DNA of 64,000 nucleotides from a virus, in the IMG/VR virus record IMGVR_UViG_3300032291_002524, positions 42,316 to 106,315 of that record; one strand, 5' to 3'. Under the pieces are notes generated by a model. That model saw nothing but the letters and a program-made list of their open reading frames with translations. It was not told the origin of the DNA and did not search any database. Positions within the stretch are counted from its first letter, which is position 1; each line of letters begins with the position of its first letter. The position numbers and the translations under genes were made by a program. Of this stretch, positions 1 through 64,000 are shown piece after piece.

Positions 1-2
1 AC

Positions 3-1229
3 TCATAAAATTTCGCCTCTTGGAGATACTTTAATTTGTTTTCCTTCTGATTCAAATATTAAATTTTTCAAATTAGTTTTACCCAAAAATTTAATATTTT
101 GATTTTCACTTAAAATAAATTCAGATGTTAATTCTTGTTCGATAGTTTCTGATAAATTTTTAATTTCATCTAAAACACCAACTTTATTTATTTTCTTTTT
201 AATAAAGTTATTAACTTTTTTAGTTTCAATTTGTTTTTGTTCTTCTTCAGTTATTACGAAGTACTTAGATAATACTTTATCAACTTTAGATTCATTAAAC
301 ATTTCATCCATTACTCTATGTAAAGGGTTCGCAGCTTCACCGACTTCAGGTTCAACACTAATTTCATCGGAACCCATCTCATCACCCAAATCCATTGGCG
401 GATTAGAATCTGACGGTGTCATAGCAATATCTAAATCGTAATTTGAATCATCTTCATCACCTTCAAATTTAGACATAATATCTTCAACATCTTCATCAGT
501 TAAACTTGATAAATCAAGTGCTGACAATATCGAATTAATGACATATTTAATATCTTCAGATGTCATTTCTTCTTTTTCACTATAACTTCTAATTTTTTGA
601 CCTAACTTCCCGGTTATCTTTTGAATCGTTTTAAATGTAGTAACATCATCACCATTTTCATCAGACCCCGCATCAACATTAGTATCATCCATAGACGGCT
701 CATCAATTGATAAATCGTCCATACCCATATCGTCACCCATGTCCATATCTGAATCCATTTCAGGTTCAGAAACTTCAGGTGATGGTGTCATTTCAGGTTC
801 AGAAACTTCAGGTGATGGTGTCATTTCAGGTTCCATCTGTGGTGCTGATTGTTTAGGAAGTCTTAAAACTTTTTTTTGTTCACCAAACATTTCAGTTCCC
901 GATTCATTTTCATTCAATCTGTTCAGTTCACCAGCAATTAAATTTAATTTCTTTAATGCTTGTGAATATGATGAATGATATTTTCTATTTTTCATAGGTT
1001 CTGAATAATCTAACGAAGACTCATCAAGACCTTTCTTAATTATATATCCTTGTCTTTCTTTAACAATTCCATATGTATAACCATCAACTAAAACACGTGA
1101 ATAGTTTAAAGTTTGATTTTCGTTTATTTCCTTATGAGGTTTTTCACCATATGTTGCAATTTCCATAATACGGGAAATTTTATCGATTCCTTGAAGTTTT
1201 TCACTTCCTATTGGTTTTAAATCTGCCAT
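3..1229 (-). CDS. Acidic low-complexity protein, possibly prohead core/scaffold-like
   Basis: 408-aa ORF with a very D/E-rich centre and an 11-aa tandem repeat; function inferred from composition only. Confidence 0.45.
   Translation of the reverse strand: MADLKPIGSEKLQGIDKISRIMEIATYGEKPHKEINENQTLNYSRVLVDGYTYGIVKERQGYIIKKGLDESSLDYSEPMKNRKYHSSYSQALKKLNLIAGELNRLNENESGTEMFGEQKKVLRLPKQSAPQMEPEMTPSPEVSEPEMTPSPEVSEPEMDSDMDMGDDMGMDDLSIDEPSMDDTNVDAGSDENGDDVTTFKTIQKITGKLGQKIRSYSEKEEMTSEDIKYVINSILSALDLSSLTDEDVEDIMSKFEGDEDDSNYDLDIAMTPSDSNPPMDLGDEMGSDEISVEPEVGEAANPLHRVMDEMFNESKVDKVLSKYFVITEEEQKQIETKKVNNFIKKKINKVGVLDEIKNLSETIEQELTSEFILSENQNIKFLGKTNLKNLIFESEGKQIKVSPRGEIL
756..833. repeat. 33-bp tandem repeat (about 2.4 copies) encoding EPEMTPSPEVS
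   Basis: CATTTCAGGTTCAGAAACTTCAGGTGATGGTGT starts at 756 and 789, with a partial copy at 822. Confidence 0.95.
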
Positions 1230-1253
1230 TATCTATATATATATTTTTCTAGT

Positions 1254-1442
1254 TTAAGAATTTAATCCGTTAAATCCGCCAATTGCAACTGACATACATT
1301 GAAGTGAGACTTGATTATCACTGTCAGTCCACACAGGTTTAGGCGTGTTAAACGTAACCACAGAACCTGGTGTTGTCCCAGAACCTTCAACAATCCCTCT
1401 CAATACGTAGGTATAATTGGATGTACATGCCGTTGTTGCCAT
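1254..1442 (-). CDS. Small hypothetical protein
   Basis: 62-aa ORF co-oriented and tightly packed with its neighbours. Confidence 0.65.
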   Translation of the reverse strand: MATTACTSNYTYVLRGIVEGSGTTPGSVVTFNTPKPVWTDSDNQVSLQCMSVAIGGFNGLNS

Positions 1443-1444
1443 AA

Positions 1445-2248
1445 TTATTTTTTCTTTATAAATATATTATTTTGTTTATAAAGTTCATTTTCTTTTAATG
1501 ATAATTTCTTATCTATAATGTTATTTTCCAATTTTTGCAATTTTTCCAAATATCCATTTCTTCTTAAAACTTTATATACCAAGTTTTCATAAGAATATTC
1601 ACCACCATTGTTTAATCCTGACGTTCTATAATTTCTTAATTTTTCTTTATGTTTGTTAATAACATCTTTTGCAACATCGATTTCTTCATCTTCAAGATTT
1701 CTTACCAATTCATCAATGATTGACATCCAATTTTCAGTCTTTTCTTTAAGTTTTTTATTATCTATTACGACTTCTTCTTTTTTGGGTTTTTCAATCCATT
1801 CATCATTCATTACCGAATAAACGCCTGTGGAAAAATGAGGTTCAGTTGCGTTCTGAACATATAGTTCAACATCAAAACCTTTTATTTTAATGTCATGCAT
1901 TAAATTGAAATAATTTTTCTTTAACCTAAAAAGGTCTTCATAAAGGTCTTTGTTTTCATCATAATTGTCAAAATCACTAATAATGTGTAAATCAACATCT
2001 GAAAACTCTGACCAATTATAATTTGAAAGGGAACCCGTCATAATAATATCTTCAATAAAGATATCAACATTAAGAAACTCGATAAATTCTATCGCTATTT
2101 CTATTAACCTTTCACGAATTTCGGGTTTCATTTTTTCGCTCTGAGCGTCAGAATCACCCGTAAATTTTCCATTTGGCGTATACCAAATATCTGGACATAA
2201 ATTATCCTGTACTTTAAAACTTTGTGCTATTGTTTTGAAATCACTCAC
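1445..2248 (-). CDS. Pol-beta superfamily nucleotidyltransferase
   Basis: Motif MTGSLSNYNWSEFSDVDLH (GS...DxD) plus a downstream DVELY. Confidence 0.8.
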   Translation of the reverse strand: MSDFKTIAQSFKVQDNLCPDIWYTPNGKFTGDSDAQSEKMKPEIRERLIEIAIEFIEFLNVDIFIEDIIMTGSLSNYNWSEFSDVDLHIISDFDNYDENKDLYEDLFRLKKNYFNLMHDIKIKGFDVELYVQNATEPHFSTGVYSVMNDEWIEKPKKEEVVIDNKKLKEKTENWMSIIDELVRNLEDEEIDVAKDVINKHKEKLRNYRTSGLNNGGEYSYENLVYKVLRRNGYLEKLQKLENNIIDKKLSLKENELYKQNNIFIKKK

Positions 2249-2268
2249 AAATATAAATACATCAAATA

Positions 2269-2511
2269 TTATAATTTTCTAAATTCATAATTTTTACTAA
2301 TCTCATTTGTAAAAAATTTACCTTGGGATTCCGATAATCTGAATTGGGCATAAACTTTATGTGGAACATTTTTATATTCATATTGTAACCCGTTGTTAAA
2401 GGTTACTGTCATGATTTGTGTTGAAACATTGTAGGTACTTTCCTTAATGTTTGATGACTTAATGATATTATAAATCATATCGCCTTTGATTTCTTCTTTA
2501 ATAATACTCAT
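2269..2511 (-). CDS. KTSC domain protein
   Basis: SSNI..STYN....MTVTFNNG..YEY.NVP..VY..F..SES.GKFF matches the KTSC pattern. Confidence 0.9.
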   Translation of the reverse strand: MSIIKEEIKGDMIYNIIKSSNIKESTYNVSTQIMTVTFNNGLQYEYKNVPHKVYAQFRLSESQGKFFTNEISKNYEFRKL

Positions 2512-2542
2512 GTCAATAAATATAGAATCAATTTAAAATAAG

Positions 2543-2569
2543 AAACCCCTTCTTTTGAAAGGGGTTTTT
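2543..2569. terminator. Intrinsic terminator
   Basis: AAACCCCTT-loop-AAGGGGTTT hairpin with A/T tails. Confidence 0.7.
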
Positions 2570-2574
2570 CATTG

Positions 2575-3033
2575 TTATTCGTATTTTTTAAGTTCGTCCC
2601 TAACCTTAATGGCTTCTTCGAATTCTTGTTTTTCAATATGAGATTTTAATTTTTCTTGTAATTCATTAATTAAACCTTCATTTTCTTCAAGGTCTTTAAT
2701 TGTATCACGAAGTTTAATCGCCAATAGAAAATCTTCATTCTTAACCGCAATATCCAATTCTTTCTTTAAAGATTCGATTTTTGATGTTGGTTTGTTTTCT
2801 TTTCTTTTATCACTACCATCATATGTTTTTATATAAGTTGTGATTTTATAAAAACCATCTTTTGATGTGTATGTTTGTTTGGTCCAATCCCCATTAGAAT
2901 CTGAACCATTTTCGGTTTTTGTTTCACCTTTAAAAGTTAATGGTGAATCATAACCACCAATCATTTCATTTAATTCATCCATAAGTTCTTTTAAACTTTT
3001 ACTGTTTCTTCCAAATAAATCGAACATATTCAT
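2575..3033 (-). CDS. Protein with two UVR (UvrB/UvrC) coiled-coil motifs, candidate ClpC adaptor
   Basis: LDIAVKNEDFLLAIKLRDTI and LKSHIEKQEFEEAIKVRDEL; divergent from clpC. Confidence 0.75.
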   Translation of the reverse strand: MNMFDLFGRNSKSLKELMDELNEMIGGYDSPLTFKGETKTENGSDSNGDWTKQTYTSKDGFYKITTYIKTYDGSDKRKENKPTSKIESLKKELDIAVKNEDFLLAIKLRDTIKDLEENEGLINELQEKLKSHIEKQEFEEAIKVRDELKKYE

Positions 3034-3191
3034 AATATTATTATTTTTGTTTATATTTTTTTTTCAGGTTTACTAAAACCGTGCCAAAAGATTTTTGTAT
3101 GGAAAAAATGACATAATGTCGTATTATCATTATTTTATACTGACATATTGTCATGTTGATTATCTAAAAATTAATTTTATATTTGTGGTGT

Positions 3192-5252
3192 ATGATAGAT
3201 TTTGACGATAATCAAGAAGCAGGAAAGAAGAAAACTTCCAAATCAGAAAATACGGGAAGTTCAACCCCCGTTTTAGATAATTTTTCTCGTGATTTAATTA
3301 AATTGGCATCCGAAGGTAAATTAGACCCCGTTATTGGTCGAGATATTGAAATTAATAGACTTGCCCAAATTATATCAAGGAGAAAGAAAAATAACCCAAT
3401 ATTAATCGGTGAGCCCGGTTGTGGAAAAACAGCTGTGGTTGAAGGATTGGCCATCAAAATTTTTGAAGGTAATTGCCCTCAAAATTTGTTAGATAAACGA
3501 ATTGTTAGTTTGGATATGACATCAATCGTTGCAGGTACCAAATATCGTGGTCAATTTGAAGAACGTTTAAAAGTTATTTTAGATGAACTTCGAGATAATC
3601 ATGAAACCATTGTGTTTATTGATGAAATTCACACAATTATAGGTGCGGGTAATTCTTCGGGGTCACTTGACGCATCCAACATCTTTAAACCTGCACTTGC
3701 ACGTGGAGAACTCCAATGTATCGGAGCAACAACCTTGGACGAATATCGGGAACATATTGAAAAGGACGGAGCATTGGAAAGACGGTTCCAAAAGGTTTTA
3801 GTTGAACCATCTTCAATTGAAGATACAATCACAATCCTAATGAGAGCCAAGGAAAACTATGAAAAACACCATAAAGTTTTCTTCAGTGAAGAATCAATTA
3901 AAGCATGTGTTCATTTGGCCGATAGGTATATAACTGACCGAAGTTTTCCTGATAAAGCAATTGATATCATGGATGAAGTCGGAGCTCGTAGTCAAATCGC
4001 TGTTAAATTACCGGAAGTTATTGAACAGTTAAAAGAAGAAGCTGAAAAAATAAAACAGAGTAAGTTAGATGTTGTTAGAAATCAGAGATTTGAGGAAGCC
4101 GCAGAACTTCGTGACCGTGAACGAAAAGTGTTAAAACAATTACAAGAAGAAAAAGAAAAGTTTGAAAATGACCGTTTAACAAATAAAAAACTTGTCGATG
4201 AGAACATGGTGTATGAAGTGGTTGCATCAATGACAAAGATACCAATCACCAAATTGACACAGTCAGAATCAGAATCACTACTTCAATTAGAACAAAATTT
4301 ACAAAATTCAGTTATTGGTCAAGATGATGCTGTTAGTAAAATTGCAAAGGCAATCCGACGAAATCGTGTTGGGATTAAAGAACCTAACAAACCAATTGGT
4401 TCATTTATTTTTCTTGGGTCCACAGGTATTGGTAAAACCCATTTGGCTAAACAATTAGCAAAAGAAGTTTTTGGTGATTCGGACGCATTAATTCGAATGG
4501 ATATGTCAGAATATCAAGAAAAATTTACAATGTCTCGTTTGATTGGTTCACCTCCGGGTTATGTTGGATTTAATGAAGGAGGTCAATTGACTGAACAGGT
4601 TAGAAATAAACCATATTCGGTAATATTATTTGACGAAATCGAAAAGGCCCATAAAGATATCTTCACTTTATTGTTACAAACAATGGACGAAGGGTTCTTA
4701 ACCGATAGTAATGGTAGAAAAATTAATTTCAAAAATACCGTTATTATTATGACATCTAACATTGGTGCTAGAAAAGTTCAAGAATTCGGTGCTGGTGTTG
4801 GTTTTGGCACAAGTGCTAAAATGGATAAAGAACTTGAAATAAAGAAAATGGCAGTAGAGGATGAACTGAAGAAGTTTTTCCCACCTGAATTTATAAATCG
4901 TGTTGATGATATTGTATTCTTTAATTCATTAAAAGAAGATGAAGTGAATCAGATTGTTAAAATTGAATTATCAAAATTAACCAACAGACTTTCATCTATG
5001 AACTATAAAATCGAAATAGGTGACGAAATGTTGAAACATATTTGTGAAATTGGTTTCGATGAAAAGTTTGGGGCCAGACCTATTAAAAGAGCAATTCAAA
5101 GTCAAATTGAAGACTTTATTTCCGATGAAATATTAAAAGGTAATTTAATCACTGATATTGAATATACTGTGGATTATATAGATGGTTCACCTTTATTAAT
5201 AACCAAAGATTCAAAACCGAAACGAGTAAAGAAAAAGAAAGAAACTGAATAA
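3192..5252 (+). CDS. clpC: ClpC-type Hsp100 AAA+ unfoldase lacking the N-terminal Clp_N domain
   Basis: Walker A GEPGCGKT and GSTGIGKT, IDEIH and FDEIEK, UVR middle domain RFEEAAELRD, ClpP-docking loop VGFG; start set to ATG 3192 after the TATATTTG box. Confidence 0.93.
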   Translation: MIDFDDNQEAGKKKTSKSENTGSSTPVLDNFSRDLIKLASEGKLDPVIGRDIEINRLAQIISRRKKNNPILIGEPGCGKTAVVEGLAIKIFEGNCPQNLLDKRIVSLDMTSIVAGTKYRGQFEERLKVILDELRDNHETIVFIDEIHTIIGAGNSSGSLDASNIFKPALARGELQCIGATTLDEYREHIEKDGALERRFQKVLVEPSSIEDTITILMRAKENYEKHHKVFFSEESIKACVHLADRYITDRSFPDKAIDIMDEVGARSQIAVKLPEVIEQLKEEAEKIKQSKLDVVRNQRFEEAAELRDRERKVLKQLQEEKEKFENDRLTNKKLVDENMVYEVVASMTKIPITKLTQSESESLLQLEQNLQNSVIGQDDAVSKIAKAIRRNRVGIKEPNKPIGSFIFLGSTGIGKTHLAKQLAKEVFGDSDALIRMDMSEYQEKFTMSRLIGSPPGYVGFNEGGQLTEQVRNKPYSVILFDEIEKAHKDIFTLLLQTMDEGFLTDSNGRKINFKNTVIIMTSNIGARKVQEFGAGVGFGTSAKMDKELEIKKMAVEDELKKFFPPEFINRVDDIVFFNSLKEDEVNQIVKIELSKLTNRLSSMNYKIEIGDEMLKHICEIGFDEKFGARPIKRAIQSQIEDFISDEILKGNLITDIEYTVDYIDGSPLLITKDSKPKRVKKKKETE

Positions 5253-5282
5253 AAAAAGGGGGTTGAAAAACCCCCTTTTTTT
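5251..5282. terminator. Bidirectional intrinsic terminator after clpC
   Basis: A-run-GGGGGTT-GAAA-AACCCCC-T-run. Confidence 0.85.
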
Positions 5283-5318
5283 ATTCTTAATATTAAACTT
5301 TTTGATAAAAATACCGCA

Positions 5319-5349
5319 CAAAAAAAAGGGTCGTAATCGACCCTTTTTA
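5319..5349. terminator. Intrinsic terminator
   Basis: A-run-GGGTCG-TAAT-CGACCC-T-run. Confidence 0.8.
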
Positions 5350-5350
5350 T

Positions 5351-6172
5351 TTAACTAAATAACATCCACCGTTCCATTTTTGGTTGATGGTCGTATTTAA
5401 CATTACCCAAAGATTCAATCATTTTTTTACCCATTTCAATCGAGTTAAATAAATCTTCAATTACCACATATTCATTCGGTGTGTGATAATCATAATACCC
5501 ACAAGATACATTAATACATGAAATGTTAAATTTACCTGTAATCTGAGATACATCGGTATAAGGATGTTTCATCAATTCATGTTTAGGTCCCATGTATTGT
5601 TCTAATAATGGACCAACTTTTTCGAAAAATTCAGAATCACGGTCAAATAACTTAACCCCCCAACAATATTCAGTAACCATCCAAGATTCGGGTGCGTCGT
5701 ATTGAATTGCATATCCAACATTCGAAAAGAATTCAGGGTCTGCTTTTCTTGAACCGTGACAACCTGTTTCTTCCGCTACGAAAAATGCGACTTTTAAAAC
5801 ATCTAATTGTTCTAAAAGGTCTAAACCTGCGTAAACACCACATTTATCGTCACCACCAATACCAACTGGTCTTCCTGTATATTTGTGATATGCTTTAAAT
5901 GAAGGTTTTTCAACACCATATACATTTGGTAACATTTCTTCTCTAACAACCATATCGGTTATTGAGTGTACAGTATCTGTGTGAGCAATAACACATGGGT
6001 ACCACTCAGCAGTACCTTTGGTTACATAAATGTTTCCATTTTCTTGAACTTTGTAATCGTAATTTTTTGATTGCAAGTACTCAACCAAGTATTGAATCAT
6101 CAAATCTTCTTGATAAGTTTTTGTAGGTATGGATAATACCTCTTTCAGGTGGGCAATTTTTTCTTCTGTCAT
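5351..6172 (-). CDS. M20/M28-family zinc peptidase
   Basis: AHTDTV, GGDDKCG, EETG and a terminal YHT metal-ligand motif. Confidence 0.85.
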   Translation of the reverse strand: MTEEKIAHLKEVLSIPTKTYQEDLMIQYLVEYLQSKNYDYKVQENGNIYVTKGTAEWYPCVIAHTDTVHSITDMVVREEMLPNVYGVEKPSFKAYHKYTGRPVGIGGDDKCGVYAGLDLLEQLDVLKVAFFVAEETGCHGSRKADPEFFSNVGYAIQYDAPESWMVTEYCWGVKLFDRDSEFFEKVGPLLEQYMGPKHELMKHPYTDVSQITGKFNISCINVSCGYYDYHTPNEYVVIEDLFNSIEMGKKMIESLGNVKYDHQPKMERWMLFS

Positions 6173-6205
6173 TTATCCACAAATATACGACAAAATTACA
6201 ACTTA

Positions 6206-8359
6206 TCAAAATAATTTATAGTTTCTCATTAAAGATTCCAACTGTTCCAAAGATAATGAATATCTTTTTTTAGTATAAGAACCTGATGATGACATTTCAA
6301 TAATCACATCATTGTCAGGTTCAACACTTACAACAGACATGTATGTACCTGGCATTGTTTTAACTTCTTTTTTAACATTAAATCCAAAATTCTTAATTAC
6401 GTAATCAATTGTCTCTTTATATTGGTCTATATTATCAAATATACCATCTTCATCATCAACTAAAGACTCATAAAATTCTTTTAAATAATATGTTGACTCT
6501 TTATGCCAAGATTCAATGAATTTAGTATCATCTCTATGTTCCCAATAATTTTCAGTAACATCGGTAGGACCATAATCTTCAACTTTTATTGCCAATAATT
6601 TACGTACTGAATAATTTGGGTCTTTACCATCTATTTTTTTATCTTCATAGAGTTTTAAAATATTATCGACCGTACTTACATAGTGTCTATATAGTTTCAC
6701 TTTATTAACACCAAACGCAGACATTACATCACCGTATTCTGTATTAATTGCATCTTTAACACCGGATTGAAATCCTATTTCCATTGAATATGTGTATTCA
6801 TCAACTAATCGACTATATAATTTTTCATTTGATGATAATAAATTTGCAACTTCTGAATAATATTTTGTTGAATCTTTATCTGATTTAGTTGAAAAAAGTT
6901 TTGGGTCCAATAATTTTACGATGTTATCCAAAATATCATTACCCTCATCACTTAAATACTCAAGAGCGTATCCTGCATCAAAATCTTGTTCAGCAGTGTA
7001 ACTATCAAAAAACTCATAATCACTACCATAATGACCAATTATACTTTGTATTACCGATATCGAATGTGAGTAAATTGAATATTTAAGAATGCTTTCTAAA
7101 TAATCATTACTTGATTCAAAAAATATGTGTAAATCATTACCATCAATTTCCAAATTTTCATCATACGCAAAGGCCTCATCCGCACTAATTTTTCCCGATT
7201 TAAAATTCAATAAAGTCTTATAATCGTTTGTGTTTATATTTAAAACATTAGAAATGATATCATCCATTCCTGGCATATTTGAATATAACGTATCAAAATT
7301 ACTTCTATTGTCTTGTTGGTCCCAAACCTCAATAGACTTTATCGACCCACGTTCATTTTTATTTACAGGTATCCTTAGGGCAAATTTTGAATATTTGTCA
7401 TCTCTTCCTTTTTTATTGATAACATAATAAAATTTAGAATTAGAGGTATAATCGTCAAAATATCTCGATGAATCCTTAGACGCGACACACCATTTGGTTT
7501 CACGACCATAGACACATGACGCATTATGTGTTAATGGTTGAACTATTAAATAATTTGAATCTTCATATATTTTTTTAGATTCTTTCTTTGCATTTTTTAT
7601 TTGTTCTCTTGTTGCCGTAAATTGTTTTAAGTGGTTGTAAAATTCTCTAAGAGATTGTATATCAGGATACGAATTAATGTCTTTTGGGGCTTTGCCAATT
7701 TTATCCCAAATATTTCCATAATTTGTTAAATCACCATTTTTAATTCGATTATTCCAATCATCAATTGAATACTGGTTGGTTTTATTTTCGATAAAATCCA
7801 TATATTCCGATACTCGCCTTAATGTTGTATCCAATCCTACGGGTGCTGGCTTGTTTCTTTCATCTTTTATTCGTTTAAAAAACCAAGGAATGTATTTTTT
7901 GTTATTTGATAAATCGGCAGCCCAAAGAGCATCAAAGAAAGATTTCTTAACCAATTCATCATCCCTTTCTTCCCAATCGATAGGTAATTCCAAATATTTT
8001 TGAAAAAAGTCGGACCGTTTATCTTCTCTAATTAAACCTTCAAATAGATTACTTAAATCTTCATCAGGACCATTTAGTATTACGTCGATATAATGTGATG
8101 TTTCAGAAATATCATCATTAATATCACCAATAAACTCTGTTTTATCACCATATTCGACGTAATATTTTCCGTCATTATCAATTATTAGTGTAAATATATC
8201 ATCGCCCTCAATAACATATTGTTCAGTACCAAGTGAATATATACCATCATAAACACAAGTTATATTTTTAGGTATAAAATCAAAATATTCAAGAATATCT
8301 AAAACTCTATCTAAATGTGAAAAATATGATTGGTCCTGTCCGTAATAAGTAATTTCCAT
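6206..8359 (-). CDS. Large phage protein with a PLT..S..YG..TKWC domain (PcfJ-like), paralogue of 48650 and 52288
   Basis: IVQPLTHNASCVYGRETKWCVAS shared with two other ORFs in the window. Confidence 0.6.
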   Translation of the reverse strand: MEITYYGQDQSYFSHLDRVLDILEYFDFIPKNITCVYDGIYSLGTEQYVIEGDDIFTLIIDNDGKYYVEYGDKTEFIGDINDDISETSHYIDVILNGPDEDLSNLFEGLIREDKRSDFFQKYLELPIDWEERDDELVKKSFFDALWAADLSNNKKYIPWFFKRIKDERNKPAPVGLDTTLRRVSEYMDFIENKTNQYSIDDWNNRIKNGDLTNYGNIWDKIGKAPKDINSYPDIQSLREFYNHLKQFTATREQIKNAKKESKKIYEDSNYLIVQPLTHNASCVYGRETKWCVASKDSSRYFDDYTSNSKFYYVINKKGRDDKYSKFALRIPVNKNERGSIKSIEVWDQQDNRSNFDTLYSNMPGMDDIISNVLNINTNDYKTLLNFKSGKISADEAFAYDENLEIDGNDLHIFFESSNDYLESILKYSIYSHSISVIQSIIGHYGSDYEFFDSYTAEQDFDAGYALEYLSDEGNDILDNIVKLLDPKLFSTKSDKDSTKYYSEVANLLSSNEKLYSRLVDEYTYSMEIGFQSGVKDAINTEYGDVMSAFGVNKVKLYRHYVSTVDNILKLYEDKKIDGKDPNYSVRKLLAIKVEDYGPTDVTENYWEHRDDTKFIESWHKESTYYLKEFYESLVDDEDGIFDNIDQYKETIDYVIKNFGFNVKKEVKTMPGTYMSVVSVEPDNDVIIEMSSSGSYTKKRYSLSLEQLESLMRNYKLF

Positions 8360-8416
8360 ATATAAATAAATACTTGTATTTGGAAGTTTAATAAAGTATT
8401 TATATATTTGTATAAG

Positions 8417-8498
8417 AAATCACGGGTGGCTCCCTTAATAGTTAAGGCTGACCTTAAGCATCTGACGTTATGTCTATACAGGGGGCGAAAGTGATTTT
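8417..8498 (+). ncRNA. Structured RNA of about 80 nt in the tmRNA leader
   Basis: Nested stems AAATCAC/GTGATTT, GCTCCCT/AGGGGGC, ATAG/CTAT and hairpin TTAAGG-CTGA-CCTTAA; follows the TATATTTG box at 8403-8410. Confidence 0.6.
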
Positions 8499-8518
8499 CA
8501 TAAGTTCTTTGAAAATAT

Positions 8519-8901
8519 GGGGATGACACAGAATTGATTGGCGTGGTTAGTCAATTGGTGCACGTATGAGCTGAATTAACTCATTAAAAACTGATTTAAA
8601 AACACAAACGGCAACGTTTTAAATAAAATGGCTGCTTGCGGTTTAATCCGTGAAGACGCTGCTGTTGTAGCTTAATCAGCACAACACACTCAGGTCGGGG
8701 GACATATAACCTAGGAACAGAAGTCTTTAGAGGTGTGGTTTCTATCTTAAAAGAAACAAGTGGAGGATTAGTTCTCAGTAAACCGAACCACTATAAAATA
8801 AGGGAATTGTGAATTTCGGAACATTAGCAAATGTTGACCTAAACGTGTAGGACCTTTTGGTTAAGACGAACAAGACCGCGGGGCAGTGCCGCGCATCTCC
8901 A
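8519..8901 (+). ncRNA. ssrA: tmRNA; predicted tag (A)GNVLNKMAACGLIREDAAVVA at 8610-8675
   Basis: Acceptor GGGGATG/CATCTCC-A with G3.U70, T-arm CGCGG-GGCAGTG-CCGCG, 383 nt long, internal ORF ending in an Ala-rich hydrophobic tail. Confidence 0.93.
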
Positions 8902-8955
8902 GGCTCACAATTGAATACCTCCACGTGGTGTGAGCTGGGTAACGCTAAATTCAAT
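8902..8955 (+). ncRNA. Minimal HDV-like (theta-type) self-cleaving ribozyme
   Basis: P1 GGCTCAC/GTGAGCT (G1.U), P2 ATTGAAT/ATTCAAT, P3 ACC/GGT, L3 TCCACGT, P1.1 GG, J4/2 CTAA. Confidence 0.88.
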
Positions 8956-8983
8956 AATCATTACAGTTATTAATTAAAAATTA

Positions 8984-9012
8984 AAGTGGTCAAATTCGAC
9001 CACTTTTTTTTT
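8984..9012 (+). terminator. Intrinsic terminator of the tmRNA transcript
   Basis: AAAGTGGTC-AAATTC-GACCACTTT followed by a T-run. Confidence 0.85.
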
Positions 9013-9061
9013 GTGCATTTAAAATCTATTTAGTATCTTTGTATTACTAAACACCACCACT

Positions 9062-9799
9062 ATGAACACAATCATTAAACACAACACAAGAGTAAGAAAT
9101 TACAACGGGCAAAACGATTTTATCCGTAAAATGAAAGAAGTTGTATATCAGTACGGAGGATTAACAGAAAAACAAGCATTGGCAGTTGAAAAGGCACTTA
9201 GTGAGAAAACAAATGTCGATACTCGTTCCTTACCAGATAATCTAAAATCGATTGCCGATTATTCGGGGGATAATGTATTCGTGTTGGATGTTAAAAGTAA
9301 ATTCCTTAAATATGGTACTTTAACAGATGCCCAAGTATCTGCGGCGAATAAACAAATTAAAAAAGAAGACGAATCAAAACAACGTATTGATGTCAATATT
9401 GATGTGATTGGTGAAACAGTAATTGTTGGTCGAAACACGGGTGAAAAGTTGAAGAAAGATAAAGGTTTAAATTTTAACCCTGTTCTATTGGATATTACCG
9501 AAGTTATGACCTTAACTGCTAAGGCAATTAAATTTAAAGGTAAATTAACAACTAAAAACGGTAACATTTGTAAGTCTTGCGGACGAGTATTAACTGATGA
9601 ATTTTCACGGTTAACGGGTTATGGTAAGACTTGTGCGAAACATTTGGGTGTTGAATATATTAAAGACGAATCTGAAGTTGAGCGTTTTAATCAGGAAGCA
9701 CTTCAAAAAGTTGAAGAAATTGGTGAAATGGAATTTTGGGTTCCTCGTCGTCAAATCAAAGTATGGAATGGTGAAAGTGCAATTTTAATGAAAATGTAA
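9062..9799 (+). CDS. Hypothetical protein with a DUF6011-like zinc ribbon
   Basis: CKSCGRVLTDEFSRLTGYGKTCA. Confidence 0.65.
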   Translation: MNTIIKHNTRVRNYNGQNDFIRKMKEVVYQYGGLTEKQALAVEKALSEKTNVDTRSLPDNLKSIADYSGDNVFVLDVKSKFLKYGTLTDAQVSAANKQIKKEDESKQRIDVNIDVIGETVIVGRNTGEKLKKDKGLNFNPVLLDITEVMTLTAKAIKFKGKLTTKNGNICKSCGRVLTDEFSRLTGYGKTCAKHLGVEYIKDESEVERFNQEALQKVEEIGEMEFWVPRRQIKVWNGESAILMKM

Positions 9800-10279
9800 A
9801 TGCAGACGTTCCTACCTTATCCCGATTTTAAAGAAAGTTTCCGAGCCTTAGATAATAAAAGACTCGGAAAACAAAGAGTTGAATCATTTCAAATTTTAAA
9901 TGCGATATTAGGTCGACCAAAAAAAGACGGTAAACCATATAAAGGGTGGTTAAATCATCCGTGTTCGATTATGTGGAAAGAGCACGTTCCGGCCCTTCAA
10001 ATGTATTTTAATGAATGTATTGATGTATGGATTGAACGCGGATTTAAAAATTCGATGGAATATGAAGAATATGTTGGTGAAATAATCTTACCTGATTGGA
10101 TAGGATACGAAGCATTTCACGCATCTCACAGAGCCAATTTACTTAGGAAGGATTTAACATATTATTCACAACATAATTGGGATGAAAATCCTGATGACCC
10201 ATACTTATGGCTAGACGATAACAAAACTTGGTATCAACAAATAGTTGGGTCGAAAAAAAGGGTTTATTTGATTAAATAA
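9800..10279 (+). CDS. Pyrimidine-dimer DNA glycosylase-like protein (MSMEG_6728/DenV-like)
   Basis: MQTFLPY...LDNKRLGKQRVE, HP..MW, HASHRANLLRKD. Confidence 0.85.
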   Translation: MQTFLPYPDFKESFRALDNKRLGKQRVESFQILNAILGRPKKDGKPYKGWLNHPCSIMWKEHVPALQMYFNECIDVWIERGFKNSMEYEEYVGEIILPDWIGYEAFHASHRANLLRKDLTYYSQHNWDENPDDPYLWLDDNKTWYQQIVGSKKRVYLIK

Positions 10280-10307
10280 ACAAAAACAATTAACATTACT
10301 CTGAATT

Positions 10308-10805
10308 ATGGAGACTGTAATAGTATTAAATTTTGATTATACACCATTAAACGTAACTTCTATACGTAGAGGTTTTGTATTAGTGGACAAAGGAAAGGCG
10401 GAGATTTTAAAAGAATATGATGACCCAATTATCACAACAGTTGGTAGGTTGGTGAAACCATTAATTATACGATTATTAAAATTTATCAATTATCATAATA
10501 AGAAAGATTTAAAAATTTCAAGACAAAGAATCTATCAAAGGGATGGATTTCAATGTGTGTATTGCGGTACGTATAAAAATTTAACAATTGACCATGTAAT
10601 GCCTAAGTCACGTGGTGGTGCCAATTCTTGGGAAAATATGGTTACTTGTTGTTTTACTTGTAATTCAAAAAAAGGTAGTAAAACACCTGAAGAGGCAAAT
10701 ATGTCAATGAGAGTTCGTCCGTATAAACCATCGGTATTCTCAGAATTGGTTGCAGGAAGGGCTGCAAATATTTGGCAAAGTCTTCAGAAAGAAATTTTTA
10801 ATTAA
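10308..10805 (+). CDS. HNH endonuclease (McrA-like)
   Basis: RDGFQCVYCG...TIDHVMPKSRGG.NSWENMVTCC..CNSKK. Confidence 0.92.
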   Translation: METVIVLNFDYTPLNVTSIRRGFVLVDKGKAEILKEYDDPIITTVGRLVKPLIIRLLKFINYHNKKDLKISRQRIYQRDGFQCVYCGTYKNLTIDHVMPKSRGGANSWENMVTCCFTCNSKKGSKTPEEANMSMRVRPYKPSVFSELVAGRAANIWQSLQKEIFN

Positions 10806-10838
10806 AAAAAAAAGGTGTCTCACGACACCTTCTTTTTA
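10805..10838. terminator. Bidirectional intrinsic terminator
   Basis: A-run-AGGTGTC-TCAC-GACACCT-T-run between convergent genes. Confidence 0.8.
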
Positions 10839-10868
10839 GATTTGGACCCCTCCTCCCTGTTAGACAGT

Positions 10869-11516
10869 TTATCCGATAACAGTACTTCTAATCTGTTCGG
10901 CTTTTGAATCCATTTTATCATTAATTTTGTTCAAATCGTCTCCAATTTGTGAACTGATTTTACCTGATAAATTTGCCAAGTATCTTTCATCGTTCATTAA
11001 TGACATAACAGTATTTTTAAATACTTGTCCGGTTTTACCCCCTAACTGTTGGTCGATTCCTGATGTTACTATATTATCTTGAAATCCTTTAATGTATCCT
11101 TTCGCAATTTTATCGGCAATAAAATCATTATCAGAAAAAAGTTTTGGTACTTCTTCATTCGGAGTTGAAACAATTTCGGTTTTAACTGATTCAGATGCCC
11201 ATGGGTCGATATCCATTTTTGTTGTTACCCAATCACCCATTCTATTTTTAACTGTGTCCCAAAAATCTGAATCAAAATCACCAAATAAAGATTGTAATAT
11301 ATTGAATAACGATTCGTTAATATTTTGTTTATTGAATTTCTTATTATTGAACTTAACAACTTTATATTGTATCTGTTCGAATAATGAATCCAAATCATCA
11401 CATGATTTTAAAGTTGAGAATTGGTTATTCAATATTTTTGTTTCCAAAATAAAAGAACTTTTTTTTTGGTTATTCTCTTTTAATAATTCTTTATGAATTT
11501 TCCCTTTTAAGTCCAT
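10869..11516 (-). CDS. Hypothetical protein, probably virion/head-internal
   Basis: 215-aa ORF with an N-terminal KIHKELLKE leader and upstream TATTTAT box. Confidence 0.55.
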   Translation of the reverse strand: MDLKGKIHKELLKENNQKKSSFILETKILNNQFSTLKSCDDLDSLFEQIQYKVVKFNNKKFNKQNINESLFNILQSLFGDFDSDFWDTVKNRMGDWVTTKMDIDPWASESVKTEIVSTPNEEVPKLFSDNDFIADKIAKGYIKGFQDNIVTSGIDQQLGGKTGQVFKNTVMSLMNDERYLANLSGKISSQIGDDLNKINDKMDSKAEQIRSTVIG

Positions 11517-11529
11517 AATAATAAATATC

Positions 11530-14394
11530 TTAACTTGTTGAATTATTTACTGTGGGTGTTTCGGGTTTATTAAAAATATCTTTATTAATGTTGAATGGGT
11601 TTTGTAAATTACCAATTCTATTCATGTCAGATATTTTTAATCTGAATTTATTTCTGTGTTTGGCAATACACCACTCAACCGAGTTTTTAATACTTGTCAA
11701 AGTAACATCAGTTTCAATACCCTTCATATTACCAACTGATATTGATTGTTGTATAACAGGTATTTTCTTAGAATATGTATCAATCAACATTCTACACGTA
11801 TCCCAATCAGGGTTACCTGTTAAATCAACTCGTTTGGAATATATTAAAATGTCTTTAACATTTTTATTGTTCGCAAATTCTGAAGATACTATTGGTTTTT
11901 GATTACTTGTTGGAGGTGTTTCAGATGTTGTTTTTGGTTTCGATTTTAAATTTGGGTAGAGATTAATAACTAAATCAGTATCAATTTCACCTGTCACGGG
12001 TAATTGATTTTGTTTCTGATATTCAATAATAAAATTAGAAAACTCTTTTGTCATCACAGGACCTTGTTCGGTCTCATAACCCATTTGTGTTTTAATTTTC
12101 GAAATAGTATCTGATTTATCTGGATATTGATAGTTATCACTATTGGTTTTTAGTGATATATTACCATCGTTGGCGATAGTATTAATGGTTATGTTAGATT
12201 TATCATTATATGACTTTGGTACCAACACATTATTAATAATCCTTAAAACAACGTATTCATCGGATTGTTCCAAAATTAAATTTAATAGACTATTAAACCT
12301 TTCTAATTGTAAGTCTATTGATATTTTTTTCCCCGATAAATCTTTTTCATATTCTTTGGGTATTGCAATTTGATAAATATTATTTCCATATTTTTCATAA
12401 ATTGTTCTAACATATGCTAATGGAACTGATATATTTAAATCTTTAGATTTTGTAAGAATTTCGGTAATTAGATTTGTATCTAATGGAATAGTAATCGGTT
12501 CTCTCGAATTTTTAGTGTAAAACTTAAATAATCTGTTTAATTTTTCAATTTCAGAACCACCAGTTATGTTGGTATCATCTTTAACATTAGATTTAACCGA
12601 TAAATAATCATCTTTATATAGATTCCAAGCTTTTGACGTTGATGGCCCGTAATAACCATATCCCTGACCTTTATTTAATTTACCACCCTTTAACCATGTT
12701 GGGTAATTAGTGTCTAGCCAATCTTGAAATTGTTGTACTTTACCCGGACCTGGAAAAGTTTTAACATCACCACCTGATGTTTTAACTTTATTTAATTTTG
12801 TATTATCTTTTTTTTTTGTTTTGTTTAAAACAGGTTGTTCTTTTAATATTCTAGCCAAACCAATAACATTTTCGTTCATTTTTTGAACCCAAGGCCAAGT
12901 AAATATAATTTTACTAAACTCAGGATGGTCTTTCATTAATTCAGTAGAAACTTCAGTATATACTGTTTCTGGGTCTAATGATAATTCTAATAAATCTTGG
13001 TTATTTGGTACTTTTTTATTTTTAATAATTTCATTAAATAAATTACTAATCTTTTCATTTTCCTTATTTGTACCTGCTTTTGACCAAATTCTATCAACAT
13101 ATCTTTTTAAATCATTAAGAATTTTAGTTCTTGTATTATAATCAAAAGTAATTGTTTCACCATCACGATTTATGGCTTTTAATATCACATTTTTATCGGA
13201 ATTATTGAATGGAATCCAATCAGAATTTTCATTTCTTGAATCTAATTTAATTTGCATTTGTGAGTATCCATCGACACCACCATAAGATTTTGTAACTGCC
13301 TTCATAACAGTGTTTATGGATTCTAATGTTGAAACATCACTTGTCATAACCGTTAAAAATTGAAAGTCAGGATTTATACTATTTTCACTAAAAACAATAT
13401 TATCAATATTTTTAATATTTTGTTCACGTAAAAACCTTAAAAGACTTTGTCCTCCTGAAAGTTCTTGAAATTTTGATAAAAAATAAATAAAATTAATTCC
13501 GTCAAAATTTGTCGTTATATTGTTAAATAACTCCTCAACTTCACCTGTTGTTGTTTTAAACCAACTTTTTGTGTTGAAAAAATCTTGAGCGTATTTATCC
13601 ATTTCCGCTTTATTTTCTTCTGTAATGCCATAAATATTTGATATTTCTTCAGGTGATAAACCTGATGTTAAAATATCTTGATTATTTAAAAGTAGTTTAA
13701 ATAACTTAGCTCCTTTTGTTTTTAACGACTCATCAATAATAGTATTTAAAGAACTTCCACCTTCATTAAGAAGTCTATATAACGGTTTTAGAAGACCCGT
13801 AGACGCTAAAATAGACAAACCCCAAAAATATTTTGATTTTAACATTGGAACAACCAATTCTTTTGAGCCTTTAATAACATCTTTTAAAATTGGTAATATA
13901 CCAACTTTAAGTGTAAATCCTTGTATTTCCTTTTCAAATCTACCATATTGTTCTCCCTCTAATAATTGTTTAAAAGTACTTAAAAATTTTCCTTTAGTTA
14001 AATCATCAGAATTTTTAAAATCACTTTTAAATGTTTCCGCTAATTCTTTAATATACTTAGGGTCAATGTCATCTAACCTACTATTTAATTCTTTAATAAA
14101 ATTTTTTTGATTTGTATTAAAATTTTTAATATCAATATTATCTAATTTATTTAATTCATCTAACAATTTTGTTTTAGTATCTATTTTTTCGGTAACTTCA
14201 ACGCCACTTCTATATGGTGATTCTTTCTTTATTTCAAGATTAAAACCTTTCACATCGTTATCGTCAAGAGCATTTAACTTATTAATTAGTTTTGGCTTAA
14301 TTCCGTCTGAGAATTTAAATTTAATTATTGACGCTTCATTAATTGCCATCAAATTTTTTATATGAGTTATTTCATTAATAATATTATTTTTCAT
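11530..14394 (-). CDS. Large virion-type protein with peptidoglycan-binding-like motifs and a hydrophobic segment
   Basis: 954 aa; FQDWLD...GYYGPSTSKAW and YQKQNQLPVTGEID resemble PG-binding repeats. Confidence 0.55.
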   Translation of the reverse strand: MKNNIINEITHIKNLMAINEASIIKFKFSDGIKPKLINKLNALDDNDVKGFNLEIKKESPYRSGVEVTEKIDTKTKLLDELNKLDNIDIKNFNTNQKNFIKELNSRLDDIDPKYIKELAETFKSDFKNSDDLTKGKFLSTFKQLLEGEQYGRFEKEIQGFTLKVGILPILKDVIKGSKELVVPMLKSKYFWGLSILASTGLLKPLYRLLNEGGSSLNTIIDESLKTKGAKLFKLLLNNQDILTSGLSPEEISNIYGITEENKAEMDKYAQDFFNTKSWFKTTTGEVEELFNNITTNFDGINFIYFLSKFQELSGGQSLLRFLREQNIKNIDNIVFSENSINPDFQFLTVMTSDVSTLESINTVMKAVTKSYGGVDGYSQMQIKLDSRNENSDWIPFNNSDKNVILKAINRDGETITFDYNTRTKILNDLKRYVDRIWSKAGTNKENEKISNLFNEIIKNKKVPNNQDLLELSLDPETVYTEVSTELMKDHPEFSKIIFTWPWVQKMNENVIGLARILKEQPVLNKTKKKDNTKLNKVKTSGGDVKTFPGPGKVQQFQDWLDTNYPTWLKGGKLNKGQGYGYYGPSTSKAWNLYKDDYLSVKSNVKDDTNITGGSEIEKLNRLFKFYTKNSREPITIPLDTNLITEILTKSKDLNISVPLAYVRTIYEKYGNNIYQIAIPKEYEKDLSGKKISIDLQLERFNSLLNLILEQSDEYVVLRIINNVLVPKSYNDKSNITINTIANDGNISLKTNSDNYQYPDKSDTISKIKTQMGYETEQGPVMTKEFSNFIIEYQKQNQLPVTGEIDTDLVINLYPNLKSKPKTTSETPPTSNQKPIVSSEFANNKNVKDILIYSKRVDLTGNPDWDTCRMLIDTYSKKIPVIQQSISVGNMKGIETDVTLTSIKNSVEWCIAKHRNKFRLKISDMNRIGNLQNPFNINKDIFNKPETPTVNNSTS

Positions 14395-14446
14395 ATTTTA
14401 TAAATATATATTTTTTTTATTTAGTGTACCTATTAAACTTTAGAAA

Positions 14447-15901
14447 TTAAACACAAACATTTTTACCATTAATTTGAATTGAGTCTGGGTCACCATAAAT
14501 TAAAGACGCCGGAATATTGTTTATCATTAAAATAGTTCCTTTTTCACCTCCTAAAACATACTTAGCACTACCTTTCTTATATTGGTTTTGTAAATATTGA
14601 TTACAAGGTGAATCAATTACTTGTAAAACTTCCTCCATATATGTGTTTGGATTTTCATTTGCAATTTTAATAGATTCTTCTTTCAACTCAGATAATAATT
14701 CATTTCCTTTACTTATTATAATTTCTTTTGTTGGATTTTCTAAGTTTTTAACTTCATCATTTGAAGTATTACCTAAATTAATAATGTTTGTTGTGTCTTT
14801 TTCAGGTACTATTTTACCAGCTAATCTAAATTGTTCAGATGACGGTGTAACACCTTTTTTCTGCCATAAATCAGGTCCTCCTGCAATTAATCTTAATTCA
14901 TCAATACCTAAACCAATTGTTGAATTTAATAATGGACTAACCGTTTGTGAGATTTTTTCTTCATTAATTTTAATTAATGCAACCATAGCACCTGCAACAG
15001 GTAATGCATTTAAAAATAAAATACTAACATATCCGGCAATTGCGGTACCAAGTAATTGAGATAATTTTTTATTAATGTATTCTACAACTTTTTTAATTGG
15101 TTCTGTTATTGGTTTACCAATGTTACCAAAACTTTTAATAAATTTTGTTATCCAAACTTTAATGGTTTGAATTAACCCATCAATTTGTTTTACATTTTTT
15201 CTAATCCATTGTGAAGCGTTTTTAGCCCCTTTAAATGACGCACCTATTGTACCAAATAACGCAACGGTATATGCACTTTCTTTAACTCTATTCCATTTTT
15301 CATCACTATTCGGGTCATTAATCGCATATAAAAAATCAATTAATAATATTAAAACGTCAACACCCCAATCAATTATTTGAACTGCAAGAAATCCAAGACC
15401 TTCTGTGACTGAACCAAATGCAACACTAATTGCTGTTTGCATAACCTGCATGGATGTTGATTGCCATATACTTCTAAATTCTAAAAACCATTTATATAGT
15501 GTTGATATGTCTGATGGAATAGTTCTTAGTGGTTTTAATTTGCTGGCAATTTCTAAAGTTTGTTTATCAATACCTAAACTTCTTGGGTACCATCCTTGTG
15601 GACCTAAAACATCTGATTGTGGTATTTCAGGTTCATTAATCGGTATCGGTTTTGCAATTATACCTAAAGAAGGCTGTATTTTTTTAGGATATTGTGACGG
15701 TGTTAAATTAGGATATAATGTTGACGCTCTACGAACATTCGAAGGTATTTGTATTGGTCCACCACCTTTTAAATTACCTGAATTATCATAATAAAAAGTA
15801 TTTTGTTCTAAAATTAATATTTTATTTTCCGATAATGTTTTTGATGAATCATAATTCATCTTTAATAAAATATCTCTTAAAATTTCTTGATGATTGTTCA
15901 T
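14447..15901 (-). CDS. Protein with several hydrophobic helices, possibly ejected or membrane-inserting
   Basis: 484 aa with central apolar helices; N-terminal LSE..ILEQ leader. Confidence 0.5.
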   Translation of the reverse strand: MNNHQEILRDILLKMNYDSSKTLSENKILILEQNTFYYDNSGNLKGGGPIQIPSNVRRASTLYPNLTPSQYPKKIQPSLGIIAKPIPINEPEIPQSDVLGPQGWYPRSLGIDKQTLEIASKLKPLRTIPSDISTLYKWFLEFRSIWQSTSMQVMQTAISVAFGSVTEGLGFLAVQIIDWGVDVLILLIDFLYAINDPNSDEKWNRVKESAYTVALFGTIGASFKGAKNASQWIRKNVKQIDGLIQTIKVWITKFIKSFGNIGKPITEPIKKVVEYINKKLSQLLGTAIAGYVSILFLNALPVAGAMVALIKINEEKISQTVSPLLNSTIGLGIDELRLIAGGPDLWQKKGVTPSSEQFRLAGKIVPEKDTTNIINLGNTSNDEVKNLENPTKEIIISKGNELLSELKEESIKIANENPNTYMEEVLQVIDSPCNQYLQNQYKKGSAKYVLGGEKGTILMINNIPASLIYGDPDSIQINGKNVCV

Positions 15902-16200
15902 AATAATGTATTTCCTTTACCTCTGACAACACCTGAATCCCATTTAGTGTTACCAATTTGGTTCCCTTTACCTCTTTTAACACCCGACTCCCATTTAGTA
16001 TTACCAATTTGATTACCTTTACCTCTTTTAACACCCGAATCCCACTTTGTCACAGTTGGATAACCTTCTTTTCCCCCACCACTAGATGGCGTTGGTGTTT
16101 CAATCTCATCTTCTGATAATTCTTCATCTTCTGATAATTCTTCATCTTCAGATAGAAATCTAATCAAATCTTTAATTTTTTTTATTTCGTCATTTATCAT
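15898..16200 (-). CDS. Small repeat protein (acidic LSEDEE repeats, then three basic KW.SGV.RGKGN repeats)
   Basis: Translation shows both repeat types. Confidence 0.75.
   Translation of the reverse strand: MINDEIKKIKDLIRFLSEDEELSEDEELSEDEIETPTPSSGGGKEGYPTVTKWDSGVKRGKGNQIGNTKWESGVKRGKGNQIGNTKWDSGVVRGKGNTLL
15911..16046. repeat. 51-bp tandem repeat, about 2.7 copies
   Basis: CCTTTACCTCT...ACACC.GA.TCCCA recurs at 51-nt spacing. Confidence 0.85.
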
Positions 16201-16227
16201 TAAATATAAATATCGTTCAACAATTAA

Positions 16228-16521
16228 TTATTCATATTCTAATGATGGTAACTTATCAGGATAGACAACGTAGAACTCATTTAAAAAAGATATCAATTCA
16301 TCTTCATCGATATAATCAAAAAAATCATTGTCATCCGATGAATCATCATCTTCAAATAAAAACTCAGTTATAGGTGTTAAAAATCCATATCCAAATTCAT
16401 CAAAGTATGTATTTTCGATTTCATCGATTCTAACCATATCTTCATCGTCATTAACTAATCTAAAAACAACCTCAGTTGTTTTTTCATTTTGATTATATGA
16501 TAATAGTTCTAAAATTTCCAT
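16228..16521 (-). CDS. Acidic hypothetical protein
   Basis: 97-aa ORF in the minus-strand block. Confidence 0.6.
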   Translation of the reverse strand: MEILELLSYNQNEKTTEVVFRLVNDDEDMVRIDEIENTYFDEFGYGFLTPITEFLFEDDDSSDDNDFFDYIDEDELISFLNEFYVVYPDKLPSLEYE

Positions 16522-16579
16522 TTTTAGTTTTATTATTGTGTTCTAAGTAAAATATTTAGTTTTTATCTAAAAGATAGGT

Positions 16580-17236
16580 TTAATTATAATTAGTAAATCT
16601 TTTAAACCAATTTAACGATTCTTTAATTGATTCTTTAACGTCTTCAATTTGTTCATCGTCTTCCATTTCGGCGAACATTCCATCTGTTGCCAAAGGTCCG
16701 TCAGAATCGAATTCATAGGCCGGTTTTTCGTTAGGATACATTTCCATACCGTCGGCAGATAAATCCAAACTTAGGTCATCTTTATCTTCTAATGAATATT
16801 TTAAATCATCATCGAATTGTTCAGGACCTTTTGAATCAAAGTCATATGCACCGAAATCAATATCACCGTAAGGTTCTTGAATACCAGCATAAACTTCTTC
16901 ATCAACTTCCTGTTCAACATAATCAAATGAACCATATTTAGGTTCAGCAACCTGCCCTTCCATTTTATACCCACATTTCATACATTCACCTTCATACATT
17001 GTGCCGCCACATTCGCATGTCATTTCTTTACTTTCGCGTAAGTTCAGATTCGAGTATGTTCTTACATTACCATTAGAAGTAACTTGAACTCCGTTTTTAT
17101 CACCTGCAGGGTCATAAACACGAATTCTATTATCGGGTTTGGGTAGTTGCATGGTTTGATAACCATTATATATTGAACTGTGTTGTGATAACAACGCTTG
17201 TTTTTCTTCTTCTGATATATTTAACATGTATTTCAT
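16580..17236 (-). CDS. Acidic protein with a zinc ribbon and an NISEEEK leader
   Basis: CECGG...ECMKCG; leader resembles that of 56808. Confidence 0.6.
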   Translation of the reverse strand: MKYMLNISEEEKQALLSQHSSIYNGYQTMQLPKPDNRIRVYDPAGDKNGVQVTSNGNVRTYSNLNLRESKEMTCECGGTMYEGECMKCGYKMEGQVAEPKYGSFDYVEQEVDEEVYAGIQEPYGDIDFGAYDFDSKGPEQFDDDLKYSLEDKDDLSLDLSADGMEMYPNEKPAYEFDSDGPLATDGMFAEMEDDEQIEDVKESIKESLNWFKRFTNYN

Positions 17237-17286
17237 AACAATAAATATAGTTGATTATGATAAATGTATTTCATATCATTTTTCTT

Positions 17287-17682
17287 ATGAAAAAATATTT
17301 ACTATTACTTTTTAGTTTTCTAACCACAAGTGTATTCGCACAATATTCAACATCTAAAATTAAAACCAATTTCATCAGCTCATCGAAAATGATTTGGAAC
17401 TACCAAGAAGATAAATGGGATTTTAAACCAAATAATGACATTGAAAGTTTTACCACAAATTGGACATTTTCTGTGAATAGTTCAAACCAAGGAATGGTGA
17501 CTAATGGGACAATAAATTATGATATTTTAGAATATAACTATGTGGATGAAACCACGGTCTTATTAAGACTTTATAATGTTAATGTTTCAAGAGAAATGCA
17601 TATGGTCGTTTTGAAAAAAGACGGTAAATTTGTAATATCCATTTTTGACTATAACCAAAGAATTGCCTACTTTTTCTTATGA
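17287..17682 (+). CDS. Secreted hypothetical protein
   Basis: Signal peptide MKKYLLLLFSFLTTSVFA-Q. Confidence 0.7.
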   Translation: MKKYLLLLFSFLTTSVFAQYSTSKIKTNFISSSKMIWNYQEDKWDFKPNNDIESFTTNWTFSVNSSNQGMVTNGTINYDILEYNYVDETTVLLRLYNVNVSREMHMVVLKKDGKFVISIFDYNQRIAYFFL

Positions 17683-17978
17683 TTAATAAAGAAATAGATT
17701 TAGACGATTACGCCGAAGGTGCGGTAATGCTTGATGGATTTGAAGATTGTATAATTGGAGTTGTTGAAGAATTTGGCAATGGTCGAAGATTATTATATGA
17801 TAAACAAAAAATGATTAATAAACTTTGTTCAGATAATTTAATGACCAAACATGAATCCGAAGAGTTTTTCATTTATAACATATTGGGGTTACATGTTAAC
17901 GAACAAAACGCGTTGTTCTTAGACCAAAAGATAACACCAGTAATTTCTGAAGGTCATATAACTTATAATGTTGAATGA
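17679..17978 (+). CDS. Conserved phage hypothetical protein
   Basis: LDGFEDCIIG...YD..KMI...EEFF.YNI.G pattern; ATGA overlap. Confidence 0.7.
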   Translation: MINKEIDLDDYAEGAVMLDGFEDCIIGVVEEFGNGRRLLYDKQKMINKLCSDNLMTKHESEEFFIYNILGLHVNEQNALFLDQKITPVISEGHITYNVE

Positions 17979-18334
17979 AACGAAATCAATTAACATATGG
18001 GACTGAAATCGGTTCACAACTTGTTAAAGTTGATTTAAATATGTTTGAACTATATAAAGAACAAAAATTAAATATAACCGACAAACATTATCATCAAAAA
18101 ATCGAAGACATAAAACAAGATATAATTGATTTATTGAATGAAAAAAAATGGAACGATATTGTGTGGATGACAATCAAATTCAAACCACAAGAAACCGTAA
18201 AAGTTCATTTATATATTAAAGAAGATGGTGAATATTTAACATCTTTAATAGGTCCAAAAGAATGGAATAAGAATTACGAGCATATTGGTCAATTTGTTTT
18301 ATCATCAGAATCAAATACTTTTAGGAAAATTTAA
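17975..18334 (+). CDS. Hypothetical protein
   Basis: 119-aa ORF with an ATGA overlap. Confidence 0.65.
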   Translation: MKRNQLTYGTEIGSQLVKVDLNMFELYKEQKLNITDKHYHQKIEDIKQDIIDLLNEKKWNDIVWMTIKFKPQETVKVHLYIKEDGEYLTSLIGPKEWNKNYEHIGQFVLSSESNTFRKI

Positions 18335-18356
18335 TTTTTTTGATTAACTTTGTAAT

Positions 18357-19007
18357 ATGAAATTAGTTTTAAAACCAGGACAAAAATTATTTTTTACCAG
18401 TGATACGCATTATAATCACTCAAATATTTGTCGAGCGACCACAAATTGGGTTGGTTCTGAAAATTTGACTCGTGATTTTAAATCTTTGGAGCACATGAAT
18501 TCAACTTTGGTTAATAATATTAATGAAGTTGTTGGTGAAGATGATATTTTAATCCACTTGGGAGACTGGTCTTTCGGCGGATTTGAACAAATTGAAGAAT
18601 TTAGAAATAAAATCTTGTGTAAGAATATTCATTTGATTTATGGTAATCATGACCATCACATTAGAAGAAATAAAGAAAATATTCAACGATTATTTTCTTC
18701 AACCCAAGATTATTTAAATCTTGATTTAAGAATTCCTAATGGGAAAAATACTGATAAATTAACATTAGTTTGTATGCACTACCCAATCGCAAGTTGGGAC
18801 AGCATGAACAACGGTGTTATACATTTACACGGTCACGTTCACTTACCACCAAACCTGAGAATTGCGGAAGGTAGAGCCATGGATGTCGGTGTTGATGGTA
18901 ATAACCTATATCCAATTTCGATTCAAGAAATCAAATCTTTAATGAAAGGTAGACCGGTTAAAAAATTGGTTTTACCGAAAGACCATCACGAAACAAATAA
19001 TAAATAA
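18357..19007 (+). CDS. Calcineurin-like metallophosphoesterase
   Basis: SDTH, LGD, GNHD, HYP and HGHVH motifs. Confidence 0.92.
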   Translation: MKLVLKPGQKLFFTSDTHYNHSNICRATTNWVGSENLTRDFKSLEHMNSTLVNNINEVVGEDDILIHLGDWSFGGFEQIEEFRNKILCKNIHLIYGNHDHHIRRNKENIQRLFSSTQDYLNLDLRIPNGKNTDKLTLVCMHYPIASWDSMNNGVIHLHGHVHLPPNLRIAEGRAMDVGVDGNNLYPISIQEIKSLMKGRPVKKLVLPKDHHETNNK

Positions 19008-19019
19008 TAAAATTAAAAC

Positions 19020-19439
19020 ATGGAAAATATCACAAACGATAAAGTAATTATACTATTGCGTGGAATTCCTGGCTCGGGCAAATCCACTATAGCTAAAATG
19101 ATTGTGGGAAATGAAAAAGAGTACCGTCACAAAGAAGCTGACATGTATTTTGTTGACGAAAATGGTGATTATAAGTTTAAACCAAGTCAAATAAGAGATG
19201 CTCATCAATGGTGTCAAGAAAGTGTTGATTTTTTAATGAGTCATTCTCATTCCCCTGTCGTGGTATCAAACACATTCACACAAGAATGGGAAATGGAACC
19301 ATATTACAAAATGGCTGAAAAGTATGGTTATAGAGTTCACTCACTAATTGTTGAAAACCGCCACGGTGGTATAAATGAACACGGTGTTCCTGAAGACAAG
19401 TTACAAGCGATGAGAGACCGATTTGAAGTAAAATTATAA
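19020..19439 (+). CDS. P-loop polynucleotide kinase-like protein (AAA_33)
   Basis: LRGIPGSGKST, EADMYF, VSNT, HGVP. Confidence 0.85.
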   Translation: MENITNDKVIILLRGIPGSGKSTIAKMIVGNEKEYRHKEADMYFVDENGDYKFKPSQIRDAHQWCQESVDFLMSHSHSPVVVSNTFTQEWEMEPYYKMAEKYGYRVHSLIVENRHGGINEHGVPEDKLQAMRDRFEVKL

Positions 19440-19457
19440 AAAAATTATAAAAAAATT

Positions 19458-19856
19458 ATGAAAAAAATATTATTTCTATTATTCTTGTTACCCATGTCTA
19501 TATTTGGACAATATGTAATGACACCAACCCATTATGATTCGGAGCACGCGGCCAAACATATAATGAAAGGACATATTAAAATGTTTGTTTCAGACACTGT
19601 AAAGTTTGTGACTGAAAAAAAACGTGAGAGATATATTACTGATTGCGACGCAACACCAAATCAAGTAAAGACCAAATTAGATAAAGTATTTAAACAAGGT
19701 ATTCTTGAACATGTTAGCAAACGAGATGGTGGATACATTTTTACCATTGCTGTTATTGACCCAAACGATAATACCAAAATTATTAATTATTGTACCTTTC
19801 ATGTTGATGAATTAAATCAAAAAATTACTGAAATTGAAATTTTACTAGGAGAATAA
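19458..19856 (+). CDS. Secreted hypothetical protein
   Basis: Signal peptide MKKILFLLFLLPMSIFG-Q. Confidence 0.65.
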   Translation: MKKILFLLFLLPMSIFGQYVMTPTHYDSEHAAKHIMKGHIKMFVSDTVKFVTEKKRERYITDCDATPNQVKTKLDKVFKQGILEHVSKRDGGYIFTIAVIDPNDNTKIINYCTFHVDELNQKITEIEILLGE

Positions 19857-19865
19857 AAACAAACT

Positions 19866-20546
19866 ATGAACAATACAGATTTTAAAAACTATTTTACCAA
19901 ACACTTGGGTAAAGGCTCATTAATGTTGGATTATTACAACCAAAGAATTGAAGATTCGATGACACCTTATATTTTGGAAGAAAGAGAGATGAGAGTGACC
20001 CAGATGGATATTTTTTCACGATTAATGAGGGACCGTTTACTATGGGTGGCGGGGCCTGTTGATGATAACATGTCCACAGTTGTCCAAGCACAATTAATGT
20101 ATTTAGATTCGGTTAATAATATGGACATAACGATGCACATTGATTCGCCAGGTGGCTCTGTTAAATCCGGTTTATCGATGATTGACGTTATGGATTATAT
20201 ATCATGTGATATTCACACCATTAATACCGGTATGGCAGCATCCATGGGTTCCGTGTTGTTAGGCGCTGGAACCAAAGGTAAACGTTCGTCTTTAAGATTT
20301 TCACGTACCATGTTACACCAATCTTCAGGGGGTTTCCGTGGAAATATCCAAGACGCTAAGATTGATATGATTGAGTGGGAGAAAGTGAATAAGATTTTAT
20401 TTGATTTGTTAGGTTCATATTGTGATAAATCGGCAGAACAAGTAATGGAAGACGCTTCTCGTGACCTGTGGTTAGATTCCAAATCTGCGTTAGAATACGG
20501 AATTATTGACGAAATTATTACATCAAAAAATAAAATGAAAAAATAA
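19866..20546 (+). CDS. clpP: ATP-dependent Clp protease proteolytic subunit
   Basis: MDIFSRLMRDR, IDSPGGSV, GMAASMG (Ser), MLHQ (His), RDLWL (Asp), YGIIDEI. Confidence 0.96.
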   Translation: MNNTDFKNYFTKHLGKGSLMLDYYNQRIEDSMTPYILEEREMRVTQMDIFSRLMRDRLLWVAGPVDDNMSTVVQAQLMYLDSVNNMDITMHIDSPGGSVKSGLSMIDVMDYISCDIHTINTGMAASMGSVLLGAGTKGKRSSLRFSRTMLHQSSGGFRGNIQDAKIDMIEWEKVNKILFDLLGSYCDKSAEQVMEDASRDLWLDSKSALEYGIIDEIITSKNKMKK

Positions 20547-20547
20547 A

Positions 20548-21399
20548 ATGAAAAAGTTATTATTAGGGTTGCTAATGATGTTGTCGATGACAGCACAAGC
20601 ACAGACAAAATGCGATTGGTCAGGGTATGAAATGAGAAAAACTTATCAAAGTTATAATCATTTTGAATTTAGAACTAACTTATATGATGATACTTGTATC
20701 ACATACAACTGGTTAGTTTATGATTATCAGACAAGAAAAGTAGATACATTATATGAGATTATTACAGGAGCTGTTCAAGTACGGTTTAACGTAAAAGGAA
20801 GATATAAATTAGGAATCAGAGCATACAATCGATGTACTGATTGTGATACTACATTCCAAACAGAAATTGATATTACAGTGTATGGTGAAAAAGCTAAATT
20901 GAGTTATAAACCATCAATTAAAGACTGTAAAACATATACCTTTGAAATGGAGAATATGAAGGATTCTTGTATGTCTTATATGTATGAAATTTGGGATGCT
21001 ACTGAATATGCATCTAAAATGACAGATAAGGAATGGAAATCGCATTCAGATAGTATGTTTTATTTTGATTACGAGTTTAATGAAAATAATATAGAATACT
21101 ACTCTCAGAAATCAGAACGAGTGCTGGACTTTACATTTCCTGATTCAGGACGTTATATGATTTTAACATACTTACAAAATGCCTGTACTGAAATTGACAC
21201 GTTTATTTTTACTAAAATTGTGGTATGTCCATCTGAAGTAACTACTAGTGTTAAAAATATTGTTAAAAACAATGATATTAAAATTATCGGGTATTATGAC
21301 CTAATGGGTAGACAAGTTGATTATATGAGACCTAATGAGGTATATATCGTACTATATAGTAATGGACATCGTAGAAAAGTAATGCAAGTACAGAACTAA
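20548..21399 (+). CDS. Secreted beta-rich (PKD-like) protein with a T9SS-like C-terminal domain
   Basis: Signal peptide ...AQA-Q; C-terminus YYDLMGRQV....EVYIVLYSNG.RRKVM. Confidence 0.6.
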   Translation: MKKLLLGLLMMLSMTAQAQTKCDWSGYEMRKTYQSYNHFEFRTNLYDDTCITYNWLVYDYQTRKVDTLYEIITGAVQVRFNVKGRYKLGIRAYNRCTDCDTTFQTEIDITVYGEKAKLSYKPSIKDCKTYTFEMENMKDSCMSYMYEIWDATEYASKMTDKEWKSHSDSMFYFDYEFNENNIEYYSQKSERVLDFTFPDSGRYMILTYLQNACTEIDTFIFTKIVVCPSEVTTSVKNIVKNNDIKIIGYYDLMGRQVDYMRPNEVYIVLYSNGHRRKVMQVQN

Positions 21400-21410
21400 A
21401 TAAATTTTTA

Positions 21411-21443
21411 CAAACCCCAATCTTTAAAGGTTGGGGTTTTTTT
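21411..21443 (+). terminator. Intrinsic terminator
   Basis: AAACCCCAA-loop-TTGGGGTTT followed by a T-run. Confidence 0.75.
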
Positions 21444-21457
21444 CTTATATTTTAAAT

Positions 21458-22150
21458 ATGATGAAAAATTCACCAACAATAACTGTAATGTTTGCATACC
21501 TACTAACGATATTTTCTTTAGTTATGGTATCATCTTACGTTTCACCAACCAATACGACACGGTTAGATAAAATTGACACAATTAAAGTTATTGATACAAT
21601 AAAACAAATCGATGTTAAAAACAAAGTATCACTTTTTATTGGTGATTCACATACAACAAATTTTAAAAATGGTTGGCAGAAGATTTTATGTGATAAAACA
21701 GGAATGGTGTGTATAAATTCGGCCATGGGTGGTAAAACAACATATTATATGTTGGACGTTGCTGTCCTTAAATTGAATAAAAATATTGATTATTGTTTTA
21801 TTTATGGTGGAGCAAATGACATGTATTCGAATTCGATATCACCTCAGGACGCTTTTGATAATATTAAATCCATATCAAGATTATGTAATTCACATGGTAT
21901 TAAGTGTTATATTTTAACAGGTTTTGACGCAACAAAATGCACAAAAACATCAAATATAAATTATCCAAAAAGATATTCAAAGTTTCAGGAATTATTATTA
22001 ACCGAAAAAATTAATGGTGCCAAAGTTATTGATACAAGAATTATTGAACGTAGTGATTGTTGGGATAATCTATGTCATATGAATCCAAAAGGTCATAAGA
22101 AAATTGCCGATAAAATTATTAAAGATTTAAACTTGAAAATCACACAATAA
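21458..22150 (+). CDS. Membrane-anchored SGNH/GDSL hydrolase
   Basis: FIGDS, GGAND, D..HMN; N-terminal TM helix. Confidence 0.85.
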   Translation: MMKNSPTITVMFAYLLTIFSLVMVSSYVSPTNTTRLDKIDTIKVIDTIKQIDVKNKVSLFIGDSHTTNFKNGWQKILCDKTGMVCINSAMGGKTTYYMLDVAVLKLNKNIDYCFIYGGANDMYSNSISPQDAFDNIKSISRLCNSHGIKCYILTGFDATKCTKTSNINYPKRYSKFQELLLTEKINGAKVIDTRIIERSDCWDNLCHMNPKGHKKIADKIIKDLNLKITQ

Positions 22151-22167
22151 TTTATTATTTTTGTAAA

Positions 22168-23187
22168 ATGGATTTAAACACCCTAAATAGATATTATGAA
22201 GATGGTTTACTTTACAAACAAGTACACCCAACACTTCCATTAACCATTTGGAACTATACAGAAAAAGTTCAATATAATGGTTTATGGGATGAAATCACAT
22301 TGTCCTGTCGTGGATTAGTAACCGATAATCTTGGTAATATTGTTGCAAGACCATTTAAAAAGTTCTTTAATCTTGAAGAGGGTAAACACACACCGACACA
22401 AGATTTTGAAGTTTTCGAAAAAATGGACGGTTCAATGGGTATAATGTTCAAATACTCAGGTGAAACAATATTTGCAACTCGAGGGTCGTTCATTTCTGAA
22501 CAATCAAAATGGATGTCCGATTTTGCAACCACCTATAATTATCAAGACATCATTGTCGATGGATTCACTTATTTATTTGAAATTATATATGAAAACAATA
22601 GGATTGTTGTCGATTACGGTAACCAAGAAAGATTAGTATTATTAGGGATTATCAATACTGAAACAGGTGAAGAACTACCATATAACGATATTTATTCTGA
22701 TGGTTGGGATATTGTTCAAAGATATGACGGAATTAAAGATTATTCTAATTTAAAGAATCTTGTTGAAGCTAATCATGAAGGATTCGTCATTCGTTTTTCT
22801 AATGGGGACCGAATGAAAATTAAGGGTGAAGAATATATTCGTCTTCACAGAATTATGACTAATTTATCAACAACTTCAATATGGGACGTATTGTCTAATG
22901 GTGGTAATATGGAAAATTTACTTATAAATGTTCCAGATGAGTTTTATAATAAAATTAAGGAATATGAAGATGAACTTAAGTTTATGTTTAACTCATTGAG
23001 TAATGATTATTGGATTCATTTTAGAGACATTCAAAATTTGATGGAAAAAGTTGGTGGTGACCGTAAGAACTTTGCTCACGCAGCAAAACAATATCAGTAC
23101 CCATCATTGTTGTTTGGTCTATTGGATGGTAAAGATGTTTCACCTATTATTTGGAAAATTATTAAACCTGAATTTAAAAAATTATAA
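22168..23187 (+). CDS. T4 Rnl1-like RNA ligase
   Basis: CRGLV, ARPFKKFFN, EKMDGS, ATRGSF, FEII, EGFV, MKIK. Confidence 0.92.
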   Translation: MDLNTLNRYYEDGLLYKQVHPTLPLTIWNYTEKVQYNGLWDEITLSCRGLVTDNLGNIVARPFKKFFNLEEGKHTPTQDFEVFEKMDGSMGIMFKYSGETIFATRGSFISEQSKWMSDFATTYNYQDIIVDGFTYLFEIIYENNRIVVDYGNQERLVLLGIINTETGEELPYNDIYSDGWDIVQRYDGIKDYSNLKNLVEANHEGFVIRFSNGDRMKIKGEEYIRLHRIMTNLSTTSIWDVLSNGGNMENLLINVPDEFYNKIKEYEDELKFMFNSLSNDYWIHFRDIQNLMEKVGGDRKNFAHAAKQYQYPSLLFGLLDGKDVSPIIWKIIKPEFKKL

Positions 23188-23196
23188 ATAAAAAAA

Positions 23197-23412
23197 ATGA
23201 ATAATATAGACAAAAAATATATCATTGACGGAATTACTATCAATAAAACAAAAGAGGGTTATAGAGTTTTTACAATACCGACCCAACATTTTGATATTAT
23301 TGATTTAGATGAACTAACTAATGATAGATTTGATTTTGAAATTAAACGACAGGAAAAATATGAAGAAGATGGTTCCGAATTAGTTAAATTATGGGTAAAT
23401 GAAAATGAATAA
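23197..23412 (+). CDS. Hypothetical protein
   Basis: 71-aa ORF within the operon. Confidence 0.55.
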   Translation: MNNIDKKYIIDGITINKTKEGYRVFTIPTQHFDIIDLDELTNDRFDFEIKRQEKYEEDGSELVKLWVNENE

Positions 23413-23485
23413 TTTAGATAAACAATACAAAGCATTACTCCAGGATATTTTAGATAACGGAGTTGAAAAAAAAGATAGAAACTGA
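23405..23485 (+). pseudogene. thyA: Orphaned thymidylate synthase N-terminus MNNLDKQYKALLQDILDNGVEKKDRN*
   Basis: Aligns with the N-terminus of the intact thyA at 24373 (LDEQYIDLLKDILENGVKKNTRN). Confidence 0.85.
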
Positions 23486-23524
23486 GTAGAAAAGTTAGAT
23501 TGTAGATATTTATAATAAAAGAGT

Positions 23525-24376
23525 ATGATTATCTATAAAACAACCAACACTATAAACGGCAAAATATATGTAGGCCAGGATAAAAACAACAACCCTAATT
23601 ATTACGGTAGTGGTAAGTTATTACAAAAAGCCGTAAGGAAATACGGTAAAGAAAAATTCAAGAAAGAGGTGTTAGAGGTTTGTGAAAGCGAATCACACTT
23701 AAATAACAGAGAGGTTTTTTGGATACGTGAGCTGAACTCAACTGATAGGAGTATCGGATATAATATTAGTGATGGTAGTAAGGAAGGTGATAGAAAAATT
23801 GGACATGATATCGCCAAAGGTGGTATATACAATTACTGGGTAAAAAAGTACGGGGTTGAGGAAGCAGAACGTAGAAACCAGATTAAGATTGAAAAGATAA
23901 GAAAAAGAAATCATGATAATGGCACCAGCTTAACAAAAAAAGGTAGATACGCTATATGGTTGGAGAAGTATGGTGAAGAGGATGCTAATAGAAGATATGA
24001 TGAATGGAGGATAAAGATATCTCAGTATCAACAATATAAAATAGAGAGTGGTTGGAAACATAGTGATGATGCAAAGAAAAAAATATCTGAATCTTCTAAA
24101 GGTAGAGTATGTAGCGATGAGACTAAACAAAAACTGAGGAAGCCTAAACCAACAGGATTTTCAGATAAGATATCTAAAAGTAAAAAGGGAGTTAAGTTGG
24201 GCCCGTCTAAGAAAAGAAAACCAATACTTCAATTCGATATGGATAATATCTTCATTAAAGAATGGGAAAGTGTTAGTAGTGCAGAATCGGAGTTAAAAAT
24301 ATACAACATAAACGCTGTTTGTAAAGGTAAACAACAAACAGCTGGTGGTTATAAATGGAAATATAAAACAATATGA
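23525..24376 (+). mobile_element. Free-standing GIY-YIG homing endonuclease with NUMOD3/NUMOD1-like tail
   Basis: IIYKTTN.INGKIYVGQ...YYGSG, GYN, HSDDAKKKISES, TAGGYKWKY. Confidence 0.9.
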
Positions 24377-25521
24377 AAAATGGATTAGATGAACAATATA
24401 TAGACCTTTTAAAGGATATATTAGAAAATGGGGTAAAGAAGAATACTCGTAATGGTGAGGTTTTGAGCGTATTTGGACGTACTATTAGATATAAGTTTAA
24501 AGATGGTAAATTTCCACTTCTTACAACCAAGAAGATGGCTTGGAAAACTATGGTGACCGAGTTGTTATGGTTCTTACGTGGTAGCACAAACATTAAATAT
24601 TTAGTAGATAATAATTGTCATATTTGGGATGGTGATTGCTTCTTTCATTATCTGAAGAATGTAGATGACACTATAAAAAATAAATTTGGAATCGGACCTA
24701 TAATCTATGGCAAAGAAGAATTCATCAACAAAATCAAAACTGATGATGAGTTTGCTAATAAGTGGGGTGAACTCGGACCCGTGTATGGTAAGCAATGGAG
24801 AAGTTGGGGTAAGGATTTCAAACAAATACCAAATGAAACTGGGAATGGTGTTTACAATATTACAACAACAGGTATAGACCAAATCGCAAACCTAATCAAC
24901 GACCTTAAAACAAATCCAGACTCAAGACGATTAATGGTTAGTGCTTGGAATGTAAGTGAAATTGATTCGATGGTACTACCACCTTGTCATTATGGATTTC
25001 AAGTTTATACAAGAGAGTTGAGTGAAGGTGAGAGAGGACTATTGTTACAACCTTACGGATTAGACCCTTTAACAAAAGAAGGTAGAGATAGGTTATGGAA
25101 AGAAAATAATTTACCAACCAGAGCAATCTCTTTAATGTGGAACCAACGTTCATGCGATGTTCCACTCGGGATTCCAATGAACATTGCATCGTATGGGTTA
25201 TTATTGGAAATTATTGCCAAACTAGTTAATATGGTTCCTGACGAATTGATTGGTAATTTGGGTGATTGTCATATATACCTAAATCAAATTGAAGGTACAA
25301 AAGAACAAATCGGAAGAGAACCATTTGAATTACCTAAATTAAATATCAACACCGAGTTTTGGCCTTACGAAAGTGGCGAATGCGGTGTAGGACCAATTGA
25401 TAGTACTTCGGTATTAAATAGTTTTAATGATGATAATTTTTGTAAGTGTCTCTTAAATGACGATATCCAACTAAGTAATTACCAATCTCATCCCAAGATT
25501 TATTTTCCACTATCTAATTGA
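24373..25521 (+). CDS. thyA: Thymidylate synthase
   Basis: FPLLTTKK, ELLWF, GPVYGKQW, LPPCH, QRSCD, GDCHIY. Confidence 0.97.
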   Translation: MKNGLDEQYIDLLKDILENGVKKNTRNGEVLSVFGRTIRYKFKDGKFPLLTTKKMAWKTMVTELLWFLRGSTNIKYLVDNNCHIWDGDCFFHYLKNVDDTIKNKFGIGPIIYGKEEFINKIKTDDEFANKWGELGPVYGKQWRSWGKDFKQIPNETGNGVYNITTTGIDQIANLINDLKTNPDSRRLMVSAWNVSEIDSMVLPPCHYGFQVYTRELSEGERGLLLQPYGLDPLTKEGRDRLWKENNLPTRAISLMWNQRSCDVPLGIPMNIASYGLLLEIIAKLVNMVPDELIGNLGDCHIYLNQIEGTKEQIGREPFELPKLNINTEFWPYESGECGVGPIDSTSVLNSFNDDNFCKCLLNDDIQLSNYQSHPKIYFPLSN

Positions 25522-25524
25522 TTT

Positions 25525-26205
25525 TTAGGACTGCCAATGTTCGAATAATTCACTTACAACCATGGTTGCTAATTTTTGTAGTTTTCGATTAAATTGATTC
25601 ATTTCAAAATCTTTATTATTAAAACTTCTTAAAGTAATATTAATTAATGTATTTCTAGCTTCTTCATGAGAAGATTTCATCCTTTCAATTGCGTCTTCTT
25701 GTTCGTCTGATAAGTCGAGCCATTTCGTTTGGTCCTGAATCCACTCCCAAGGTGCATATAAATATGGTGGTGATGCCCACATATTTACAATTCCTGAGTT
25801 TCTTAAATCATCTAAAAAATTTTTAATTATATCCCATTCATTAACTTCTATATTTGAATATAAAACATCCCTGTTGAAAAACTTACTAAGGTTGTCAACT
25901 TCATTAAGTAAATCTAATCTTTTATGTTCGGATAATTCACTAAAGACTTTAACCTTCTTTTTTTCCCCGATTTTTGTTTCTGAAAGAACATTTTCATCTT
26001 CAAAATCCCACGCATCTGAATCGGGTATTAAATCTAATGTCGAACCATTATCCCAGTTTACTGAGTATTGAAATCCCATCCCAAAAGGAACTTGGACTAT
26101 TTTTTTAACTGTGCCTGTGGTTCCAATTGGGACACTTATAGTATCACCGTCCATATAATAACAAACTATTCTGTCACCAGGTTTTAATTTAGGATTTAAC
26201 GCCAT
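25525..26205 (-). CDS. DUF4314-like SH3-fold protein with an LR.SG..NM C-terminal domain
   Basis: GDRI..M.GD...VP.GT.GTV...V.WDNGS.L.LIP..D; start moved to MALNP. Confidence 0.6.
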   Translation of the reverse strand: MALNPKLKPGDRIVCYYMDGDTISVPIGTTGTVKKIVQVPFGMGFQYSVNWDNGSTLDLIPDSDAWDFEDENVLSETKIGEKKKVKVFSELSEHKRLDLLNEVDNLSKFFNRDVLYSNIEVNEWDIIKNFLDDLRNSGIVNMWASPPYLYAPWEWIQDQTKWLDLSDEQEDAIERMKSSHEEARNTLINITLRSFNNKDFEMNQFNRKLQKLATMVVSELFEHWQS

Positions 26206-26230
26206 ATTATAATATTTATTATTAATAAAT

Positions 26231-26842
26231 ATGAAGATTATTATTAGAGAAGAACAATATAGAATTATTTTGGAAGAAAATTTTAAATCTAATATTGTTA
26301 AAAAACTTGACGAATTAAAAGATTTCACATCTAACGTGATTGATGATTTAAGAAAATCATTTAATTTCAATGTTAAATTTGGTATAACCTACGGTGTTGG
26401 TATTGGGGTCATATTATCACATATTATCGATTATTTACAAGGTAAATACACTTCATTAACAGACAATGAAATTAAGATGTTAGCCATGGCGGCAATAATG
26501 GTTGTTTTTTATGAAACAAAGGATGTTTTAAAATTGGAAGAAAAAATCGATTCGAATGGATTATCTAATGAATTTGCAGATGTTACAACATTTACCGACA
26601 ATTTAAAGTTAAGATATTCTAAAATACTTAAGTCATTAGGTATGAGTTTGTGGAGAGGGACCGACATCTTGGGATACGCCTTTTTATTACCAATAATTGG
26701 TGAAATAGGGAAATTCTTAAATAGTAATAATATTAATGATATTGACTTTGAAGTGATATCTAAAAGTATTAGTATTTCAACAGGTATAATTATTACAGGT
26801 CATATACTTAGACGAATGTTTGATAAATTTTCAAAATCATAA
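26231..26842 (+). CDS. Membrane protein with an MKIIIREEQ leader
   Basis: Several hydrophobic helices; TATTTAT box upstream. Confidence 0.6.
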   Translation: MKIIIREEQYRIILEENFKSNIVKKLDELKDFTSNVIDDLRKSFNFNVKFGITYGVGIGVILSHIIDYLQGKYTSLTDNEIKMLAMAAIMVVFYETKDVLKLEEKIDSNGLSNEFADVTTFTDNLKLRYSKILKSLGMSLWRGTDILGYAFLLPIIGEIGKFLNSNNINDIDFEVISKSISISTGIIITGHILRRMFDKFSKS

Positions 26843-27127
26843 ATACTCAAAAACGATACAATCGTTTGCATAATACAATCTTCTAACCTGTCTCTTATCT
26901 ACCTGTTTACCCATTTCAATCATAGTATCCTTATCTGATAATTTTACACTCTTTGTTTTTGGTTTTTTGTTTTGGGTGTTATTTGTAGGTTTTGTTCTCA
27001 TTGGTTTAAAATATTCATCAAGAGCAAAAATAAGTTCTTCTCTTGATTTATCAAAATTCAAACCTTCTTTTTTACAAATATTTTTCAGTTGAGTAGTTTC
27101 CAATTTATCAAGTTCAAATTTTTCCAT
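26837..27127 (-). CDS. Small SAP/Rho_N-like nucleic-acid-binding protein
   Basis: QLKNICKKEGL...SREELI..L. Confidence 0.5.
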   Translation of the reverse strand: MEKFELDKLETTQLKNICKKEGLNFDKSREELIFALDEYFKPMRTKPTNNTQNKKPKTKSVKLSDKDTMIEMGKQVDKRQVRRLYYANDCIVFEYL

Positions 27128-27722
27128 ATCTTTCTTCGTATTTCTTCATCAATTCATTTTTTAATTTTTCAAAATCTTTTTTAGACATATCAGATTCTGT
27201 AAAATTTCTTGAATACCATTGATTTAAAGCGGTATCTAAATCAATATTTCTGAGTTTCATGACCCTACGCAAACCTCTAAACAATGCCGGTATTTCATGT
27301 GGTTGTAGATAATATTTATAGTTTTTTGGTTGTTTTTTGTACGGTACTGAAGGTAATTCACTATTTTTTCTAAGACCCAAGTATTGATAATGATGCTCGT
27401 ATTCATGAGCAATGATATCATTTAAATCTGCTATTAAATCATATAAAAGTTCGGGGTAATAATCTTCATTGATAAATAAAACCACCTGAATTGTTTCGGT
27501 TTCATCGTCATAATTACCATCAACAAAAAATTTATGGTCATCCTCTTTCCAATTATTATTCCAATCAAAATATACTTTAATTTCTTTGTCGTAATATTCA
27601 TCACCATCTAAATCAGAGGGTAATTCCCAACTACCAACTTCACCACTTCTAACAATTTTAATAATATCTCTAACGATTTTACGGGTAGTAAAATCTATAC
27701 TTTCATTTATCATACGCTCCAT
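27114..27722 (-). CDS. Zincin-like HExxH protein
   Basis: IAHEYEHHYQ...YYLQPHEIPA. Confidence 0.7.
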   Translation of the reverse strand: MERMINESIDFTTRKIVRDIIKIVRSGEVGSWELPSDLDGDEYYDKEIKVYFDWNNNWKEDDHKFFVDGNYDDETETIQVVLFINEDYYPELLYDLIADLNDIIAHEYEHHYQYLGLRKNSELPSVPYKKQPKNYKYYLQPHEIPALFRGLRRVMKLRNIDLDTALNQWYSRNFTESDMSKKDFEKLKNELMKKYEERYGKI

Positions 27723-28162
27723 CTTACTTCATTTATTAATATATTACCTTCAACATTACATAGTTTTTCAAAAAAAAATAATTCATATTCCATAACCCTA
27801 ATAAAATGTGAATACCTTATCATTTCTTTGTTGAATTTACCATTTTGCAAATCACTAATCTTAAAAAACAAATCTATAAACTCATTTGAATTTAAATTAT
27901 GTTCAACAATATCAACATCAAAATAATAATGTAAAACCCAATCACCAATACTTATCATCGGTCTGATATTATTAAGACTAAATTTAATTTTCATTGTCCC
28001 AAGAACTATCGGGTCATCAAAAATTTTCGATTTTAACGGTAAATACATTGGGACTTCAAAAGTATCATCAGAAACCATTTCTAAACAAGGTACAACGGTC
28101 TTTTTAACATTTTCAATATCTTCAAGTGCACTTTCTATATCAGGATAAATTTTTATTGACAT
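27710..28162 (-). CDS. Hypothetical protein
   Basis: 150-aa ORF with TATTTAT box. Confidence 0.6.
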   Translation of the reverse strand: MSIKIYPDIESALEDIENVKKTVVPCLEMVSDDTFEVPMYLPLKSKIFDDPIVLGTMKIKFSLNNIRPMISIGDWVLHYYFDVDIVEHNLNSNEFIDLFFKISDLQNGKFNKEMIRYSHFIRVMEYELFFFEKLCNVEGNILINEVRWSV

Positions 28163-28210
28163 AATATATAAATATCTTGAATAATCATAATAAAATATTA
28201 TATTTTTTGT

Positions 28211-28624
28211 ATGGAATTAATATCAACCCACCCCGTAAAAAAATCTGATTTAGGTTTTCATGGTAATTTGTTTGGCGGGACTTGTTTATCGTGGTTAGAT
28301 GCTGCGGCGGCCGGATATGCTATGCAATTGTGTGACACCCCAAGAATGGTTACAGTATTGATAGATGAATGTTATTTTGAAAAACCGGCAAGAGAAGGAG
28401 ACCTATTAAAAATCTACGCATATCCAAAGAAAATTGGTAATAGTTCGATTACTATTTATATGGAAGCTCGTGCACATAATGTATATAATGGAGAACAGTC
28501 AATTGTTATTCGAACTAATATTAAATTTGTTAGAATCGATGATGATGGTAAATCAACGCCAATTAATCAAGTAGCCAAAGACAGAGTATCCAAATTGATT
28601 GAAAATTTTGACATTATAAATTAA
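28211..28624 (+). CDS. Acyl-CoA thioesterase (hotdog fold, YciA-like)
   Basis: DL..HGNLFGG..LSWLD.AA...VTV. Confidence 0.88.
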   Translation: MELISTHPVKKSDLGFHGNLFGGTCLSWLDAAAAGYAMQLCDTPRMVTVLIDECYFEKPAREGDLLKIYAYPKKIGNSSITIYMEARAHNVYNGEQSIVIRTNIKFVRIDDDGKSTPINQVAKDRVSKLIENFDIIN

Positions 28625-28642
28625 ATTGTTTAACATAGGGTT

Positions 28643-28969
28643 ATGGAAACAATTAAAGAAAAAATCAAAACCCTATTAAAACAAGTATCAATTTATGTAA
28701 TGATTGCCGTTAGTTTTTTAGTTGGAATATCAATTGGTTATTATTATGATGTTGTAAAAACAGGTTTGGTCAATAATAAATCAGAATCTATTAAAAGGTC
28801 AGAAGTTAATTTAGCATTAGACGAACATAATAGATTGATGATAGTTAAAAAACAAAACGGAACCTACACTGTTTATGAAGATTCAATCGGATATGTCATT
28901 TTTAATTTATACGCCAAAAGTATTTGGGGTCAGGCAACTCATCAAAAATCTGTAATCGATGGTAAATAA
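28643..28969 (+). CDS. Single-pass membrane protein
   Basis: One TM helix; overlaps the SLT gene start. Confidence 0.6.
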   Translation: METIKEKIKTLLKQVSIYVMIAVSFLVGISIGYYYDVVKTGLVNNKSESIKRSEVNLALDEHNRLMIVKKQNGTYTVYEDSIGYVIFNLYAKSIWGQATHQKSVIDGK

Positions 28970-29501
28970 GGCGATTAAATTTACTTATCTTCTCTTCACT
29001 ATTGGTATTCTATTAACCTCATTTTCCCTTCTTAATTATTTAGATTGTGATTCCAAACCGGATTTGAACGATATCGGACGTAACCCTAAATCTCCATCAT
29101 GCCTTCAAATGTATTCGTCTATTGAAAAATACTCAAAAAAATATAATGTCCCTAAGTATGTTGCATACAATGTGGCATTTCTTGAAACTGGGTATCGGGG
29201 ACCATTTCATTGGGGATATCATCCGTCACATATATCAAGTGCGGGGGCGGTCGGCCCAATGCAAATTATCACAAAATATTCGCACAAATTTGCGGGAAAA
29301 CATGTTTCACCAAATGAACTAATGAACAACATTGATTTAAATGTGATGGTAAGTATGAAAATGTTGAGAGTTTGGTATAATAAATACCAAACATGGGATT
29401 TAGCTTGTGGTGGGTATAACACCGGTAGACCAACAATCAACTCATATGCAATCTTTTGTTCATCAAATATGGATTACAAAAAAAATTGGGTTTCATATTA
29501 A
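28959..29501 (+). CDS. Lytic transglycosylase (SLT domain), membrane-anchored
   Basis: LETG, SSAGAVGPMQI, YNTG. Confidence 0.88.
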   Translation: MVNKAIKFTYLLFTIGILLTSFSLLNYLDCDSKPDLNDIGRNPKSPSCLQMYSSIEKYSKKYNVPKYVAYNVAFLETGYRGPFHWGYHPSHISSAGAVGPMQIITKYSHKFAGKHVSPNELMNNIDLNVMVSMKMLRVWYNKYQTWDLACGGYNTGRPTINSYAIFCSSNMDYKKNWVSY

Positions 29502-29528
29502 TAAAAAAATAACTATCTTTGTACTATA

Positions 29529-30221
29529 ATGAAAATAACATTTATTTCCGACACACATAATAAACATAAACAACTAAATGGTCTATTACCAGGTGGTGAC
29601 ATGATTATTCACGCGGGTGATATGTCAGGTATGGGATATAAACACGAAATTCAACAATTTTTAAAGTGGTATAATAATTTAGATAATTACACTCATAAGG
29701 TGTTTATCGCTGGTAACCATGATTGGGGATTTCAAACCGAACCCAAAATGTGTAAAGAACAATTGGATTTTTACGATAAGGTAACATACATCCAAGATAA
29801 CACAAAATTAATCGGTAATGAACATCAAACACCTGTTAAAGTTTATGGTTCTCCATGGCAACCTGAGTTTTATGATTGGGCATTTAACTTACCAAGAATG
29901 GGTTGGGAATTAGAACAAAAGTGGAATGATATTCCATTAGATACTGATATTTTAATTACACACGGACCTGCTTGGGGTCACTTAGACACAGTTAAAAGTT
30001 TAGGTGTTCCTTTGGGTTGTGAATTATTATCAGAAAGAATTAAAGTTGTTAAACCTAAAATTCACGTTTGTGGTCATATCCATACGGGATATGGTTATAA
30101 ATTTGATGGTGATACCCACTATTTTAATGCTGCGGTATTAGATGAGCAATATAATTTAACTCAAAAACCATTCACCGTGGAATGGAATCCTGAAACTAAT
30201 GAAATCGAATTTATAGATTAA
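29529..30221 (+). CDS. Metallophosphoesterase (MPPED/239FB-like)
   Basis: ISDTH, HAGD, IAGNHD, THGP, CGHIH. Confidence 0.92.
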   Translation: MKITFISDTHNKHKQLNGLLPGGDMIIHAGDMSGMGYKHEIQQFLKWYNNLDNYTHKVFIAGNHDWGFQTEPKMCKEQLDFYDKVTYIQDNTKLIGNEHQTPVKVYGSPWQPEFYDWAFNLPRMGWELEQKWNDIPLDTDILITHGPAWGHLDTVKSLGVPLGCELLSERIKVVKPKIHVCGHIHTGYGYKFDGDTHYFNAAVLDEQYNLTQKPFTVEWNPETNEIEFID

Positions 30222-30222
30222 T

Positions 30223-30801
30223 ATGAAAAAAGAATATAATCAATGGTATTGGAAATTATATAGATGGTTTAAGTGGGACGCAAAACATCTCCATAGAGAT
30301 GTAATTATAGGGGTTAAAAACCTTTGGAAATGGTTTCCTATTATTTGGAAAGACCGTGATTGGGATGATTTTTATATTTTTGAAGCTCTGAAACATAAGA
30401 TTAAAAATACTGCCGATTATACAGAAAAAAAACAAAGGTTTGTTGGTTGGGAAAAGGAAGTACGTTATATGAGAATATCCGTAAAGTTAATAGATAAGAT
30501 TCAAGATGAATTTTATTCGGCAGAATACTGTAACTATTTTGATATGGATGTTTCTTTCACCCCATCTAAAAATCACAAGGATTCATTTGAAGTCGATACT
30601 ACCATAAATAATGATAATGTTGACAAGTACATTTCAATGTACCCCCACGCTTATCGTAGGTTAATGAATGATAAGAATTTAATAAACTTTCAAAAAAGTT
30701 CTCGTTCAGTTGCTATGGGTATGGGTATTATACGTCATCGTAAAGCGAAAAAACTTCTTTTTAAGATATTAGAAGAAAGAATAGAAAATTGGTGGGATTA
30801 A
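30223..30801 (+). CDS. Conserved Trp-rich phage hypothetical protein
   Basis: WFPIIWKDRDWD...WWD. Confidence 0.7.
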   Translation: MKKEYNQWYWKLYRWFKWDAKHLHRDVIIGVKNLWKWFPIIWKDRDWDDFYIFEALKHKIKNTADYTEKKQRFVGWEKEVRYMRISVKLIDKIQDEFYSAEYCNYFDMDVSFTPSKNHKDSFEVDTTINNDNVDKYISMYPHAYRRLMNDKNLINFQKSSRSVAMGMGIIRHRKAKKLLFKILEERIENWWD

Positions 30802-30821
30802 ATAATTATAATAAAAAGAAA

Positions 30822-31250
30822 ATGAAAATGAAAAAATTATACTTGGACGATGTTAGAATACCTCGTCATTCATATCCGGCAATGTCAAGAAGAATTGGTT
30901 CAGATTCTGCCATATATCAAAATGATGATTGGAATATTGTTAGGACATATGATGAATTTGTAAATTGGATTAGTGAAAATGGGTTACCTGATATTGTGTC
31001 ATTCGACCACGACTTGGCGGATGAACACATTCAATATTATTTTGATAATGGTGGTAACGCAAACCCACCTGACCCCCAAAAAACAACTTTTGAGGAAAAA
31101 ACGGGGTATGATTGTGCTAAATGGTTGGTAGATTATTGTGTTAAAACGCAACAAAAATTACCTGAATATTTGGTTCATTCTGCAAATCCTGTTGGTGGAT
31201 ATAATATCTTGACGTATCTAAACAACGCAAAAAAACACACGAACATCTAA
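30822..31250 (+). CDS. Cyclic-phosphate-processing receiver-like domain protein
   Basis: LYLDDVR.P, VR.YDEF, SFDHDL, TGYDCAKWL, HSANPVG. Confidence 0.8.
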   Translation: MKMKKLYLDDVRIPRHSYPAMSRRIGSDSAIYQNDDWNIVRTYDEFVNWISENGLPDIVSFDHDLADEHIQYYFDNGGNANPPDPQKTTFEEKTGYDCAKWLVDYCVKTQQKLPEYLVHSANPVGGYNILTYLNNAKKHTNI

Positions 31251-31525
31251 TGGAAGTTCTTAAGGATGGTGACATATTGCAGGAAAGTGATAAGGTTAAA
31301 AAAATACATATTAACCAGCATAACATTCGTTCAAATAAAACGAAAGAAACTGACCTTCCTGTAATCACCATTAAAATAGGTAGTAAAAACTATTATTGTA
31401 ATGAAATAGAAATTATGGGACCATCCAAAGTTATCTATTGCGGTAGTGGTAACCAAAAACCGTTGATGAGTTGTGGGGCCAGAGTGGTAATTGAAACAAC
31501 ATCAGAAATAAAAATTAAAAAATAA
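31250..31525 (+). CDS. Conserved phage hypothetical protein
   Basis: IHINQH.IR.N...PVITIK...LMSCGARVVIET. Confidence 0.7.
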   Translation: MEVLKDGDILQESDKVKKIHINQHNIRSNKTKETDLPVITIKIGSKNYYCNEIEIMGPSKVIYCGSGNQKPLMSCGARVVIETTSEIKIKK

Positions 31526-31548
31526 TTTGACACTTAAAGAAACTTTTG

Positions 31549-31556
31549 TATCTTTG
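31549..31556 (+). promoter_or_regulatory. Bacteroidota sigma-A -7 box TAnnTTTG (representative; also 3178, 8403, 9034, 18345, 29514, 32015, 38854, 40324, 42835, 43880, 44013)
   Basis: TATCTTTG with TTTG about 20 nt upstream; the motif recurs just before gene or RNA starts. Confidence 0.8.
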
Positions 31557-31587
31557 TATCATATTTAGAAAGAAAGGAAATAATAAA

Positions 31588-31748
31588 ATGACACTCGTGA
31601 AAAAACATATTGTGAAATCGTTTATTCAGTTATGTAATAACTGGTATATTCGCTTGTCAATAAGTTCGGGTGTTGTTGTATAACAACTTTTAGCCTTAAA
31701 TAAGGAAACCCGAACTCACAAGGTTCGGGTTTTTTTTGTTCTTTGACA
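31588..31748 (+). promoter_or_regulatory. Leader-peptide attenuator plus boxA before tRNA array 1
   Basis: 31-aa uORF 31588-31683 contains AGTTCGGGT, complementary to the terminator 5' arm ACCCGAACT; terminator 31706-31737; GTTCTTTGACA at 31738-31748. Confidence 0.75.
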
Positions 31749-31765
31749 TGTTGGTAACCAAAAAT

Positions 31766-31838
31766 GGGGTAGTGGCAGATGAGGTCATTGCGACGGACTG
31801 AAAATCCGTAGGAACAGGCTCGATACCTGTCTACCCCA
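31766..31838 (+). tRNA. tRNA-Phe(GAA)
   Basis: Cloverleaf; ACGGA-CTGAAAA-TCCGT. Confidence 0.9.
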
Positions 31839-31844
31839 CAATAT

Positions 31845-31922
31845 TGGGATATAGCTCAGTTGGTTTAGAGCATCTGTCTGATACACAGAAGGTCATCGGT
31901 TCAAGTCCGGTTATCCCAACCA
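31845..31922 (+). tRNA. tRNA-Ile(GAT)
   Basis: TCTGT-CTGATAC-ACAGA; CCA encoded. Confidence 0.93.
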
Positions 31923-31927
31923 TATAT

Positions 31928-32003
31928 TGTCCTGTGGTGTAATTGGCAACACATCTCACTTTGACTGAGAAGAGTCCAGGTTCGAACCCTGGCGGGATAA
32001 CCA
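31928..32003 (+). tRNA. tRNA-Gln(TTG)
   Basis: TCTCA-CTTTGAC-TGAGA; CCA encoded. Confidence 0.93.
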
Positions 32004-32026
32004 AAAAAAAGTATTATATTTGTAAT

Positions 32027-32587
32027 ATGAAAATAAACAGAAAGGACCTAAATTGGTTTCTCCAAAACATCCGTAGGGGAAATGAGGGTCAGGAACTAAC
32101 GGATGAACAGTTGGTTGACAAACTGGCTTCCTATATGGAAACCAACCCATCCTGTATTGATATGGAAGGTGTTAGTAATCCTGGTAGGTTTAGTTATTCA
32201 ACTGTTGGTTATGGTGTTTTTTCACTTATGGGTGAAAAATACCGAATGGGTAGAATTGAAATCTTTGATAGTGAAGATGAATCAGGATATGCGGTTAGTG
32301 AAGGTATTTACACAATGCCATTCGTTGCGGCAAGTCAATTTGAAGATTTTATCGAGTCTTTGGAAACTGACCTTCCAATTAATATTGAAATTGGGTCTCA
32401 TAAGTGGTGTGAAGATGAATGTGCAAAATCTCTTGGTTTTGAAAATGAGGAAGAGATGAGAAACCCTGAAAAAGTGAAAGAATATCGTAGAAAGAAAAAC
32501 GATGAATTTGCACAAGAAGAGGGTTATAAAGATTGGGACGATTTGTTGGCAAACAGTAAATTTGCACCATTAAAAAAAGAAATTTAA
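32027..32587 (+). CDS. Hypothetical protein
   Basis: Start moved past the tRNA to the ATG after TATATTTG. Confidence 0.7.
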   Translation: MKINRKDLNWFLQNIRRGNEGQELTDEQLVDKLASYMETNPSCIDMEGVSNPGRFSYSTVGYGVFSLMGEKYRMGRIEIFDSEDESGYAVSEGIYTMPFVAASQFEDFIESLETDLPINIEIGSHKWCEDECAKSLGFENEEEMRNPEKVKEYRRKKNDEFAQEEGYKDWDDLLANSKFAPLKKEI

Positions 32588-32648
32588 AAAATGTTCATTA
32601 TATTTGTATGTTTATTGTTACTGAACAGATGAATATAATGAACAATAT

Positions 32649-32723
32649 GACTTCGTAGCTCAATTGGTTTAGAGCACCTCACTTTTAATGAGGGGGTTTC
32701 GGGTTCGAGTCCCGACGGGGTCA
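32649..32723 (+). tRNA. tRNA-Lys(TTT)
   Basis: CCTCA-CTTTTAA-TGAGG. Confidence 0.93.
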
Positions 32724-32905
32724 CAAAACACAATGTTGGGTTCCCTAGTGGTAACGGTATGAACTTAAGTAAGTAAGCCACAAGAATCTAGTAAGAAGCG
32801 GAAGATGGGTTCCCCGCGACTAAAGTGTATTACCACCGAGACGTGGCCGACGGGTCCGCTGACGAGCTGAGGAGGTGGTTTAGAAATATCCCTAAATACG
32901 TACCA

Positions 32906-32978
32906 CTTTCCTTAGCTCAGTTGGTAGAGCACTTGGCTTACATCCAAGGTGTCGTTGGTTCGAATCCAGCAGGAAAGA
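32906..32978 (+). tRNA. tRNA-Val(TAC)
   Basis: CTTGG-CTTACAT-CCAAG. Confidence 0.92.
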
Positions 32979-32986
32979 CAAAAAAT

Positions 32987-33067
32987 GAGTCAGTTGAGCA
33001 ATTGGTCCGCTCGCTTGTCTGTAAAACAAGTCCTTCGGGGGTGTAGGTTCGAATCCTACCTGGCTCA
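32987..33067 (+). tRNA. tRNA-Tyr(GTA)
   Basis: CTTGT-CTGTAAA-ACAAG; variable arm CC-TTCG-GG. Confidence 0.9.
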
Positions 33068-33128
33068 CAAACTTATATTTCTCCAAAACTAGTAAAAAAA
33101 GTGAGTTTTGGAGGATTATAAAGTAAAT

Positions 33129-33216
33129 GGTGGGGTTGCAGAGTGGTTGAATGCATCGGTCTGCAAAACCGAAAAACTGAAAACGTTTCACGTGGGTTCA
33201 AATCCCACCTCCACCT
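33129..33216 (+). tRNA. tRNA-Cys(GCA) with an atypical long variable arm
   Basis: TCGGT-CTGCAAA-ACCGA; U73; 19-nt variable region. Confidence 0.85.
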
Positions 33217-33267
33217 CAAATTTATAGTTCAAATATTGATTTTTACTCTTATTGAGTATTTATTTAT

Positions 33268-34011
33268 ATGAAATGGACTGATGATAAAATTGAAAATTTA
33301 ACACGTTTCGTTGAATTGGGTTTTAAACCACAAGAAATTGCAAAAATGTTAAAAACTACTTACAAATCAATTACAAGTAAAATGTTTTTATTAGGATTAA
33401 AAGTTGTTTACACAGAAAAAAAAACATGTAAAAATTGTGATATTCAATTTGACACACATATCACCAACGGTAAAATATTTTGTTCGTCAAGTTGTTCGGC
33501 GATTTACAATAATAAAAAACGTACACTAAGTGATGAAACGAAAAGTAAAATATCCAATACATTAAAAAATAAACCAAAAAAAGACAAACTAATAAAAAAC
33601 AAAATATGTAAAGTATGTAAAGTATGTAAAGTTCGTGAAATTAATGAAAAACATAAAAGGATTTGTAATAACTGTAAATTAGATTATTATGAGTATTACA
33701 GACCTTCGTGTGTTTTTAATTTTAACCCTTACGATTTTCCTGAAGAGTTTAACTTAAATTTAGTAAAAAATAATGGGTGGTACTCACCATCCAACAAAAA
33801 AAATAATTTATATGGTGTGAGTAAAGACCATAAATTATCAATAATGGATGGGTACCGAAATAAAATAAACACAAACATCATATCACATCCGGCAAATTGT
33901 GAATTAATATTATTTTCGGATAATTCAGTAAAAAAAGATAAATCATCAATAACTCTAAATGAATTACTAAAAAAAATTGAGGAGTGGAATGTAAAATATG
34001 GTAAAAGTTAA
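33268..34011 (+). mobile_element. Putative HNH-type homing endonuclease, paralogue of 47693
   Basis: Cys ribbons plus SKDHKLS...ISHPANC...DN..K; inserted in the tRNA array. Confidence 0.65.
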
Positions 34012-34052
34012 TTATTTTTGTTTTAATTTTCACATAAAAACACAAAATACAT

Positions 34053-34128
34053 GGTGGTTATAGTTCAGAGGAAGAACACTTGGTTGTGGTCCAAGATGTC
34101 GTGGGTTCGAGTCCCATTAATCACCCCA
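34053..34128 (+). tRNA. tRNA-His(GTG)
   Basis: G-1, CTTGG-TTGTGGT-CCAAG, C73, CCA. Confidence 0.92.
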
Positions 34129-34134
34129 AAATAC

Positions 34135-34221
34135 GGAAGATTAGCCTAATTGGTAAGGCAGCTGACTTGAAATCAGCCGTTACGTGAAAGCGTATTGTGG
34201 GTTCGAGTCCTACATCTTCCG
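34135..34221 (+). tRNA. tRNA-Ser(TGA)
   Basis: GCTGA-CTTGAAA-TCAGC; long variable arm. Confidence 0.93.
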
Positions 34222-34268
34222 CAATATGAAAAAGGAAAATGACTTCTATTGACTAAACTCAATAGAAT

Positions 34269-34490
34269 ATGTCAACAAACAGAAAACGAACTAAATTAAA
34301 ATTCGCGGAATGTGGTAGAGATTATCACATACTTTCCCTAAACGAATGGTACCCTCTTTATTGGGATGAAGGGTACAACTTTTATCCTTATTGGAGAAGA
34401 GGTTTTAAAAATCCCAACAAAACAATTCCAATCTTCAAAGTACGTGAGTACAGAACTTGGAAACACAACAGAAAAACACAGTGGAAGTAA
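34269..34490 (+). CDS. Small basic hypothetical protein
   Basis: Ends RTWKHNRKTQWK, a tail type common in phage tRNA regions. Confidence 0.6.
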   Translation: MSTNRKRTKLKFAECGRDYHILSLNEWYPLYWDEGYNFYPYWRRGFKNPNKTIPIFKVREYRTWKHNRKTQWK

Positions 34491-34501
34491 TTCCACTATT
34501 T

Positions 34502-34576
34502 GGTTCCTTAGTTTAATTGGATAAAACATCTCGATACGGACGAGAAGATGTGGGGGTTCGAGTCCCTCAGGAATCA
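34502..34576 (+). tRNA. tRNA-Arg(ACG)
   Basis: TCTCG-ATACGGA-CGAGA. Confidence 0.88.
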
Positions 34577-34582
34577 CAACAC

Positions 34583-34654
34583 ACGGATGTAGCTCAGGGG
34601 CAGAGCACTTGTCTCCAAAACAAGGTGTCGGGATATCGTAATTCTCCATCCGTG
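34583..34654 (+). tRNA. tRNA-Trp(CCA)
   Basis: CTTGT-CTCCAAA-ACAAG; deviant T-loop ATCGTAA. Confidence 0.85.
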
Positions 34655-34660
34655 CTAAAT

Positions 34661-34734
34661 GCCGAGGTAGCTCAATTGGTTAGAGCGTCTGTTTCATACG
34701 CAGAAGGTCAGCGGTTCGACTCCGCTCCTCGGTA
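34661..34734 (+). tRNA. tRNA-Met(CAT), elongator
   Basis: TCTGT-TTCATAC-GCAGA. Confidence 0.9.
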
Positions 34735-34803
34735 CAAAAAATATAATTTGATAATTCGAAATTTTATAATTAATTTTTTTATTGTTGTTTTTTAAAAGAT
34801 ATT

Positions 34804-34982
34804 GGTTGGTGGCATAGATGCGTAGATTGATAAGCGTGGAGAGACGTGACGCGAGGGTACACACTAAGGATAGGTTGACAATCTTAATTGTATTGTTGTA
34901 AATCCCGACTCTCTAATGGTGTGTGAAGCTTAGTACTTCAGTGTACGGGCAAGATTCCTGATAAAGTCAATCACTACCAACC
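34804..34982 (+). ncRNA. Unassigned structured RNA, about 180 nt
   Basis: Ends pair (GGTTGGTGG/CTACCAACC); GC above background; no ORF. Confidence 0.55.
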
Positions 34983-34987
34983 TAAAT

Positions 34988-35068
34988 GCCGAAGTGGTGG
35001 AACGGTAGACACGAATGCCTTAGAAGCATTTGCTATATGGTGTGTGGGTTCGAATCCCACCTTCGGTA
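34988..35068 (+). tRNA. tRNA-Leu(TAG)
   Basis: AATGC-CTTAGAA-GCATT; variable arm present. Confidence 0.92.
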
Positions 35069-35079
35069 CAAATATGAAT

Positions 35080-35163
35080 TGGCATGTCGCTCAGAGGCCG
35101 AGAGCATCAGGCTGTTAACCTGACTGGGAAACCACACCGTAGGTTCGAATCCTACCATGTCAG
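35080..35163 (+). tRNA. tRNA-Asn(GTT) with an atypical long variable arm
   Basis: TCAGG-CTGTTAA-CCTGA; TGG-GAAA-CCA arm. Confidence 0.87.
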
Positions 35164-35206
35164 CAATAATTTTTCATAAGTCAAATATTTGTTTTATATT
35201 TGTAAT

Positions 35207-35683
35207 ATGGAAAAGGGGTTTATATCAGCATCGAAAGCAATTAAAGGATATACCGAATCTATGATTGCCAAGTCTGAAAACAACGATTGTGTTGTTAGAG
35301 CAATCGCATCGGCATCTGAAATGGATTATAATTCCGCACATCAATTCGTTAAAGAAACATTCAATAGAGAAAATGGTAGGCCAACATTTGGATTCGGTAC
35401 TGGTATGAATTTGTTATCAAAAAATGGTAAACAAATTAACGGTAAAAACGTTCAAATTATTTCTGAAGAATATAACACCATGTCGTATTATGTGGTAGTC
35501 AAAGGTGTTAAAAAATTAAGAGCAACAACAACATCAACATTTATCAAAAAATATCCGGTTGGTACTTATGTGGTACTTGTTAGAGGTCACGCATTTACTA
35601 TCAAAGATGGAATTGTTATTGGTAACCCCGATGACAGTAAAAAAATGAAAAAACATATCGTAAGGGTTTGGAAAATTGGATAA
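35207..35683 (+). CDS. Hypothetical protein, possibly papain-like (DCVVRA...GH)
   Basis: NDCVVRAIA and RGHAF.I.DG. Confidence 0.6.
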   Translation: MEKGFISASKAIKGYTESMIAKSENNDCVVRAIASASEMDYNSAHQFVKETFNRENGRPTFGFGTGMNLLSKNGKQINGKNVQIISEEYNTMSYYVVVKGVKKLRATTTSTFIKKYPVGTYVVLVRGHAFTIKDGIVIGNPDDSKKMKKHIVRVWKIG

Positions 35684-35710
35684 TATGTTTTAACTTTGTA
35701 TAACAATAAT

Positions 35711-35788
35711 GGTGTCGGTAGCTCAGTAGGTAGAGCAACGGCTTGAAACACCGTGTGCCGAGTGGTTCGATTCCCTCCCACACCACCA
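35711..35788 (+). tRNA. Divergent tRNA, probably Phe(GAA)
   Basis: D and T arms and CCA present; bulged acceptor and a C-A mismatch in the anticodon stem. Confidence 0.6.
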
Positions 35789-35791
35789 AAT

Positions 35792-35923
35792 AATTAGATG
35801 GGCGTAATGAGGGAGGGTCCCGAGTCCCCAAGACACCACGGTCCATAACCATTTGGATGCGAGACGTTGTAAGGTAGTCTAATCCGTCCTGAACGGTATC
35901 CGGTTCGAGTCCGGCTCTGATTA
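35792..35923 (+). ncRNA. Diverged tRNA-shell RNA with a large internal insert
   Basis: Acceptor AATTAGA/TCTGATT-A (covariant with AGTCAGG/CCTGACT), T-arm CCGG-TTCGAGT-CCGG. Confidence 0.6.
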
Positions 35924-35999
35924 TGAACTAACCCAGTTTTCACAATGAAGGCCAATACCTTCGGAGTGGGGGTGACGGTCAGGAAAGACTGACAAACAT

Positions 36000-36112
36000 A
36001 GTCAGGTGGCGGAATGGTAGACGCTTAAGGTCATAAGGTATAGTACATAGCTCCGTATTAAAGAGTCAGTTGCCGAATCTATACCATACAGGTTCGAATC
36101 CTGTCTTGACTG
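36000..36112 (+). ncRNA. tRNA-shell RNA copy 1 (63-nt cargo)
   Basis: AGTCAGGTGGCGGAATGGTAGACGC...ACAGGTTCGAATCCTGTCTTGACTG. Confidence 0.85.
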
Positions 36113-36248
36113 CAGACTCTCATCTATAGCTGTGTAGAGAACTGATGAGTATTGTTGGAGGACACAGACCTCACGAACATTGGTTTAGGGCAAACGTAGG
36201 ACCCCTATCACAAAGAGTACCAACCCATAGGGTAAAGCTCTTTAAAAT

Positions 36249-36326
36249 AGTCAGGTGGCGGAATGGATAGACGCAACCACATAAGTGGTCAAACCGGTAC
36301 TACAGGTTCGAATCCTGTCCTGACTA
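36249..36326 (+). ncRNA. tRNA-shell RNA copy 2 (27-nt cargo, 4-nt loop in place of the anticodon loop)
   Basis: Same 5' and 3' shell; ACCAC-ATAA-GTGGT. Confidence 0.85.
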
Positions 36327-36466
36327 CGCTCCTTTCTGGCGTTTTTAACAATAGGACGTGGTACAGATGCACCAGATGGATGTACCAACCCAGCATCAGG
36401 GACTTGGCAAGTTTTCGGTAGCCAATCAGATGTAACCGATGACAGCTCGGAAAGTACGAGCAATAT

Positions 36467-36535
36467 ACCGAAGTAGTGTATGGAGCACGTTGGGAGGCTT
36501 TTCCCAAAAGAATTGGGTCGCAACCAATCTCGGTA
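36467..36535 (+). ncRNA. Degenerate tRNA-like cloverleaf
   Basis: ACCGA/TCGGT, GTG/CAC, TTGGGA/TCCCAA and ATTGG/CCAAT arms; no canonical anticodon loop. Confidence 0.55.
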
Positions 36536-36541
36536 CAAAAT

Positions 36542-36653
36542 AGTCAGGTGGCGGAATGGTAGACGCAAAGATGTTGTGAGTTGGTAGGTAATAACTACTT
36601 GGATGGTGTCCACATTAGAACTCTCTATACAGGTTCAAGTCCTGTCCTGACTA
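36542..36653 (+). ncRNA. tRNA-shell RNA copy 3 (62-nt cargo)
   Basis: Same shell, unrelated interior. Confidence 0.85.
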
Positions 36654-36667
36654 CAAAAAATAAAGAA

Positions 36668-37090
36668 ATGAAAATAACTAAACATAATATACGTGAAATA
36701 ATTGAAAATTATCTTAAATCTAAAAAAATTAAGTATAGTATTGACGATGAGGATAACTTTGGATTGGTGTACGAAATTTACGTAGGGTCATTAGAATGTT
36801 ATTTACAGGTTGAATATGATTTAGAAAAAATAGAAGATGATTATGTTGTTGCTCAATTATTTACGGAAATTGATGATTTGGGTAATTCTCTTTACAGTGT
36901 AACATGGGAAAACGACGAACATCATGATTCCATTGAAAGCGAAATCGATACATTAATTGATGAAACTAAACAGTTAAATAGGGCCGTTATAAAAATTGGT
37001 AAAAAAATTGAAGATATTATTGAAATATGTGAGGAACATGGGTTATCTTCCGAAGATTTTATTCAAATTAACTATGATTTCAATAAGTAG
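36668..37090 (+). CDS. Acidic hypothetical protein
   Basis: Start moved to the ATG after the shell RNA. Confidence 0.65.
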   Translation: MKITKHNIREIIENYLKSKKIKYSIDDEDNFGLVYEIYVGSLECYLQVEYDLEKIEDDYVVAQLFTEIDDLGNSLYSVTWENDEHHDSIESEIDTLIDETKQLNRAVIKIGKKIEDIIEICEEHGLSSEDFIQINYDFNK

Positions 37091-37643
37091 ATTTATAAAA
37101 AATCTTACCACCAACGTGAACCATTTCTCTTATTTCTTCTTCTGAATATTTTTCGGACAATGGGGTCCCTACTATAAACAAATTACCACCAACGGATTGA
37201 AGGTTTCCAAATGATTCGATATTAGTTCCTTGTAAACTCAAAAAACCACCAACGGATTGAAGGTTTCCAAGGAATTCGATATTGGATTCACGTAAATCCA
37301 ACCAGTCACCAACGGATTGAAGAGCACCGAGGGAGTTGATTTTGGTTTCATATAAATCCAAATAACCACCAACTGAGCGAAGGTTTCCAAGGGATTCGAT
37401 TTCGACATATCGTAAATCCAAATAACCACCAACAGAGCGAAGGTTTCCAAGGGATTCGATTTTGGTATCCATCAAATTCAAATCACCATCAATTGTATAT
37501 GGTGGATTTCCTTCGGATTCCAGATATTCTTGCAGAAAATTCCAATCATTATTAAAATATTTGAATGATGGAATATGGTGAACTTCTGGTTTCTCTTGCT
37601 CGATTAATCTTTTATATTGTGATTCGGTGATAATTATTTTCAT
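37080..37643 (-). CDS. 20-aa-repeat LRR-like protein, paralogue A
   Basis: SLGNL.SVGG.L.L repeats; conserved cap HIPS.KYFNNDWNFLQEYLESEGNPPYTID. Confidence 0.85.
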   Translation of the reverse strand: MKIIITESQYKRLIEQEKPEVHHIPSFKYFNNDWNFLQEYLESEGNPPYTIDGDLNLMDTKIESLGNLRSVGGYLDLRYVEIESLGNLRSVGGYLDLYETKINSLGALQSVGDWLDLRESNIEFLGNLQSVGGFLSLQGTNIESFGNLQSVGGNLFIVGTPLSEKYSEEEIREMVHVGGKIFYKSTY

Positions 37644-38317
37644 TGCATATAAATATTACCACTAACATTAACCATTTCTCTTATTTCTTCTTCTGAATAT
37701 TTTTCGGACAATGGAGTTTCACGCAACATCAAATCACCACCAACGGATTGGAGATTTCCTAAAGAGTTGATACTAGTTCGATTTAGATATAACCCATCAC
37801 CAACGGATATTAGACTCCCGAAGGATTTGAGTTGACTGTTGAAGGATACTGTTAAATAACCACCAACGGATTTAAGATTTCCAAGGGATTCGATATTACT
37901 TCCTCGTAAATCCGCCTTACCAATAACATATTGAAGATTTCCAAGGGATTCGATATTAGTACTGCTTAAACTCAAATCACCACCAACGGAGCGAAGATTT
38001 CCAAGGGATTTGATAATAGTCCCATATAATTCCAAATTACCACCAACGGATTGAAGATTTCCAAGGGATTCAATGTCATTTTCAATTAATATCAAATCAC
38101 CACCAACGGAGCGAAGATTTCCAAGGGATTTGATTTTGGTATCTATCAAATCCAAATTACCATCAATTGTATAAGGTGGATTTCCTTCGGATTCCAGATA
38201 TTCTTGCAGAAAATTCCAATCATTGTTAAAATATTTTAATGATGGAATATGAAGAACCTCAGGTTCTTCCTGTTCTATTAATCTTCTATATTGAGATTCA
38301 GTTATTATTATTTTCAT
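37640..38317 (-). CDS. 20-aa-repeat LRR-like protein, paralogue B
   Basis: Same caps with more repeats. Confidence 0.85.
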   Translation of the reverse strand: MKIIITESQYRRLIEQEEPEVLHIPSLKYFNNDWNFLQEYLESEGNPPYTIDGNLDLIDTKIKSLGNLRSVGGDLILIENDIESLGNLQSVGGNLELYGTIIKSLGNLRSVGGDLSLSSTNIESLGNLQYVIGKADLRGSNIESLGNLKSVGGYLTVSFNSQLKSFGSLISVGDGLYLNRTSINSLGNLQSVGGDLMLRETPLSEKYSEEEIREMVNVSGNIYMQ

Positions 38318-38799
38318 TACATATAAATATTACCACCAACCTGAACCATTTGCATTATTTCTTCTTTGGAATGTTTTTTAGATATCTGTGTCTTACGTAA
38401 AAACAAATTACCACCAACGAATTGAAGGTTTCCAAGGGATTGGACTTCAGTTTCTTCTAAATTCATATCATGACCAACGGAGCGAAGGTTTCCGATAGAT
38501 TTGATATTGGATTCAAATAAGACCAAACCACCACCAATGGATTGAAGGTTTCCAAGGGATTCGATTTCGACATATCGTAAATACAAATCACCACCAACGG
38601 TTTGGATATTTCCAAGAGATTTGATTTTGGTTCCATATAAATAGAAATCATCATCAATTGTGTATGGTGGATTTCCTTCAGATTCCAAATATTCTTGCAG
38701 AAAATTCCAATCATTATTAAAATATTTGAATGATGGAATATGGATAACATCCAAGTGCACAGTTTCTTCTTTTAATATTTTCTTAATCAAATATTTCAT
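38317..38799 (-). CDS. 20-aa-repeat LRR-like protein, paralogue C
   Basis: Start moved to MKYLIKKILKEE after the TATTTAT box. Confidence 0.85.
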   Translation of the reverse strand: MKYLIKKILKEETVHLDVIHIPSFKYFNNDWNFLQEYLESEGNPPYTIDDDFYLYGTKIKSLGNIQTVGGDLYLRYVEIESLGNLQSIGGGLVLFESNIKSIGNLRSVGHDMNLEETEVQSLGNLQFVGGNLFLRKTQISKKHSKEEIMQMVQVGGNIYM

Positions 38800-38865
38800 T
38801 AAATATAAATAGTAAAGGAATGATATAATTTTGGATTTGTAATAGAAATTTGTTATCTTTGAATT

Positions 38866-39156
38866 ATGAATAAAGTGATATTCAAATATAGTACACTTCC
38901 TAATTCCGTGTTTCAATCCAATTTTGTTATACCGATACCAAAGGGAGCGGAGATTTTAACAATTCAAGTTGACAAAAAAAATAACCACCCAACTATTTGG
39001 GCGTTGGTTGATATTAACGAACCTCTCGAAGACCGAAAATTTGAATTGGTTGGGACAGGTCATACATTCACCATGGACGATTCCAAAAAATATATTGGGA
39101 CATATCAGTACCAAAATGGTGAATTTGTTGGACATCTTTTTGAAGTAATTAGATAA
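38866..39156 (+). CDS. Conserved small phage protein
   Basis: IPKGAEILT.Q...IWALVD...GTGH...YIGT.Q....V.HLFE. Confidence 0.75.
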   Translation: MNKVIFKYSTLPNSVFQSNFVIPIPKGAEILTIQVDKKNNHPTIWALVDINEPLEDRKFELVGTGHTFTMDDSKKYIGTYQYQNGEFVGHLFEVIR

Positions 39157-39162
39157 ACCGTT

Positions 39163-39582
39163 ATGGAAAAAATATATATAACCAAAACCGTAAAATTTAA
39201 GGATTCAATTAATGAATTGGATTTTGTAAATAGAGAAGCGTTCGGATGGGAAGATTGGGACCGCCACGATTTTATTGAAATTAATAAAGGGAATGTAAAC
39301 AGAGATGATGAACCTATTGAGATTAATTCTATGATTGAATTGCTCCAAAAAGCAAAAGATGCTGGTTCTACTCACGTAAACATTAATTACTATACTGACC
39401 ATCATGGGTATGACATTTCTGGTGTTGAGATGAGAAAATCCACTCAAGAAGAAATTGATAATTACGAGGAATTCAAATCTTCAATTAAAGATATTGACGC
39501 TCAAATCAAAAAACTTAATGGTGAGTTAAGTAAATTAACTACCGAGAAAATGGAACTTTTTAGAAAAAGAAATAAACAATAA
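39163..39582 (+). CDS. Hypothetical protein
   Basis: 139-aa ORF with a C-terminal coiled coil. Confidence 0.65.
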   Translation: MEKIYITKTVKFKDSINELDFVNREAFGWEDWDRHDFIEINKGNVNRDDEPIEINSMIELLQKAKDAGSTHVNINYYTDHHGYDISGVEMRKSTQEEIDNYEEFKSSIKDIDAQIKKLNGELSKLTTEKMELFRKRNKQ

Positions 39583-39589
39583 GATTATA

Positions 39590-39832
39590 ATGAAAAAAAT
39601 ATTTTACTTAATTATGTTAGGTACATTGTCAGTATCTTGTACCGAAAACCAAAGAGCCAAAAATTTTGGTGGAACAGAAGAAGTTCGATTAAAGAAAAAT
39701 GAAATTCTCTTGAATGTGACTTGGAAGGGAGACCAAATGTGGATTTGTACTAAAGACACCTCAACAGGAACATCCTATTTCCGTGAAAAATCTAATTGGG
39801 GAGTAATGGAGGGTACCATTATCTTAAAATAA
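39590..39832 (+). CDS. Small lipoprotein
   Basis: Lipobox LSVS-C. Confidence 0.75.
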   Translation: MKKIFYLIMLGTLSVSCTENQRAKNFGGTEEVRLKKNEILLNVTWKGDQMWICTKDTSTGTSYFREKSNWGVMEGTIILK

Positions 39833-39839
39833 GATTATT

Positions 39840-40298
39840 ATGTTAAAAATAGATTTATCAGACATTGCTGACATTACTAGGTCGATATCCGAGTATGAAA
39901 TGTTAACCAATTCATTCACTCAACGAGGAACTAAAGAAGAAAAGGAACTTTTGACAGATTTTTGGAATAAAAAGGTTGTTAAAAGGGAAACATCGACTTG
40001 GATGACCTCACATGAATATGAACAATGGAAAGAAATTAATTTTCATGTCGTCGCTCAAACTTGGGGTAACACCTCATGTGGATGGCAAGGTATTGGTGGA
40101 GCTTCAATGACAAAAGCATATACCGTTATTATTGAAAATGGTTGGGCCGGGTTGGTATGTGTCTTCTATTTCGGTAAATTGGCTTACATGTGTGAAATGG
40201 ATGACAAATACAAAGTGTATGTCGAAAAAGGGTTTAGAGGATTACCAGGTCATGGTGATTGTCATGAAAAATTAACCGTGTTATATAAATCAAAATAA
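39840..40298 (+). CDS. Hypothetical protein
   Basis: QTWGNTSCGW.GIGG.SMT.AYT motif. Confidence 0.65.
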   Translation: MLKIDLSDIADITRSISEYEMLTNSFTQRGTKEEKELLTDFWNKKVVKRETSTWMTSHEYEQWKEINFHVVAQTWGNTSCGWQGIGGASMTKAYTVIIENGWAGLVCVFYFGKLAYMCEMDDKYKVYVEKGFRGLPGHGDCHEKLTVLYKSK

Positions 40299-40338
40299 TT
40301 TTGTAATTCCAAAAAAAAAGTATTATCTTTGTATTGTT

Positions 40339-40620
40339 ATGGCAAAACAACTAAAAATTTGGAACGGTAGGGGACATGGTCGAAAATATAGTAGAGGTCA
40401 TGTTTATGTTGCGGCATACACACAAAAACAAGCAGCAGAATTGGTAAGTAAGGCATGTTTTGGTGAAGAATATCCAGATTTAGTTTCGGTGAATGAAATT
40501 AGAACTTATTACAGTTCGGGTTCGTGGGGCAATTCGATGAATGGTATCGAACCAACAGAACCTTGTGTTTACATTCAAGAAACTAGTTTTTCAAATGAAA
40601 AACCTGTAAGAATTATATAA
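40339..40620 (+). CDS. Hypothetical protein
   Basis: Follows a TATCTTTG box. Confidence 0.65.
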   Translation: MAKQLKIWNGRGHGRKYSRGHVYVAAYTQKQAAELVSKACFGEEYPDLVSVNEIRTYYSSGSWGNSMNGIEPTEPCVYIQETSFSNEKPVRII

Positions 40621-40630
40621 AAGATAATAT

Positions 40631-40713
40631 TGTGATAATGGTGTAGGGTCGGTCTCATGAGCCGAGTTGGTAGATATACCCCCCGTGTGGTTCGAATCCA
40701 CAAATCACAACCA
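40631..40713 (+). ncRNA. D-armless tRNA-like RNA with a CAT anticodon and long variable arm
   Basis: TGTGAT/ATCACA-A-CCA, TCGGT-CTCATGA-GCCGA, TGTGG-TTCGAAT-CCACA. Confidence 0.65.
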
Positions 40714-41242
40714 AAGACCCCACGATAACAGATAACTCGTCTGTTTGTATGTGAACCCGACTAGAAGTCTTCAGGGCTATGGGGGATAGATACATAGAGT
40801 GAAACACATATAACCCCTCATAAACGGGGTTAAGCAAGAAGGGGGAAGGTCCTTTTACGTATGTGGGAATCTCAAATTAAAAACGAGTCCCCCATTATGG
40901 GTAAAGGGGGTTAGGGACCTTAAGTGGTCGTGACATAACCCACAAGTTGTAGAAATACTGGACAATTCTACAATACACGCTCTATCTTCCGAGCGAGACT
41001 GTCACGTAACTATGATGGTAGGGTGGAGATGTCCTGAGGGTAGCACTGAACGCTAATATGAAAAGCCTATGACGCACATGATTAGGTAAGTACTTTTGGA
41101 CGGAGTGTGAGAGTATAGGCCTACCTTGGATGGTTACTATGTTCCAACGAATCTTGGGAATATGGGTAGGAATATTATGTCGCCAACTATAAAACTAAAA
41201 GGTCTTCCCAAAATGGCGTGGGGGTGATTCAAGACCTTTTTT
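40714..41242 (+). ncRNA. Candidate large structured ncRNA (about 500 nt) ending in a terminator-like hairpin
   Basis: No credible ORF, high GC, many stems (AACCCC/GGGGTT, TTGTAGAA/TTCTACAA, AAGGTCC/GGACCTT, GCCTAT/ATAGGC, CCTACC/GGTAGG). Confidence 0.6.
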
Positions 41243-41358
41243 AATACTGAAGTGGCTCAATTGGTTAAAGTGTCGTTTCATTATCGGAAGATTATCAGTT
41301 TGATTCTCTTTTCCTACACTAATTGATTTTTTATCCTATAAGACTTATAATTAAATTA

Positions 41359-42624
41359 ATGGAAACGTTATCAAATATAGGAAACAATATTGTTGGTTCC
41401 GAGATTATCAAAATCTCACAACAAATTAAAGAGATTTCAAAGACAACCCCCGTGGCAAATCTAACCATTGGTGATTTTAACTCAAAATTATGGCCAATTC
41501 CAAGTGGTCTCAGAAATAGAATTATTGACTCATATAACGAAGATTTAACCAATTACCCCAACTCAATGGGCGAGATAAATCTTCGTGAATCAATTTCAAA
41601 ACACATCAAACATCAATTTGGTCTTAATTATTCTACTGATGAGATTTTGGTAGGTGGTGGAGTTCGTCCTTTGATTTATACCGTATATAAATCTACGGTA
41701 AATTCTGATGATGAGGTTATTTACCCAACACCATCTTGGAATAACAACCACTATTGTTTCTTACACGGAGCGTCCAAACAGGAAATTCAGTGCTTACCTG
41801 AAAACTCATTTTTTCCTACTGTTGAAGACATTGATAGTAGGATAAATGTCAACACATCATTAATTTGTATTTGTTCACCACAAAATCCAACAGGTCGTGT
41901 AATTAATCCTGAAGTTTTAAAAGGTATATGTGAATTAATTGTTAAGGAAAATAAATTTAGAGAAACCCGAATGAATTCAAGACCGTTATATTTGTTCTTT
42001 GACCAAATATACTCTGACTTGAGTTTTGGTGATAATTTTGTTCATCCTTTACATGTTTGTCCTGAAATTAGGGATTATTTAATTTGTGCTGATGGTATTT
42101 CCAAATCACTTAACGCCACGGGTGTAAGAGTTGGTTGGGTTTTTGGTCCAAAAGATGTTATTGGTAAGATGAGTGAGATATTATCACACATCGGAGCATG
42201 GGCACCAAAAGCGGAACAACATGCCGTATCCCGTTTTATCGATGAGTCATATGATGAATATCAAAGTCACTTGACATACGTTAAAAATGAATACGAAACC
42301 ATCTCAAATGAGATTTGTGGAAAGTTTCAAGAACTTAAAGATAGGGGATACAGTGTTGATTATCAAAAACCCGAAGGTGGGATTTATATTTCAGTTTATT
42401 TGGGTTACGTTCACCAATTCCCATCAACTGAAGAATATATTTCATTCTTAATTAACAAATGTGGACTAGGGATTGTACCATTTGAGTATTTTGGTTCAAA
42501 CCAAAAAGGGTGGTTTAGAATATCGATTGGTAATATAGCTTCATTAAATTTGAACTTTATTAAGGAAACAATTGAAAATTCTGTATTAAAATCAAAAAGT
42601 TTTGTAAATTCTATGGTCATGTAA
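41359..42624 (+). CDS. PLP-dependent aminotransferase, class I/II
   Basis: SPQNPTG, DQIY, GISKS..ATGVRVGW, FRIS. Confidence 0.92.
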   Translation: METLSNIGNNIVGSEIIKISQQIKEISKTTPVANLTIGDFNSKLWPIPSGLRNRIIDSYNEDLTNYPNSMGEINLRESISKHIKHQFGLNYSTDEILVGGGVRPLIYTVYKSTVNSDDEVIYPTPSWNNNHYCFLHGASKQEIQCLPENSFFPTVEDIDSRINVNTSLICICSPQNPTGRVINPEVLKGICELIVKENKFRETRMNSRPLYLFFDQIYSDLSFGDNFVHPLHVCPEIRDYLICADGISKSLNATGVRVGWVFGPKDVIGKMSEILSHIGAWAPKAEQHAVSRFIDESYDEYQSHLTYVKNEYETISNEICGKFQELKDRGYSVDYQKPEGGIYISVYLGYVHQFPSTEEYISFLINKCGLGIVPFEYFGSNQKGWFRISIGNIASLNLNFIKETIENSVLKSKSFVNSMVM

Positions 42625-42679
42625 TTGACTTTTCGTAAAATTGACTATATTTATATCACAAACAAAATTACAACATTCA

Positions 42680-42886
42680 ATGAGAACCATTTTCATATTC
42701 GGAACACCAGCAACAGAGGGTGATACTTCCAAAGTGGAGATGGGATAATATTGTCTTTTAGACCTTAAAGAAACCCATCTCCAAAAAAGATGGGTTTTTT
42801 TTGTTACCTATTTGGCAAATCAAAAATAATGTTGTATCTTTGTATTGTTGTTGATGATAACAACATAACAAAAGAGTTCTTTGACA
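42680..42886 (+). promoter_or_regulatory. Leader-peptide attenuator, internal sigma-A box and boxA before tRNA array 2
   Basis: 22-aa uORF 42680-42748 ends in GGAGATGGG, complementary to CCCATCTCC of the terminator 42771-42802; GTTCTTTGACA at 42876-42886. Confidence 0.72.
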
Positions 42887-42970
42887 TATTGGAAACCAAA
42901 AAAAAAATAAATTGGTTAGGATAACCAACTTTTTTAAGGGTTCGTAATATTTATCATTAAATGATATATT

Positions 42971-43876
42971 ATGTATAAATGTGGATATTGCGAAAAAGAT
43001 TTTAAGAATAAGGGAGGTTATGTAAGACATAATAAAACCTGTAAAATTGTTGATAATATTAGAGATGATGTTTACCGATTATATGTTGATGATTTGTGGA
43101 GTATAAAAGACATTGAAAAAAAATATAAGATTGGCCATAATACGGTCAATCAGATTTTAGGAGATTCAAAAAGAACACAATCTGAAGGTAATAAAACAGC
43201 TCGTAAGAAATATCCTGAAAATTTTAAACATACTGAAAAATCTAAACAAATTTTAAGGGAGAAACGATTAAAATTTATGAAAGATAATCCCGACAAAACT
43301 GCTTGGAGATTAAAGAATATATCATACCCTGAAAAATTGTTTTATAACAAAGTTATTGAATTAGGGTGGGATAAGAAGTATTCAATTAAACGAGAATACT
43401 CAGTATTTCCATATTTTATTGATTTTGCGTTTTTAAATGAAAAAGTTGCCGTTGAAATTGACGGTTCTCAACACCTTCTTCCTGAACGAAAATTAAAAGA
43501 CAGTGAAAAAGACGATTTATTAATTTCAAATGGATGGAATGTTATTAGGATATCTGAATATAAAATAAAAACCGAAATTGAAAATGTCTTTGTTGAAATA
43601 TTACAAGTTTTAAATAAAAATGTTAAACCTAAATTACATAGAGTTGGAATCGTATTACACCCAAAGAAAAACCAAAAGAAAAAACGAGAAAAAAATGGAT
43701 TGACAAAAGAACAACTAAATTCTATTAAATCTCAAAGAAAAATTAACAGACCTGATTATAAAACATTAATTAACGAAGTAAAAGAATTTGGTTTTAATAA
43801 AACAGGTAAAAAATACGGGGTTAGTGATAACGCGATTAGAAAATGGGTTAAATTTTATGAAAAATATGAAAATTAA
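42971..43876 (+). mobile_element. DUF559/Vsr-like endonuclease with zinc finger and HTH, probable homing endonuclease
   Basis: YPEK, YFIDFAF..KVAVEIDGSQH...D..KD..L...GW.VIRI. Confidence 0.8.
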
Positions 43877-43901
43877 TCTTATCTTTGTCCTATAATTTTA
43901 A

Positions 43902-43975
43902 GGTCCTGTGGAGAACGATAGCTATCTCATCACCCTTTCACGGTGGAGTATCGGGGGCGGCACCCGACAGGACTA
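43902..43975 (+). tRNA. tRNA-Glu(TTC)
   Basis: TCACC-CTTTCAC-GGTGG; deviant T-loop GGCGGCA. Confidence 0.85.
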
Positions 43976-44031
43976 CAAAAAAAAAAGATTTGGTAAATTA
44001 AAAAATTATCATTATCTTTGAATTATCAAAT

Positions 44032-44124
44032 AGTCAGGTGGCGGAATGGTAGACGCTTTTGGATTCTCTGTCCGATACCTTTGTTAAGGCAAAAAGCTTA
44101 CAGGTTCGAATCCTGTCCTGACTA
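44032..44124 (+). ncRNA. tRNA-shell RNA copy 4 (43-nt cargo)
   Basis: Same shell, directly after the TATCTTTG box at 44013-44020. Confidence 0.85.
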
Positions 44125-44198
44125 CAAAAATATTGGGTCCCGTACGGAATCGGGTGATGAGTGAAGGGTTGCCGACTCTGTTTCACCGCTCAAAGCAT

Positions 44199-44290
44199 AG
44201 TCAGCTAGGAAGAAGGTCGGTTCGAGTCCGATGGAAGGTCATGGATGACGGGTAGCTCCCTGCAGAGAGGTTCGAATCCTCTCCTGACTA
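44199..44290 (+). ncRNA. Shell variant with two T-loop hairpins and no D-arm
   Basis: AGTCAG...TCGG-TTCGAGT-CCGA...AGAGG-TTCGAAT-CCTCT-CCTGACTA. Confidence 0.7.
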
Positions 44291-44293
44291 CAA

Positions 44294-44660
44294 AGTGTTG
44301 TTCCCTTGATAAAGGAAATGTAAAGATTAGTGATATTACTTGAATTATGGAAAACATAATCGTACACTACAACACTGAGGGATTATCATCCTCACTTTCT
44401 GTATCTCACGTGGAAAAACTTCTTACGGAAGCGGTAAAATGGAGATTAAGGATTCGCAATCCTCTCTGACGTAAGATGTGAAACCACACTGATTATTAAA
44501 ACTGCTTGTTAAAGTGATTTACGCTAGTTGGAAATAACTGGTATTGTCTAAACCTTAATCAGTCTCCCAAGGGTGAGCAAGTTGTAATACAATACAGAGT
44601 GAACAGTACGGCTGCGAATTGTGAGTGTTACAACTGAGTGCAGATGGAAACACCTAGTCA
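44294..44660 (+). ncRNA. Unassigned structured non-coding block, one or more RNAs
   Basis: AGTGTTGT/ACAACACT, CTGATTA/TAATCAG, AGTTGTAA/TTACAACT and TCTTACG/CGTAAGA stems; no ORF. Confidence 0.5.
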
Positions 44661-44681
44661 TGTGTATAAACTAACTAACAT

Positions 44682-44862
44682 AGTCAGGTGGCGAAATGGT
44701 TAGACGCTACCAGCGAGAGGTACTCCACCCATGGTAAATAACCCTATTTAGTGATTCAAATAGGTGCTGGGTTATTGGACACACGATTGAAACATACCAT
44801 CAAATGTGTTAGACGTGACCGATGTGCGAGAGAGGTTACAGGTTCGAATCCTGTCCTGACTA
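44682..44862 (+). ncRNA. tRNA-shell RNA copy 5 (130-nt cargo)
   Basis: AGTCAGGTGGCGAAATGGTTAGACGC...ACAGGTTCGAATCCTGTCCTGACTA. Confidence 0.85.
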
Positions 44863-44913
44863 CAAAATTCAGGATTAATTACCCTGAAATAATGGAAGGT
44901 TCGAAACTTCCGA

Positions 44914-45003
44914 TTGATTATGGTGTAAAGGCGCACAGCGAACTGAGTAGGTCGGTGGACCGGAAGGAACGCGGGATTAAGGTTCGAATCCTTATTAATC
45001 AGC
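44914..45003 (+). ncRNA. tRNA-like RNA with an expanded anticodon domain (different shell)
   Basis: TTGATTA/TAATCAG, D-arm GTG/CAC, T-arm TAAGG-TTCGAAT-CCTTA. Confidence 0.6.
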
Positions 45004-45010
45004 AAAATTA

Positions 45011-45085
45011 GCTTCTGTAGTTTAGCAGGTAAAATAACTGACTTGTAATCAGTAGTCCCCAGTTCAAATCTGGGTGGAAGCTCCA
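45011..45085 (+). tRNA. tRNA-Thr(TGT)
   Basis: ACTGA-CTTGTAA-TCAGT; CCA. Confidence 0.9.
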
Positions 45086-45092
45086 AACAAAT

Positions 45093-45167
45093 AGCGGGGT
45101 AGAGCAGAGGTAGCTTACAAGGCTCATAATCTTGTGGTCAGTGGTTCGAATCCACTCCCCGCCACCA
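45093..45167 (+). tRNA. tRNA-Met(CAT), initiator-like (A1:C72 mismatch)
   Basis: CAAGG-CTCATAA-TCTTG; CCA. Confidence 0.85.
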
Positions 45168-45279
45168 AATAATTCAATAGTGTAAACAAGTAATAGGCCG
45201 GCACATGATGGTCTCTCTATATTAAGAGTAGAGTTAAACTCAGCCACAAAGAGGAACGGTAAGGCCTCCTTGAATTATT
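45168..45279 (+). ncRNA. Unassigned structured RNA, about 110 nt
   Basis: 10-bp closing stem AATAATTCAA/TTGAATTATT. Confidence 0.45.
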
Positions 45280-45286
45280 AACAAAT

Positions 45287-45428
45287 AACTCTATAACAGA
45301 ATTAATTCTGTGAAATTGGGTAAATGAGGGTTAAATGGTTTGACAATCCTGAGACGCGTTTGGAATAAACCGTTAGAGCATTTAACAAGTAGTTTACATT
45401 GTAGGTTCGATTCCTACTAGAGTTACCA
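45287..45428 (+). ncRNA. tRNA-ended RNA with a large interior
   Basis: AACTCTA/TAGAGTT-A-CCA, T-arm GTAGG-TTCGATT-CCTAC. Confidence 0.65.
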
Positions 45429-45522
45429 AAAAGTTATGTGTTAATACATCTGACGGCAATTAGATATTAATATGTTAACTTCTATCGTTCTTAATCTTTG
45501 CCGAGATAAAGGGTGGTAGTTA

Positions 45523-45595
45523 TTCCTGTAAGTGTGATGGCAAAACACCGGACACGGAGTCCGGAGTCGGAGGTTCGAGTCCCCCACAGGAACCA
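45523..45595 (+). tRNA. Atypical or pseudo tRNA (anticodon CGG or ACG, no U33)
   Basis: TTCCTGT/ACAGGAA, CCGGA-CACGGAG-TCCGG. Confidence 0.55.
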
Positions 45596-45601
45596 AATAT
45601 A

Positions 45602-45693
45602 TGCAGGTTAGAGTAGAGGACAAACTCACTGGGCTCATAACCCAGAGTCTCTGAAAGGGGACACGTCTGGTTCGAATCCAGCACCTGCTACCA
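45602..45693 (+). tRNA. Initiator-type tRNA-fMet(CAT) with a long variable arm
   Basis: T1:T72 mismatch, CTGGG-CTCATAA-CCCAG (three G-C pairs), GTCTCT-GAAA-GGGGAC arm, CCA. Confidence 0.85.
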
Positions 45694-45754
45694 AAATGTC
45701 GTTCGTACTTGACTCCAATCGATTATTACACTTGTCATGTACGGGCAACTCCAC

Positions 45755-45830
45755 GCGAGTGTCGTATAGTGGCTTATTATGTTAGACTTCCAATCTAAAG
45801 ACGAGATTTCGATTATCTCCACTCGCTCCA
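45755..45830 (+). tRNA. tRNA-Gly(TCC)
   Basis: TTAGA-CTTCCAA-TCTAA; CCA. Confidence 0.88.
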
Positions 45831-45831
45831 A

Positions 45832-46031
45832 AAGAACCTTTCCTTACATAGGACGGATTAGCACCGTTGAAAGACAATCTTTGGCTTCGTGGGAGTATCT
45901 ACCCAATGAAGTATAAATGGCCCAAAGTGTGATGTGATGGACCCTGCTCTGTAGTGCACTTACACCAGGTGAACAGTAAACTATGTTCAGTCAAATCCAC
46001 AACTACGGTGAGCGTAGAAGGAAAGTTTCTT
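45832..46031 (+). ncRNA. Unassigned structured RNA, about 200 nt
   Basis: Closing stem CTTTCCTT/AAGGAAAG; internal hairpins; no ORF. Confidence 0.55.
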
Positions 46032-46105
46032 TTTTAAGTGGACCTTTCAGTTGAAAGGGACCAATCCGAAGTCGTCCTACAAGATTAGAAACGTCTTCGG
46101 CATTT

Positions 46106-46177
46106 GCGGGAGTAGCTCAGGGGTAGAGCGTCTGCTTGCCAAGCAGAAAGTCGAAGGTTCAAATCCTTTTTCCCGCT
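46106..46177 (+). tRNA. tRNA-Gly(GCC)
   Basis: TCTGC-TTGCCAA-GCAGA. Confidence 0.9.
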
Positions 46178-46216
46178 CTGGGTTGGTTTTTGGACCAATT
46201 TATAATATATATAAAT

Positions 46217-46894
46217 ATGGGTAGAAAACCTTACAAATATCATTATCTGTATAAAACTACTAATATGTTAAATAACAAATATTACATTGGGATGCACTCT
46301 ACTAATAATTTAGAAGATGGATACATAGGTAGTGGTGATAGAATTAGAAGAAGTTTGAAAAAATATGGTAAAGAAAATTTTAATTTTGAAATTATAAATT
46401 TTTTTGAAAATAGGGAATTGTTAAAACAAGCCGAAAAAGAAATAATAACTGATGAAATATTGAATGATGATTTATGTATGAACATTTGTTATGGTGGTGG
46501 GGGTGGATATATAAGTCCTGATGGGGTTAAAAAGGGAAGAATAAAAACTGATAAAATTCTTAAGGAGAAATACGGTGAAAATTTTAGAAATGTAATTTTT
46601 AGGCAATACTACGATAATTTATCTGACGAAGAAAAAAAAGAATGGAAGAAAAAAATATCCAAATCTTTGAAAATTTATTATGAAACACATTTGAATTCTT
46701 TTACAGGTAAAAAACATACCGAACTTACTAAAAAAAAGATAGGAGAAAAAAATTCTATTCATCAAAAAGGGGAAAAAAACTCTCAATTTGGAACTTGTTG
46801 GATAACAAATGGTGAAATAAATTTAAAAATTAAAAAATGTGATGTATATCAATATCCTGAATGGAATAAAGGTAGAACATTAAAAAAGAAATAA
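46217..46894 (+). mobile_element. GIY-YIG (Seg-like) homing endonuclease
   Basis: YLYKTTN..NNKYYIGMHST..LEDGYIGSG; GKKHTE.TKKKI. Confidence 0.88.
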
Positions 46895-46942
46895 GGGTCC
46901 GAGGGAGTCCCTGAAAGGAATAAATATCCTGTCCCTATCCAT

Positions 46943-47014
46943 GGTCTATTGGTGAAATAGTTATCATATCTGCCTGTCACGCAGAAGTCCTCGGAGCGTA
47001 ACCGGGATAGACCG
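46943..47014 (+). tRNA. tRNA-Asp(GTC)
   Basis: TCTGC-CTGTCAC-GCAGA; deviant T-loop AGCGTAA. Confidence 0.85.
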
Positions 47015-47082
47015 CAATGAGTAAGAGATACTCAGTAGTCTTTCATCCAAGACTCATTTAACAATGGATGGGGTTAAAAAAC

Positions 47083-47233
47083 ACCACCCTAAGGTAATCG
47101 GTTCGGGATAAAACAGCATCAGGCCTGATGACTGCCGACGTATTGGGCTGACGTTTTCAAGGGGGTAAGACTCCGCAGGGTTACAAACAGGAAACCGGGA
47201 AAAATCTACTTATCCGTAATCTCAGGGTGGGGT
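47083..47233 (+). ncRNA. Unassigned structured RNA, about 150 nt
   Basis: Closing stem CCACCCT/AGGGTGG; no ORF. Confidence 0.45.
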
Positions 47234-47238
47234 AATAT

Positions 47239-47324
47239 AGTCAGGTGGCGGAATGGTAACGCAATGTTTCTAGACGAAGTTCAGCCGGGGGAGGCTGTTG
47301 CAGGTTCGAATCCTGTCCTGACTA
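47239..47324 (+). ncRNA. tRNA-shell RNA copy 6 (37-nt cargo)
   Basis: Same shell; CAGCC-GGGGGA-GGCTG arm; no proper anticodon stem. Confidence 0.85.
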
Positions 47325-47449
47325 CATTGATGGGTGGTTCTTCTCCCTGAACAGGTGGCTTGGTAATCAAGGAACTGAATGTTTTTAGAACATTTGCAGA
47401 AATACTGGTAGAACAGTGAAGATGACGGCTCGGAAAGTACGAGCAAAAT

Positions 47450-47612
47450 AGTCAGGTGGTGGAATTGGTATACACTACCGTTAAGGGCTTAGAGATATGA
47501 TAAGATGTGGAAACGCACCCCTTCCTTGAACGGTTGTCCGATGAATGAATCGGGCTGTGTGATGTAAAGCGCACGGATGCAATCAATACAGGTTCGAGTC
47601 CTGTCCTGACTA
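47450..47612 (+). ncRNA. tRNA-shell RNA copy 7 (112-nt cargo)
   Basis: Shell with compensatory D-stem GTG/CAC; cargo stem ACCGTT/AACGGT. Confidence 0.85.
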
Positions 47613-47692
47613 CATAAGAATAATTACTTAAATAAAAACGATAATGTTTAGATTCGGCTCGTTTTTTCTCCATTCTAAAGATATTTATAGAT

Positions 47693-48469
47693 ATGAAAAA
47701 ATGTAAAAACATTGAATGTGAAAATAGTGTTTTGAAACATAGAGTATATTGTTCATTAACTTGTCGTAATATCTATGTTAATAGATATATGAGGGATTAT
47801 TCTAAAGCAGGTCAAACTATTAGTAATAAATCAATTGATTTATATATGAAGAATATAAAACATTGTCAAAACCCTAAATGTGGTAAAGAAATACCATATG
47901 AAAAAAGGAGAAATAATTATTGTGACAGTAGTTGTAGTACTTCACACATTAATATTAAAAGGCCACATACATGGGGTGATAAGATAAAAAAGGGGGTGAT
48001 TAATTATCACATAAAAAATGGTCATATTAAAACTAAAATATGTGGTTTTTGTGGTAATGAATTTTCAAATAGAAATAAATATTGTTCAATAGATTGTTAT
48101 AAACACAAACGAAGAGAACATATTAATGAATATGAAAAATATAAATTAGACTGTAAATTCAAATTTAACGTGTATGACTATCCGCAAGAATTTGATTTGT
48201 CTTTAATTGATAAGTATGGTTGGTACAAAGCAATAAATAATGGCAATAATTTACGAGGTATTAGTAGGGACCATATGTTATCAATCAATGAAGGGTACAT
48301 GTTAGGTATTGACCCATATTTAATTTCTCATCCTGCAAATTGTAAATTAATGATTCATACTGACAATATTAGTAAGAATAAAAAATCGTCAATAACAAAA
48401 GAAGAGTTAATTAAAAAAATAGATAGTTGGAACATTAAATATCCATTAATAAATGGGGTTGTCGTATAA
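47693..48469 (+). mobile_element. Putative HNH-type homing endonuclease, paralogue of 33268
   Basis: YCS..C repeats, SRDHMLS...ISHPANC...DN..K. Confidence 0.65.
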
Positions 48470-48526
48470 AAGATATTACAATGGTTTTGCAAACCATAAA
48501 ACACGGAGCGTTACCGTGCGACTCCA
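48455..48526 (+). tRNA. tRNA-Ala(TGC)
   Basis: G3.U70, ATGGT-TTTGCAA-ACCAT; deviant T-loop AGCGTTA. Confidence 0.82.
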
Positions 48527-48540
48527 CAAAAAAAACATTT

Positions 48541-48618
48541 CGGGATGTTGGGGAGTCAGGTCACCCCGCTTCGTTTGGGACGAAGAAAATTTCGCAGGTT
48601 CGAATCCTGCCATCCCGA
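48541..48618 (+). tRNA. tRNA-Pro(TGG)
   Basis: CTTCG-TTTGGGA-CGAAG. Confidence 0.9.
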
Positions 48619-48649
48619 CAAATTAAAGTTTCCAATATATTTATATCAT

Positions 48650-50254
48650 ATGATACTAACTGAAGGTCGTAAGGAAGACGTTTACAACAAATATAAAGAT
48701 AAAATCGATACTGAAAGAAAATTAAGGTCATTGGTTGAACCAAAATCATTCTATGATATTTTGTTGGAAGAACCTTTTATGGAACAAACCAACTACAAAT
48801 ATTTAGAACCTTTAGTAGCTCAACATTTTATTTGGAATGAAGTTTATCCAAGACAAGGTAATGAACTTGAAGAATTGGAACCAAATAAGGCGTCCACAAC
48901 AAGGGATGCTCTTATTAGTGATAGGACTTTTGTGGCTAATATTATCCCAAAATTAGAATTTTTTGAAAGAAACAAAGACAAATATCCTAAAAAAGATTTT
49001 AAACAATATGTTGGTTGGGATTTTGAAAATGAATTCATAAATTTTACCGATAAATTAATGTCAGAAATCTCCAAAAGGAAGGAAAAAGAAATCGCCAAAA
49101 AGGATTCAATCAAACTTTACGAGGACAATGACATATTGGTTGTAAAACCTTTAACACATCAATCGTCTTGTTATTATGGTTCAGGTACCAAGTGGTGCAC
49201 AACCATGGCAGGAACACCCAGTTATTTCGATAACTATACGAGTAAAGGTAATTTATATTACATTATCCTTAAAAAAATGACCCGTGATAATAAGTTTTCA
49301 AAAATTGCTTTATATCTTAAACCGGGAACTAATTTTGATAATGGTGATTATTACAATACCAAAGATGATTTATTAACAAAAAATGAAATTGAGTTATTTA
49401 AAAATTTTGTAATTCAAAGGGCTATTGATTCGATTAATGAGGACAATGATAAATCAAATAAGGGAAAATGGTTTTCACAAATTGAACGTGGGTTTAAAGA
49501 TACCAAATGGACCGATAGTATCACTTATAAAATTGAAATTGGAAAAGGGTTTTCAATTGAAGTTAAAATATCTGAATTATACGATTATTCAGATTTAGGT
49601 GATATTGATGAAATTGATGAAGGTAATCATATTACATATTCTATGAATTTAAACCTAATATCCGACCAAGATTCAAGTTTAAATGATTATATATTTGTTG
49701 ATGGTATTATATTCGATTTAAATAACACAGACTATGCCGTTCAGTACCAAACGGAATCTCAGAACGGTAATTATAGTTTTATTGATGGGTGGACCGATAT
49801 AAAAAAATTTGAAAAGACTGGAAGTGATAATTTACAAAAAATAATTGAGAAAGTTATTAATATTTTTTCAATTAAAATATCTAAATCTAATAATGTTCAA
49901 AATAAATATGAAGATTGGTTAGAAACCCAAAATGTTAAACCAAAATCTGAAACAGGATATGTTTCCCAAGGAGGAGGTAAATTAACCAAAGAAATGATTA
50001 ACTATTTAGACGCACTTGGTGACGGTGAAAAAGGGAATAGATTGGACTTCTTCCAAAAAACAGGTGTTATTACCACAACACCCGAGGGTAACTTTAATAA
50101 ATATGGAAATAAAGTATCTCTTCAAGGTTATTATGGGGCATGGTTTTCAGGTTTAAATAAGGCAGGGATTATAACAACAAAACCAGGTGTTAAAGGATTT
50201 ACAAAAGGTCCAAATTTTGAAAAGTTTAAAGAAAAAATTTTATCAAAAAAATAA
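48650..50254 (+). CDS. PLT..S..YG..TKWC family protein
   Basis: VVKPLTHQSSCYYGSGTKWCTT; start moved to MILTEG. Confidence 0.65.
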   Translation: MILTEGRKEDVYNKYKDKIDTERKLRSLVEPKSFYDILLEEPFMEQTNYKYLEPLVAQHFIWNEVYPRQGNELEELEPNKASTTRDALISDRTFVANIIPKLEFFERNKDKYPKKDFKQYVGWDFENEFINFTDKLMSEISKRKEKEIAKKDSIKLYEDNDILVVKPLTHQSSCYYGSGTKWCTTMAGTPSYFDNYTSKGNLYYIILKKMTRDNKFSKIALYLKPGTNFDNGDYYNTKDDLLTKNEIELFKNFVIQRAIDSINEDNDKSNKGKWFSQIERGFKDTKWTDSITYKIEIGKGFSIEVKISELYDYSDLGDIDEIDEGNHITYSMNLNLISDQDSSLNDYIFVDGIIFDLNNTDYAVQYQTESQNGNYSFIDGWTDIKKFEKTGSDNLQKIIEKVINIFSIKISKSNNVQNKYEDWLETQNVKPKSETGYVSQGGGKLTKEMINYLDALGDGEKGNRLDFFQKTGVITTTPEGNFNKYGNKVSLQGYYGAWFSGLNKAGIITTKPGVKGFTKGPNFEKFKEKILSKK

Positions 50255-50331
50255 CTTAAAAATTATTGCTGGTATTGTCAATAAATAAACTTTTTGATAT
50301 ATTTATTGTTGAAAAAAAAATCACAATTCTT

Positions 50332-50508
50332 ATGGACCCAAACATCACAAACATCGAAAATGTAGAGGAAATGTCTGCTCAAAACCAAATTGGGCATTTC
50401 ATTGATAATTTCTGTAATGACATACAGGACAATTATCATATATTTGAAAATATATGTTGTGAGGATGACTACGACAATATTCAGGGGGATTTAGTTCTTT
50501 TTATATAA
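50332..50508 (+). CDS. Small hypothetical protein
   Basis: Short ORF after a TATTTAT box. Confidence 0.4.
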   Translation: MDPNITNIENVEEMSAQNQIGHFIDNFCNDIQDNYHIFENICCEDDYDNIQGDLVLFI

Positions 50509-50552
50509 TAAATTTGTTTTTTCATTTTTTTTGAATTAACTTTGTTTTGTTT

Positions 50553-50957
50553 ATGACTTACAAACATCAATTCAAGAGATTTTTACAGAAGATAGCGGTA
50601 GACCTAACTAGAAAGTTTAATCCTTCTATTATACAAGGTACCCAACACGGTCGTGAGTGTTTATCAATATGTCAAAAATTAATCACCAATCCCGAAACTG
50701 ATTTATATGTATCACCATTATCAGCTAAGAAATATATTAAAAACGACGAACATAAGATATTTATAATTCTTCAAGGAAAAACGGTTCAAATTATAAACCA
50801 TGTTTATAGTTATTTAATTTTGACGGATGATAGAACATGGGAAAAAATAATGGAATTCTTCAATGAAGAACAAGAACGTAGATGTTTGAAATTAGAATCG
50901 GAAATAAACGTAAACATTAAACAATCATTAAAAAACATAAGTAATAATCTTAAATAA
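50553..50957 (+). CDS. Hypothetical protein
   Basis: Follows a TAACTTTG box. Confidence 0.65.
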   Translation: MTYKHQFKRFLQKIAVDLTRKFNPSIIQGTQHGRECLSICQKLITNPETDLYVSPLSAKKYIKNDEHKIFIILQGKTVQIINHVYSYLILTDDRTWEKIMEFFNEEQERRCLKLESEINVNIKQSLKNISNNLK

Positions 50958-50958
50958 A

Positions 50959-51246
50959 ATGGGAACAAATTCATTTAAATCGACATACCGTTTTGGTGGT
51001 ACAATATTTGTAATTTCGGTATTAACAATGTCAATAATTTTTGGAACATTGTTTAGGTCTTGTGGTGTTTCTGATAATGTTGTTAATGTAAATTTACCTG
51101 AAAGTGTCGACGGAAAAAGTGATACCGTTTTTATCGAAAAAGAAGTTGAAAGGGTAATTAGAGATACTGTCAGAATACCTTACACATCAAAAATAAAACA
51201 ATCGAATGATAATGGTTCATTTTTAAAAAAAGACACCATAAAATAA
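50959..51246 (+). CDS. Single-pass membrane protein
   Basis: TM helix, DTV motifs. Confidence 0.6.
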   Translation: MGTNSFKSTYRFGGTIFVISVLTMSIIFGTLFRSCGVSDNVVNVNLPESVDGKSDTVFIEKEVERVIRDTVRIPYTSKIKQSNDNGSFLKKDTIK

Positions 51247-51252
51247 AGTTCA

Positions 51253-51326
51253 GGACCCTTAGCTCAGTTGGTCAGAGCAACTGACTCATAATCAGTAGGT
51301 CGATGGTTCAAGCCCATCAGGGTCCA
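51253..51326 (+). tRNA. tRNA(CAT), probably Ile2 (lysidine type)
   Basis: ACTGA-CTCATAA-TCAGT; GGACCCT acceptor. Confidence 0.85.
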
Positions 51327-51332
51327 CTAAAT

Positions 51333-51406
51333 GCTCACGTAGCTCAGTTGGTAAGAGCAGATGTCTTATACACATCAGGTCACAGGTTCAATTCCTGTCG
51401 TGAGTA
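51333..51406 (+). tRNA. tRNA-Ile(TAT)
   Basis: GATGT-CTTATAC-ACATC. Confidence 0.9.
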
Positions 51407-51421
51407 CTAAATATTATTGTT

Positions 51422-51598
51422 ATGTATTGTATTGTGAAATTAGTTAAAACTATTGATGGTAAAGAATTACCGGTTATTATGTTAGATTCATCAGATGAGG
51501 TTTGGGAATTTGAAAATATGAGTGACGCTTCTGAAATATCTGAGATATTAACAAAAAATTCAGATTCTGGGTATACATATACCGCAAAAAAGATTTAA
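51422..51598 (+). CDS. Small hypothetical protein (58 aa, not in the ORF track)
   Basis: MYCIVKLVKTIDGKELPVIMLDSSDEVWEF... Confidence 0.65.
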   Translation: MYCIVKLVKTIDGKELPVIMLDSSDEVWEFENMSDASEISEILTKNSDSGYTYTAKKI

Positions 51599-51616
51599 AT
51601 TTGTAATTATATACAT

Positions 51617-51688
51617 GGCCCTGTAGGTAAATGGATATACCAACTCTCTTCTAAAGAGTAATTCGTGGTTCGATTCCACGTAGGGCTA
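51617..51688 (+). tRNA. tRNA-Arg(TCT)
   Basis: ACTCT-CTTCTAA-AGAGT. Confidence 0.9.
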
Positions 51689-51696
51689 CAAAATAC

Positions 51697-51784
51697 GGAA
51701 GGTTGTCAGAGCGGTAATGAAGCGGTTTGCTAAACCGTACATCTATAAGTAGATGCGATGGTTCGAATCCATCACCTTCCGCCA
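51697..51784 (+). tRNA. tRNA-Ser(GCT)
   Basis: GCGGT-TTGCTAA-ACCGT; long arm; CCA. Confidence 0.92.
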
Positions 51785-51805
51785 AACTTAACAGTATTTA
51801 TTAAT

Positions 51806-52216
51806 ATGTTAAGTTTATTGTTAATCATATTTGCCGGAATATTCAATTCCATTATGGATAAGGTGAATTTTAATTTTTCAAAAAGTATTTTTAAAAATAA
51901 AAACCCTAAATTTTGGAATATTAAGGATTCTTGGAAAAATCAATGGAAATGGCCATTAAAACCTTATAATGGTTGGTATTATTTTGGGTTATATACGCCA
52001 AAATATATCGAAAATTTCCCATATTCGAGTACATTTTTAGTGTTCATTACCGATGCATGGCATTTATCAAAGGCATTAATGTTATTTTGTATTTCATTAT
52101 CAATAGTATTATACACACCAATTATAAACCCAATAATTGACATATTTTTAATGTTTTGTGGATTTACAGTGACTTTCACATATTTTTACGAATACATATT
52201 AAATTCTAAAGATTAA
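51806..52216 (+). CDS. Membrane protein
   Basis: SST.LVF.TDAWHL.K motif and hydrophobic helices. Confidence 0.7.
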   Translation: MLSLLLIIFAGIFNSIMDKVNFNFSKSIFKNKNPKFWNIKDSWKNQWKWPLKPYNGWYYFGLYTPKYIENFPYSSTFLVFITDAWHLSKALMLFCISLSIVLYTPIINPIIDIFLMFCGFTVTFTYFYEYILNSKD

Positions 52217-52287
52217 TTCTATTAAAAACACTTTTAAAGACAGGTTCTATTGAATCTGTCTTTTTTATTTATTATTCTTTAAACATT

Positions 52288-53184
52288 ATGGCAAGACTAA
52301 AAGAAATTAAAGAAAAATATTCAAACTGGGACATTTCAATTATCGATATTTTATCCGAATTAGACACCACAGGAACTAATAAATATACGGAATTATTTCT
52401 TAAATCGATTCAAAATGAACATAATTATTTATATAAAAACGAGGTTAATATTGATTCTGATTGGTATTTGAATAAATTAAATGAATGGTTCGATTTGGAA
52501 CTAAATTCTGAAAATAATATTAATGATGGTGAATTACAATTTATTAAATTTAAATTATTGAATACCTTCATTAATGAAGCTAATTTTTTGAAAATTAAAA
52601 AATTTATAGATTACTCTGAAAGAAAACTAATTAAAACAGACGTTAATCAAATAAAAACGATTGAAGATATTGATAGATTAATATGTATATCTGATTTTAA
52701 GAATATTGATAAAGAATTATCAAAAGATGTATTAATCGAGTTTAAAGATGAAAATTGGTTATTAATTAGACCGTTAACATACGAGTCGTCACTTAAGTAT
52801 GGCGCGTCGACGAAATGGTGTACAGCATCAAAAGATACGTATGACCATTTTTTTAGATATACAGAATCCGGTATTTTAATCTACTGTATTGATTTAAAAA
52901 GAGGTGATAAGTTTGGTTTCCATAGAGATATACCTCAAAGTGATAATCGCCATAACAATGAGATTTCATTTTGGAACACTGCCGATTATAGGGTTGATTC
53001 TATGCAGTGTAACTTTTCACCTGATGTTATTAATCATTTAATGAATATCGAACTTAAATCAAATAAAGAAATGTCAAATGGAAAATGGGAAGAAAGTTTA
53101 ATTAACCTTGAAAAGGGATTGGGTATTCATCGTAAAAGACGAATAGAGGCTAATGAAACAATGCCCTTATTAGTAGAGGGATAA
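52288..53184 (+). CDS. PLT..S..YG..TKWC family protein
   Basis: LIRPLTYESSLKYGASTKWCTAS. Confidence 0.65.
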   Translation: MARLKEIKEKYSNWDISIIDILSELDTTGTNKYTELFLKSIQNEHNYLYKNEVNIDSDWYLNKLNEWFDLELNSENNINDGELQFIKFKLLNTFINEANFLKIKKFIDYSERKLIKTDVNQIKTIEDIDRLICISDFKNIDKELSKDVLIEFKDENWLLIRPLTYESSLKYGASTKWCTASKDTYDHFFRYTESGILIYCIDLKRGDKFGFHRDIPQSDNRHNNEISFWNTADYRVDSMQCNFSPDVINHLMNIELKSNKEMSNGKWEESLINLEKGLGIHRKRRIEANETMPLLVEG

Positions 53185-53234
53185 TATAACGTCAACTTAA
53201 ATGTTACAATAATGATTTATCATATATTTATAAT

Positions 53235-53867
53235 ATGATAAAAATCATGGATTGGACACAAATCATCATAACAATTTTAACATCGATTAGTTCAGTTATT
53301 GTTGCATTAATAACTGCTGGGTATTTTAAACGTAAACAAGAAAAGACGAAGGAAATAGCTTCTAAGAAACAATTAATGAAACAAATTCAACATGATGAAA
53401 TTATTCATTATGCGTTAAGAGAATTAAGAAGAAAGTACAACGCAGACCGAGTTTATATTTGGCAGTTCCACAACGGTGGAAATTTTTATACAACATCACC
53501 AATGCAAAGAACTTCAATCACATATGAAAGATGTTCAGAAGGTTTAGAAAGAAAGGCTGAAAAATATCAGGGTGTTTTAATCAGTAATTTTACTAATTAT
53601 ATAAAAAGCACAATGGATGGTAACATGTACTACTACGATGTTGATTCTATTCCCGATTTTGCATTAAGAGCGTTAATATTAAGTCACGGTACGTTTGCCC
53701 ATGCTGCAACACCATTATTTGACAAAGAAAACCATTTAATAGGTATTGTTTGTTTGGATTGGGTGTTTTCTGAGATAGGTGAAGAATATTTATTAAATAA
53801 TAATTTTACTGAAGATTTTAAAAATATCCTAAAACAAGAAAGTTCATCGTTAACTGTATATCTATGA
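53235..53867 (+). CDS. TM plus GAF-like protein, candidate T4 T-type holin
   Basis: N-terminal TM, NADRVYIWQFHNG, PLFD....IGIVCLD; about 1.5 kb from the endolysin. Confidence 0.55.
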   Translation: MIKIMDWTQIIITILTSISSVIVALITAGYFKRKQEKTKEIASKKQLMKQIQHDEIIHYALRELRRKYNADRVYIWQFHNGGNFYTTSPMQRTSITYERCSEGLERKAEKYQGVLISNFTNYIKSTMDGNMYYYDVDSIPDFALRALILSHGTFAHAATPLFDKENHLIGIVCLDWVFSEIGEEYLLNNNFTEDFKNILKQESSSLTVYL

Positions 53868-54352
53868 GTTTAAGAAAAATAATTAAAGAAGAGTTAAATA
53901 ATCATAGTGATGAAACTATGAATAATCGATATCCTGAGCGAAAACTATTAAAATTAGATAAGGATATTTTATCTATGTTTTTATCAGATTTTAATGGTGA
54001 ATTTGATGAAGATAAGGCAAGGGCTTTTTTAAAATATTTAAATATCAGACCATATAGTACAACATTAACTTTTTTTGAGGAGTTAGTAAAATTAAACCCT
54101 GATTCTAATGTTGACCCTTCATCTATTATTTTACCCGAATACAACAAATACGAAATTTTATTTGATGTTGTTGAGACTCAGTGGGTTTCCTCAAGACACA
54201 AGGTAATTGCTTATGCTTTTACGGAAAAAGAAATTGACGAAAGAATCGGTGATGATATTGATTGGTGGAACGGAAAAGAAATTAGTTCTGAGATTACAGA
54301 TAGTCAAACAGAAAGTAGTGAAATTATTTCAATGGGTAAAATCGATTCTTAA
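53864..54352 (+). CDS. Hypothetical protein with an LRKIIKEE leader
   Basis: ATGA overlap. Confidence 0.6.
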   Translation: MSLRKIIKEELNNHSDETMNNRYPERKLLKLDKDILSMFLSDFNGEFDEDKARAFLKYLNIRPYSTTLTFFEELVKLNPDSNVDPSSIILPEYNKYEILFDVVETQWVSSRHKVIAYAFTEKEIDERIGDDIDWWNGKEISSEITDSQTESSEIISMGKIDS

Positions 54353-54374
54353 ATAATATTTTTTTATTTATTAT

Positions 54375-54929
54375 ATGAGATACAATATTGTTGTCGAAGG
54401 GATTTATCAAAGTATTAATTTTTGTCCTATTACAAATACACAAAAAGAAAAGTTAAATGATTTCTCAGAAAGAAATGATGTTTCTTTTAGTGAAACACTT
54501 TTCAACGATTCTAATGAAATATTAGGAATAGAATGGCCTGATTTATGTGATGTTGAATTGATTAAAGGTATGATACCTGAAAAATCAGAAATTATAATTT
54601 ATGATGAATACGATAAAATCGTATATAATCGAAAGATTTCAGAAATGAAATCAGTTAATGATGTTATTGTTTATGAAAACGAATTAACAACAAATTTAGA
54701 CCATAAATTATTAGTAATTCATAAAGAAAAGGGTGAATTTTTGGACGATTTAATTGATTTTGAAGAAAAATTTGACGGTAGAAAAATTAAAGTTATTTTG
54801 GATACATTAACAATGGAAAATGGTATCAACTATGTTTGTTGTTATGGTTTTGAATATAAAAATACCCAATTTTGGATAAATCCGACCGATACTCATTATT
54901 TTTCTTTTAATGTTATGACATTATCTTGA
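54375..54929 (+). CDS. Hypothetical protein
   Basis: 184-aa ORF. Confidence 0.6.
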   Translation: MRYNIVVEGIYQSINFCPITNTQKEKLNDFSERNDVSFSETLFNDSNEILGIEWPDLCDVELIKGMIPEKSEIIIYDEYDKIVYNRKISEMKSVNDVIVYENELTTNLDHKLLVIHKEKGEFLDDLIDFEEKFDGRKIKVILDTLTMENGINYVCCYGFEYKNTQFWINPTDTHYFSFNVMTLS

Positions 54930-54964
54930 TATTTACATTTTAAAACAATATAATTTAATATAAT

Positions 54965-55135
54965 ATGAAAAAAGTACTTTTTACCCTAATTATGGTTGCC
55001 TTTGCGGCTTGTAACAACTCAACCGAAACGTCAGTTTCAGATTCAATTGTGTGTGATTCTTCACAACTGTGTGACACGATGAGTGTTGACACGTTGAAAA
55101 ATACAACAATTGTTGATACTACCGCGGTTAAATAA
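54965..55135 (+). CDS. Small lipoprotein (56 aa, not in the ORF track)
   Basis: MKKVLFTLIMVAFAA-CNNSTETSVSDSIVCDSSQLCDTMSVDTLKNTTIVDTTAVK. Confidence 0.75.
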   Translation: MKKVLFTLIMVAFAACNNSTETSVSDSIVCDSSQLCDTMSVDTLKNTTIVDTTAVK

Positions 55136-55155
55136 CCATTTTAACACAATTAAAC

Positions 55156-55185
55156 AAAAAAACCCCTAAATAAAGGGGTTTTTTT
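55156..55185. terminator. Intrinsic terminator
   Basis: A-run-CCCCT-loop-AGGGG-T-run. Confidence 0.8.
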
Positions 55186-55207
55186 GTTTTTAATATATTT
55201 ATTCATC

Positions 55208-55414
55208 ATGAGAGATGCTTATGTTATCCACGGTCAAAAAATTACATATATGGATAAAGAATGGACAATCGGTGTTATATATTTTATACCAAACAATCCT
55301 AAATTATATGTTCAATTAAAAAATGGGATAACGTCAATGAATGTCGAATTATTAAGTGTAATTAACCTAATTACAAATAATGTCGAAAACTATCATTATG
55401 ATAATAAAGTATAA
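55208..55414 (+). CDS. Small hypothetical protein
   Basis: TATTTAT box shortly upstream. Confidence 0.55.
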   Translation: MRDAYVIHGQKITYMDKEWTIGVIYFIPNNPKLYVQLKNGITSMNVELLSVINLITNNVENYHYDNKV

Positions 55415-56241
55415 AAATATTTAAATTTTTTTATACGGTCGTCTAATCCTATCGTACCACCATTTACCCTTTTACTAACTAATGTTATTACATCGACGTT
55501 ACTACCTTTGTCAGCAATTTTGTTTAATCCATTCTTACTGAAAAACCATGCGGCCGATAATAATGGATATTTTGTCGATACTAAATCAGGATTGGTAATA
55601 ATATCATCAGCAACGAACTGGTCAAAAGATGCATAATTTGCTCTACCGGTAAGTTGAATATATCCTCTACCTCTATATTTCCATCCATCACCTGATTTTT
55701 CATTACCATTTCCATTTTGATTTGCATATACAAAATTGGCAATTGCTTGTGGTTTTCTACTTAACTGTTTTGCCTTTAATTTTTCATCGGCTTCGATAAT
55801 TCTATTTCGATTTGTGTCAAAATCGCTCTTGAATGTACTGATTAATCCGTTTTCAGTGTAATTTAAATTTTCACTAACCACCTTAAAATTACCCGATTCG
55901 TGTGAACACTGTGCCAAAAAATGAGATAATCTTAGTGGGGTGTTAATTCCGAACTTATCCATAACCATCGGAATTTCTTCAATTACTGAATCGGGAATAT
56001 GATTTTTTAGTTTTTCAAAAAAATTAACCTGATTTGACTCGGTAACATCATCAAATAACATTCCTAACATTTTTAATGTTTCAGGGCCAGCAATACCATT
56101 ATCAGGTAATCCATTTGACTTTTGCCATTCCTTTAATCTTTTTTCCGTTTTTGGTCCAAAGTCCCCATCAGGGTTTTCAAATCCAAGTTTCACTTGAAGT
56201 ATTTTTACTTCATTACCTTCAGAACCTAATTTTAGTACCAT
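55396..56241 (-). CDS. Endolysin: PG-binding domain plus glycoside hydrolase family 19
   Basis: DGDFGPKT...GIAGPETL; FLAQCSHESG, ENLNY, YRGRGYIQLTG, VNGG..GL.DR. Confidence 0.93.
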   Translation of the reverse strand: MVLKLGSEGNEVKILQVKLGFENPDGDFGPKTEKRLKEWQKSNGLPDNGIAGPETLKMLGMLFDDVTESNQVNFFEKLKNHIPDSVIEEIPMVMDKFGINTPLRLSHFLAQCSHESGNFKVVSENLNYTENGLISTFKSDFDTNRNRIIEADEKLKAKQLSRKPQAIANFVYANQNGNGNEKSGDGWKYRGRGYIQLTGRANYASFDQFVADDIITNPDLVSTKYPLLSAAWFFSKNGLNKIADKGSNVDVITLVSKRVNGGTIGLDDRIKKFKYFYTLLS

Positions 56242-56314
56242 AATTTTTTATTTATAAATATCATTGCAATTACGAATATTTGCTTTATATTTGTATAAGA
56301 AAGGAAGACAAACT

Positions 56315-56740
56315 ATGAAAAACATCATCACAACCATCGCAATGTTCATCTTGACTATCGGAGCTCAAGCACAACAAACCACTGTTAAACTCAACAACTA
56401 CTACTTTTTCAAACATGACGCACAATATACAACAGTAGATGCGTTCAATAATAACTTGGAAACTTCTCTTGGTAGTATCGAAAATAAAGAAACTGTTTTA
56501 GTTTTTGACGAGACTAACATGACTGTTAACCTTAAAACCGAATTGAATGATAATAGTGGGGTTTCAAAAATTGACAGTATTATCGTTTTAGGACCTAAAA
56601 CTGTCATGTACTTACTTAAAGATGAAAAAACTAATGTAGTTTATAGTTACACTGTTTTTGAAAATCGACCAAACCAAATGATGGTGTTGTGTGTTTGGAG
56701 AAAAGGGTTGTTTGAATTTGAGGGATGGCAGGGTTATTAA
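56315..56740 (+). CDS. Secreted hypothetical protein
   Basis: Signal peptide ...GAQA-Q. Confidence 0.65.
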   Translation: MKNIITTIAMFILTIGAQAQQTTVKLNNYYFFKHDAQYTTVDAFNNNLETSLGSIENKETVLVFDETNMTVNLKTELNDNSGVSKIDSIIVLGPKTVMYLLKDEKTNVVYSYTVFENRPNQMMVLCVWRKGLFEFEGWQGY

Positions 56741-56745
56741 ATAGT

Positions 56746-56778
56746 GAAAAAAAAAAGGGTCTCAGGACCCTTTTTTTA
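56746..56778. terminator. Bidirectional intrinsic terminator
   Basis: A-run-GGGTC-TCAG-GACCC-T-run between convergent genes. Confidence 0.85.
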
Positions 56779-56807
56779 TTTTATTTTGTTTGGTGTATAT
56801 AATCTGA

Positions 56808-57380
56808 TTAAGATATTCCTAAGTCTTTAGCGTAAATATCTATGGCAGACTTAGCTTTAGGTGATTGTACCCATGTCGGTAAAGTTACCGACTCTCCTGA
56901 TTTTTGTGCTGCTCTATATTTCAACCCATTTTTTAATTTAATAACATCATCTAACATCATTTGATATACACTACTTTTACTACAACTACTACAATTTGGA
57001 TTACTTATTAAACTAGTATAATTTGTGAATTGTGAATTTATTGCTTCATCATACCCTTTAGGGTTTATTTTTTTGATTAACTCTTGACCTTCATTCTTAA
57101 AAAACTGTTGAACAACGTCAAGGTTCGTTATATTACCCCCCTCTTTAGTACCTGATTTAAGAGTTGCCACCATACCATTTAATTGTTTAACATCAAAAGG
57201 TATAAGAGTGTTTATCTTTTGGAGATACTGATTGTATAATTCATCTCTTTTATTCATCGACTGAGGATTGGTGTTTGTGCTACTTACAGATTGTTCACCT
57301 AAATAATGTCTTTTAGTTGCATCTTGGTGCATCCCTAAAATTCTATTTTTTTCTTCTTCAGATATTATCATTCTTTTCAT
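56808..57380 (-). CDS. Probable head-internal protein (ISEEEKNRILGMH leader)
   Basis: Leader motif plus TATTTAT box. Confidence 0.55.
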   Translation of the reverse strand: MKRMIISEEEKNRILGMHQDATKRHYLGEQSVSSTNTNPQSMNKRDELYNQYLQKINTLIPFDVKQLNGMVATLKSGTKEGGNITNLDVVQQFFKNEGQELIKKINPKGYDEAINSQFTNYTSLISNPNCSSCSKSSVYQMMLDDVIKLKNGLKYRAAQKSGESVTLPTWVQSPKAKSAIDIYAKDLGIS

Positions 57381-57421
57381 ATTAATATTTTACTTATAAA
57401 TATAATCCAAGTTAAAAAAAC

Positions 57422-57808
57422 TCACTCATATAGATGATTTTCTTTTTTTGGATATTCTTTATTATATTGTTTCAATAATCTTCCTGATTCCGCATTTGCT
57501 TCATCCTCATCAGGACCCCCAATATCTTGATTACCCTTTTTTCTATCAAATTGATGTTGGTGTTCATGTACCCACTCATGGGCTAATGTTCTCAAAATAT
57601 CGATAAACATTCTACCATCATCTAATACTTTTATAATACCTTCTTGATTTGACCCGGTGGTCATTCCATTTTCACTTTTATTTGTGAATTGTATTGTTAC
57701 ATTATTTTTAAGTTTATATTCACGATTTAAAAACTTAACAAAGTTCTGTAAGATGTCCAGTCTTTCTGGTTTCATGTTTTTTTTATCGTATTTAAATATA
57801 ACTTTCAT
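57422..57808 (-). CDS. Zincin-like HExxH protein
   Basis: DILRTLAHEWVHEHQ...EDEANA. Confidence 0.75.
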   Translation of the reverse strand: MKVIFKYDKKNMKPERLDILQNFVKFLNREYKLKNNVTIQFTNKSENGMTTGSNQEGIIKVLDDGRMFIDILRTLAHEWVHEHQHQFDRKKGNQDIGGPDEDEANAESGRLLKQYNKEYPKKENHLYE

Positions 57809-58149
57809 AGTATGTAATTAGTTTTAATAATACCAATACCTAATAATTTTATATCAGTTAATTCTTTAAAAGATTTTTCAAGTTCTTTTTCCAAATCAAT
57901 TAGATTAAGTTTTTTCTTTGTACATATTGCCATAATCCAAAAGTTTAAAGATTCTCCCTGATTTAATTTATCGTAACAATCTTTATCAATATGTTTCTTT
58001 ATTTTTGGTGATAATTTAATTGTAAAATCCCCGTAGAATGAACTCATCTTATGTCCAACTTTATTAACTGTGACTGACGCAACAAAATCAAACTTTCTTG
58101 GAATCAAGAAATTAAGTAATTTTTCATATGCAGAAACAGAAAATTCCAT
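57805..58149 (-). CDS. Hypothetical protein
   Basis: ATGA overlap with the next gene. Confidence 0.55.
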   Translation of the reverse strand: MEFSVSAYEKLLNFLIPRKFDFVASVTVNKVGHKMSSFYGDFTIKLSPKIKKHIDKDCYDKLNQGESLNFWIMAICTKKKLNLIDLEKELEKSFKELTDIKLLGIGIIKTNYIL

Positions 58150-58200
58150 GTTAATAAATATCATTTAATTCGAATATGATATTTATATTTATATATTATT

Positions 58201-58926
58201 ATGGAAAATAAAAAATTACAAGAACAAATAACAATTATGAAAACCCTAATGTCTGAACAAGAGACTAAAGAGGGTATGGTCGATGACATTAAAAAATTCT
58301 TGTACGATAAAATCAGTGGTGTTGTTAGTGGTACTAAATTAGGTAACGCTTTGGATGATTTATTACAAGGTGATACGCCAACTAAGGATGAATTATCATT
58401 TTTTGATTCAGACTCTAAAAATCTAAATGACAATGAAAAAAAAGAAGTATATTCTAAGGTAATGACTGACGATGACTTCTATAAAGCTATTTTATGGGGT
58501 TTGGGGTTACCTGTAACACAACGTAATATAGATTTCTTCAAGTTATGGAGAATTGCTGAGATGGGGGTTGAAAAAAATGGGACAGGTAAAGAAACCGCTA
58601 CTAATAATCCATTTAATACAACTTTTGATAATTTTTCAGATAAAAACCAGAGTAAATTTAACTTTGTTGGTGTTAAAAACTATTCTAAACCTGAATATGG
58701 TATTGAATCAACAGTTAAAACATTGAAAAATGGTTATTACAATTGTATCTTAGATGGGTTAAGAAATGGTTCCGATTATAAAGAAATTGCGTCTTGCAGT
58801 AGACGTGATGGTAAGAAAACGGCGATGGATACTTGGGGAACAACAACAAAAGGTTTGTTATCCGTTATTGAAAAATTCAAAAACAATCCAGGTGTTGCCA
58901 AAAAAATTGATATGAATTTAGAATAA
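58201..58926 (+). CDS. Lysozyme-like fold protein, possible virion muramidase
   Basis: W..AE...NNPFNTT...VKNY...GI..TV.TL. Confidence 0.55.
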   Translation: MENKKLQEQITIMKTLMSEQETKEGMVDDIKKFLYDKISGVVSGTKLGNALDDLLQGDTPTKDELSFFDSDSKNLNDNEKKEVYSKVMTDDDFYKAILWGLGLPVTQRNIDFFKLWRIAEMGVEKNGTGKETATNNPFNTTFDNFSDKNQSKFNFVGVKNYSKPEYGIESTVKTLKNGYYNCILDGLRNGSDYKEIASCSRRDGKKTAMDTWGTTTKGLLSVIEKFKNNPGVAKKIDMNLE

Positions 58927-59178
58927 TTCTGTATCAATATCACAATTTAAGATAATTCTATCCATATTCAACAATTTCAACAATCTACTTTTGATGTCGG
59001 AAATTATTGTTTGAAAACTTTTATGTTGGAATCTATATTCTTGTAAAAAAAGAACAATATATAACATGTTTTGATTTTCGGGTCCAACAAAAAATTTGAA
59101 TTCTTTTAATCCGAACTTATATAAAGGATTTTCCTCAAAGTTATGTATAATTTGCAAAATTGATGTTTCATCTATCAT
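58918..59178 (-). CDS. Hypothetical protein
   Basis: Short ORF. Confidence 0.45.
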   Translation of the reverse strand: MIDETSILQIIHNFEENPLYKFGLKEFKFFVGPENQNMLYIVLFLQEYRFQHKSFQTIISDIKSRLLKLLNMDRIILNCDIDTELF

Positions 59179-59266
59179 GTTTAAAAATTTACACAAAAAT
59201 AATTTTAGTGTAAATAAAAAATCCCCCACAATTGTGGAGGATTATCTAAAAAATATTTTTAATTGA

Positions 59267-59605
59267 TTACATTTTATTTACATCGTCTCTTTTACCTAAA
59301 AGTTCTTGTATTTCTTTCATTTGTTTTTCAATCATACTGAACTTATTTTTGATGACAGCGTTTTTATCACCGGTTAAACTATCATTTAATTTTTCAAGTT
59401 CGGTCTTAGTGCTGATGATTTTATCATAATATTTTTGAGCCGTTGATTTCTCTTTTTTTGGTTTTTTATCCATAGCAGGTTTGTTTGATGATTCAGTATT
59501 TTCAGGTGATGACATTCCGTGAGCACCAATGAACTGATTTTCTTTAACTACTTTTTCTATGATTGAAATCAATTGTGATTCTGTAAGTGTTACTGTCTTT
59601 TTCAT
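59267..59605 (-). CDS. Probable head-internal protein (LTESQLISIIEKVVKE leader)
   Basis: Leader motif plus TATTTAT box. Confidence 0.6.
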   Translation of the reverse strand: MKKTVTLTESQLISIIEKVVKENQFIGAHGMSSPENTESSNKPAMDKKPKKEKSTAQKYYDKIISTKTELEKLNDSLTGDKNAVIKNKFSMIEKQMKEIQELLGKRDDVNKM

Positions 59606-59633
59606 AATCTTATACTAATAAATATCTCGTATT

Positions 59634-60626
59634 TTATATTTTTTTCTTTCTTTGTAATTTATCAATTAAAATTTGTATGTCAATAATCTTTTTTTGTAAT
59701 CTATCGATTTCACTATCAACATTGGAACCGTATGAAAATTGTTTTTTAATATCTTTAATTAACACATTTTCCGACTCTTTTCTTGGTTTAAAATCCATGT
59801 TTGTTTGTAATGGTTCTTCATAAAATCTAACGAACGATTTATTATCGAAAATCTTATTTGGCTCATTTGCAAATACCATATATTTTTCACCATCAACAAA
59901 CATAATTCCTTTAACAAACCTTGGTTTATATTGTGTTGGGTTGTAATATTGTGATTTTACTTTATAATAAATTGAACCTTCACTATCTATATATTTTTGA
60001 GTCTTAGTTGAATCAAATGGTTTTACTTGAATTGAAAATGACGAACCGTCTTTTAATGTTACTACTAAATCTTGTCCGTGTGAAAAATCGGCCTTGGAAC
60101 CCGAACAAAACTTTTTAATATCTAAATCGCCAAATTTAGAGTTTAATATTTCAATTGCCTTTCTTTCCCTTATTTCACCTTTTTCAAATGTCGATTTATT
60201 TAAATCGACCAATATATTTGTGTATTTACCACCGGGTGATAAAAAGTCAGATGCGTTTTTTTCAAACCAAGTGTAAATATTATCATCACTACCCGATTCG
60301 TTATGAATTTCTTTGATTTTAGAATGAACCAAACCATTGGTATCAAAACGATTTACAATTGACCAATTGAATTTTTCTTCACCAGGATGTGAATATGAAA
60401 CAGGTCCGATAACACCTTCTTTTGTTTGACAAACGTCACTATATTCAGGATAAACTTCTTGTACGGTTCCCCATCTACTATTTGCAGGAATTGAATAACC
60501 ATTTAATCCATTATATATTTTATATAGATTATCTCTAATAATATTCGATAAAGTTTTGTCGTAAAGATATGCCTCAGTAATAATTTGAAGAACATGTTCG
60601 TCCAAAACTTTTAACATTTTCATCAT
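59634..60626 (-). CDS. Possible PD-(D/E)xK nuclease-fold protein
   Basis: GE.RE...D...GQDLVV......SIQVKP. Confidence 0.5.
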   Translation of the reverse strand: MMKMLKVLDEHVLQIITEAYLYDKTLSNIIRDNLYKIYNGLNGYSIPANSRWGTVQEVYPEYSDVCQTKEGVIGPVSYSHPGEEKFNWSIVNRFDTNGLVHSKIKEIHNESGSDDNIYTWFEKNASDFLSPGGKYTNILVDLNKSTFEKGEIRERKAIEILNSKFGDLDIKKFCSGSKADFSHGQDLVVTLKDGSSFSIQVKPFDSTKTQKYIDSEGSIYYKVKSQYYNPTQYKPRFVKGIMFVDGEKYMVFANEPNKIFDNKSFVRFYEEPLQTNMDFKPRKESENVLIKDIKKQFSYGSNVDSEIDRLQKKIIDIQILIDKLQRKKKI

Positions 60627-60770
60627 ACGTATAAATAGTTTTATTTTTTTTTAAAATTCTTTGTCTTTTCTGAAAATCGAAAATAATTATTATATTTTAT
60701 TAATAATATATATAATATATAATATTAATATATTAATTATTTATTATTATAGAACTTCTAGGCGTTTTTT

Positions 60771-61277
60771 TTAAACAAAAAATTCATCATCATTATCACC
60801 GTCTGAATAATCATCATCACCACTTCTATATAATCTTATGAAATTATCACTATAAACATCTTTAATATAACCAAACAATTCATCATAAAAATCGTAACCT
60901 TCAAATTCAGATATTAAAGAATTTATAATTTGATGAGTATATTCTAATTCATCTTCAAAATCAGTTGCATACGTTTTTGTTAAAATGTCATCCAATCTTG
61001 AAGAAGACATTAATGAGTCCCCCAAATCTTCAATGTTATCTTCAGGACCCATCATCATTTCCATCACAGGACCTGGTGTTATCGTATCTTTGGGTGCAAC
61101 ACCAGCAGAATAATTAACTTCCAATTGACGTGTAATTGCGTTTAACAACATTCTGCCTCTGTCAGGACCGAAGTCATCAAAATATTTTTTAATTGTCTTA
61201 TAAACATGAATTTCACGAGCATTATTTTCTTCAACCTCTTTAATAGATTTTCTAATCGATTCTTTGATATTCTTCAT
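60771..61277 (-). CDS. Acidic hypothetical protein
   Basis: IKESIRKSIKE leader. Confidence 0.6.
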   Translation of the reverse strand: MKNIKESIRKSIKEVEENNAREIHVYKTIKKYFDDFGPDRGRMLLNAITRQLEVNYSAGVAPKDTITPGPVMEMMMGPEDNIEDLGDSLMSSSRLDDILTKTYATDFEDELEYTHQIINSLISEFEGYDFYDELFGYIKDVYSDNFIRLYRSGDDDYSDGDNDDEFFV

Positions 61278-61508
61278 AATTGTTTTTATAAATAAATACT
61301 TCTATATTTCACTTATGACGGATTTAATCACACTTATATGGTCATTCTCCTTGCATAGATTATTAACGTTGAAAAGAAACCCTGTAATTAGTCTTAAACA
61401 CGAACTTGTAAAGTTCCTTGGATATGGTGTATTCTTCTTTATTGTTTTAACCGCAATATCATTAATTATGGTGTTATTTAATTAATGATAGACTATTTAT
61501 CGTAAGAC

Positions 61509-62732
61509 ATGAGAGATTTAATAAAGAAAATTTTAAAAGAAGCTGTTGGGGTTCCTTCTGATATTGAAAAAGCATCGGAAAACTTATATAATGATTTGAT
61601 TAACGAAATACGAGCACTTGATAATAGTGAATTAGAAGATATCGACTTGGATAATATTAAGTTTATGTTTATTAATCGGGATGGAAGATATTCATTTTCC
61701 GATTTTAAACCAAAACAAATTTTTATCAAAATAAATATAGGGTTTTATGACTCTACAGAATATACTGACCCGATGATTATTGGTATGGCACATGCGAATC
61801 GAGCAAAGATTGATGATGACTTAAGGATAGTTAGTGAACCGACCGATAATGTTAATTTAGAAATAAGTTATGTACAACCTAAAACTGATAATGATGTGAC
61901 CACGGATAAAATTATTAACACTTTAAATAATGATAAATCCGAGCATATAAGTTCATTATCACATGAATTAAAACACGCATACGACACAATAAAAAAACCC
62001 GAACAAACATTAAAATCAAGAACTAAATATGGTGCATATTCAGGAATTAGAACAAATATAAGACCACTTGATGAGTTTATGTATAATCTTTATTTTATTC
62101 ATGATGTTGAAAATTTGGTTAGACCCGTTGAAGTTTATACTGATATGATTCAAAACGGTGTTAAAACTAAACAAGAATTTTTGGATTTTTTTAAAAATCA
62201 AAAGGTGTTAAAAACACTAAAAAGGATATCGACATATACTTTTGACGAATTAATTGATGATTTGTCAAAACATGAATCAGATATTGATGATTTTTTAAGT
62301 GTAAAATTAAAATTAAATATTGATGGTTTGGATTTAGAACAAAAAGTACTCTTAACTTTAGAGTATTTCCATAAAATCATAAGAAATTATCTCTTATCCA
62401 ATTATGATAATACGTTAATAGAAAAAATGAGTGGTATGGATAGAATACTAAGTTTAGTATTTGGTGGGGGTACGGCATTATCAGAAAGAAATAAAAAATT
62501 AATGTCAAAATTAAATAATGACGCGTCAAAATTTGACAATAACCCGTTAGATTTCTATGATTATGAGATGAAAAAGTCAAAAATGGTTGCAGATAAGATG
62601 ATTAAAAAACTTTCTAAGTTATTTTCTTTACTTAATAACACTAAAACAATCAAAAATGAGATTTTTGACCCAAAAAATTTCGAGATGGACCAATTACTTC
62701 AAAAAATTAAACCAAGAAAATCACTTAAGTAA
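61509..62732 (+). CDS. HExxH protein with an LIKKILKE leader
   Basis: LSHELKHAYD. Confidence 0.65.
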   Translation: MRDLIKKILKEAVGVPSDIEKASENLYNDLINEIRALDNSELEDIDLDNIKFMFINRDGRYSFSDFKPKQIFIKINIGFYDSTEYTDPMIIGMAHANRAKIDDDLRIVSEPTDNVNLEISYVQPKTDNDVTTDKIINTLNNDKSEHISSLSHELKHAYDTIKKPEQTLKSRTKYGAYSGIRTNIRPLDEFMYNLYFIHDVENLVRPVEVYTDMIQNGVKTKQEFLDFFKNQKVLKTLKRISTYTFDELIDDLSKHESDIDDFLSVKLKLNIDGLDLEQKVLLTLEYFHKIIRNYLLSNYDNTLIEKMSGMDRILSLVFGGGTALSERNKKLMSKLNNDASKFDNNPLDFYDYEMKKSKMVADKMIKKLSKLFSLLNNTKTIKNEIFDPKNFEMDQLLQKIKPRKSLK

Positions 62733-62906
62733 TTGATTTATTTGGGATAAAATATTTTTTTGTTCTATTTCTAGTTTTTTAATTTGAAATTCTTGTTCTT
62801 CGGTTAGATTAACTTGTGTAAGTTTAATATCGGCGATTTTATTTCTAATATTATCAAAATTAGACATTAATTTTGAATACATATTTGCTTTTTGTTCGTT
62901 TGTCAT
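62721..62906 (-). CDS. Small coiled-coil protein
   Basis: 61-aa ORF. Confidence 0.55.
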   Translation of the reverse strand: MTNEQKANMYSKLMSNFDNIRNKIADIKLTQVNLTEEQEFQIKKLEIEQKNILSQINQLLK

Positions 62907-63045
62907 AATTATAATATAGTTTTTTATCTTAAAAAGTATACACTTAAAAAGTTGTACTGATGTCTATTGAAATACGTATTTCTCTATATGTCACCATGTG
63001 ATAGTTTTATTAACATAAATAATGTTCATATCTATTATGAACATA

Positions 63046-63318
63046 TTAAAGCAATAGTAATTCATCCTCAAGAATTTTAATTTGATTATTTATGTAATCC
63101 AGAATTAAATCTTTCATAATTTTCCCTTCAATTGAATCATCAATACTTATTTCGACATCTTTGTGTTTTAAACAAATTGGAAACGGATAACAATAGGAAA
63201 AAAAACCATCATCGGTTTTCTTTTGACTTAAAAATGTGTCAAGAGTGTGTTTAACCTCTTCAAGTTTTTCTAATTTATCATTAATAAAATTGGCTCGATA
63301 AAGGTTTTTCCGGTTCAT
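63046..63318 (-). CDS. Hypothetical protein
   Basis: ATGA overlap. Confidence 0.55.
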   Translation of the reverse strand: MNRKNLYRANFINDKLEKLEEVKHTLDTFLSQKKTDDGFFSYCYPFPICLKHKDVEISIDDSIEGKIMKDLILDYINNQIKILEDELLLL

Positions 63319-63569
63319 AACTTAATAATTCTTCGGTCCTCAAATGAATCAGGATTAATAAATTCATTCTCAAGGTATGACATTACGGTTCTCATCAATT
63401 CGGCCTCATGTTCTGATGAACGAATACATAAGGCAACAGCACCTGATAAAAATCTTGCCATTTGCTCAATCGTTAATTCTTGTTCTTTTGGATGAGATAG
63501 CTCAAAAGAAGTTTTTTTACTATCAACATCTACCTTAATATCAACAATAACTCTATAATTTTTCGTCAT
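63315..63569 (-). CDS. Hypothetical protein
   Basis: 84-aa ORF. Confidence 0.6.
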   Translation of the reverse strand: MTKNYRVIVDIKVDVDSKKTSFELSHPKEQELTIEQMARFLSGAVALCIRSSEHEAELMRTVMSYLENEFINPDSFEDRRIIKL

Positions 63570-63798
63570 AAAATTTTTTCAAAAAATATGAAAAATAAAT
63601 AACTAAATCAAATTCGTTTAATATCTAATATATAACCGCTTACTTCCCATTCTACCTAATTCTTCATCAAATGTAGAACCCAATCCAATAACATATGGAC
63701 TTGAAAATGATACACCAATAATTAATGGGTAATTTGTTAATAGAAACTCCTTTATTTCAGGTTTCAAATATATAGTTTCTACTTCTTTCAATATTTTT

Positions 63799-64000
63799 TT
63801 AATTATAAATTTTACCACTAACATTAACCATTTCTCTTATTTCTTTTTCAGAATATTTTATAGATATTGGGGTTTTTCGTAAATCCAAATCACCACCAAC
63901 GGATTGAAGGTTTCCAAGGGATTCGATTTCAGTTCCTAGTAAATCCAAATCACCACCAACGGATTGAAGGTTTCCAAGGGATTCGATTTCAGTTCCTAGT
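63799..64000 (-). CDS. 3' end of a fourth 20-aa-repeat LRR-like paralogue (runs off the window)
   Basis: Two identical 60-bp units (63881-63940, 63941-64000) encoding LGTEIESLGNLQSVGGDLDL, then cap KYSEKEIREMVNVSGKIYN*. Confidence 0.85.
   Translation of the reverse strand, partial: LGTEIESLGNLQSVGGDLDLLGTEIESLGNLQSVGGDLDLRKTPISIKYSEKEIREMVNVSGKIYN

What the first reader, a model, noticed from the sequence alone, without database searches (positions are those of the whole stretch)
8894..8955. Theta-type HDV-like ribozyme fused to the 3' end of a tmRNA
Seen: the tmRNA ends CATCTCC-A at 8901 with no encoded CCA. Base 8902 starts a complete minimal HDV fold: P1 GGCTCAC/GTGAGCT with G1.U, 1-nt J1/2, P2 ATTGAAT/ATTCAAT, P3 ACC/GGT, L3 TCCACGT, P1.1 GG, a vestigial P4 and J4/2 CTAA (putative catalytic C8945). 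Known: HDV-like ribozymes cut just 5' of G1, and theta ribozymes are described at phage tRNA 3' ends. Inference: self-cleavage releases the tmRNA exactly at its discriminator with a 2',3'-cyclic phosphate. Use on a tmRNA, in a phage with no sign of recoding, would extend the known role, and I saw no such ribozyme after the tRNAs here.
Basis: partly seen in the sequence, partly recalled or inferred. Interest (0 to 1): 0.87.

Follow-up and report, generated by a model that had tools for sequence, protein, structure and literature searches.

The report
Self-cutting ribozyme trims phage tmRNA
A 54-base self-cutting RNA of the hepatitis-delta ("theta") type starts at the base right after a phage's ribosome-rescue RNA (tmRNA) gene and most likely makes that RNA's 3' end, a job published so far only for phage tRNAs.

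Summary
A tmRNA gene (8519-8901, no encoded CCA) is followed at 8902 by a complete minimal HDV-like fold (8902-8955), then a 27-nt spacer and an intrinsic terminator.

- **Recurrence:** I found the same junction, ribozyme +1 directly after the tmRNA discriminator A, in 20 other viral or MAG contigs. They carry several unrelated tmRNA tag types.
- **Structure:** P1 and P3 pair in 100% of cells with 49 two-sided changes (0 of 500 shuffles reach this). P2 differs in sequence but pairs in every copy.
- **Gain or loss:** Two close relatives share the tmRNA, terminator and downstream gene but lack the 74-nt block. One encodes CCA instead.
- **Published status:** A one-base variant of this ribozyme, and exact copies of three other tmRNA-linked ones, sit in the "isolated" (non-tRNA) theta-ribozyme list of Kienbeck et al. 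2024. That paper never mentions tmRNA, and no paper I searched links the two.

It is therefore a true theta ribozyme in an unreported but natural context, and it explains part of the published orphan class. Self-cleavage, the cyclic-phosphate end and later CCA addition are inferred, not shown. This scan has already noted and followed up the same junction on other DNA, so it is not unique to this window.

The parts
8379..8410 (+). Promoter-like site: TTTG (8379-8382), 20-nt spacer, TATATTTG (8403-8410). This fits the Bacteroidota -33/-7 type.
   Evidence: Sequence. The sigma-70 scan lists an overlapping 9/12 match. The Bacteroidota consensus is from my own knowledge. Function not tested.
8519..8901 (+). 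tmRNA gene: acceptor stem with G3.U, a 21-codon tag frame ending in TAA, an unusual T-loop, discriminator A8901, no encoded CCA.
   Evidence: Rfam RF00023 47.2 bits, E 1.8e-17. The locus as aligned shows 79% mean column identity with L256 and L265, and the tag frame is kept. ARAGORN negative.
8894..8901 (+). 3' acceptor strand CATCTCC plus discriminator A. The predicted cut lies between 8901 and 8902.
   Evidence: Pairs with 8519-8525. The same junction is seen in 20 other contigs.
8902..8955 (+). Theta-type minimal HDV-like ribozyme. P1 8902-8908/8930-8936. J1/2 8909. P2 8910-8916/8949-8955. P3 8917-8919/8927-8929. L3 8920-8926. P1.1 8937-8938 with 8921-8922. L4 8939-8944. J4/2 8945-8948.
   Evidence: A one-base variant is listed as theta ribozyme no. 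3051 in Suppl. Data 2 of PMC10879173.
8945..8945 (+). Putative catalytic cytosine, first base of J4/2.
   Evidence: A C stands at this position in all 20 ribozymes parsed. In loci fetched with a pattern that did not specify J4/2, all 3 full-descriptor hits have C and none has only A, G or T.
8956..8982 (+). A+T-rich spacer. Its first ~20 nt belong to the 74-nt block that relatives L256 and L265 lack.
   Evidence: Alignment A6.
8983..9015 (+). Intrinsic terminator: 9-bp stem, 6-nt loop, then a T run. It is conserved in L256 and L265.
18357..19439 (+). Metallophosphoesterase (18357-19007) and polynucleotide-kinase-like P-loop protein (19020-19439). They are candidate healers of a 2',3'-cyclic phosphate end; the link to the ribozyme is inferred only.
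   Evidence: Pfam Metallophos and AAA_33. PHROG phosphoesterase and polynucleotide kinase; both also match phrog_8238.
22168..23187 (+). Rnl1-type RNA ligase, part of the same RNA-repair set. No link to the ribozyme is shown.
   Evidence: Pfam RNA_lig_T4_1, E 3.7e-18. phrog_562 and phrog_8238.
30789..31250 (+). Protein with a cyclic-phosphate-processing receiver domain (cREC_REC). No link to the ribozyme is shown.
   Evidence: Pfam PF20274, E 1.9e-22.

Best explanation
One transcript runs from a promoter near 8380-8410 to the terminator at 8983-9015. It carries a leader, the tmRNA and the ribozyme. As 8902-8955 is transcribed it folds into the nested double pseudoknot of a minimal HDV-like (theta) ribozyme. 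C8945 and a bound Mg2+ then catalyse attack of the 2'-OH of A8901 on the 8901/8902 phosphate.

This frees the tmRNA exactly at its discriminator with a 2',3'-cyclic phosphate. It discards the ribozyme, spacer and terminator as a roughly 113-nt piece with a 5'-OH. The cyclic phosphate must then be opened and removed, CCA added, and the tmRNA charged with alanine. These steps most likely use host enzymes, with the phage's own phosphoesterase and kinase as possible helpers.

Shown: the fold, its conservation and covariation, its exact position, and its gain or loss as a cassette. Inferred: cleavage, end chemistry, healing and CCA addition. The likely benefit is a precise tmRNA 3' end that needs no host 3' endo- or exonucleases.
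For: 1. Anatomy is complete and in HDV order. Two HDV-like Rfam models start exactly at 8902 (E 7.9e-6 per contig).
2. Twenty other contigs have a tmRNA (Rfam, ARAGORN, or identical flank) whose discriminator A is followed at once by the ribozyme's +1 base: L004, L005, L007, L030, L034, L063, L116, L121, L125, L126, L127, L129, L170, L341, L359, L361, L430, L443, L455, L466.
3. On 15 ribozymes, P1 and P3 pair in 100% of cells. There are 49 two-sided changes, 0/500 shuffles reach this, and slid controls pair 33-49%. P2 is 5-9 bp, differs in sequence and pairs in all 20 parsed.
4. In the tmRNA family sharing a 25-nt body motif (107 contigs), the 3' flank starts with CCA in about 63, C in about 27 and CC in 2. 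It starts with G in only 4, and all 4 of those are HDV-like ribozymes.
5. L256 and L265 share the tmRNA, terminator and downstream gene but lack the 74-nt block. L265 has CCA there.
6. A one-base variant, plus exact copies of the L005 and L007 ribozymes, are in the published list of isolated theta ribozymes; an exact L004 copy is in Suppl. Data 4 (minimal HDV-like hits) and near-copies are in that list. Four theta ribozymes were shown to self-cleave with Mg2+ and to be killed by C-to-U (PMC10879173).
7. P1 and P3 still form in the minimum-energy fold with tmRNA and terminator context.
Against: - There are no cleavage data for this or any tmRNA-linked copy, and RNA-seq runs could not be reached.
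- Both Rfam HDV hits are below their gathering scores.
- A terminator lies only about 80 nt downstream, and about 27 relatives manage a CCA-less tmRNA without any ribozyme. The ribozyme is therefore dispensable, and its benefit is unproven.
- A 2',3'-cyclic phosphate blocks CCA addition until it is removed.
- No CCA-adding enzyme is found in this 34%-complete contig. None is found in three complete ribozyme-bearing phage genomes either. The pathway must therefore lean on host enzymes that I could not identify.
- The window's tmRNA has a non-canonical T-loop and scores only at the Rfam cut-off.
Confidence: 0.8

Rival explanations
1. Timed gate. The ribozyme cuts as above, but the point is the blocked end. 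The 2',3'-cyclic phosphate keeps the phage tmRNA uncharged and exonuclease-resistant until phage-encoded end-healing proteins appear. These would be the phosphoesterase at 18357, the kinase-like protein at 19020 and the cREC protein at 30789. Phage trans-translation would then switch on at a set stage of infection.
For: The window encodes a split Pnkp-like set (phosphoesterase, kinase-like protein, Rnl1 ligase) and a cyclic-phosphate-processing receiver domain. Kienbeck et al. also raise regulation as a possible role for theta ribozymes.
Against: Such repair sets are common in large phages as a counter to anticodon nucleases, so they need no link to the ribozyme. Three complete ribozyme-bearing phage genomes lack a CCA-adding enzyme, which points to host enzymes doing the downstream steps. 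No co-occurrence test was done. No regulatory element is visible in the ribozyme.
Confidence: 0.1
2. Neutral or selfish cassette. The 74-nt block spreads among phage RNA genes because tRNA-like 3' ends tolerate it. It may cut, but it gives no benefit over ordinary 3' trimming, or this copy is an inactive relic.
For: Presence is patchy: about 4% of one tmRNA family carry it, and the closest relatives L256 and L265 lack it. The indel has sharp edges. The same ribozyme type sits behind many different tRNAs.
Against: All core positions are intact and the helices covary, which requires selection on the fold. The position is always +1 after the discriminator, never a few bases off, in 21 of 21 cases. 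A cassette without function would not keep that register or its catalytic C.
Confidence: 0.06
3. The ribozyme serves what lies downstream rather than the tmRNA. It would give a defined 5'-OH end to a downstream RNA, or uncouple downstream genes from the strong tmRNA promoter.
For: HDV-like ribozymes define the 5' ends of retrotransposon RNAs (my own knowledge). In L005 an ORF starts about 20 nt after the ribozyme.
Against: In the window only a 27-nt spacer and a terminator follow. Nothing downstream is conserved between copies, whereas the upstream partner is always a tmRNA or tRNA end.
Confidence: 0.04

Closest known systems
Theta ribozymes: minimal HDV-like ribozymes abutting the 3' end of phage tRNAs (Kienbeck et al. 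2024, Nat Commun 15:1559, PMC10879173)
   Same: Same fold, same conserved core (L3 T-CC-NCGN, GG, short L4, J4/2 CTAA) and same size. Same placement of +1 at the discriminator of a CCA-less tRNA-like acceptor. Same kind of host: large Caudoviricetes-type contigs with many tRNAs. A one-base variant is in the authors' own list.
   Different: The upstream partner is a tmRNA, not a tRNA. The paper and its held supplements never mention tmRNA, and these sequences are filed there as 'isolated'. In this phage none of the ~30 tRNAs has the ribozyme, and there is no sign of stop-codon recoding.
HDV-like ribozymes of Rfam: RF02682 (F. prausnitzii) and RF01787 (drz-agam-1)
   Same: Same double-pseudoknot topology. 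Both models align from base 8902 with matching P3/L3/P1 or P2.
   Different: Scores are below both gathering cut-offs (27.5 vs 44; 31.8 vs 37). The P4 helix of those families is replaced here by a 6-nt loop.
Ordinary bacterial tmRNA 3' maturation by host RNases, followed by trimming to an encoded CCA or by CCA addition (textbook knowledge, E. coli and B. subtilis; not checked in papers here)
   Same: The end product is the same: a tmRNA ending in discriminator A plus CCA, ready for AlaRS.
   Different: Here an RNA element in cis would make the cut, leaving a cyclic phosphate rather than a 3'-OH. About 90 relatives of this very tmRNA family use the ordinary design, with CCA or C followed by a terminator.
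Group I intron in the T-loop of tmRNA genes
   Same: It is another self-processing RNA embedded in a tmRNA gene. It is present in five members of this same phage tmRNA family (L253: RF00028 71.4 bits; L259, L301, L303, L314 by sequence).
   Different: It is an intron inside the T-loop that is spliced out, not a 3' trailer cutter. It uses a different ribozyme class.

Membership tests
Theta ribozyme (minimal HDV-like) | Nested double pseudoknot with P1 (6-7 bp), P2 (7 bp), P3 (3 bp) and P1.1 (2 bp) in HDV order | tested here: met
   All helices are present at 8902-8955. P1 and P3 pair 100% with 49 two-sided changes over 15 sequences. P2 pairs in all 20 parsed. P1.1 is invariant here, but L341 shows GC/GC in place of CC/GG.
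Theta ribozyme (minimal HDV-like) | G at +1, usually in a G.U pair, with cleavage 5' of it | tested here: met
   G8902 pairs with T8936. The pair is G.U in 11, G-C in 3 and A-U in 1 of 15. Cleavage itself was not tested.
Theta ribozyme (minimal HDV-like) | Catalytic C as the first base of J4/2 (C-N-R-A), and a short L4 in place of P4 | tested here: met
   C8945-TAA, with the 6-nt L4 GTAACG. A C is kept at this position in every parsed copy.
Theta ribozyme (minimal HDV-like) | Fits the authors' final RNArobo descriptor | tested here: met
   The descriptor figure is not held as text. However, Suppl. Data 2 lists no. 3051, which is identical except for the last P1' base (C for T). Exact copies of the L005 and L007 ribozymes are also listed there.
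Theta ribozyme (minimal HDV-like) | 'tRNA-associated': cleavage site within 5 nt of a tRNA 3' end | tested here: not met
   No tRNA lies here. The partner is the tRNA-like end of a tmRNA at distance 0. By the paper's definition this copy counts as 'isolated'.
Theta ribozyme (minimal HDV-like) | Mg2+-dependent self-scission abolished by C-to-U | not testable with these tools
   Shown for four tRNA-linked members only (PMC10879173).
Rfam HDV-like families RF02682 / RF01787 | Score at or above the gathering cut-off | tested here: not met
   27.5 < 44 and 31.8 < 37. These models include a P4 helix that theta ribozymes lack.
tmRNA (RF00023) | Score at or above the gathering cut-off, and an acceptor stem with G3.U70 plus discriminator A | tested here: met
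   47.2 vs 47, E 1.8e-17. GGGGATG pairs with CATCTCC and A8901 follows.
tmRNA (RF00023) | Tag reading frame kept among relatives | tested here: met
   The 21-codon frame, stop and mostly conservative changes are shared with L256, L265 and L063.
tmRNA (RF00023) | Canonical T-loop (GTTCGAnnC type) | tested here: not met
   The loop is GGCAGTG. L256 shares it with a compensatory stem change, while L265 has the canonical loop. This probably explains why ARAGORN misses the gene.

The most novel reading that the evidence does not exclude
HDV-like ribozymes are a portable 3'-end module for the whole class of tRNA-shaped RNAs in phages, and they do more than trim. On tmRNA, the cyclic-phosphate end they leave would be a deliberate lock that phage-encoded end-healing enzymes open, so that the phage controls when its own tagging system runs. 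In permuted two-piece tmRNA genes (L128), the same module would cut the acceptor piece free, taking over the processing step that creates the two-piece RNA.
Probability: 0.12. Interest if true: 0.8.

Novelty: new variant of a known kind. Interest (0 to 1): 0.58.

Why it matters
- It assigns a partner and a likely job to part of the published "isolated" theta ribozymes. About 6% of an unanchored sample of 105 in IMG/VR abut a tmRNA.
- It shows that cis-ribozyme 3' processing extends from tRNAs to tmRNA, and that it is independent of stop-codon recoding.
- It gives a natural set of three designs in near-identical phages: ribozyme, encoded CCA, or neither. Comparing them could show what a ribozyme-made end buys.
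- It raises a concrete biochemical question: who removes the 2',3'-cyclic phosphate before CCA addition and alanylation?
- Annotation pipelines that pair ribozyme hits only with tRNAscan-SE calls will miss this class.

Tried and rejected
- **INPHARED phages:** blastn of the locus found no match.
- **ARAGORN:** it finds no tmRNA in the window. The whole-window Rfam scan at gathering level does not list it either. Only the short-stretch scan does.
- **Relaxed junction pattern without J4/2:** Only three of them passed my full descriptor.
- **Same pattern on prokaryote genomes:** Only 1 of 120 passed the descriptor (L170), so nothing can be said about frequency in bacteria.
- **MAFFT alignments A1 and A2:** these put the gaps in the wrong places for structure counts. 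I replaced them with a covariance-model alignment and a scripted parse.
- **Thermodynamic fold alone:** z = -0.37, which is uninformative for a pseudoknot.
- **Published supplements:** searching for the ribozyme as one unbroken string failed because the sequences there are split by bars. Searching by helix words worked.
- **CCA-adding enzyme, SmpB and DRB0094-type ligase in the contig:**
  - None was found; the only ligase hit is a weak 19-bit match.
  - The contig is only 34% complete, so absence is not shown.
- **My heuristic for calling tmRNAs from acceptor pairing:** it missed cases that ARAGORN or Rfam confirmed, so I did not use it.
- **Idea that the phage brings its own CCA enzyme:**
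  - Weakened: only 1 of 5 ribozyme-bearing contigs has one.
  - None of the three complete genomes does.

Full report
**What is in the sequence**

- The 5' strand GGGGATG (8519-8525) pairs with CATCTCC (8894-8900), including the G3.U pair that marks alanine acceptors.
- A8901 is the discriminator, and GGC follows, so no CCA is encoded.
- From G8902 the helices come in HDV order:
  - P1 is 8902-8908 with 8930-8936; its first pair is G.U.
  - A8909 is J1/2.
  - P2 is 8910-8916 with 8949-8955.
  - P3 is 8917-8919 with 8927-8929, around the L3 loop TCCACGT.
  - GG 8937-8938 can pair with C8921-C8922 (P1.1).
  - A six-base L4 follows, then J4/2 CTAA with C8945 first.
- A 27-nt A+T-rich spacer and a strong intrinsic terminator (8983-9006 plus a T run) follow.
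- A Bacteroidota-style promoter-like site lies at 8379-8410: TTTG, 20 nt, TATATTTG.

**Independent detection**

ARAGORN finds about 28 tRNAs in the window but no tmRNA. In an 801-nt scan, Rfam gives three relevant hits:
- tmRNA at 8519-8902: 47.2 bits against a cut-off of 47, E 1.8e-17.
- RF01787: 31.8 bits, E 2.5e-4, starting exactly at 8902.
- RF02682: 27.5 bits, E 6e-3, also starting exactly at 8902.

Both HDV-like hits are below their gathering scores. That is expected, because those models include a P4 helix that this RNA lacks. The window is part of a 106,315-nt IMG/VR virus contig estimated 34% complete, and this is the only HDV-like hit in it. I built a covariance model from this copy and two others.

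**Recurrence elsewhere**

Three junction-anchored pattern scans (two of IMG/VR, one of prokaryote genomes) required only the tmRNA-type end, the L3 core, GG and, in two of them, a J4/2 word. None required P1 or P2 pairing. Each returned loci in which Rfam or ARAGORN places a tmRNA ending at the base before the ribozyme's +1. A scan with a 25-nt motif from the tmRNA body and an unanchored ribozyme scan added more.

In all I count 20 contigs besides the window:
- Confirmed by Rfam or ARAGORN: L004, L005, L007, L030, L034, L063, L116, L121, L125, L126, L127, L129, L341, L359, L361, L443 and L455.
- Read by eye: L170.
- Identical flank to a confirmed case: L430 and L466.

In every case the ribozyme starts at distance 0 from the discriminator A, and no CCA is encoded. 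The tmRNAs carry several unrelated tag peptides, so the junction is not one lineage copied many times. L004's contig has the ribozyme behind both a tRNA-Pro and the tmRNA.

**Covariation**

On 15 ribozymes aligned to the model, all 150 P1 and P3 cells form standard pairs.
- There are 49 two-sided changes.
- No shuffle out of 500 reaches this.
- Partner-slid controls pair only 33-49%.

The register does not depend on the model fit. The P1 5' strand is anchored by the tmRNA or tRNA end, and the 3' strand by the invariant L3/P3 core. A scripted parse shows P2 of 5-9 bp, with different sequences, pairing in all 20 copies. L341 carries GC/GC where the others have CC/GG at P1.1, a change also seen in published theta sequences. 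Wherever the pattern did not fix the J4/2 base, the full-descriptor hits have C there.

**The cassette comes and goes**

The 25-nt body motif finds 107 IMG/VR contigs. The flank after the discriminator starts as follows:

| 3' flank starts with | Contigs | Note |
|---|---|---|
| CCA | about 63 | usually followed by a terminator |
| C | about 27 | usually followed by a terminator |
| CC | 2 | |
| G | 4 | window, L034, L063, L341; all four are HDV-like ribozymes |

The closest relatives are L256 and L265. The three loci as aligned show 79% mean column identity. Both relatives share the tmRNA, the terminator and the downstream gene with the window, but they lack a 74-nt block that begins exactly at 8902. 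L265 has CCA there and L256 a single C. So three different 3' designs exist in near-identical phages.

**Relation to the literature**

Kienbeck et al. 2024 (PMC10879173) defined theta ribozymes. They showed four tRNA-linked ones to self-cleave with Mg2+ and to be killed by C-to-U. They proposed tRNA 3' trailer removal as the function, with emphasis on suppressor tRNAs and recoding. They paired ribozyme hits with tRNAscan-SE calls only.

The word tmRNA occurs neither in the text nor in the nine held supplement files. Suppl. Data 2 is their list of "isolated", non-tRNA-associated theta ribozymes. It contains the following:
- no. 3051, which equals the window's ribozyme except for one base;
- no. 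3563, equal to L005's;
- no. 2160, equal to L007's;
- near-copies of L004's. An exact copy of L004's sits in Suppl. Data 4, the list of minimal HDV-like hits from the initial search motif.

The supplement files were cut when stored, so the overlap is a lower bound. Part of that list also comes from short reads whose context could not be seen.

Four further full-text searches found no paper that links tmRNA with an HDV-like or other self-cleaving ribozyme. In a complete, unanchored IMG/VR scan for one common core subtype (110 loci, 105 with +1 assigned), 62 ribozymes follow an ARAGORN tRNA and at least 6 follow a tmRNA.

**Mechanism and what is not shown**

From the established chemistry of HDV-like ribozymes, the cut should leave A8901 with a 2',3'-cyclic phosphate and G8902 with a 5'-OH. 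That end cannot take CCA until it is healed.

The window encodes several RNA-repair proteins:
- a phosphoesterase next to a polynucleotide-kinase-like protein (18357-19439);
- an Rnl1 ligase (22168-23187);
- a second metallophosphoesterase (29529-30221);
- a cyclic-phosphate-processing receiver-domain protein (30789-31250).

These could act on such an end, but they are equally explained as an anti-anticodon-nuclease repair kit. No CCA-adding enzyme or SmpB is seen in the contig. Among five other ribozyme-bearing contigs only one has a CCA-adding enzyme, and none of the three complete genomes does. Host enzymes must therefore suffice in general. Twenty-two of the window's 30 tRNAs also lack CCA, so CCA addition is needed in this system anyway. 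I could obtain no expression or cleavage data.

**Verdict**

- The element is a genuine theta ribozyme by every sequence criterion I could test. Its partner is new.
- It is a modest but real extension of a known system, and it explains part of a published orphan class.
- This scan has already noted and followed up the same junction on other genomes. Those notes agree with what I found independently.
- The most interesting open points are the fate of the cyclic-phosphate end and the permuted tmRNA case, L128.

Noticed in passing
L128:190-640 (+): This looks like a permuted (two-piece) phage tmRNA gene. A T-arm plus 3' acceptor strand ends at 302, and an HDV-like ribozyme with a long P4 starts at 303. 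A terminator-like hairpin follows, then the 5' acceptor strand GGGGTTG and a tag frame from about 489. ARAGORN calls a permuted tmRNA at 213-670. RF04321 gives 41.3 bits, below its cut-off of 47. The ribozyme would free the acceptor piece.
   Followed up: partly
L253:8399-8629 (+); also L259, L301, L303, L314: Five members of the same phage tmRNA family have a group I intron inserted in the T-loop (L253: RF00028 71.4 bits). One tmRNA family therefore hosts two different ribozyme classes in different members.
   Followed up: partly
window 8876-8893; L256: The tmRNA T-loop is GGCAGTG instead of the usual GTTCGAnnC type. Relative L256 shares it with a compensatory change in the stem, so it seems selected. 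This probably explains why ARAGORN misses the gene. The effect on SmpB or EF-Tu binding is unknown.
   Followed up: partly
L125:269-682, L127:8537-8946 (-), L341:7568-7981 (-): GOLLD RNA (RF02032, 319-327 bits) lies within about 1-2 kb of the ribozyme-bearing tmRNA in three related contigs.
   Followed up: no
L030:1756 (+), L443: These ribozyme variants have A instead of G at +1, forming an A-U first pair in P1. They still sit directly after the tmRNA discriminator.
   Followed up: partly
L341 (+), just after the tmRNA 6442-6840: This tmRNA-linked ribozyme has L3 TGCACGT and GC after P1' in place of CC/GG. That is a compensatory change in P1.1. It also has a real P4 hairpin.
   Followed up: partly
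window 31766-51784: Only 8 of 30 tRNA genes encode CCA. Most of the others are followed by CAA or CTAAAT. None has a ribozyme, so their 3' ends must be made by another route than the tmRNA's.
   Followed up: partly
window 8416-8499: A G+C-rich structured leader lies between the promoter-like site and the tmRNA 5' end. No Rfam family matches it at E below 1. Another note of this scan covers it.
   Followed up: no
window 18357-23187: The phosphoesterase, the kinase-like protein and the Rnl1 ligase each match a different part of one 737-aa PHROG family (phrog_8238). They look like a split version of a fused kinase-phosphatase-ligase repair enzyme.
   Followed up: partly
L170:4969-5363 (+): A contig binned to a Candidatus Saccharibacteria MAG carries a tmRNA with a very long tag, followed by the ribozyme. 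It may be a phage or prophage contig in the bin.
   Followed up: no

Follow-up and report, generated by a model that had tools for sequence, protein, structure and literature searches.

A putative leader-peptide attenuator in front of a phage tRNA array, with a leader that mirrors the amino acids of the array

The DNA analysed here, called the window in the following, is a stretch of 64,000 nucleotides that corresponds to bases 42316-106315 of a 106-kb IMG/VR virus record. The completeness of the record is given by CheckV as 34%, which for a record of 106 kb suggests a phage genome of approximately 300 kb. The window has a G+C content of 30% and contains 28 tRNA genes according to ARAGORN, which lie on the + strand without exception and span 31.7-51.8 kb. 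The Rfam tRNA model adds three further tRNA genes to this set, including tRNA-Trp(CCA) at 34583-34654 and tRNA-Ala(UGC) at 48455-48526, the anticodons of which were read directly from the letters. Array 1 comprises genes for Phe, Ile, Gln, Lys, Val, Tyr, Cys, His, Ser(UGA), Arg(ACG), Trp(CCA, 34583-34654), Met, Leu(UAG), Asn, and Phe, together with one odd tRNA. Array 3, which begins at 51253, has no leader and is located directly behind an ORF. The features in front of arrays 1 and 2 are as follows.

31526-31556, + strand: Bacteroidota-type sigma-A promoter, with the -33 element TTTG at 31526-31529, a 19-nt spacer and the -7 element TATCTTTG at 31549-31556.
31588-31683, + strand: leader ORF 1, 31 codons plus TAA, encoding MTLVKKHIVKSFIQLCNNWYIRLSISSGVVV, with the ATG at 31588 and the TAA at 31681-31683.
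31591-31653, + strand: predicted sensing window, codons 2-22 (TLVKKHIVKSFIQLCNNWYIR); a ribosome with its A site here leaves the antiterminator free in nascent folding.
31627-31643, + strand: hairpin inside the ORF, CAGTTAT-GTA-ATAACTG, with 68-73% of cells paired over ten sequences (moderate support).
31663-31671, + strand: antiterminator 5' strand AGTTCGGGT, with its exact reverse complement at 31708-31716.
31672-31687, + strand: small hairpin at the stop codon, GTTGTT-GTAT-AACAAC, inside the antiterminator domain.
31702-31737, + strand: intrinsic terminator (terminator 1), with the 5' arm core AAACCCGAAC at 31706-31715, the loop at 31716-31722, the 3' arm GTTCGGGTTT at 31723-31732 and a U tract to 31737.
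31738-31756, + strand: boxA GTTCTTTGACATGTTGGTA, of the rrn spacer boxA type of Bacteroidota.
31766-36327, + strand: tRNA array 1 and intervening ORFs (ARAGORN; Trp from the Rfam tRNA model).
42680-42798, + strand: module 2, of the same design, with leader 2 MRTIFIFGTPATEGDTSKVEMG at 42680-42748, antiterminator strand TGGAGATGGG at 42735-42744 and terminator 2 at 42770-42798.
42811-42894, + strand: a promoter (42811-42842), a hairpin and a second boxA (42876-42894), all downstream of terminator 2.

Several of these elements had been pointed out in a first-pass annotation of this DNA, which described a sigma-A box, an upstream ORF at 31588-31683, a 9-mer at the end of this ORF that pairs perfectly with the 5' arm of a terminator, and a boxA and tRNAs behind that terminator. 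The closer analysis recovers each of them: the sigma-A box is present and belongs to a promoter of the TTTG/TAnnTTTG type (31526-31556), the ORF runs over 31 codons from ATG to TAA, the complementarity is exact (31663-31671 with 31708-31716), and the terminator is followed by the boxA at 31738-31756, whose motif is that of the Bacteroidota rrn spacer, and by tRNA-Phe, the first gene of array 1, starting at 31766.

The spacing of the promoter fits the rule for Bacteroidota, in which a -33 TTTG and a -7 TAnnTTTG are 17-21 nt apart. Sites of this type occur 21 times in the window against 5.2 expected, a number that none of 100 shuffles reached, and they include promoters inside and after the arrays at 35667, 42811, and 43989. 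Transcription probably starts at about 31562-31565, with an A-rich 5' UTR of about 25 nt ahead of leader ORF 1. The promoter is kept in five related contigs (L046, L048, L049, L166, and L168) despite a different upstream gene.

Terminator 1, with five G-C pairs and a T8 tract, is the top terminator-like site of the 12 kb scanned, and when the leader family is stacked, 94% of cells pair in it. The next strong + strand terminator past 31737 in the terminator scan of the window is that at 42770. Only 28 nt separate terminator 1 from tRNA-Phe; they hold the boxA alone and contain no TAnnTTTG promoter. The stop codon of leader 1 lies 9 nt past the 9-mer, and in 14 of 20 modules the stop is found at most 15 nt from the antiterminator strand. 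A non-trivial upstream complement of at least 9 nt is rare: with both strands of the window taken together, only two of 27 terminator-like hairpins have one. In both cases a short ORF carries the complement at its 3' end and the terminator precedes a tRNA array. The second of these modules differs from the first in its downstream region. Array 2 starts approximately 1.2 kb past its terminator and has promoters of its own after that terminator (42811-42842 and 43989-44020), and since a promoter lies downstream of terminator 2, array 2 is not fed through its attenuator alone.

The boxA motif gives an indication of the host. When prokaryotic genomes were scanned, with each species represented once, matches were found almost only in Bacteroidota, including Pedobacter, Mucilaginibacter, Chitinophagaceae, Flavobacteriales, and Bacteroidales, which points to a Bacteroidota host for this phage. 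The majority of these matches (89 of 124) are located in the 16S-23S spacer right after tRNA-Ile/Ala, the position of the spacer boxA of rRNA operons, and the same motif is present immediately 5' of tRNA genes in many phage contigs. As the boxA lies downstream of terminator 1, it cannot override this terminator and acts only on what follows; it may recruit the Nus antitermination complex of the host to polymerases that have passed the attenuator, which would make them processive through the long array. A role of the motif as promoter was ruled out, because it has no TAnnTTTG or -10 element at the right distance. Motif-bearing gut contigs such as L051 were also considered as rRNA leaders, but they hold tRNA-like genes.

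The module is found in other phage contigs, and there it goes with the tRNA genes. The upstream gene (31250-31525) has 43 relatives on viral contigs (L001-L043), none of which has the leader downstream, indicating that the module is independent of this gene. Conversely, a terminator search combined with promoter and ORF patterns identified eight contigs that carry the whole module before tRNA-Phe, from the promoter and an ORF of 31 codons with the 9-mer to the terminator and a boxA-like motif; the upstream gene is different in each of them, so that the module goes along with the tRNA array. A scan with the boxA-like motif showed that the order promoter, short ORF, terminator, motif, and tRNA is common among phage contigs of quite different sequence. 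In these unrelated leaders the 3' part of the ORF is again complementary to the 5' arm of its own terminator, and the segment and the terminator change together, as in the antiterminator/terminator pairs GTCGGGTTT/AAACCCGAC (L055), ACAGTCGGGT/ACCCGACTGT (L077), GGAGATGG/CCATCTCC (L115), GGACTTGG/CCAAGTCC (L121), and ATTGTCGGG/CCCGACAAT (L128). A BLAST search of 31200-32100 against GenBank phages returned tRNA similarity only, and the leader belongs to no Rfam family; its matches to MicC, OrzO-P, and Thr_leader are far below threshold and reflect just the terminator.

Such complements are concentrated at terminators that precede tRNA genes. A complement of at least 8 nt is present at 15 of 27 terminators with a tRNA within 400 nt vs. 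4 of 190 others in the same loci, and one of at least 7 nt at 20 of 27 vs. 13 of 190, in loci that were recruited via boxA or terminator patterns, with many arrays cut by contig ends and with imperfect tRNA calls. A second, independent scan of pre-tRNA terminators gave complements of at least 7 nt at 42 of 70 and of at least 8 nt at 28 of 70.

Covariation of the 9-bp pairing in related phages had been proposed in the first-pass annotation as a check of its reading, and the pairing does covary. In an alignment of ten sequences (A1), 93% of cells pair over the 9 bp and three pairs change on both sides; none of 500 shuffles reached the covariation score, and a slid partner strand pairs at most 53%. 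Neither the 9-mer nor the terminator varies among the closest relatives, and the covariation within the family comes solely from the distant members L088 and L053. In L066 the ORF stops just before GTTCGGGTG and the RNA segment is nevertheless retained outside the ORF, which indicates that in this contig the RNA and not the peptide motif SSGV is conserved. Inside the ORF, the hairpin at 31627-31643 has two pairs of which relatives have both partners replaced (CAATTCT/AGAATTG); a role in pausing or as a spacer is possible.

The ORF is as constant a part of the module as the two RNA strands. In the leader family of the window the frame is open over 25-32 codons with several synonymous changes, and among 64 terminator-boxA modules, which were picked regardless of ORFs and are partly non-independent, 61 have an ATG ORF of 20-50 codons that ends at the antiterminator strand, against 10.6 expected from shuffled sequence. 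The geometry of classic translation-coupled attenuation that had been read from the single locus thus holds and is conserved, given the covarying pairing and the position at which the ORF ends in these 61 modules.

The composition of the leader follows the array behind it. Every amino acid other than Met that array 1 serves occurs in leader 1, 13 in total (F, I, Q, K, V, Y, C, H, S, R, L, N, and W, the last of which is included on the basis of the Trp gene from the Rfam tRNA model), and D, E, P, and A are absent from it. Conversely, the array-1 set covers 28 of the 30 leader residues after the start, and none of 20,000 random 30-mers from the window's own proteins matched array 1 equally well. 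The Thr and Gly codons of leader 1 are served by array 2. The match is incomplete at the codon level, as array 1 encodes tRNA-Leu(UAG) and leader 1 has no CTA or CTG. Leader 2 carries every amino acid of array 2, i.e., E, T, G, D, S, P, and, via the tRNA-Ala at 48455-48526, A; its codons include GAG twice, which corresponds to tRNA-Glu(CUC), and GCA, which corresponds to tRNA-Ala(UGC). Compared to the window's own proteins this second match has a P of 0.009. When the partners are exchanged within the window, so that leader 1 is set against array 2 and leader 2 against array 1, matches are depleted.

The match extends beyond this phage. Leader-array pairings were shuffled over 20 non-redundant modules in 20,000 permutations, with the following result.

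Amino-acid coverage: observed 0.927, permuted mean 0.793.
Amino-acid precision: observed 0.488, permuted mean 0.383.
Anticodon coverage: observed 0.869, permuted mean 0.671.
Codon precision: observed 0.417, permuted mean 0.303.

None of the 20,000 permutations reached the observed value on any of the four measures, and the result holds without the window too. Tested against the proteins of each locus, 10 of 16 modules are individually significant at P < 0.05, with a combined Fisher p of 4e-19. The same pipeline was then applied to a fresh scan, using only 19 leader clusters unrelated to the first set, and gave a coverage of 0.961 vs. 0.742 and an anticodon coverage of 0.908 vs. 0.633, with none of 20,000 permutations as high. 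For example, the leader of L123 contains CTC, TTA, CTA, and TTG and is followed by tRNA-Leu genes with the anticodons AAG, UAA, UAG, and CAA. A few modules, such as L149 and L098, show no match. Within the leaders, matching residues make up 55% of the sensing part vs. 44% of the structural tail (Fisher p = 0.009, paired test p = 0.07), an excess that is in the predicted direction but modest and not strong. The mixed codons of leader 1 had earlier been taken as a sign that the leader could sense general tRNA loss; since the codons mirror the array downstream, the sensor would be specific for its own array and not general.

The direction of the switch was approached by RNA folding. By energies alone, the antiterminator domain equals terminator 1 in stability (-18.8 kcal/mol vs. 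-17.9 kcal/mol), and the equilibrium fold of the full transcript always gives the terminator, wherever the ribosome footprint is put. In classical attenuators the terminator wins at equilibrium too, and the decision is kinetic. Because the terminator always wins, equilibrium folding with masked footprints is uninformative, and folding of the nascent transcript was used instead; for the same reason the model needs a kinetic, co-transcriptional competition, as in the trp attenuator. With the transcript cut before the 3' arm (ends at 31718 or 31722), the antiterminator domain has a probability of 0.95-0.96 without a ribosome and of 0.94-0.98 with the ribosomal A site at codons 2-21; this falls to about 0.64 at codon 22 and to at most 0.05 from codon 23 to the stop. 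Leader 2 behaves in the same way. Nascent folding thus supports a switch in which a ribosome at the end of the leader would lead to termination and a ribosome held earlier to read-through, and this in silico result (at most 0.05 vs. 0.94-0.98) agrees with the earlier proposal that a ribosome reaching the stop masks the antiterminator and that stalling permits read-through. A possible 1:2 helix (31590-31597 with 31667-31674) is part of the full-length minimum-energy fold, but it loses to the antiterminator in the nascent transcript and is not conserved, as L046 has a mismatch. Since no conserved 1:2 helix was found, an untranslated leader is predicted to give read-through, unlike in the trp attenuator.

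We consider it probable, on wholly computational support, that the region is a ribosome-mediated (leader-peptide) transcription attenuator that gates the entry of polymerase into array 1 and so makes tRNA expression dependent on demand. This reading builds on observed features, which are the sequence elements and their conservation, a pairing that covaries, the ORF and the match of leader to array; from these we infer that the ORF is translated, a kinetic coupling of transcription and translation in the host, the direction of the switch, its response to tRNA supply and the Nus function of the boxA. Transcription would begin at the 31526-31556 promoter and the leader ORF would be translated while it emerges. 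When the 5' arm of the terminator (31706-31716) emerges in turn, it would pair with AGTTCGGGT (31663-31671) if this strand is free, and the resulting antiterminator would block the terminator hairpin so that polymerase reads on; the boxA would then be transcribed, and a Nus-modified polymerase would run through the tRNA array. If the ribosome is already positioned between codon 23 and the stop, it would cover the 9-mer, the terminator would form and transcription would end at the U tract. Codons 2-22 would accordingly act as a sensing window that samples those amino acids and codons for which array 1 supplies tRNAs: a shortage of charged cognate tRNA would slow decoding and yield more of exactly those tRNAs, and fast decoding would shut the array off, in a negative feedback. 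As the leader is spelled in the amino acids of its array, the phage probably makes these tRNAs only when those codons decode slowly.

We also lean, if only slightly, toward a broader reading in which each phage tRNA array is headed by a codon-by-codon sampler of its own tRNAs, so that those host tRNAs that are limiting are read out and only the matching block is transcribed, and in which such samplers form a widespread and so far undescribed class in Bacteroidota phages. As part of this reading and with the same slight preference, a mismatch in codon usage, host shut-off or an anticodon-nuclease defense may be what makes a tRNA limiting. That the sensor answers anticodon nucleases of the host is plausible.

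Other explanations can be put forward for the same locus. The ORF could be an independent small gene, or the unit a small RNA of approximately 175 nt with its own promoter and terminator, in which case the tRNAs would be expressed by constitutive leak-through and the complementarity would have no role in switching. The unit does own a promoter and a strong terminator, in some loci including module 2 of the window a fresh promoter lies past the terminator, and terminated attenuator RNAs can act in trans, as is reported for rnTrpL (PMC6614838). We nevertheless judge this explanation unlikely, as the complement is nearly specific to pre-tRNA terminators and covaries with them, the peptides are poorly conserved between families but follow in each case the amino acids of the array behind them, and no promoter is present in the 28 nt that lead from the terminator to tRNA-Phe. 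Somewhat less likely still is a switch made of RNA only, with an incidental ORF, that is set not by the ribosome but by a ligand, a protein or the direct binding of tRNA, as in a T-box. Such a switch would fit with the alternative structures, which are real and show covariation, with L066, which retains the RNA segment although its ORF ends before it, and with the compensatory changes in the ORF-internal hairpin, which alter amino acids; however, no T-box or other cis-regulatory family comes near threshold, ORFs accompany 61 of 64 modules where 10.6 are expected, most modules have the stop no more than about 15 nt away from the antiterminator strand, and the mirroring of amino acids and codons would be left unexplained without translation.

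Translation could also matter in a different manner, either because the ribosome shields the nascent RNA from Rho or RNases or because the hairpin is an element for the processing or stability of the tRNA precursor, so that the competition with the terminator would be secondary. A boxA, which is a device against Rho-dependent termination, lies directly behind the hairpin, and the array is long and largely untranslated; against this, a hairpin followed by eight U residues is a canonical intrinsic terminator, and a covarying complement to its 5' arm is what a terminator/antiterminator switch requires, and we give this explanation as little weight as the RNA-only switch. The match between leader and array could finally be a by-product of the amino-acid usage of the phage as a whole, so that any phage ORF would match. 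It is generally known that the tRNA sets of phages follow phage codon usage, but random segments of each locus's own proteins match far worse, the rare residues C, H, and W are covered, and within one and the same phage leader 1 fits array 1 and not array 2, with the reverse for leader 2; this depletion of cross pairs rules out phage-wide composition as the cause, and the explanation is in our view very improbable.

The ribosome-mediated attenuator can be compared to several known systems. Multivalent leader-peptide attenuators are known from ilvGMEDA and thr, and leader peptides also control transcription at trpL, hisL, leuL, and pheL and at the synthetase operon pheST. The attenuator at the pheL leader has been described in the literature (PMC3082878). 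As in these amino-acid and pheST attenuators, the phage module has a short ORF proximal to the promoter, mutually exclusive antiterminator and terminator hairpins between which the position of the ribosome would decide, and regulatory codons that would report charged tRNA. Unlike in these systems, the tRNA genes themselves are regulated, the leader samples up to 13 amino acids matching the array instead of repeating one or two, no 1:2 (anti-antiterminator) helix was found to be conserved, with read-through predicted when translation is absent, a boxA follows the terminator, and the system is encoded by a phage and belongs to Bacteroidota. The mechanism is that of leader-peptide attenuation, for which the multivalent leaders of ilvGMEDA and thr and the leader of pheST come closest to the phage module; what is new are the target, tRNA genes, the leader that mirrors many amino acids, and the boxA behind the terminator. 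T-box riboswitches likewise switch between terminator and antiterminator according to tRNA status, with genes of the translation apparatus as their targets; however, they recognize uncharged tRNA by direct binding, for which they use a specifier codon and the T-box bulge, and need no ORF, whereas here an ORF is almost always present. Accordingly, cmscan of 31000-32200 with E-values up to 10 found no T-box, and the best non-tRNA matches are far below their gathering scores. With boxA/Nus antitermination of rrn operons the module shares the motif itself, as that at 31738-31756 is the 16S-23S spacer boxA of Bacteroidota, and its location at the head of a long non-coding transcription unit, but here the motif heads a phage tRNA array and is located downstream of a regulated terminator.

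A regulated accessory tRNA array is known from Anabaena, where the trn operon, a silent array of 26 tRNA genes, is induced by translational stress (PMC8421152, PMC10272220). In both cases an accessory tRNA array would be switched on when translation is impaired. The trn operon is controlled at its promoter by direct repeats that are bound by the repressor TrcR, with no leader ORF, attenuator, or terminator described (PMC8421152, PMC10272220), and is chromosomal or plasmid-borne and not viral. A full-text literature search, the incomplete coverage of which makes its outcome absence of evidence only, returned no published account of attenuation of phage tRNA genes. To our knowledge, the present locus would be the first known case of leader-peptide attenuation with tRNA genes as its target, in place of amino-acid or synthetase genes. 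The usual view of phage tRNA genes is that of constitutive cargo that fixes a codon bias or replaces tRNAs cut by host defenses. If the proposed attenuator is real, the supply of phage tRNAs would instead be a regulated and self-limiting response, with a built-in sensor of the decoding speed for the codons of the array itself. Such a design would tie the depletion of host tRNAs to the counter-measures of the phage in a way that is directly testable, leader sequences could predict which tRNAs share one transcription unit, and the design would represent a compact natural part for sensing translation capacity.

The antiterminator domain encloses one further structure, the small hairpin at the stop codon (31672-31687), for which hairpins of different sequence are found at the equal place in relatives and alignment support is weak (55% of cells paired).

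A second proposed attenuator lies at 42680-42894, with the same design as module 1 (the promoter, leader ORF, antiterminator strand, terminator and boxA at the head of tRNA array 1) and a different sequence. Its elements are as follows.

42680-42748, plus strand, leader peptide MRTIFIFGTPATEGDTSKVEMG
42770-98, plus strand, terminator, preceded by a 10-nt antiterminator complement
42811-42, plus strand, fresh promoter 3' of the terminator
42876-94, plus strand, second boxA, with a hairpin between it and the promoter 42811-42

In module 2, but not in module 1, the terminator is followed by the succession of a new promoter, a hairpin and a boxA. The first tRNA of array 2 is found about 1.2 kb downstream of the terminator, after one ORF and a further promoter (43989-44020). 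In the arrays, protein-coding ORFs of 200-300 codons lie among the tRNA genes (31943-32587, 33268-34011, and 42972-43875).

Array 3 (tRNAs Met, Ile-UAU, Arg-UCU, and Ser-GCU; 51253-51784, plus strand) has neither a leader nor a terminator 5' of it. It directly follows the ORF at 50949-51246, with which it probably shares the promoter at 50513-44. The codons AGA and ATA, which are read by array 3 tRNAs, are present in leader 2.

Three matches to the tRNA model in the window are absent from the ARAGORN calls, and ARAGORN itself called one odd tRNA.

34583-34654, plus strand, tRNA-Trp(CCA), T-arm region unusual
48455-48526, plus strand, tRNA-Ala(UGC)
36000-36112, long, low-scoring tRNA-like element (35 bits)
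36249-36327, plus strand, ARAGORN call with a 2-nt 'anticodon'

In human-gut viral contigs such as L051, L073, and L083, the boxA motif also occurs 5' of long, low-scoring tRNA-like elements; in L051 it lies at 2950 and the tRNA-model matches at 3130-3263, 4022-4092, and 4185-4282.

Some relatives carry tRNAs with stop-codon anticodons, namely CTA (labelled 'Pyl' by ARAGORN) in the viral contigs L164 and L166, the latter a close relative, and TTA in L349. No such tRNA was seen in the window. Judged by their anticodons, these tRNAs hint that suppressor tRNAs or stop-codon recoding may occur in the phage group to which the window belongs.

Immediately 5' of the module 1 leader ORF, a gene (31250-31525) encodes a 91-aa protein with many relatives in viral contigs (L001-L043; 45-82% identity). 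Since the downstream neighbors of this gene are wholly unlike among these relatives, it is a mobile or often reshuffled small gene.

Follow-up and report, generated by a model that had tools for sequence, protein, structure and literature searches.

The window, a 64,000-nucleotide stretch of DNA from a large uncultured phage, holds eight + strand elements in which an acceptor, D arm and T arm of tRNA-Leu type enclose unrelated, self-folding interiors of 27 to 131 nt (Table 1). We refer to the common part as the shell and to the interior as the cargo. Every copy lies on the same strand as the tRNAs, and the G+C content of the copies is 0.44 to 0.54, compared with 0.31 for the genome. The seven copies listed in the initial annotation are all present at the positions it gave, with interior lengths that agree within 1 nt, and its view that the interiors are mutually unrelated is upheld by the lack of any alignment among the window cargos. 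The two diverged relatives that it named fared differently: the element at 44199 is an eighth, diverged copy, and the RNA at 35792 represents instead a sister type whose D domain differs.

Table 1. tRNA-shaped elements of the window (R1, covariance model built from the shell only)
Element	Position	Strand	Length (nt)	Interior (nt)	R1 (bits)	RF00005 (bits)	Remark
Shell copy 1	36000..36112	+	113	~63	55.1	35.1	
Shell copy 2	36249..36326	+	78	~28	76		
Shell copy 3	36542..36653	+	112	~62	63.4		
Shell copy 4	44032..44124	+	93	~43	73		
Shell copy 5	44199..44290	+	92	~42	35		diverged
Shell copy 6	44682..44862	+	181	~131	54		multi-hairpin cargo
Shell copy 7	47239..47324	+	86	~36	69.9		
Shell copy 8	47450..47612	+	163	~113	50.7		
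Sister-type tRNA-shaped RNA	35792..35923	+					from alignment and predicted fold

The 3′ block of the shell, ACAGGTTCGAATCCTGTCCTGACTA, has eight + strand matches in the window at up to 3 mismatches (0.00 in shuffles), and the D-arm block, GGCGGAATGGTAGACGC, has three exact matches (0.03 in shuffles). A fourth match to GGCGGAATGGTAGACGC, within 3 mismatches, is a genuine tRNA-Leu at 34996, and the remaining shell copies depart from this block by 1-nt indels or a compensatory change. In the D stem of copy 8 (47450), GTG/CAC replaces GCG/CGC, which confirms the compensatory change claimed for it earlier. The seven full copies score 50.7 to 76 bits with R1, against at most 45 bits for the ordinary tRNAs of the window; copy 5 reaches only 35 bits and is therefore a borderline member of the family.

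Several copies have peculiarities of their own. Copy 1 combines G73 with a G-U pair in the acceptor, which makes it the most decayed of the full copies. A 5-bp helix with a 4-nt loop (ACCAC-ATAA-GTGGT) occupies the anticodon-stem position of copy 2, copy 4 starts directly 3′ of an AT-rich, promoter-like stretch, and copy 7 has the look of a class II tRNA in which a variable-arm hairpin accompanies a weak arm with a 5-nt loop. Copy 5 keeps the family acceptor, has the T arm AGAGG/CCTCT and carries a T-arm-like hairpin (TCGGTTCGAGTCCGA) in place of the Leu D arm. The RNA at 35792, which we rejected as a diverged copy of the AGTCAGG shell because its D domain is a GCGTAATGAGG-hairpin, has the acceptor AATTAGA/TCTGATT and A73; alignment indicates that it contains two plug-in modules, which AGTCAGG shells of other phages either carry or lack.

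Successive copies are separated by 74 nt to 7.4 kb of sequence with tRNAs and ORFs, not by regular spacers, and a CRISPR-like array was rejected on these grounds. The likeness to a repeat-spacer array that had been suggested does not hold either, as the units are unevenly spaced and each of them is an RNA gene in its own right.

Family size, decoding capacity and leucine-type body

The exact 22-nt 3′ block occurs in more than 119 IMG/VR contigs. In bacterial genomes (one genome per species, 185,579 species) it was found in 18 MAG contigs only, and all 18 occurrences are again cargo-type elements. An R1 search returned about 155 matches of at least 47 bits in 100 loci. The seven full window copies have the AGUCAGG/CCUGACU acceptor, Leu-type D arm and ACAGG-UUCGAAU-CCUGU T arm that define the R1 family, and a variable D-to-T interior without an anticodon arm is found in the family as in the window. 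A search of Rfam revealed no dedicated family, contrary to the possibility raised in the initial annotation that an existing model might already cover all of these elements, and a literature search found no paper on them. On these searches, the shells are a very large, phage-only, uncatalogued RNA family.

For family-wide comparisons we used a set of 198 unique elements seeded on the exact 3′ block. Covariation supports only 2 of 15 shell pairs, both in the D stem, because the shell helices hardly vary, partly as a result of this seeding. The conservation of A73 is inflated for the same reason (unbiased count 15/17; 7/8 in the window). Very short members with nearly no cargo also occur, such as a 54-nt element in locus L056, which suggests that the shell alone may be functional.

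A proper anticodon arm (5-bp stem and 7-nt loop with U33 and R37 correctly placed) was found in 1 of 156 elements, compared with 0.5 in shuffles, and no window copy has one with U33 and a purine at position 37. This chance-level frequency argues that the shell RNAs do not decode, and it bears out the reported absence of a canonical anticodon loop. Five copies (36000, 36249, 36542, 44032 and 47239) score 35 to 45 bits with RF00005, above its gathering score of 29, on account of the shell; those at 44199, 44682 and 47450 have no match. ARAGORN called 36 of the 198 family elements, with scattered anticodons, and three of the eight window copies, with odd or 2-base anticodons: copy 2 was assigned a 2-base "anticodon", and copy 7 was read as Ser(aga) or Leu(tag) with a non-U33 position and a mismatched stem.

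The D and T arms of the shell are 1 to 2 nt from those of Chitinophagia tRNA-Leu(CAA), and by this comparison the shell is a host-type tRNA-Leu body. Of 135 parsable shells, 110 have the full set of U8, A14, A15, G18G19, U48 and A73, and 105 have A20a. For E. coli LeuRS, these identity elements are reported to be sufficient without the anticodon and variable arms (PMC9976931). The E. coli identity set (A73, U8-A14, A15-U48, G18G19, A20a and the D/T-loop elbow) is thus present at the level of sequence, as had been proposed, and its retention makes leucylation of the shell RNAs plausible. The first three acceptor pairs (A1-U72, G2-C71 and U3-A70) are fixed, yet unlike those of host tRNA-Leu.

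The sequences around the shells resemble those around real tRNAs. U is found at position −1 in 156 of 191 shells, compared with 165 of 231 real tRNAs, and C at position +1 in 187 of 191 and 209 of 231, respectively; CAA or CTA trailers are seen in both alike. Since leaders and trailers match those of the real tRNAs of the same arrays, tRNA-type maturation of the predicted shell RNAs is well supported, in agreement with the processing signals described earlier. CCA is encoded in only 5 of 191 shells. A phage CCA-adding enzyme was found in only 2 of 18 records, which fits a dependence on host tRNA enzymes.

Cargo turnover and movement between phages

The 198 unique elements fall into 174 cargo clusters, and each window cargo is either a singleton or has relatives in other phages only. 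The expectation that shells stay constant while cargo turns over between phages is borne out by these numbers. No motif shared by all cargos was found, and the cargos of copies 6 and 8 have no exact match in IMG/VR. The same plug-in modules were found by alignment in different shells.

Where related cargos exist, loops are kept and stems are altered by compensation, as observed for L020 and L063, for L044 and L101, for L085, L094 and L114, and for copy 3 with L153. The cargo of copy 3 is conserved in L153 and L154, two other phages with unrelated flanks, with a single compensatory G-C to A-U change in the closing stem. The compensatory stem changes and conserved loops indicate that the cargo is under selection.

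Whole elements also recur nearly unchanged. Copy 4 is 100% identical in L022 and 98% identical in L011, with identity at background outside 44030 to 44127, and copy 5 has a counterpart of 92% identity in L083, confined to the element. Taken together, copies 3, 4 and 5 are 92 to 100% identical across phages, and their flanks drop to background within a few bases. Such near-identical elements between unrelated flanks indicate that whole elements behave like cassettes.

Neither a protein partner nor an RNA target emerged from the surroundings. Across about 119 loci, no protein family adjoins the shells more than 13 times, and the antisense-guide role envisaged earlier found no support, since no cargo target beyond shuffles was detected in the phage's own 106-kb record. 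The decoy, aptamer and leucylation roles named alongside it are putative.

Precedents and possible functions

The tRNA scaffolds of Ponchon and Dardel reportedly carry an RNA of interest in place of the anticodon arm, and these chimeras are said to be processed by tRNA enzymes and to accumulate stably. These scaffolds are, reportedly, artificial and built on Lys- or Met-type bodies; the phage shells would be their natural counterpart. In nature, tmRNA joins the top half of a tRNA to a large interior that takes the place of the anticodon arm, and it is processed by RNase P and charged by a synthetase that ignores the anticodon. It differs from the shells in its alanine identity (G3-U70), its reduced D arm, its pseudoknots and its tag reading frame; the shells combine U3-A70 with a full Leu D arm, and their interiors go down to 17 to 27 nt. 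ARAGORN reported no tmRNA in the window, and together with U3-A70 in place of G3-U70 this led us to reject the shells as tmRNA.

The shell layout has a precedent in phage T5, in which RNA1 (144 nt) and RNA2 (125 nt) are annotated as "tRNA-like stable RNA with unknown functions" (GenBank AY543070). Like the shells, both lie in a phage tRNA gene region and include an acceptor helix as well as a T arm. In RNA1, the D arm is of Leu type (GCCGGAATTGGTAGACGG), about 80 nt are inserted where the anticodon arm would be, and A73 is present. The T arm of RNA2 is GCAGGTTCGAATCCTGT, and this RNA contains an internal T-loop hairpin similar to those of copy 5 and several cargos. They differ from the shells in acceptor sequence and in being single copies for which cargo exchange is not described, and they score 10.6 bits (RNA1) and 27.9 bits (RNA2) with R1, filters off, compared with 50 to 76 bits for window copies. 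The T4 species 1 and 2 RNAs (rnaC, 139 nt; rnaD, 119 nt) are likewise small stable RNAs, located where a phage tRNA cluster ends and adjacent to a GIY-YIG homing endonuclease. At its 3′ end, as in the shells, rnaC has a closing helix together with a T arm, CCGGGTTCGAATCCCGG, but neither T4 RNA has a Leu-type D arm; rnaC scores 15.5 bits with R1 and rnaD gives no match. T5 RNA1 and RNA2 and T4 rnaC are the nearest precedents, with a common architecture and no membership in the R1 family. With respect to charging, a minimalist E. coli tRNA-Leu without anticodon and variable arms is leucylated in vitro (Larkin et al. 2002, as reviewed in PMC9976931) and, as that review presents it, has the acceptor, D arm, T arm, A73, A15-U48 and G18G19 in common with the shells. 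Those RNAs are laboratory constructs, and the phage shells have an acceptor helix unlike that of host tRNA-Leu.

We favor, with a probability of roughly 0.55, the interpretation that these are non-decoding, tRNA-Leu-shaped RNAs in which a stable shell matured like a tRNA carries exchangeable cargo, most likely binding host or phage macromolecules. The shell genes would be transcribed inside phage tRNA arrays, and the constant acceptor helix, Leu-type D arm, T arm and A73 would let host tRNA enzymes mature the precursor, with RNase P acting at the 5′ end, followed by 3′ trimming and then CCA addition. The shell would also very likely accept leucine. The shell would fold to the tRNA elbow and provide a stable L-shaped carrier, from which the interior, standing in for the anticodon and variable arms and folding independently, would project. 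Such effector modules may be passed from phage to phage as cassettes, and the cargo most likely binds its host or phage partners in takeover or counter-defence. We infer the label "effector" from selection and turnover, with neither a shared motif nor a target found. A bolder version, which we consider possible but tentative, is a natural "RNA display", whereby a leucine-chargeable, host-matured frame would present fast-turning effector RNAs, for instance inhibitors or decoys directed against host defence or translation factors. In this version the shell ends, being nearly invariant, would act as portable homology arms and let cargo cassettes pass between unrelated phages, an RNA-gene analogue of integron cassettes.

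It is unlikely, in our view, that the function resides in the shell and not in the cargo, the RNAs being chargeable, anticodon-less tRNA-Leu mimics whose interior needs only to fold stably and not decode. Such RNAs could be decoys or sponges for readers of the tRNA top half (a tRNA-directed defence nuclease or toxin, LeuRS, EF-Tu) or leucine donors to a non-ribosomal transferase. Retention of the LeuRS identity set, nearly cargo-free minimal members, up to eight copies per phage, which would raise dosage, and conservation of C at +1 as in real tRNAs all fit this proposal, and the sequence-fixed acceptor pairs unlike those of host tRNA-Leu suggest a sequence-specific reader. Filler, however, would not be expected to show conserved loops and covarying stems within cargo classes, nor to spread among unrelated phages as intact shell-plus-cargo units. 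L/F-transferase is absent from the 18 shell-bearing records, and a survey of locus neighbours found no nuclease or transferase partner near the shells. We find it quite improbable that the shells are punctuation, at which RNase P and a 3′ endonuclease cut the array transcript and free spacer RNAs or mRNAs with defined ends. The tRNA top half suffices for such cuts, shells border ORF-free, G+C-rich spacers of 74 to 391 nt, three of which end in a TGAC-hairpin-GAAAG module, and an ATG follows copy 3 and its orthologues by about 15 to 20 nt in three phages. The real tRNAs of the same arrays would, however, already serve this purpose, and punctuation leaves unexplained why the D arm is Leu-specific, why the acceptor sequence is nearly invariant, why cargo loops are conserved and why intact shell-plus-cargo units spread.

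The signs of decay in copy 1, the loss of the Leu D arm in copy 5 and the homing-endonuclease-like ORFs inside the tRNA arrays would be compatible with functionless elements, either decaying tRNA-Leu pseudogenes or by-products of recombination or homing endonucleases. To this we give very little credence, given that the shell is intact across hundreds of phages, tertiary-contact positions are conserved, T and D stems show compensatory changes and cargo orthologues are conserved in unrelated genomes; the evidence that purifying selection acts on these putative RNA genes is already strong. Equally improbable is that they are unusual decoding tRNAs, either intron-bearing or Leu-bodied with non-Leu anticodons that recode or mistranslate. 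Five of the eight copies do exceed the RF00005 gathering score, LeuRS would charge any anticodon, and for copy 4 a 5-bp stem closed by a 7-nt loop, UUCUCUG, can be drawn. That loop has U37, though, and proper arms are no more frequent in the family than by chance. A group I intron in a tRNA was rejected, as the window shells gave no Intron_gpI core match at E values up to 5 and interiors of 27 to 131 nt are too short, and the intron models that ARAGORN proposed for copies 1 and 8 have mismatched stems. Contrary to what a splicing origin raised in the initial annotation would entail, no cargo aligns to Leu anticodon arms and no credible removable intron restores a normal tRNA.

The cargo diversity and cassette-like exchange look like the signature of an arms race, and the cargos could accordingly supply RNA inhibitors of bacterial defence or translation factors. 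tRNA finders call some shells as tRNAs with spurious anticodons, and these calls corrupt tRNA and codon-usage inferences for uncultured phages. If our favored interpretation of shell-borne cargo is correct, the tRNA shape serves tailed phages as a general carrier of non-coding effector RNAs, a natural counterpart to the engineered tRNA scaffold. This would add a large class to the phage small RNAs, of which very few are known, and would point to a function for the stable RNAs of T4 and T5, which have long lacked an explanation.

tRNA shells with unrelated interiors in the window

The window covers bases 42316-106315 of a viral IMG/VR record (106 kb, 34% complete by CheckV) and carries, between approximately 31.7 and 51.8 kb, 28 tRNA genes predicted by ARAGORN, all on the + strand, which alternate with ORF-free stretches richer in G+C than the 31% of the window as a whole. 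When up to 3 mismatches are allowed, the 3′ block ACAGGTTCGAATCCTGTCCTGACTA has eight matches in the window, always on the + strand, versus 0.00 in shuffled sequences. Three exact matches of the Leu-type D-arm block were found; in the remaining copies, this block either contains short indels or has its stem changed by compensation to GTG/CAC. The interiors that replace the anticodon arm, hereafter cargos, are 27–131 nt long, self-folding and mutually unalignable. The observation of constant tRNA shells enclosing unrelated interiors, on which the initial annotation was built, is thus real and extends to eight sites.

Shell copies in the window
Copy	Position	Strand	Feature
1	36000-36112	+	3′ block match
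2	36249-36326	+	3′ block match
3	36542-36653	+	3′ block match
4	44032-44124	+	3′ block match
5	44199-44290	+	3′ block match
6	44682-44862	+	3′ block match
7	47239-47324	+	3′ block match
8	47450-47612	+	3′ block match

R1, a covariance model built on the shell positions alone, a check proposed in the initial annotation, placed the seven full copies (50.7–76 bits) above the real tRNAs of the window (45 bits at most), and gave 35 bits to copy 5. Because of their shell, five of the eight copies passed the general tRNA model of Rfam at 35–45 bits. Nothing else in Rfam matched the window elements up to an E-value of 5; the family has no dedicated model there.

A phage-restricted family with variable cargo

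The exact 22-nt 3′ end occurs in more than 119 IMG/VR contigs. From the loci among the IMG/VR matches listed, we extracted 198 unique elements of 54–191 nt, and R1 gave approximately 155 matches of at least 47 bits on 100 of these loci. Among prokaryotes (one genome per species, 185,579 species), the 3′ block was found on 18 contigs only, all from MAGs, many of them short and eight binned as Bacteroidota, and it belonged every time to a cargo-type element and never to a real tRNA-Leu. A host origin of the shell was rejected since no bacterial tRNA of these genomes bears the block. No AGTCAGG member was detected in the cultured phages of the INPHARED set, and matches in Vibrio and Pseudanabaena phages proved to be ordinary or partial tRNA-like stretches (34.6 and 13.7 bits). 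The elements therefore belong to a large, phage-restricted RNA family, described in no paper found by a full-text literature search; the bacterial tRNA mimics of a 2026 preprint are different RNAs (skipping-rope, DUF2693-FD and salivarius-1). Near-complete genomes (113–271 kb) hold 0–4 copies, so that eight in this 106-kb fragment is high.

Cargo turnover on constant shells, which the initial annotation proposed to look for, was borne out across phages, the 198 elements falling into 174 cargo clusters with 155 singletons. Between other shell-bearing loci (designated by L-numbers), related cargos keep their loops and change their stems by compensation (L020/L063, L044/L101 and L085/L094/L114), and copy 3 compared with L153 shows such a change, from G-C to A-U, in its closing stem. 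L022 contains a copy 4 of 100% identity and L011 one of 98%; the counterpart of copy 5 in L083 reaches 92%, and copy 3 is near-identical in L153 and L154. In all three cases, the similarity drops to background level a few bases from the element ends. These comparisons show that the cargo is under selection and mobile. A shell-less hairpin RNA located directly 3′ of copy 5 (44295-44380) is 94% identical in L020 between unrelated flanks; since this spacer RNA is also sharp-edged, the edges reflect a general module-wise inheritance, and recombination inside the shell arms is not necessarily their cause. Neither a dominant k-mer nor a common motif was found among the cargos, and cargo-specific IMG/VR scans for copies 6 and 8 returned no exact match. 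The option of antisense guides raised in the initial annotation was abandoned, as the longest complementary matches of the cargos in the rest of the 106-kb record were no longer than those of shuffles, with the lone exception of a marginal 14-mer in the near-palindromic copy 2.

Clustering of 1,937 ORFs from the roughly 119 listed loci revealed no protein family accompanying the shells, the maximum being 13 of these loci; DUF932, metallophosphatase, terminase and T5orf172 families were the commonest nearby. A CCA-adding enzyme was encoded by 2 of 18 shell-bearing records and an L/F-transferase by none of the 18. The window ORFs between arrays correspond to an aminotransferase, DUF559-type and GIY-YIG-type endonucleases and unassigned ORFs, with no RNA ligase or synthetase among them. 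Two homing-endonuclease-like ORFs lie within the RNA arrays (42971-43876 and 46136-46894), one of DUF559/Vsr type and the other GIY-YIG SegE-like, under the Pfam cut-off, an arrangement like that of segB in the T4 tRNA cluster.

Other structured RNAs and phage analogues

The RNA at 35792-35923, initially taken for a diverged shell relative, is a sister type with another D domain: it is tRNA-shaped, with the acceptor AATTAGA/TCTGATT and a D domain made of the invariant GCGTAATGAGG and a hairpin. Its alignment with seven relatives revealed two optional modules, present or absent in a common frame and associated with three different acceptor helices. Its 40-nt module (ACACCACGGTCCATAA...GCGAGA) also occurs inside AGTCAGG shells of L010, L052 and L086, and is missing from L108, L138, L087 and L120.

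Several additional elements were observed in the arrays. Two T-arm and closing-helix elements of approximately 120–130 nt (44873-45002 and 45304-45425), uncalled by ARAGORN, have relatives of 72–80% identity in other loci (L019, L031, L067 and L062; L083). The segment 45933-45995 scores 70.1 bits against the Rfam freshwater-1 RNA (RF02979; gathering score 72, E-value 7.6e-15), and L078 has a counterpart of the wider segment 45822-46033 with 76% identity. A TGAC-hairpin-GAAAG module (35973-35987, 36440-36454 and 47423-47437; 3 seen versus 0.36 expected) closes, or nearly closes, the 3′ side of ORF-free spacers upstream of shells; similar modules lie upstream of shells in L019 and L083. The ARAGORN tRNAs at 33129-33217, 35080-35164 and 45602-45693 are 85–92 nt long, with long extra arms and Cys, Asn and Met anticodons; a class II shape being unexpected for these amino acids, either ARAGORN has made unusual calls or these are atypical tRNAs. 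Copy 3 and its orthologues in L153 and L154 end some 15–20 nt upstream of an ORF-opening ATG (36654-36672 in the window), the downstream ORFs being seemingly unrelated to each other; a cut at such a shell would give mRNAs with very short leaders.

Internal T-loop hairpins (NNNGTTCGANTCNNN), located within cargos or at the place of the D arm, are found in copy 5 (44216-44232), L111, L117, L136, L033, L043, L053 and T5 RNA2 (L146), and this second T-loop may be a functional element common to these RNAs. The GenBank annotation of T5 RNA1 and RNA2 describes them as stable, tRNA-like RNAs with unknown functions. RNA1 combines an insert of about 80 nt with a Leu-type D arm, a T arm and A73; RNA2 has a T arm nearly identical to that of the shells and an internal T-loop hairpin resembling that of copy 5; the end of T4 rnaC consists of a T arm plus a closing helix. 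With R1 scores below those of family members (10.6, 27.9 and 15.5 bits, respectively), these RNAs are design analogues of the shells without detectable homology.

Predicted maturation, possible charging and proposed function

A Chitinophagia MAG with a shell-bearing contig also encodes a tRNA-Leu(CAA) that departs from the shell at 1 position of the D arm and at 1–2 of the T arm, with the acceptor GCCCAGA versus AGTCAGG. Shell leaders and trailers resemble those of the real tRNAs encoded alongside them: U at −1 (156/191 shells and 165/231 tRNAs), C at +1 (187/191 and 209/231) and CAA and CTA as the commonest trailers of both, CCA being encoded in 5 of 191 shells. This resemblance makes cleavage by RNase P, followed by trimming of the 3′ end and addition of CCA, a well supported prediction. 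According to a review of tRNA identity, E. coli LeuRS relies on A73, the A15-U48 pair, G18G19, A20a and D/T-loop contacts, and tRNA-Leu variants devoid of anticodon and variable arms remain active (PMC9976931). U8, A14, A15, G18G19, U48 and A73 are jointly kept in 110 of 135 parsable shells; A73, fixed by the seed pattern of the element set, is present in 15 of the 17 members in which the seed left it free and in 7 of the 8 window copies. Leucylation is plausible on these grounds. The acceptor sequence is fixed, though unlike that of host tRNA-Leu and not read by LeuRS, and this constancy is the best experimental handle.

The shell RNAs do not decode. A canonical anticodon arm (5-bp stem, 7-nt loop, U33 and R37) was present in 1 of the 156 elements whose D arm could be parsed, versus 0.5 expected from shuffled interiors. 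For copy 4, a structure with a 7-nt loop is possible, but this loop has U37. ARAGORN called 36 of the 198 elements, with anticodons spread over many amino acids and, for some shells, "anticodons" of 2 or 4 bases; with introns allowed, it proposed them for copies 1 and 8 only, with mismatched stems in both. These mismatched models, the scarcity of anticodon arms and the lack of any Rfam intron match up to an E-value of 5 led us to reject the cargo as an intron spliced from a normal tRNA. The main rival of the scaffold reading given below, which we consider unlikely, is that the RNAs act through their chargeable top half, the interior being constrained filler. Punctuation, pseudogenes and odd-decoding tRNAs are less likely readings.

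A natural tRNA scaffold is our best reading of the shell RNAs, with a probability of roughly 0.55. The Leu-type shell would recruit tRNA maturation, confer stability and provide a probably chargeable end, and the interior would act as an exchangeable effector module.
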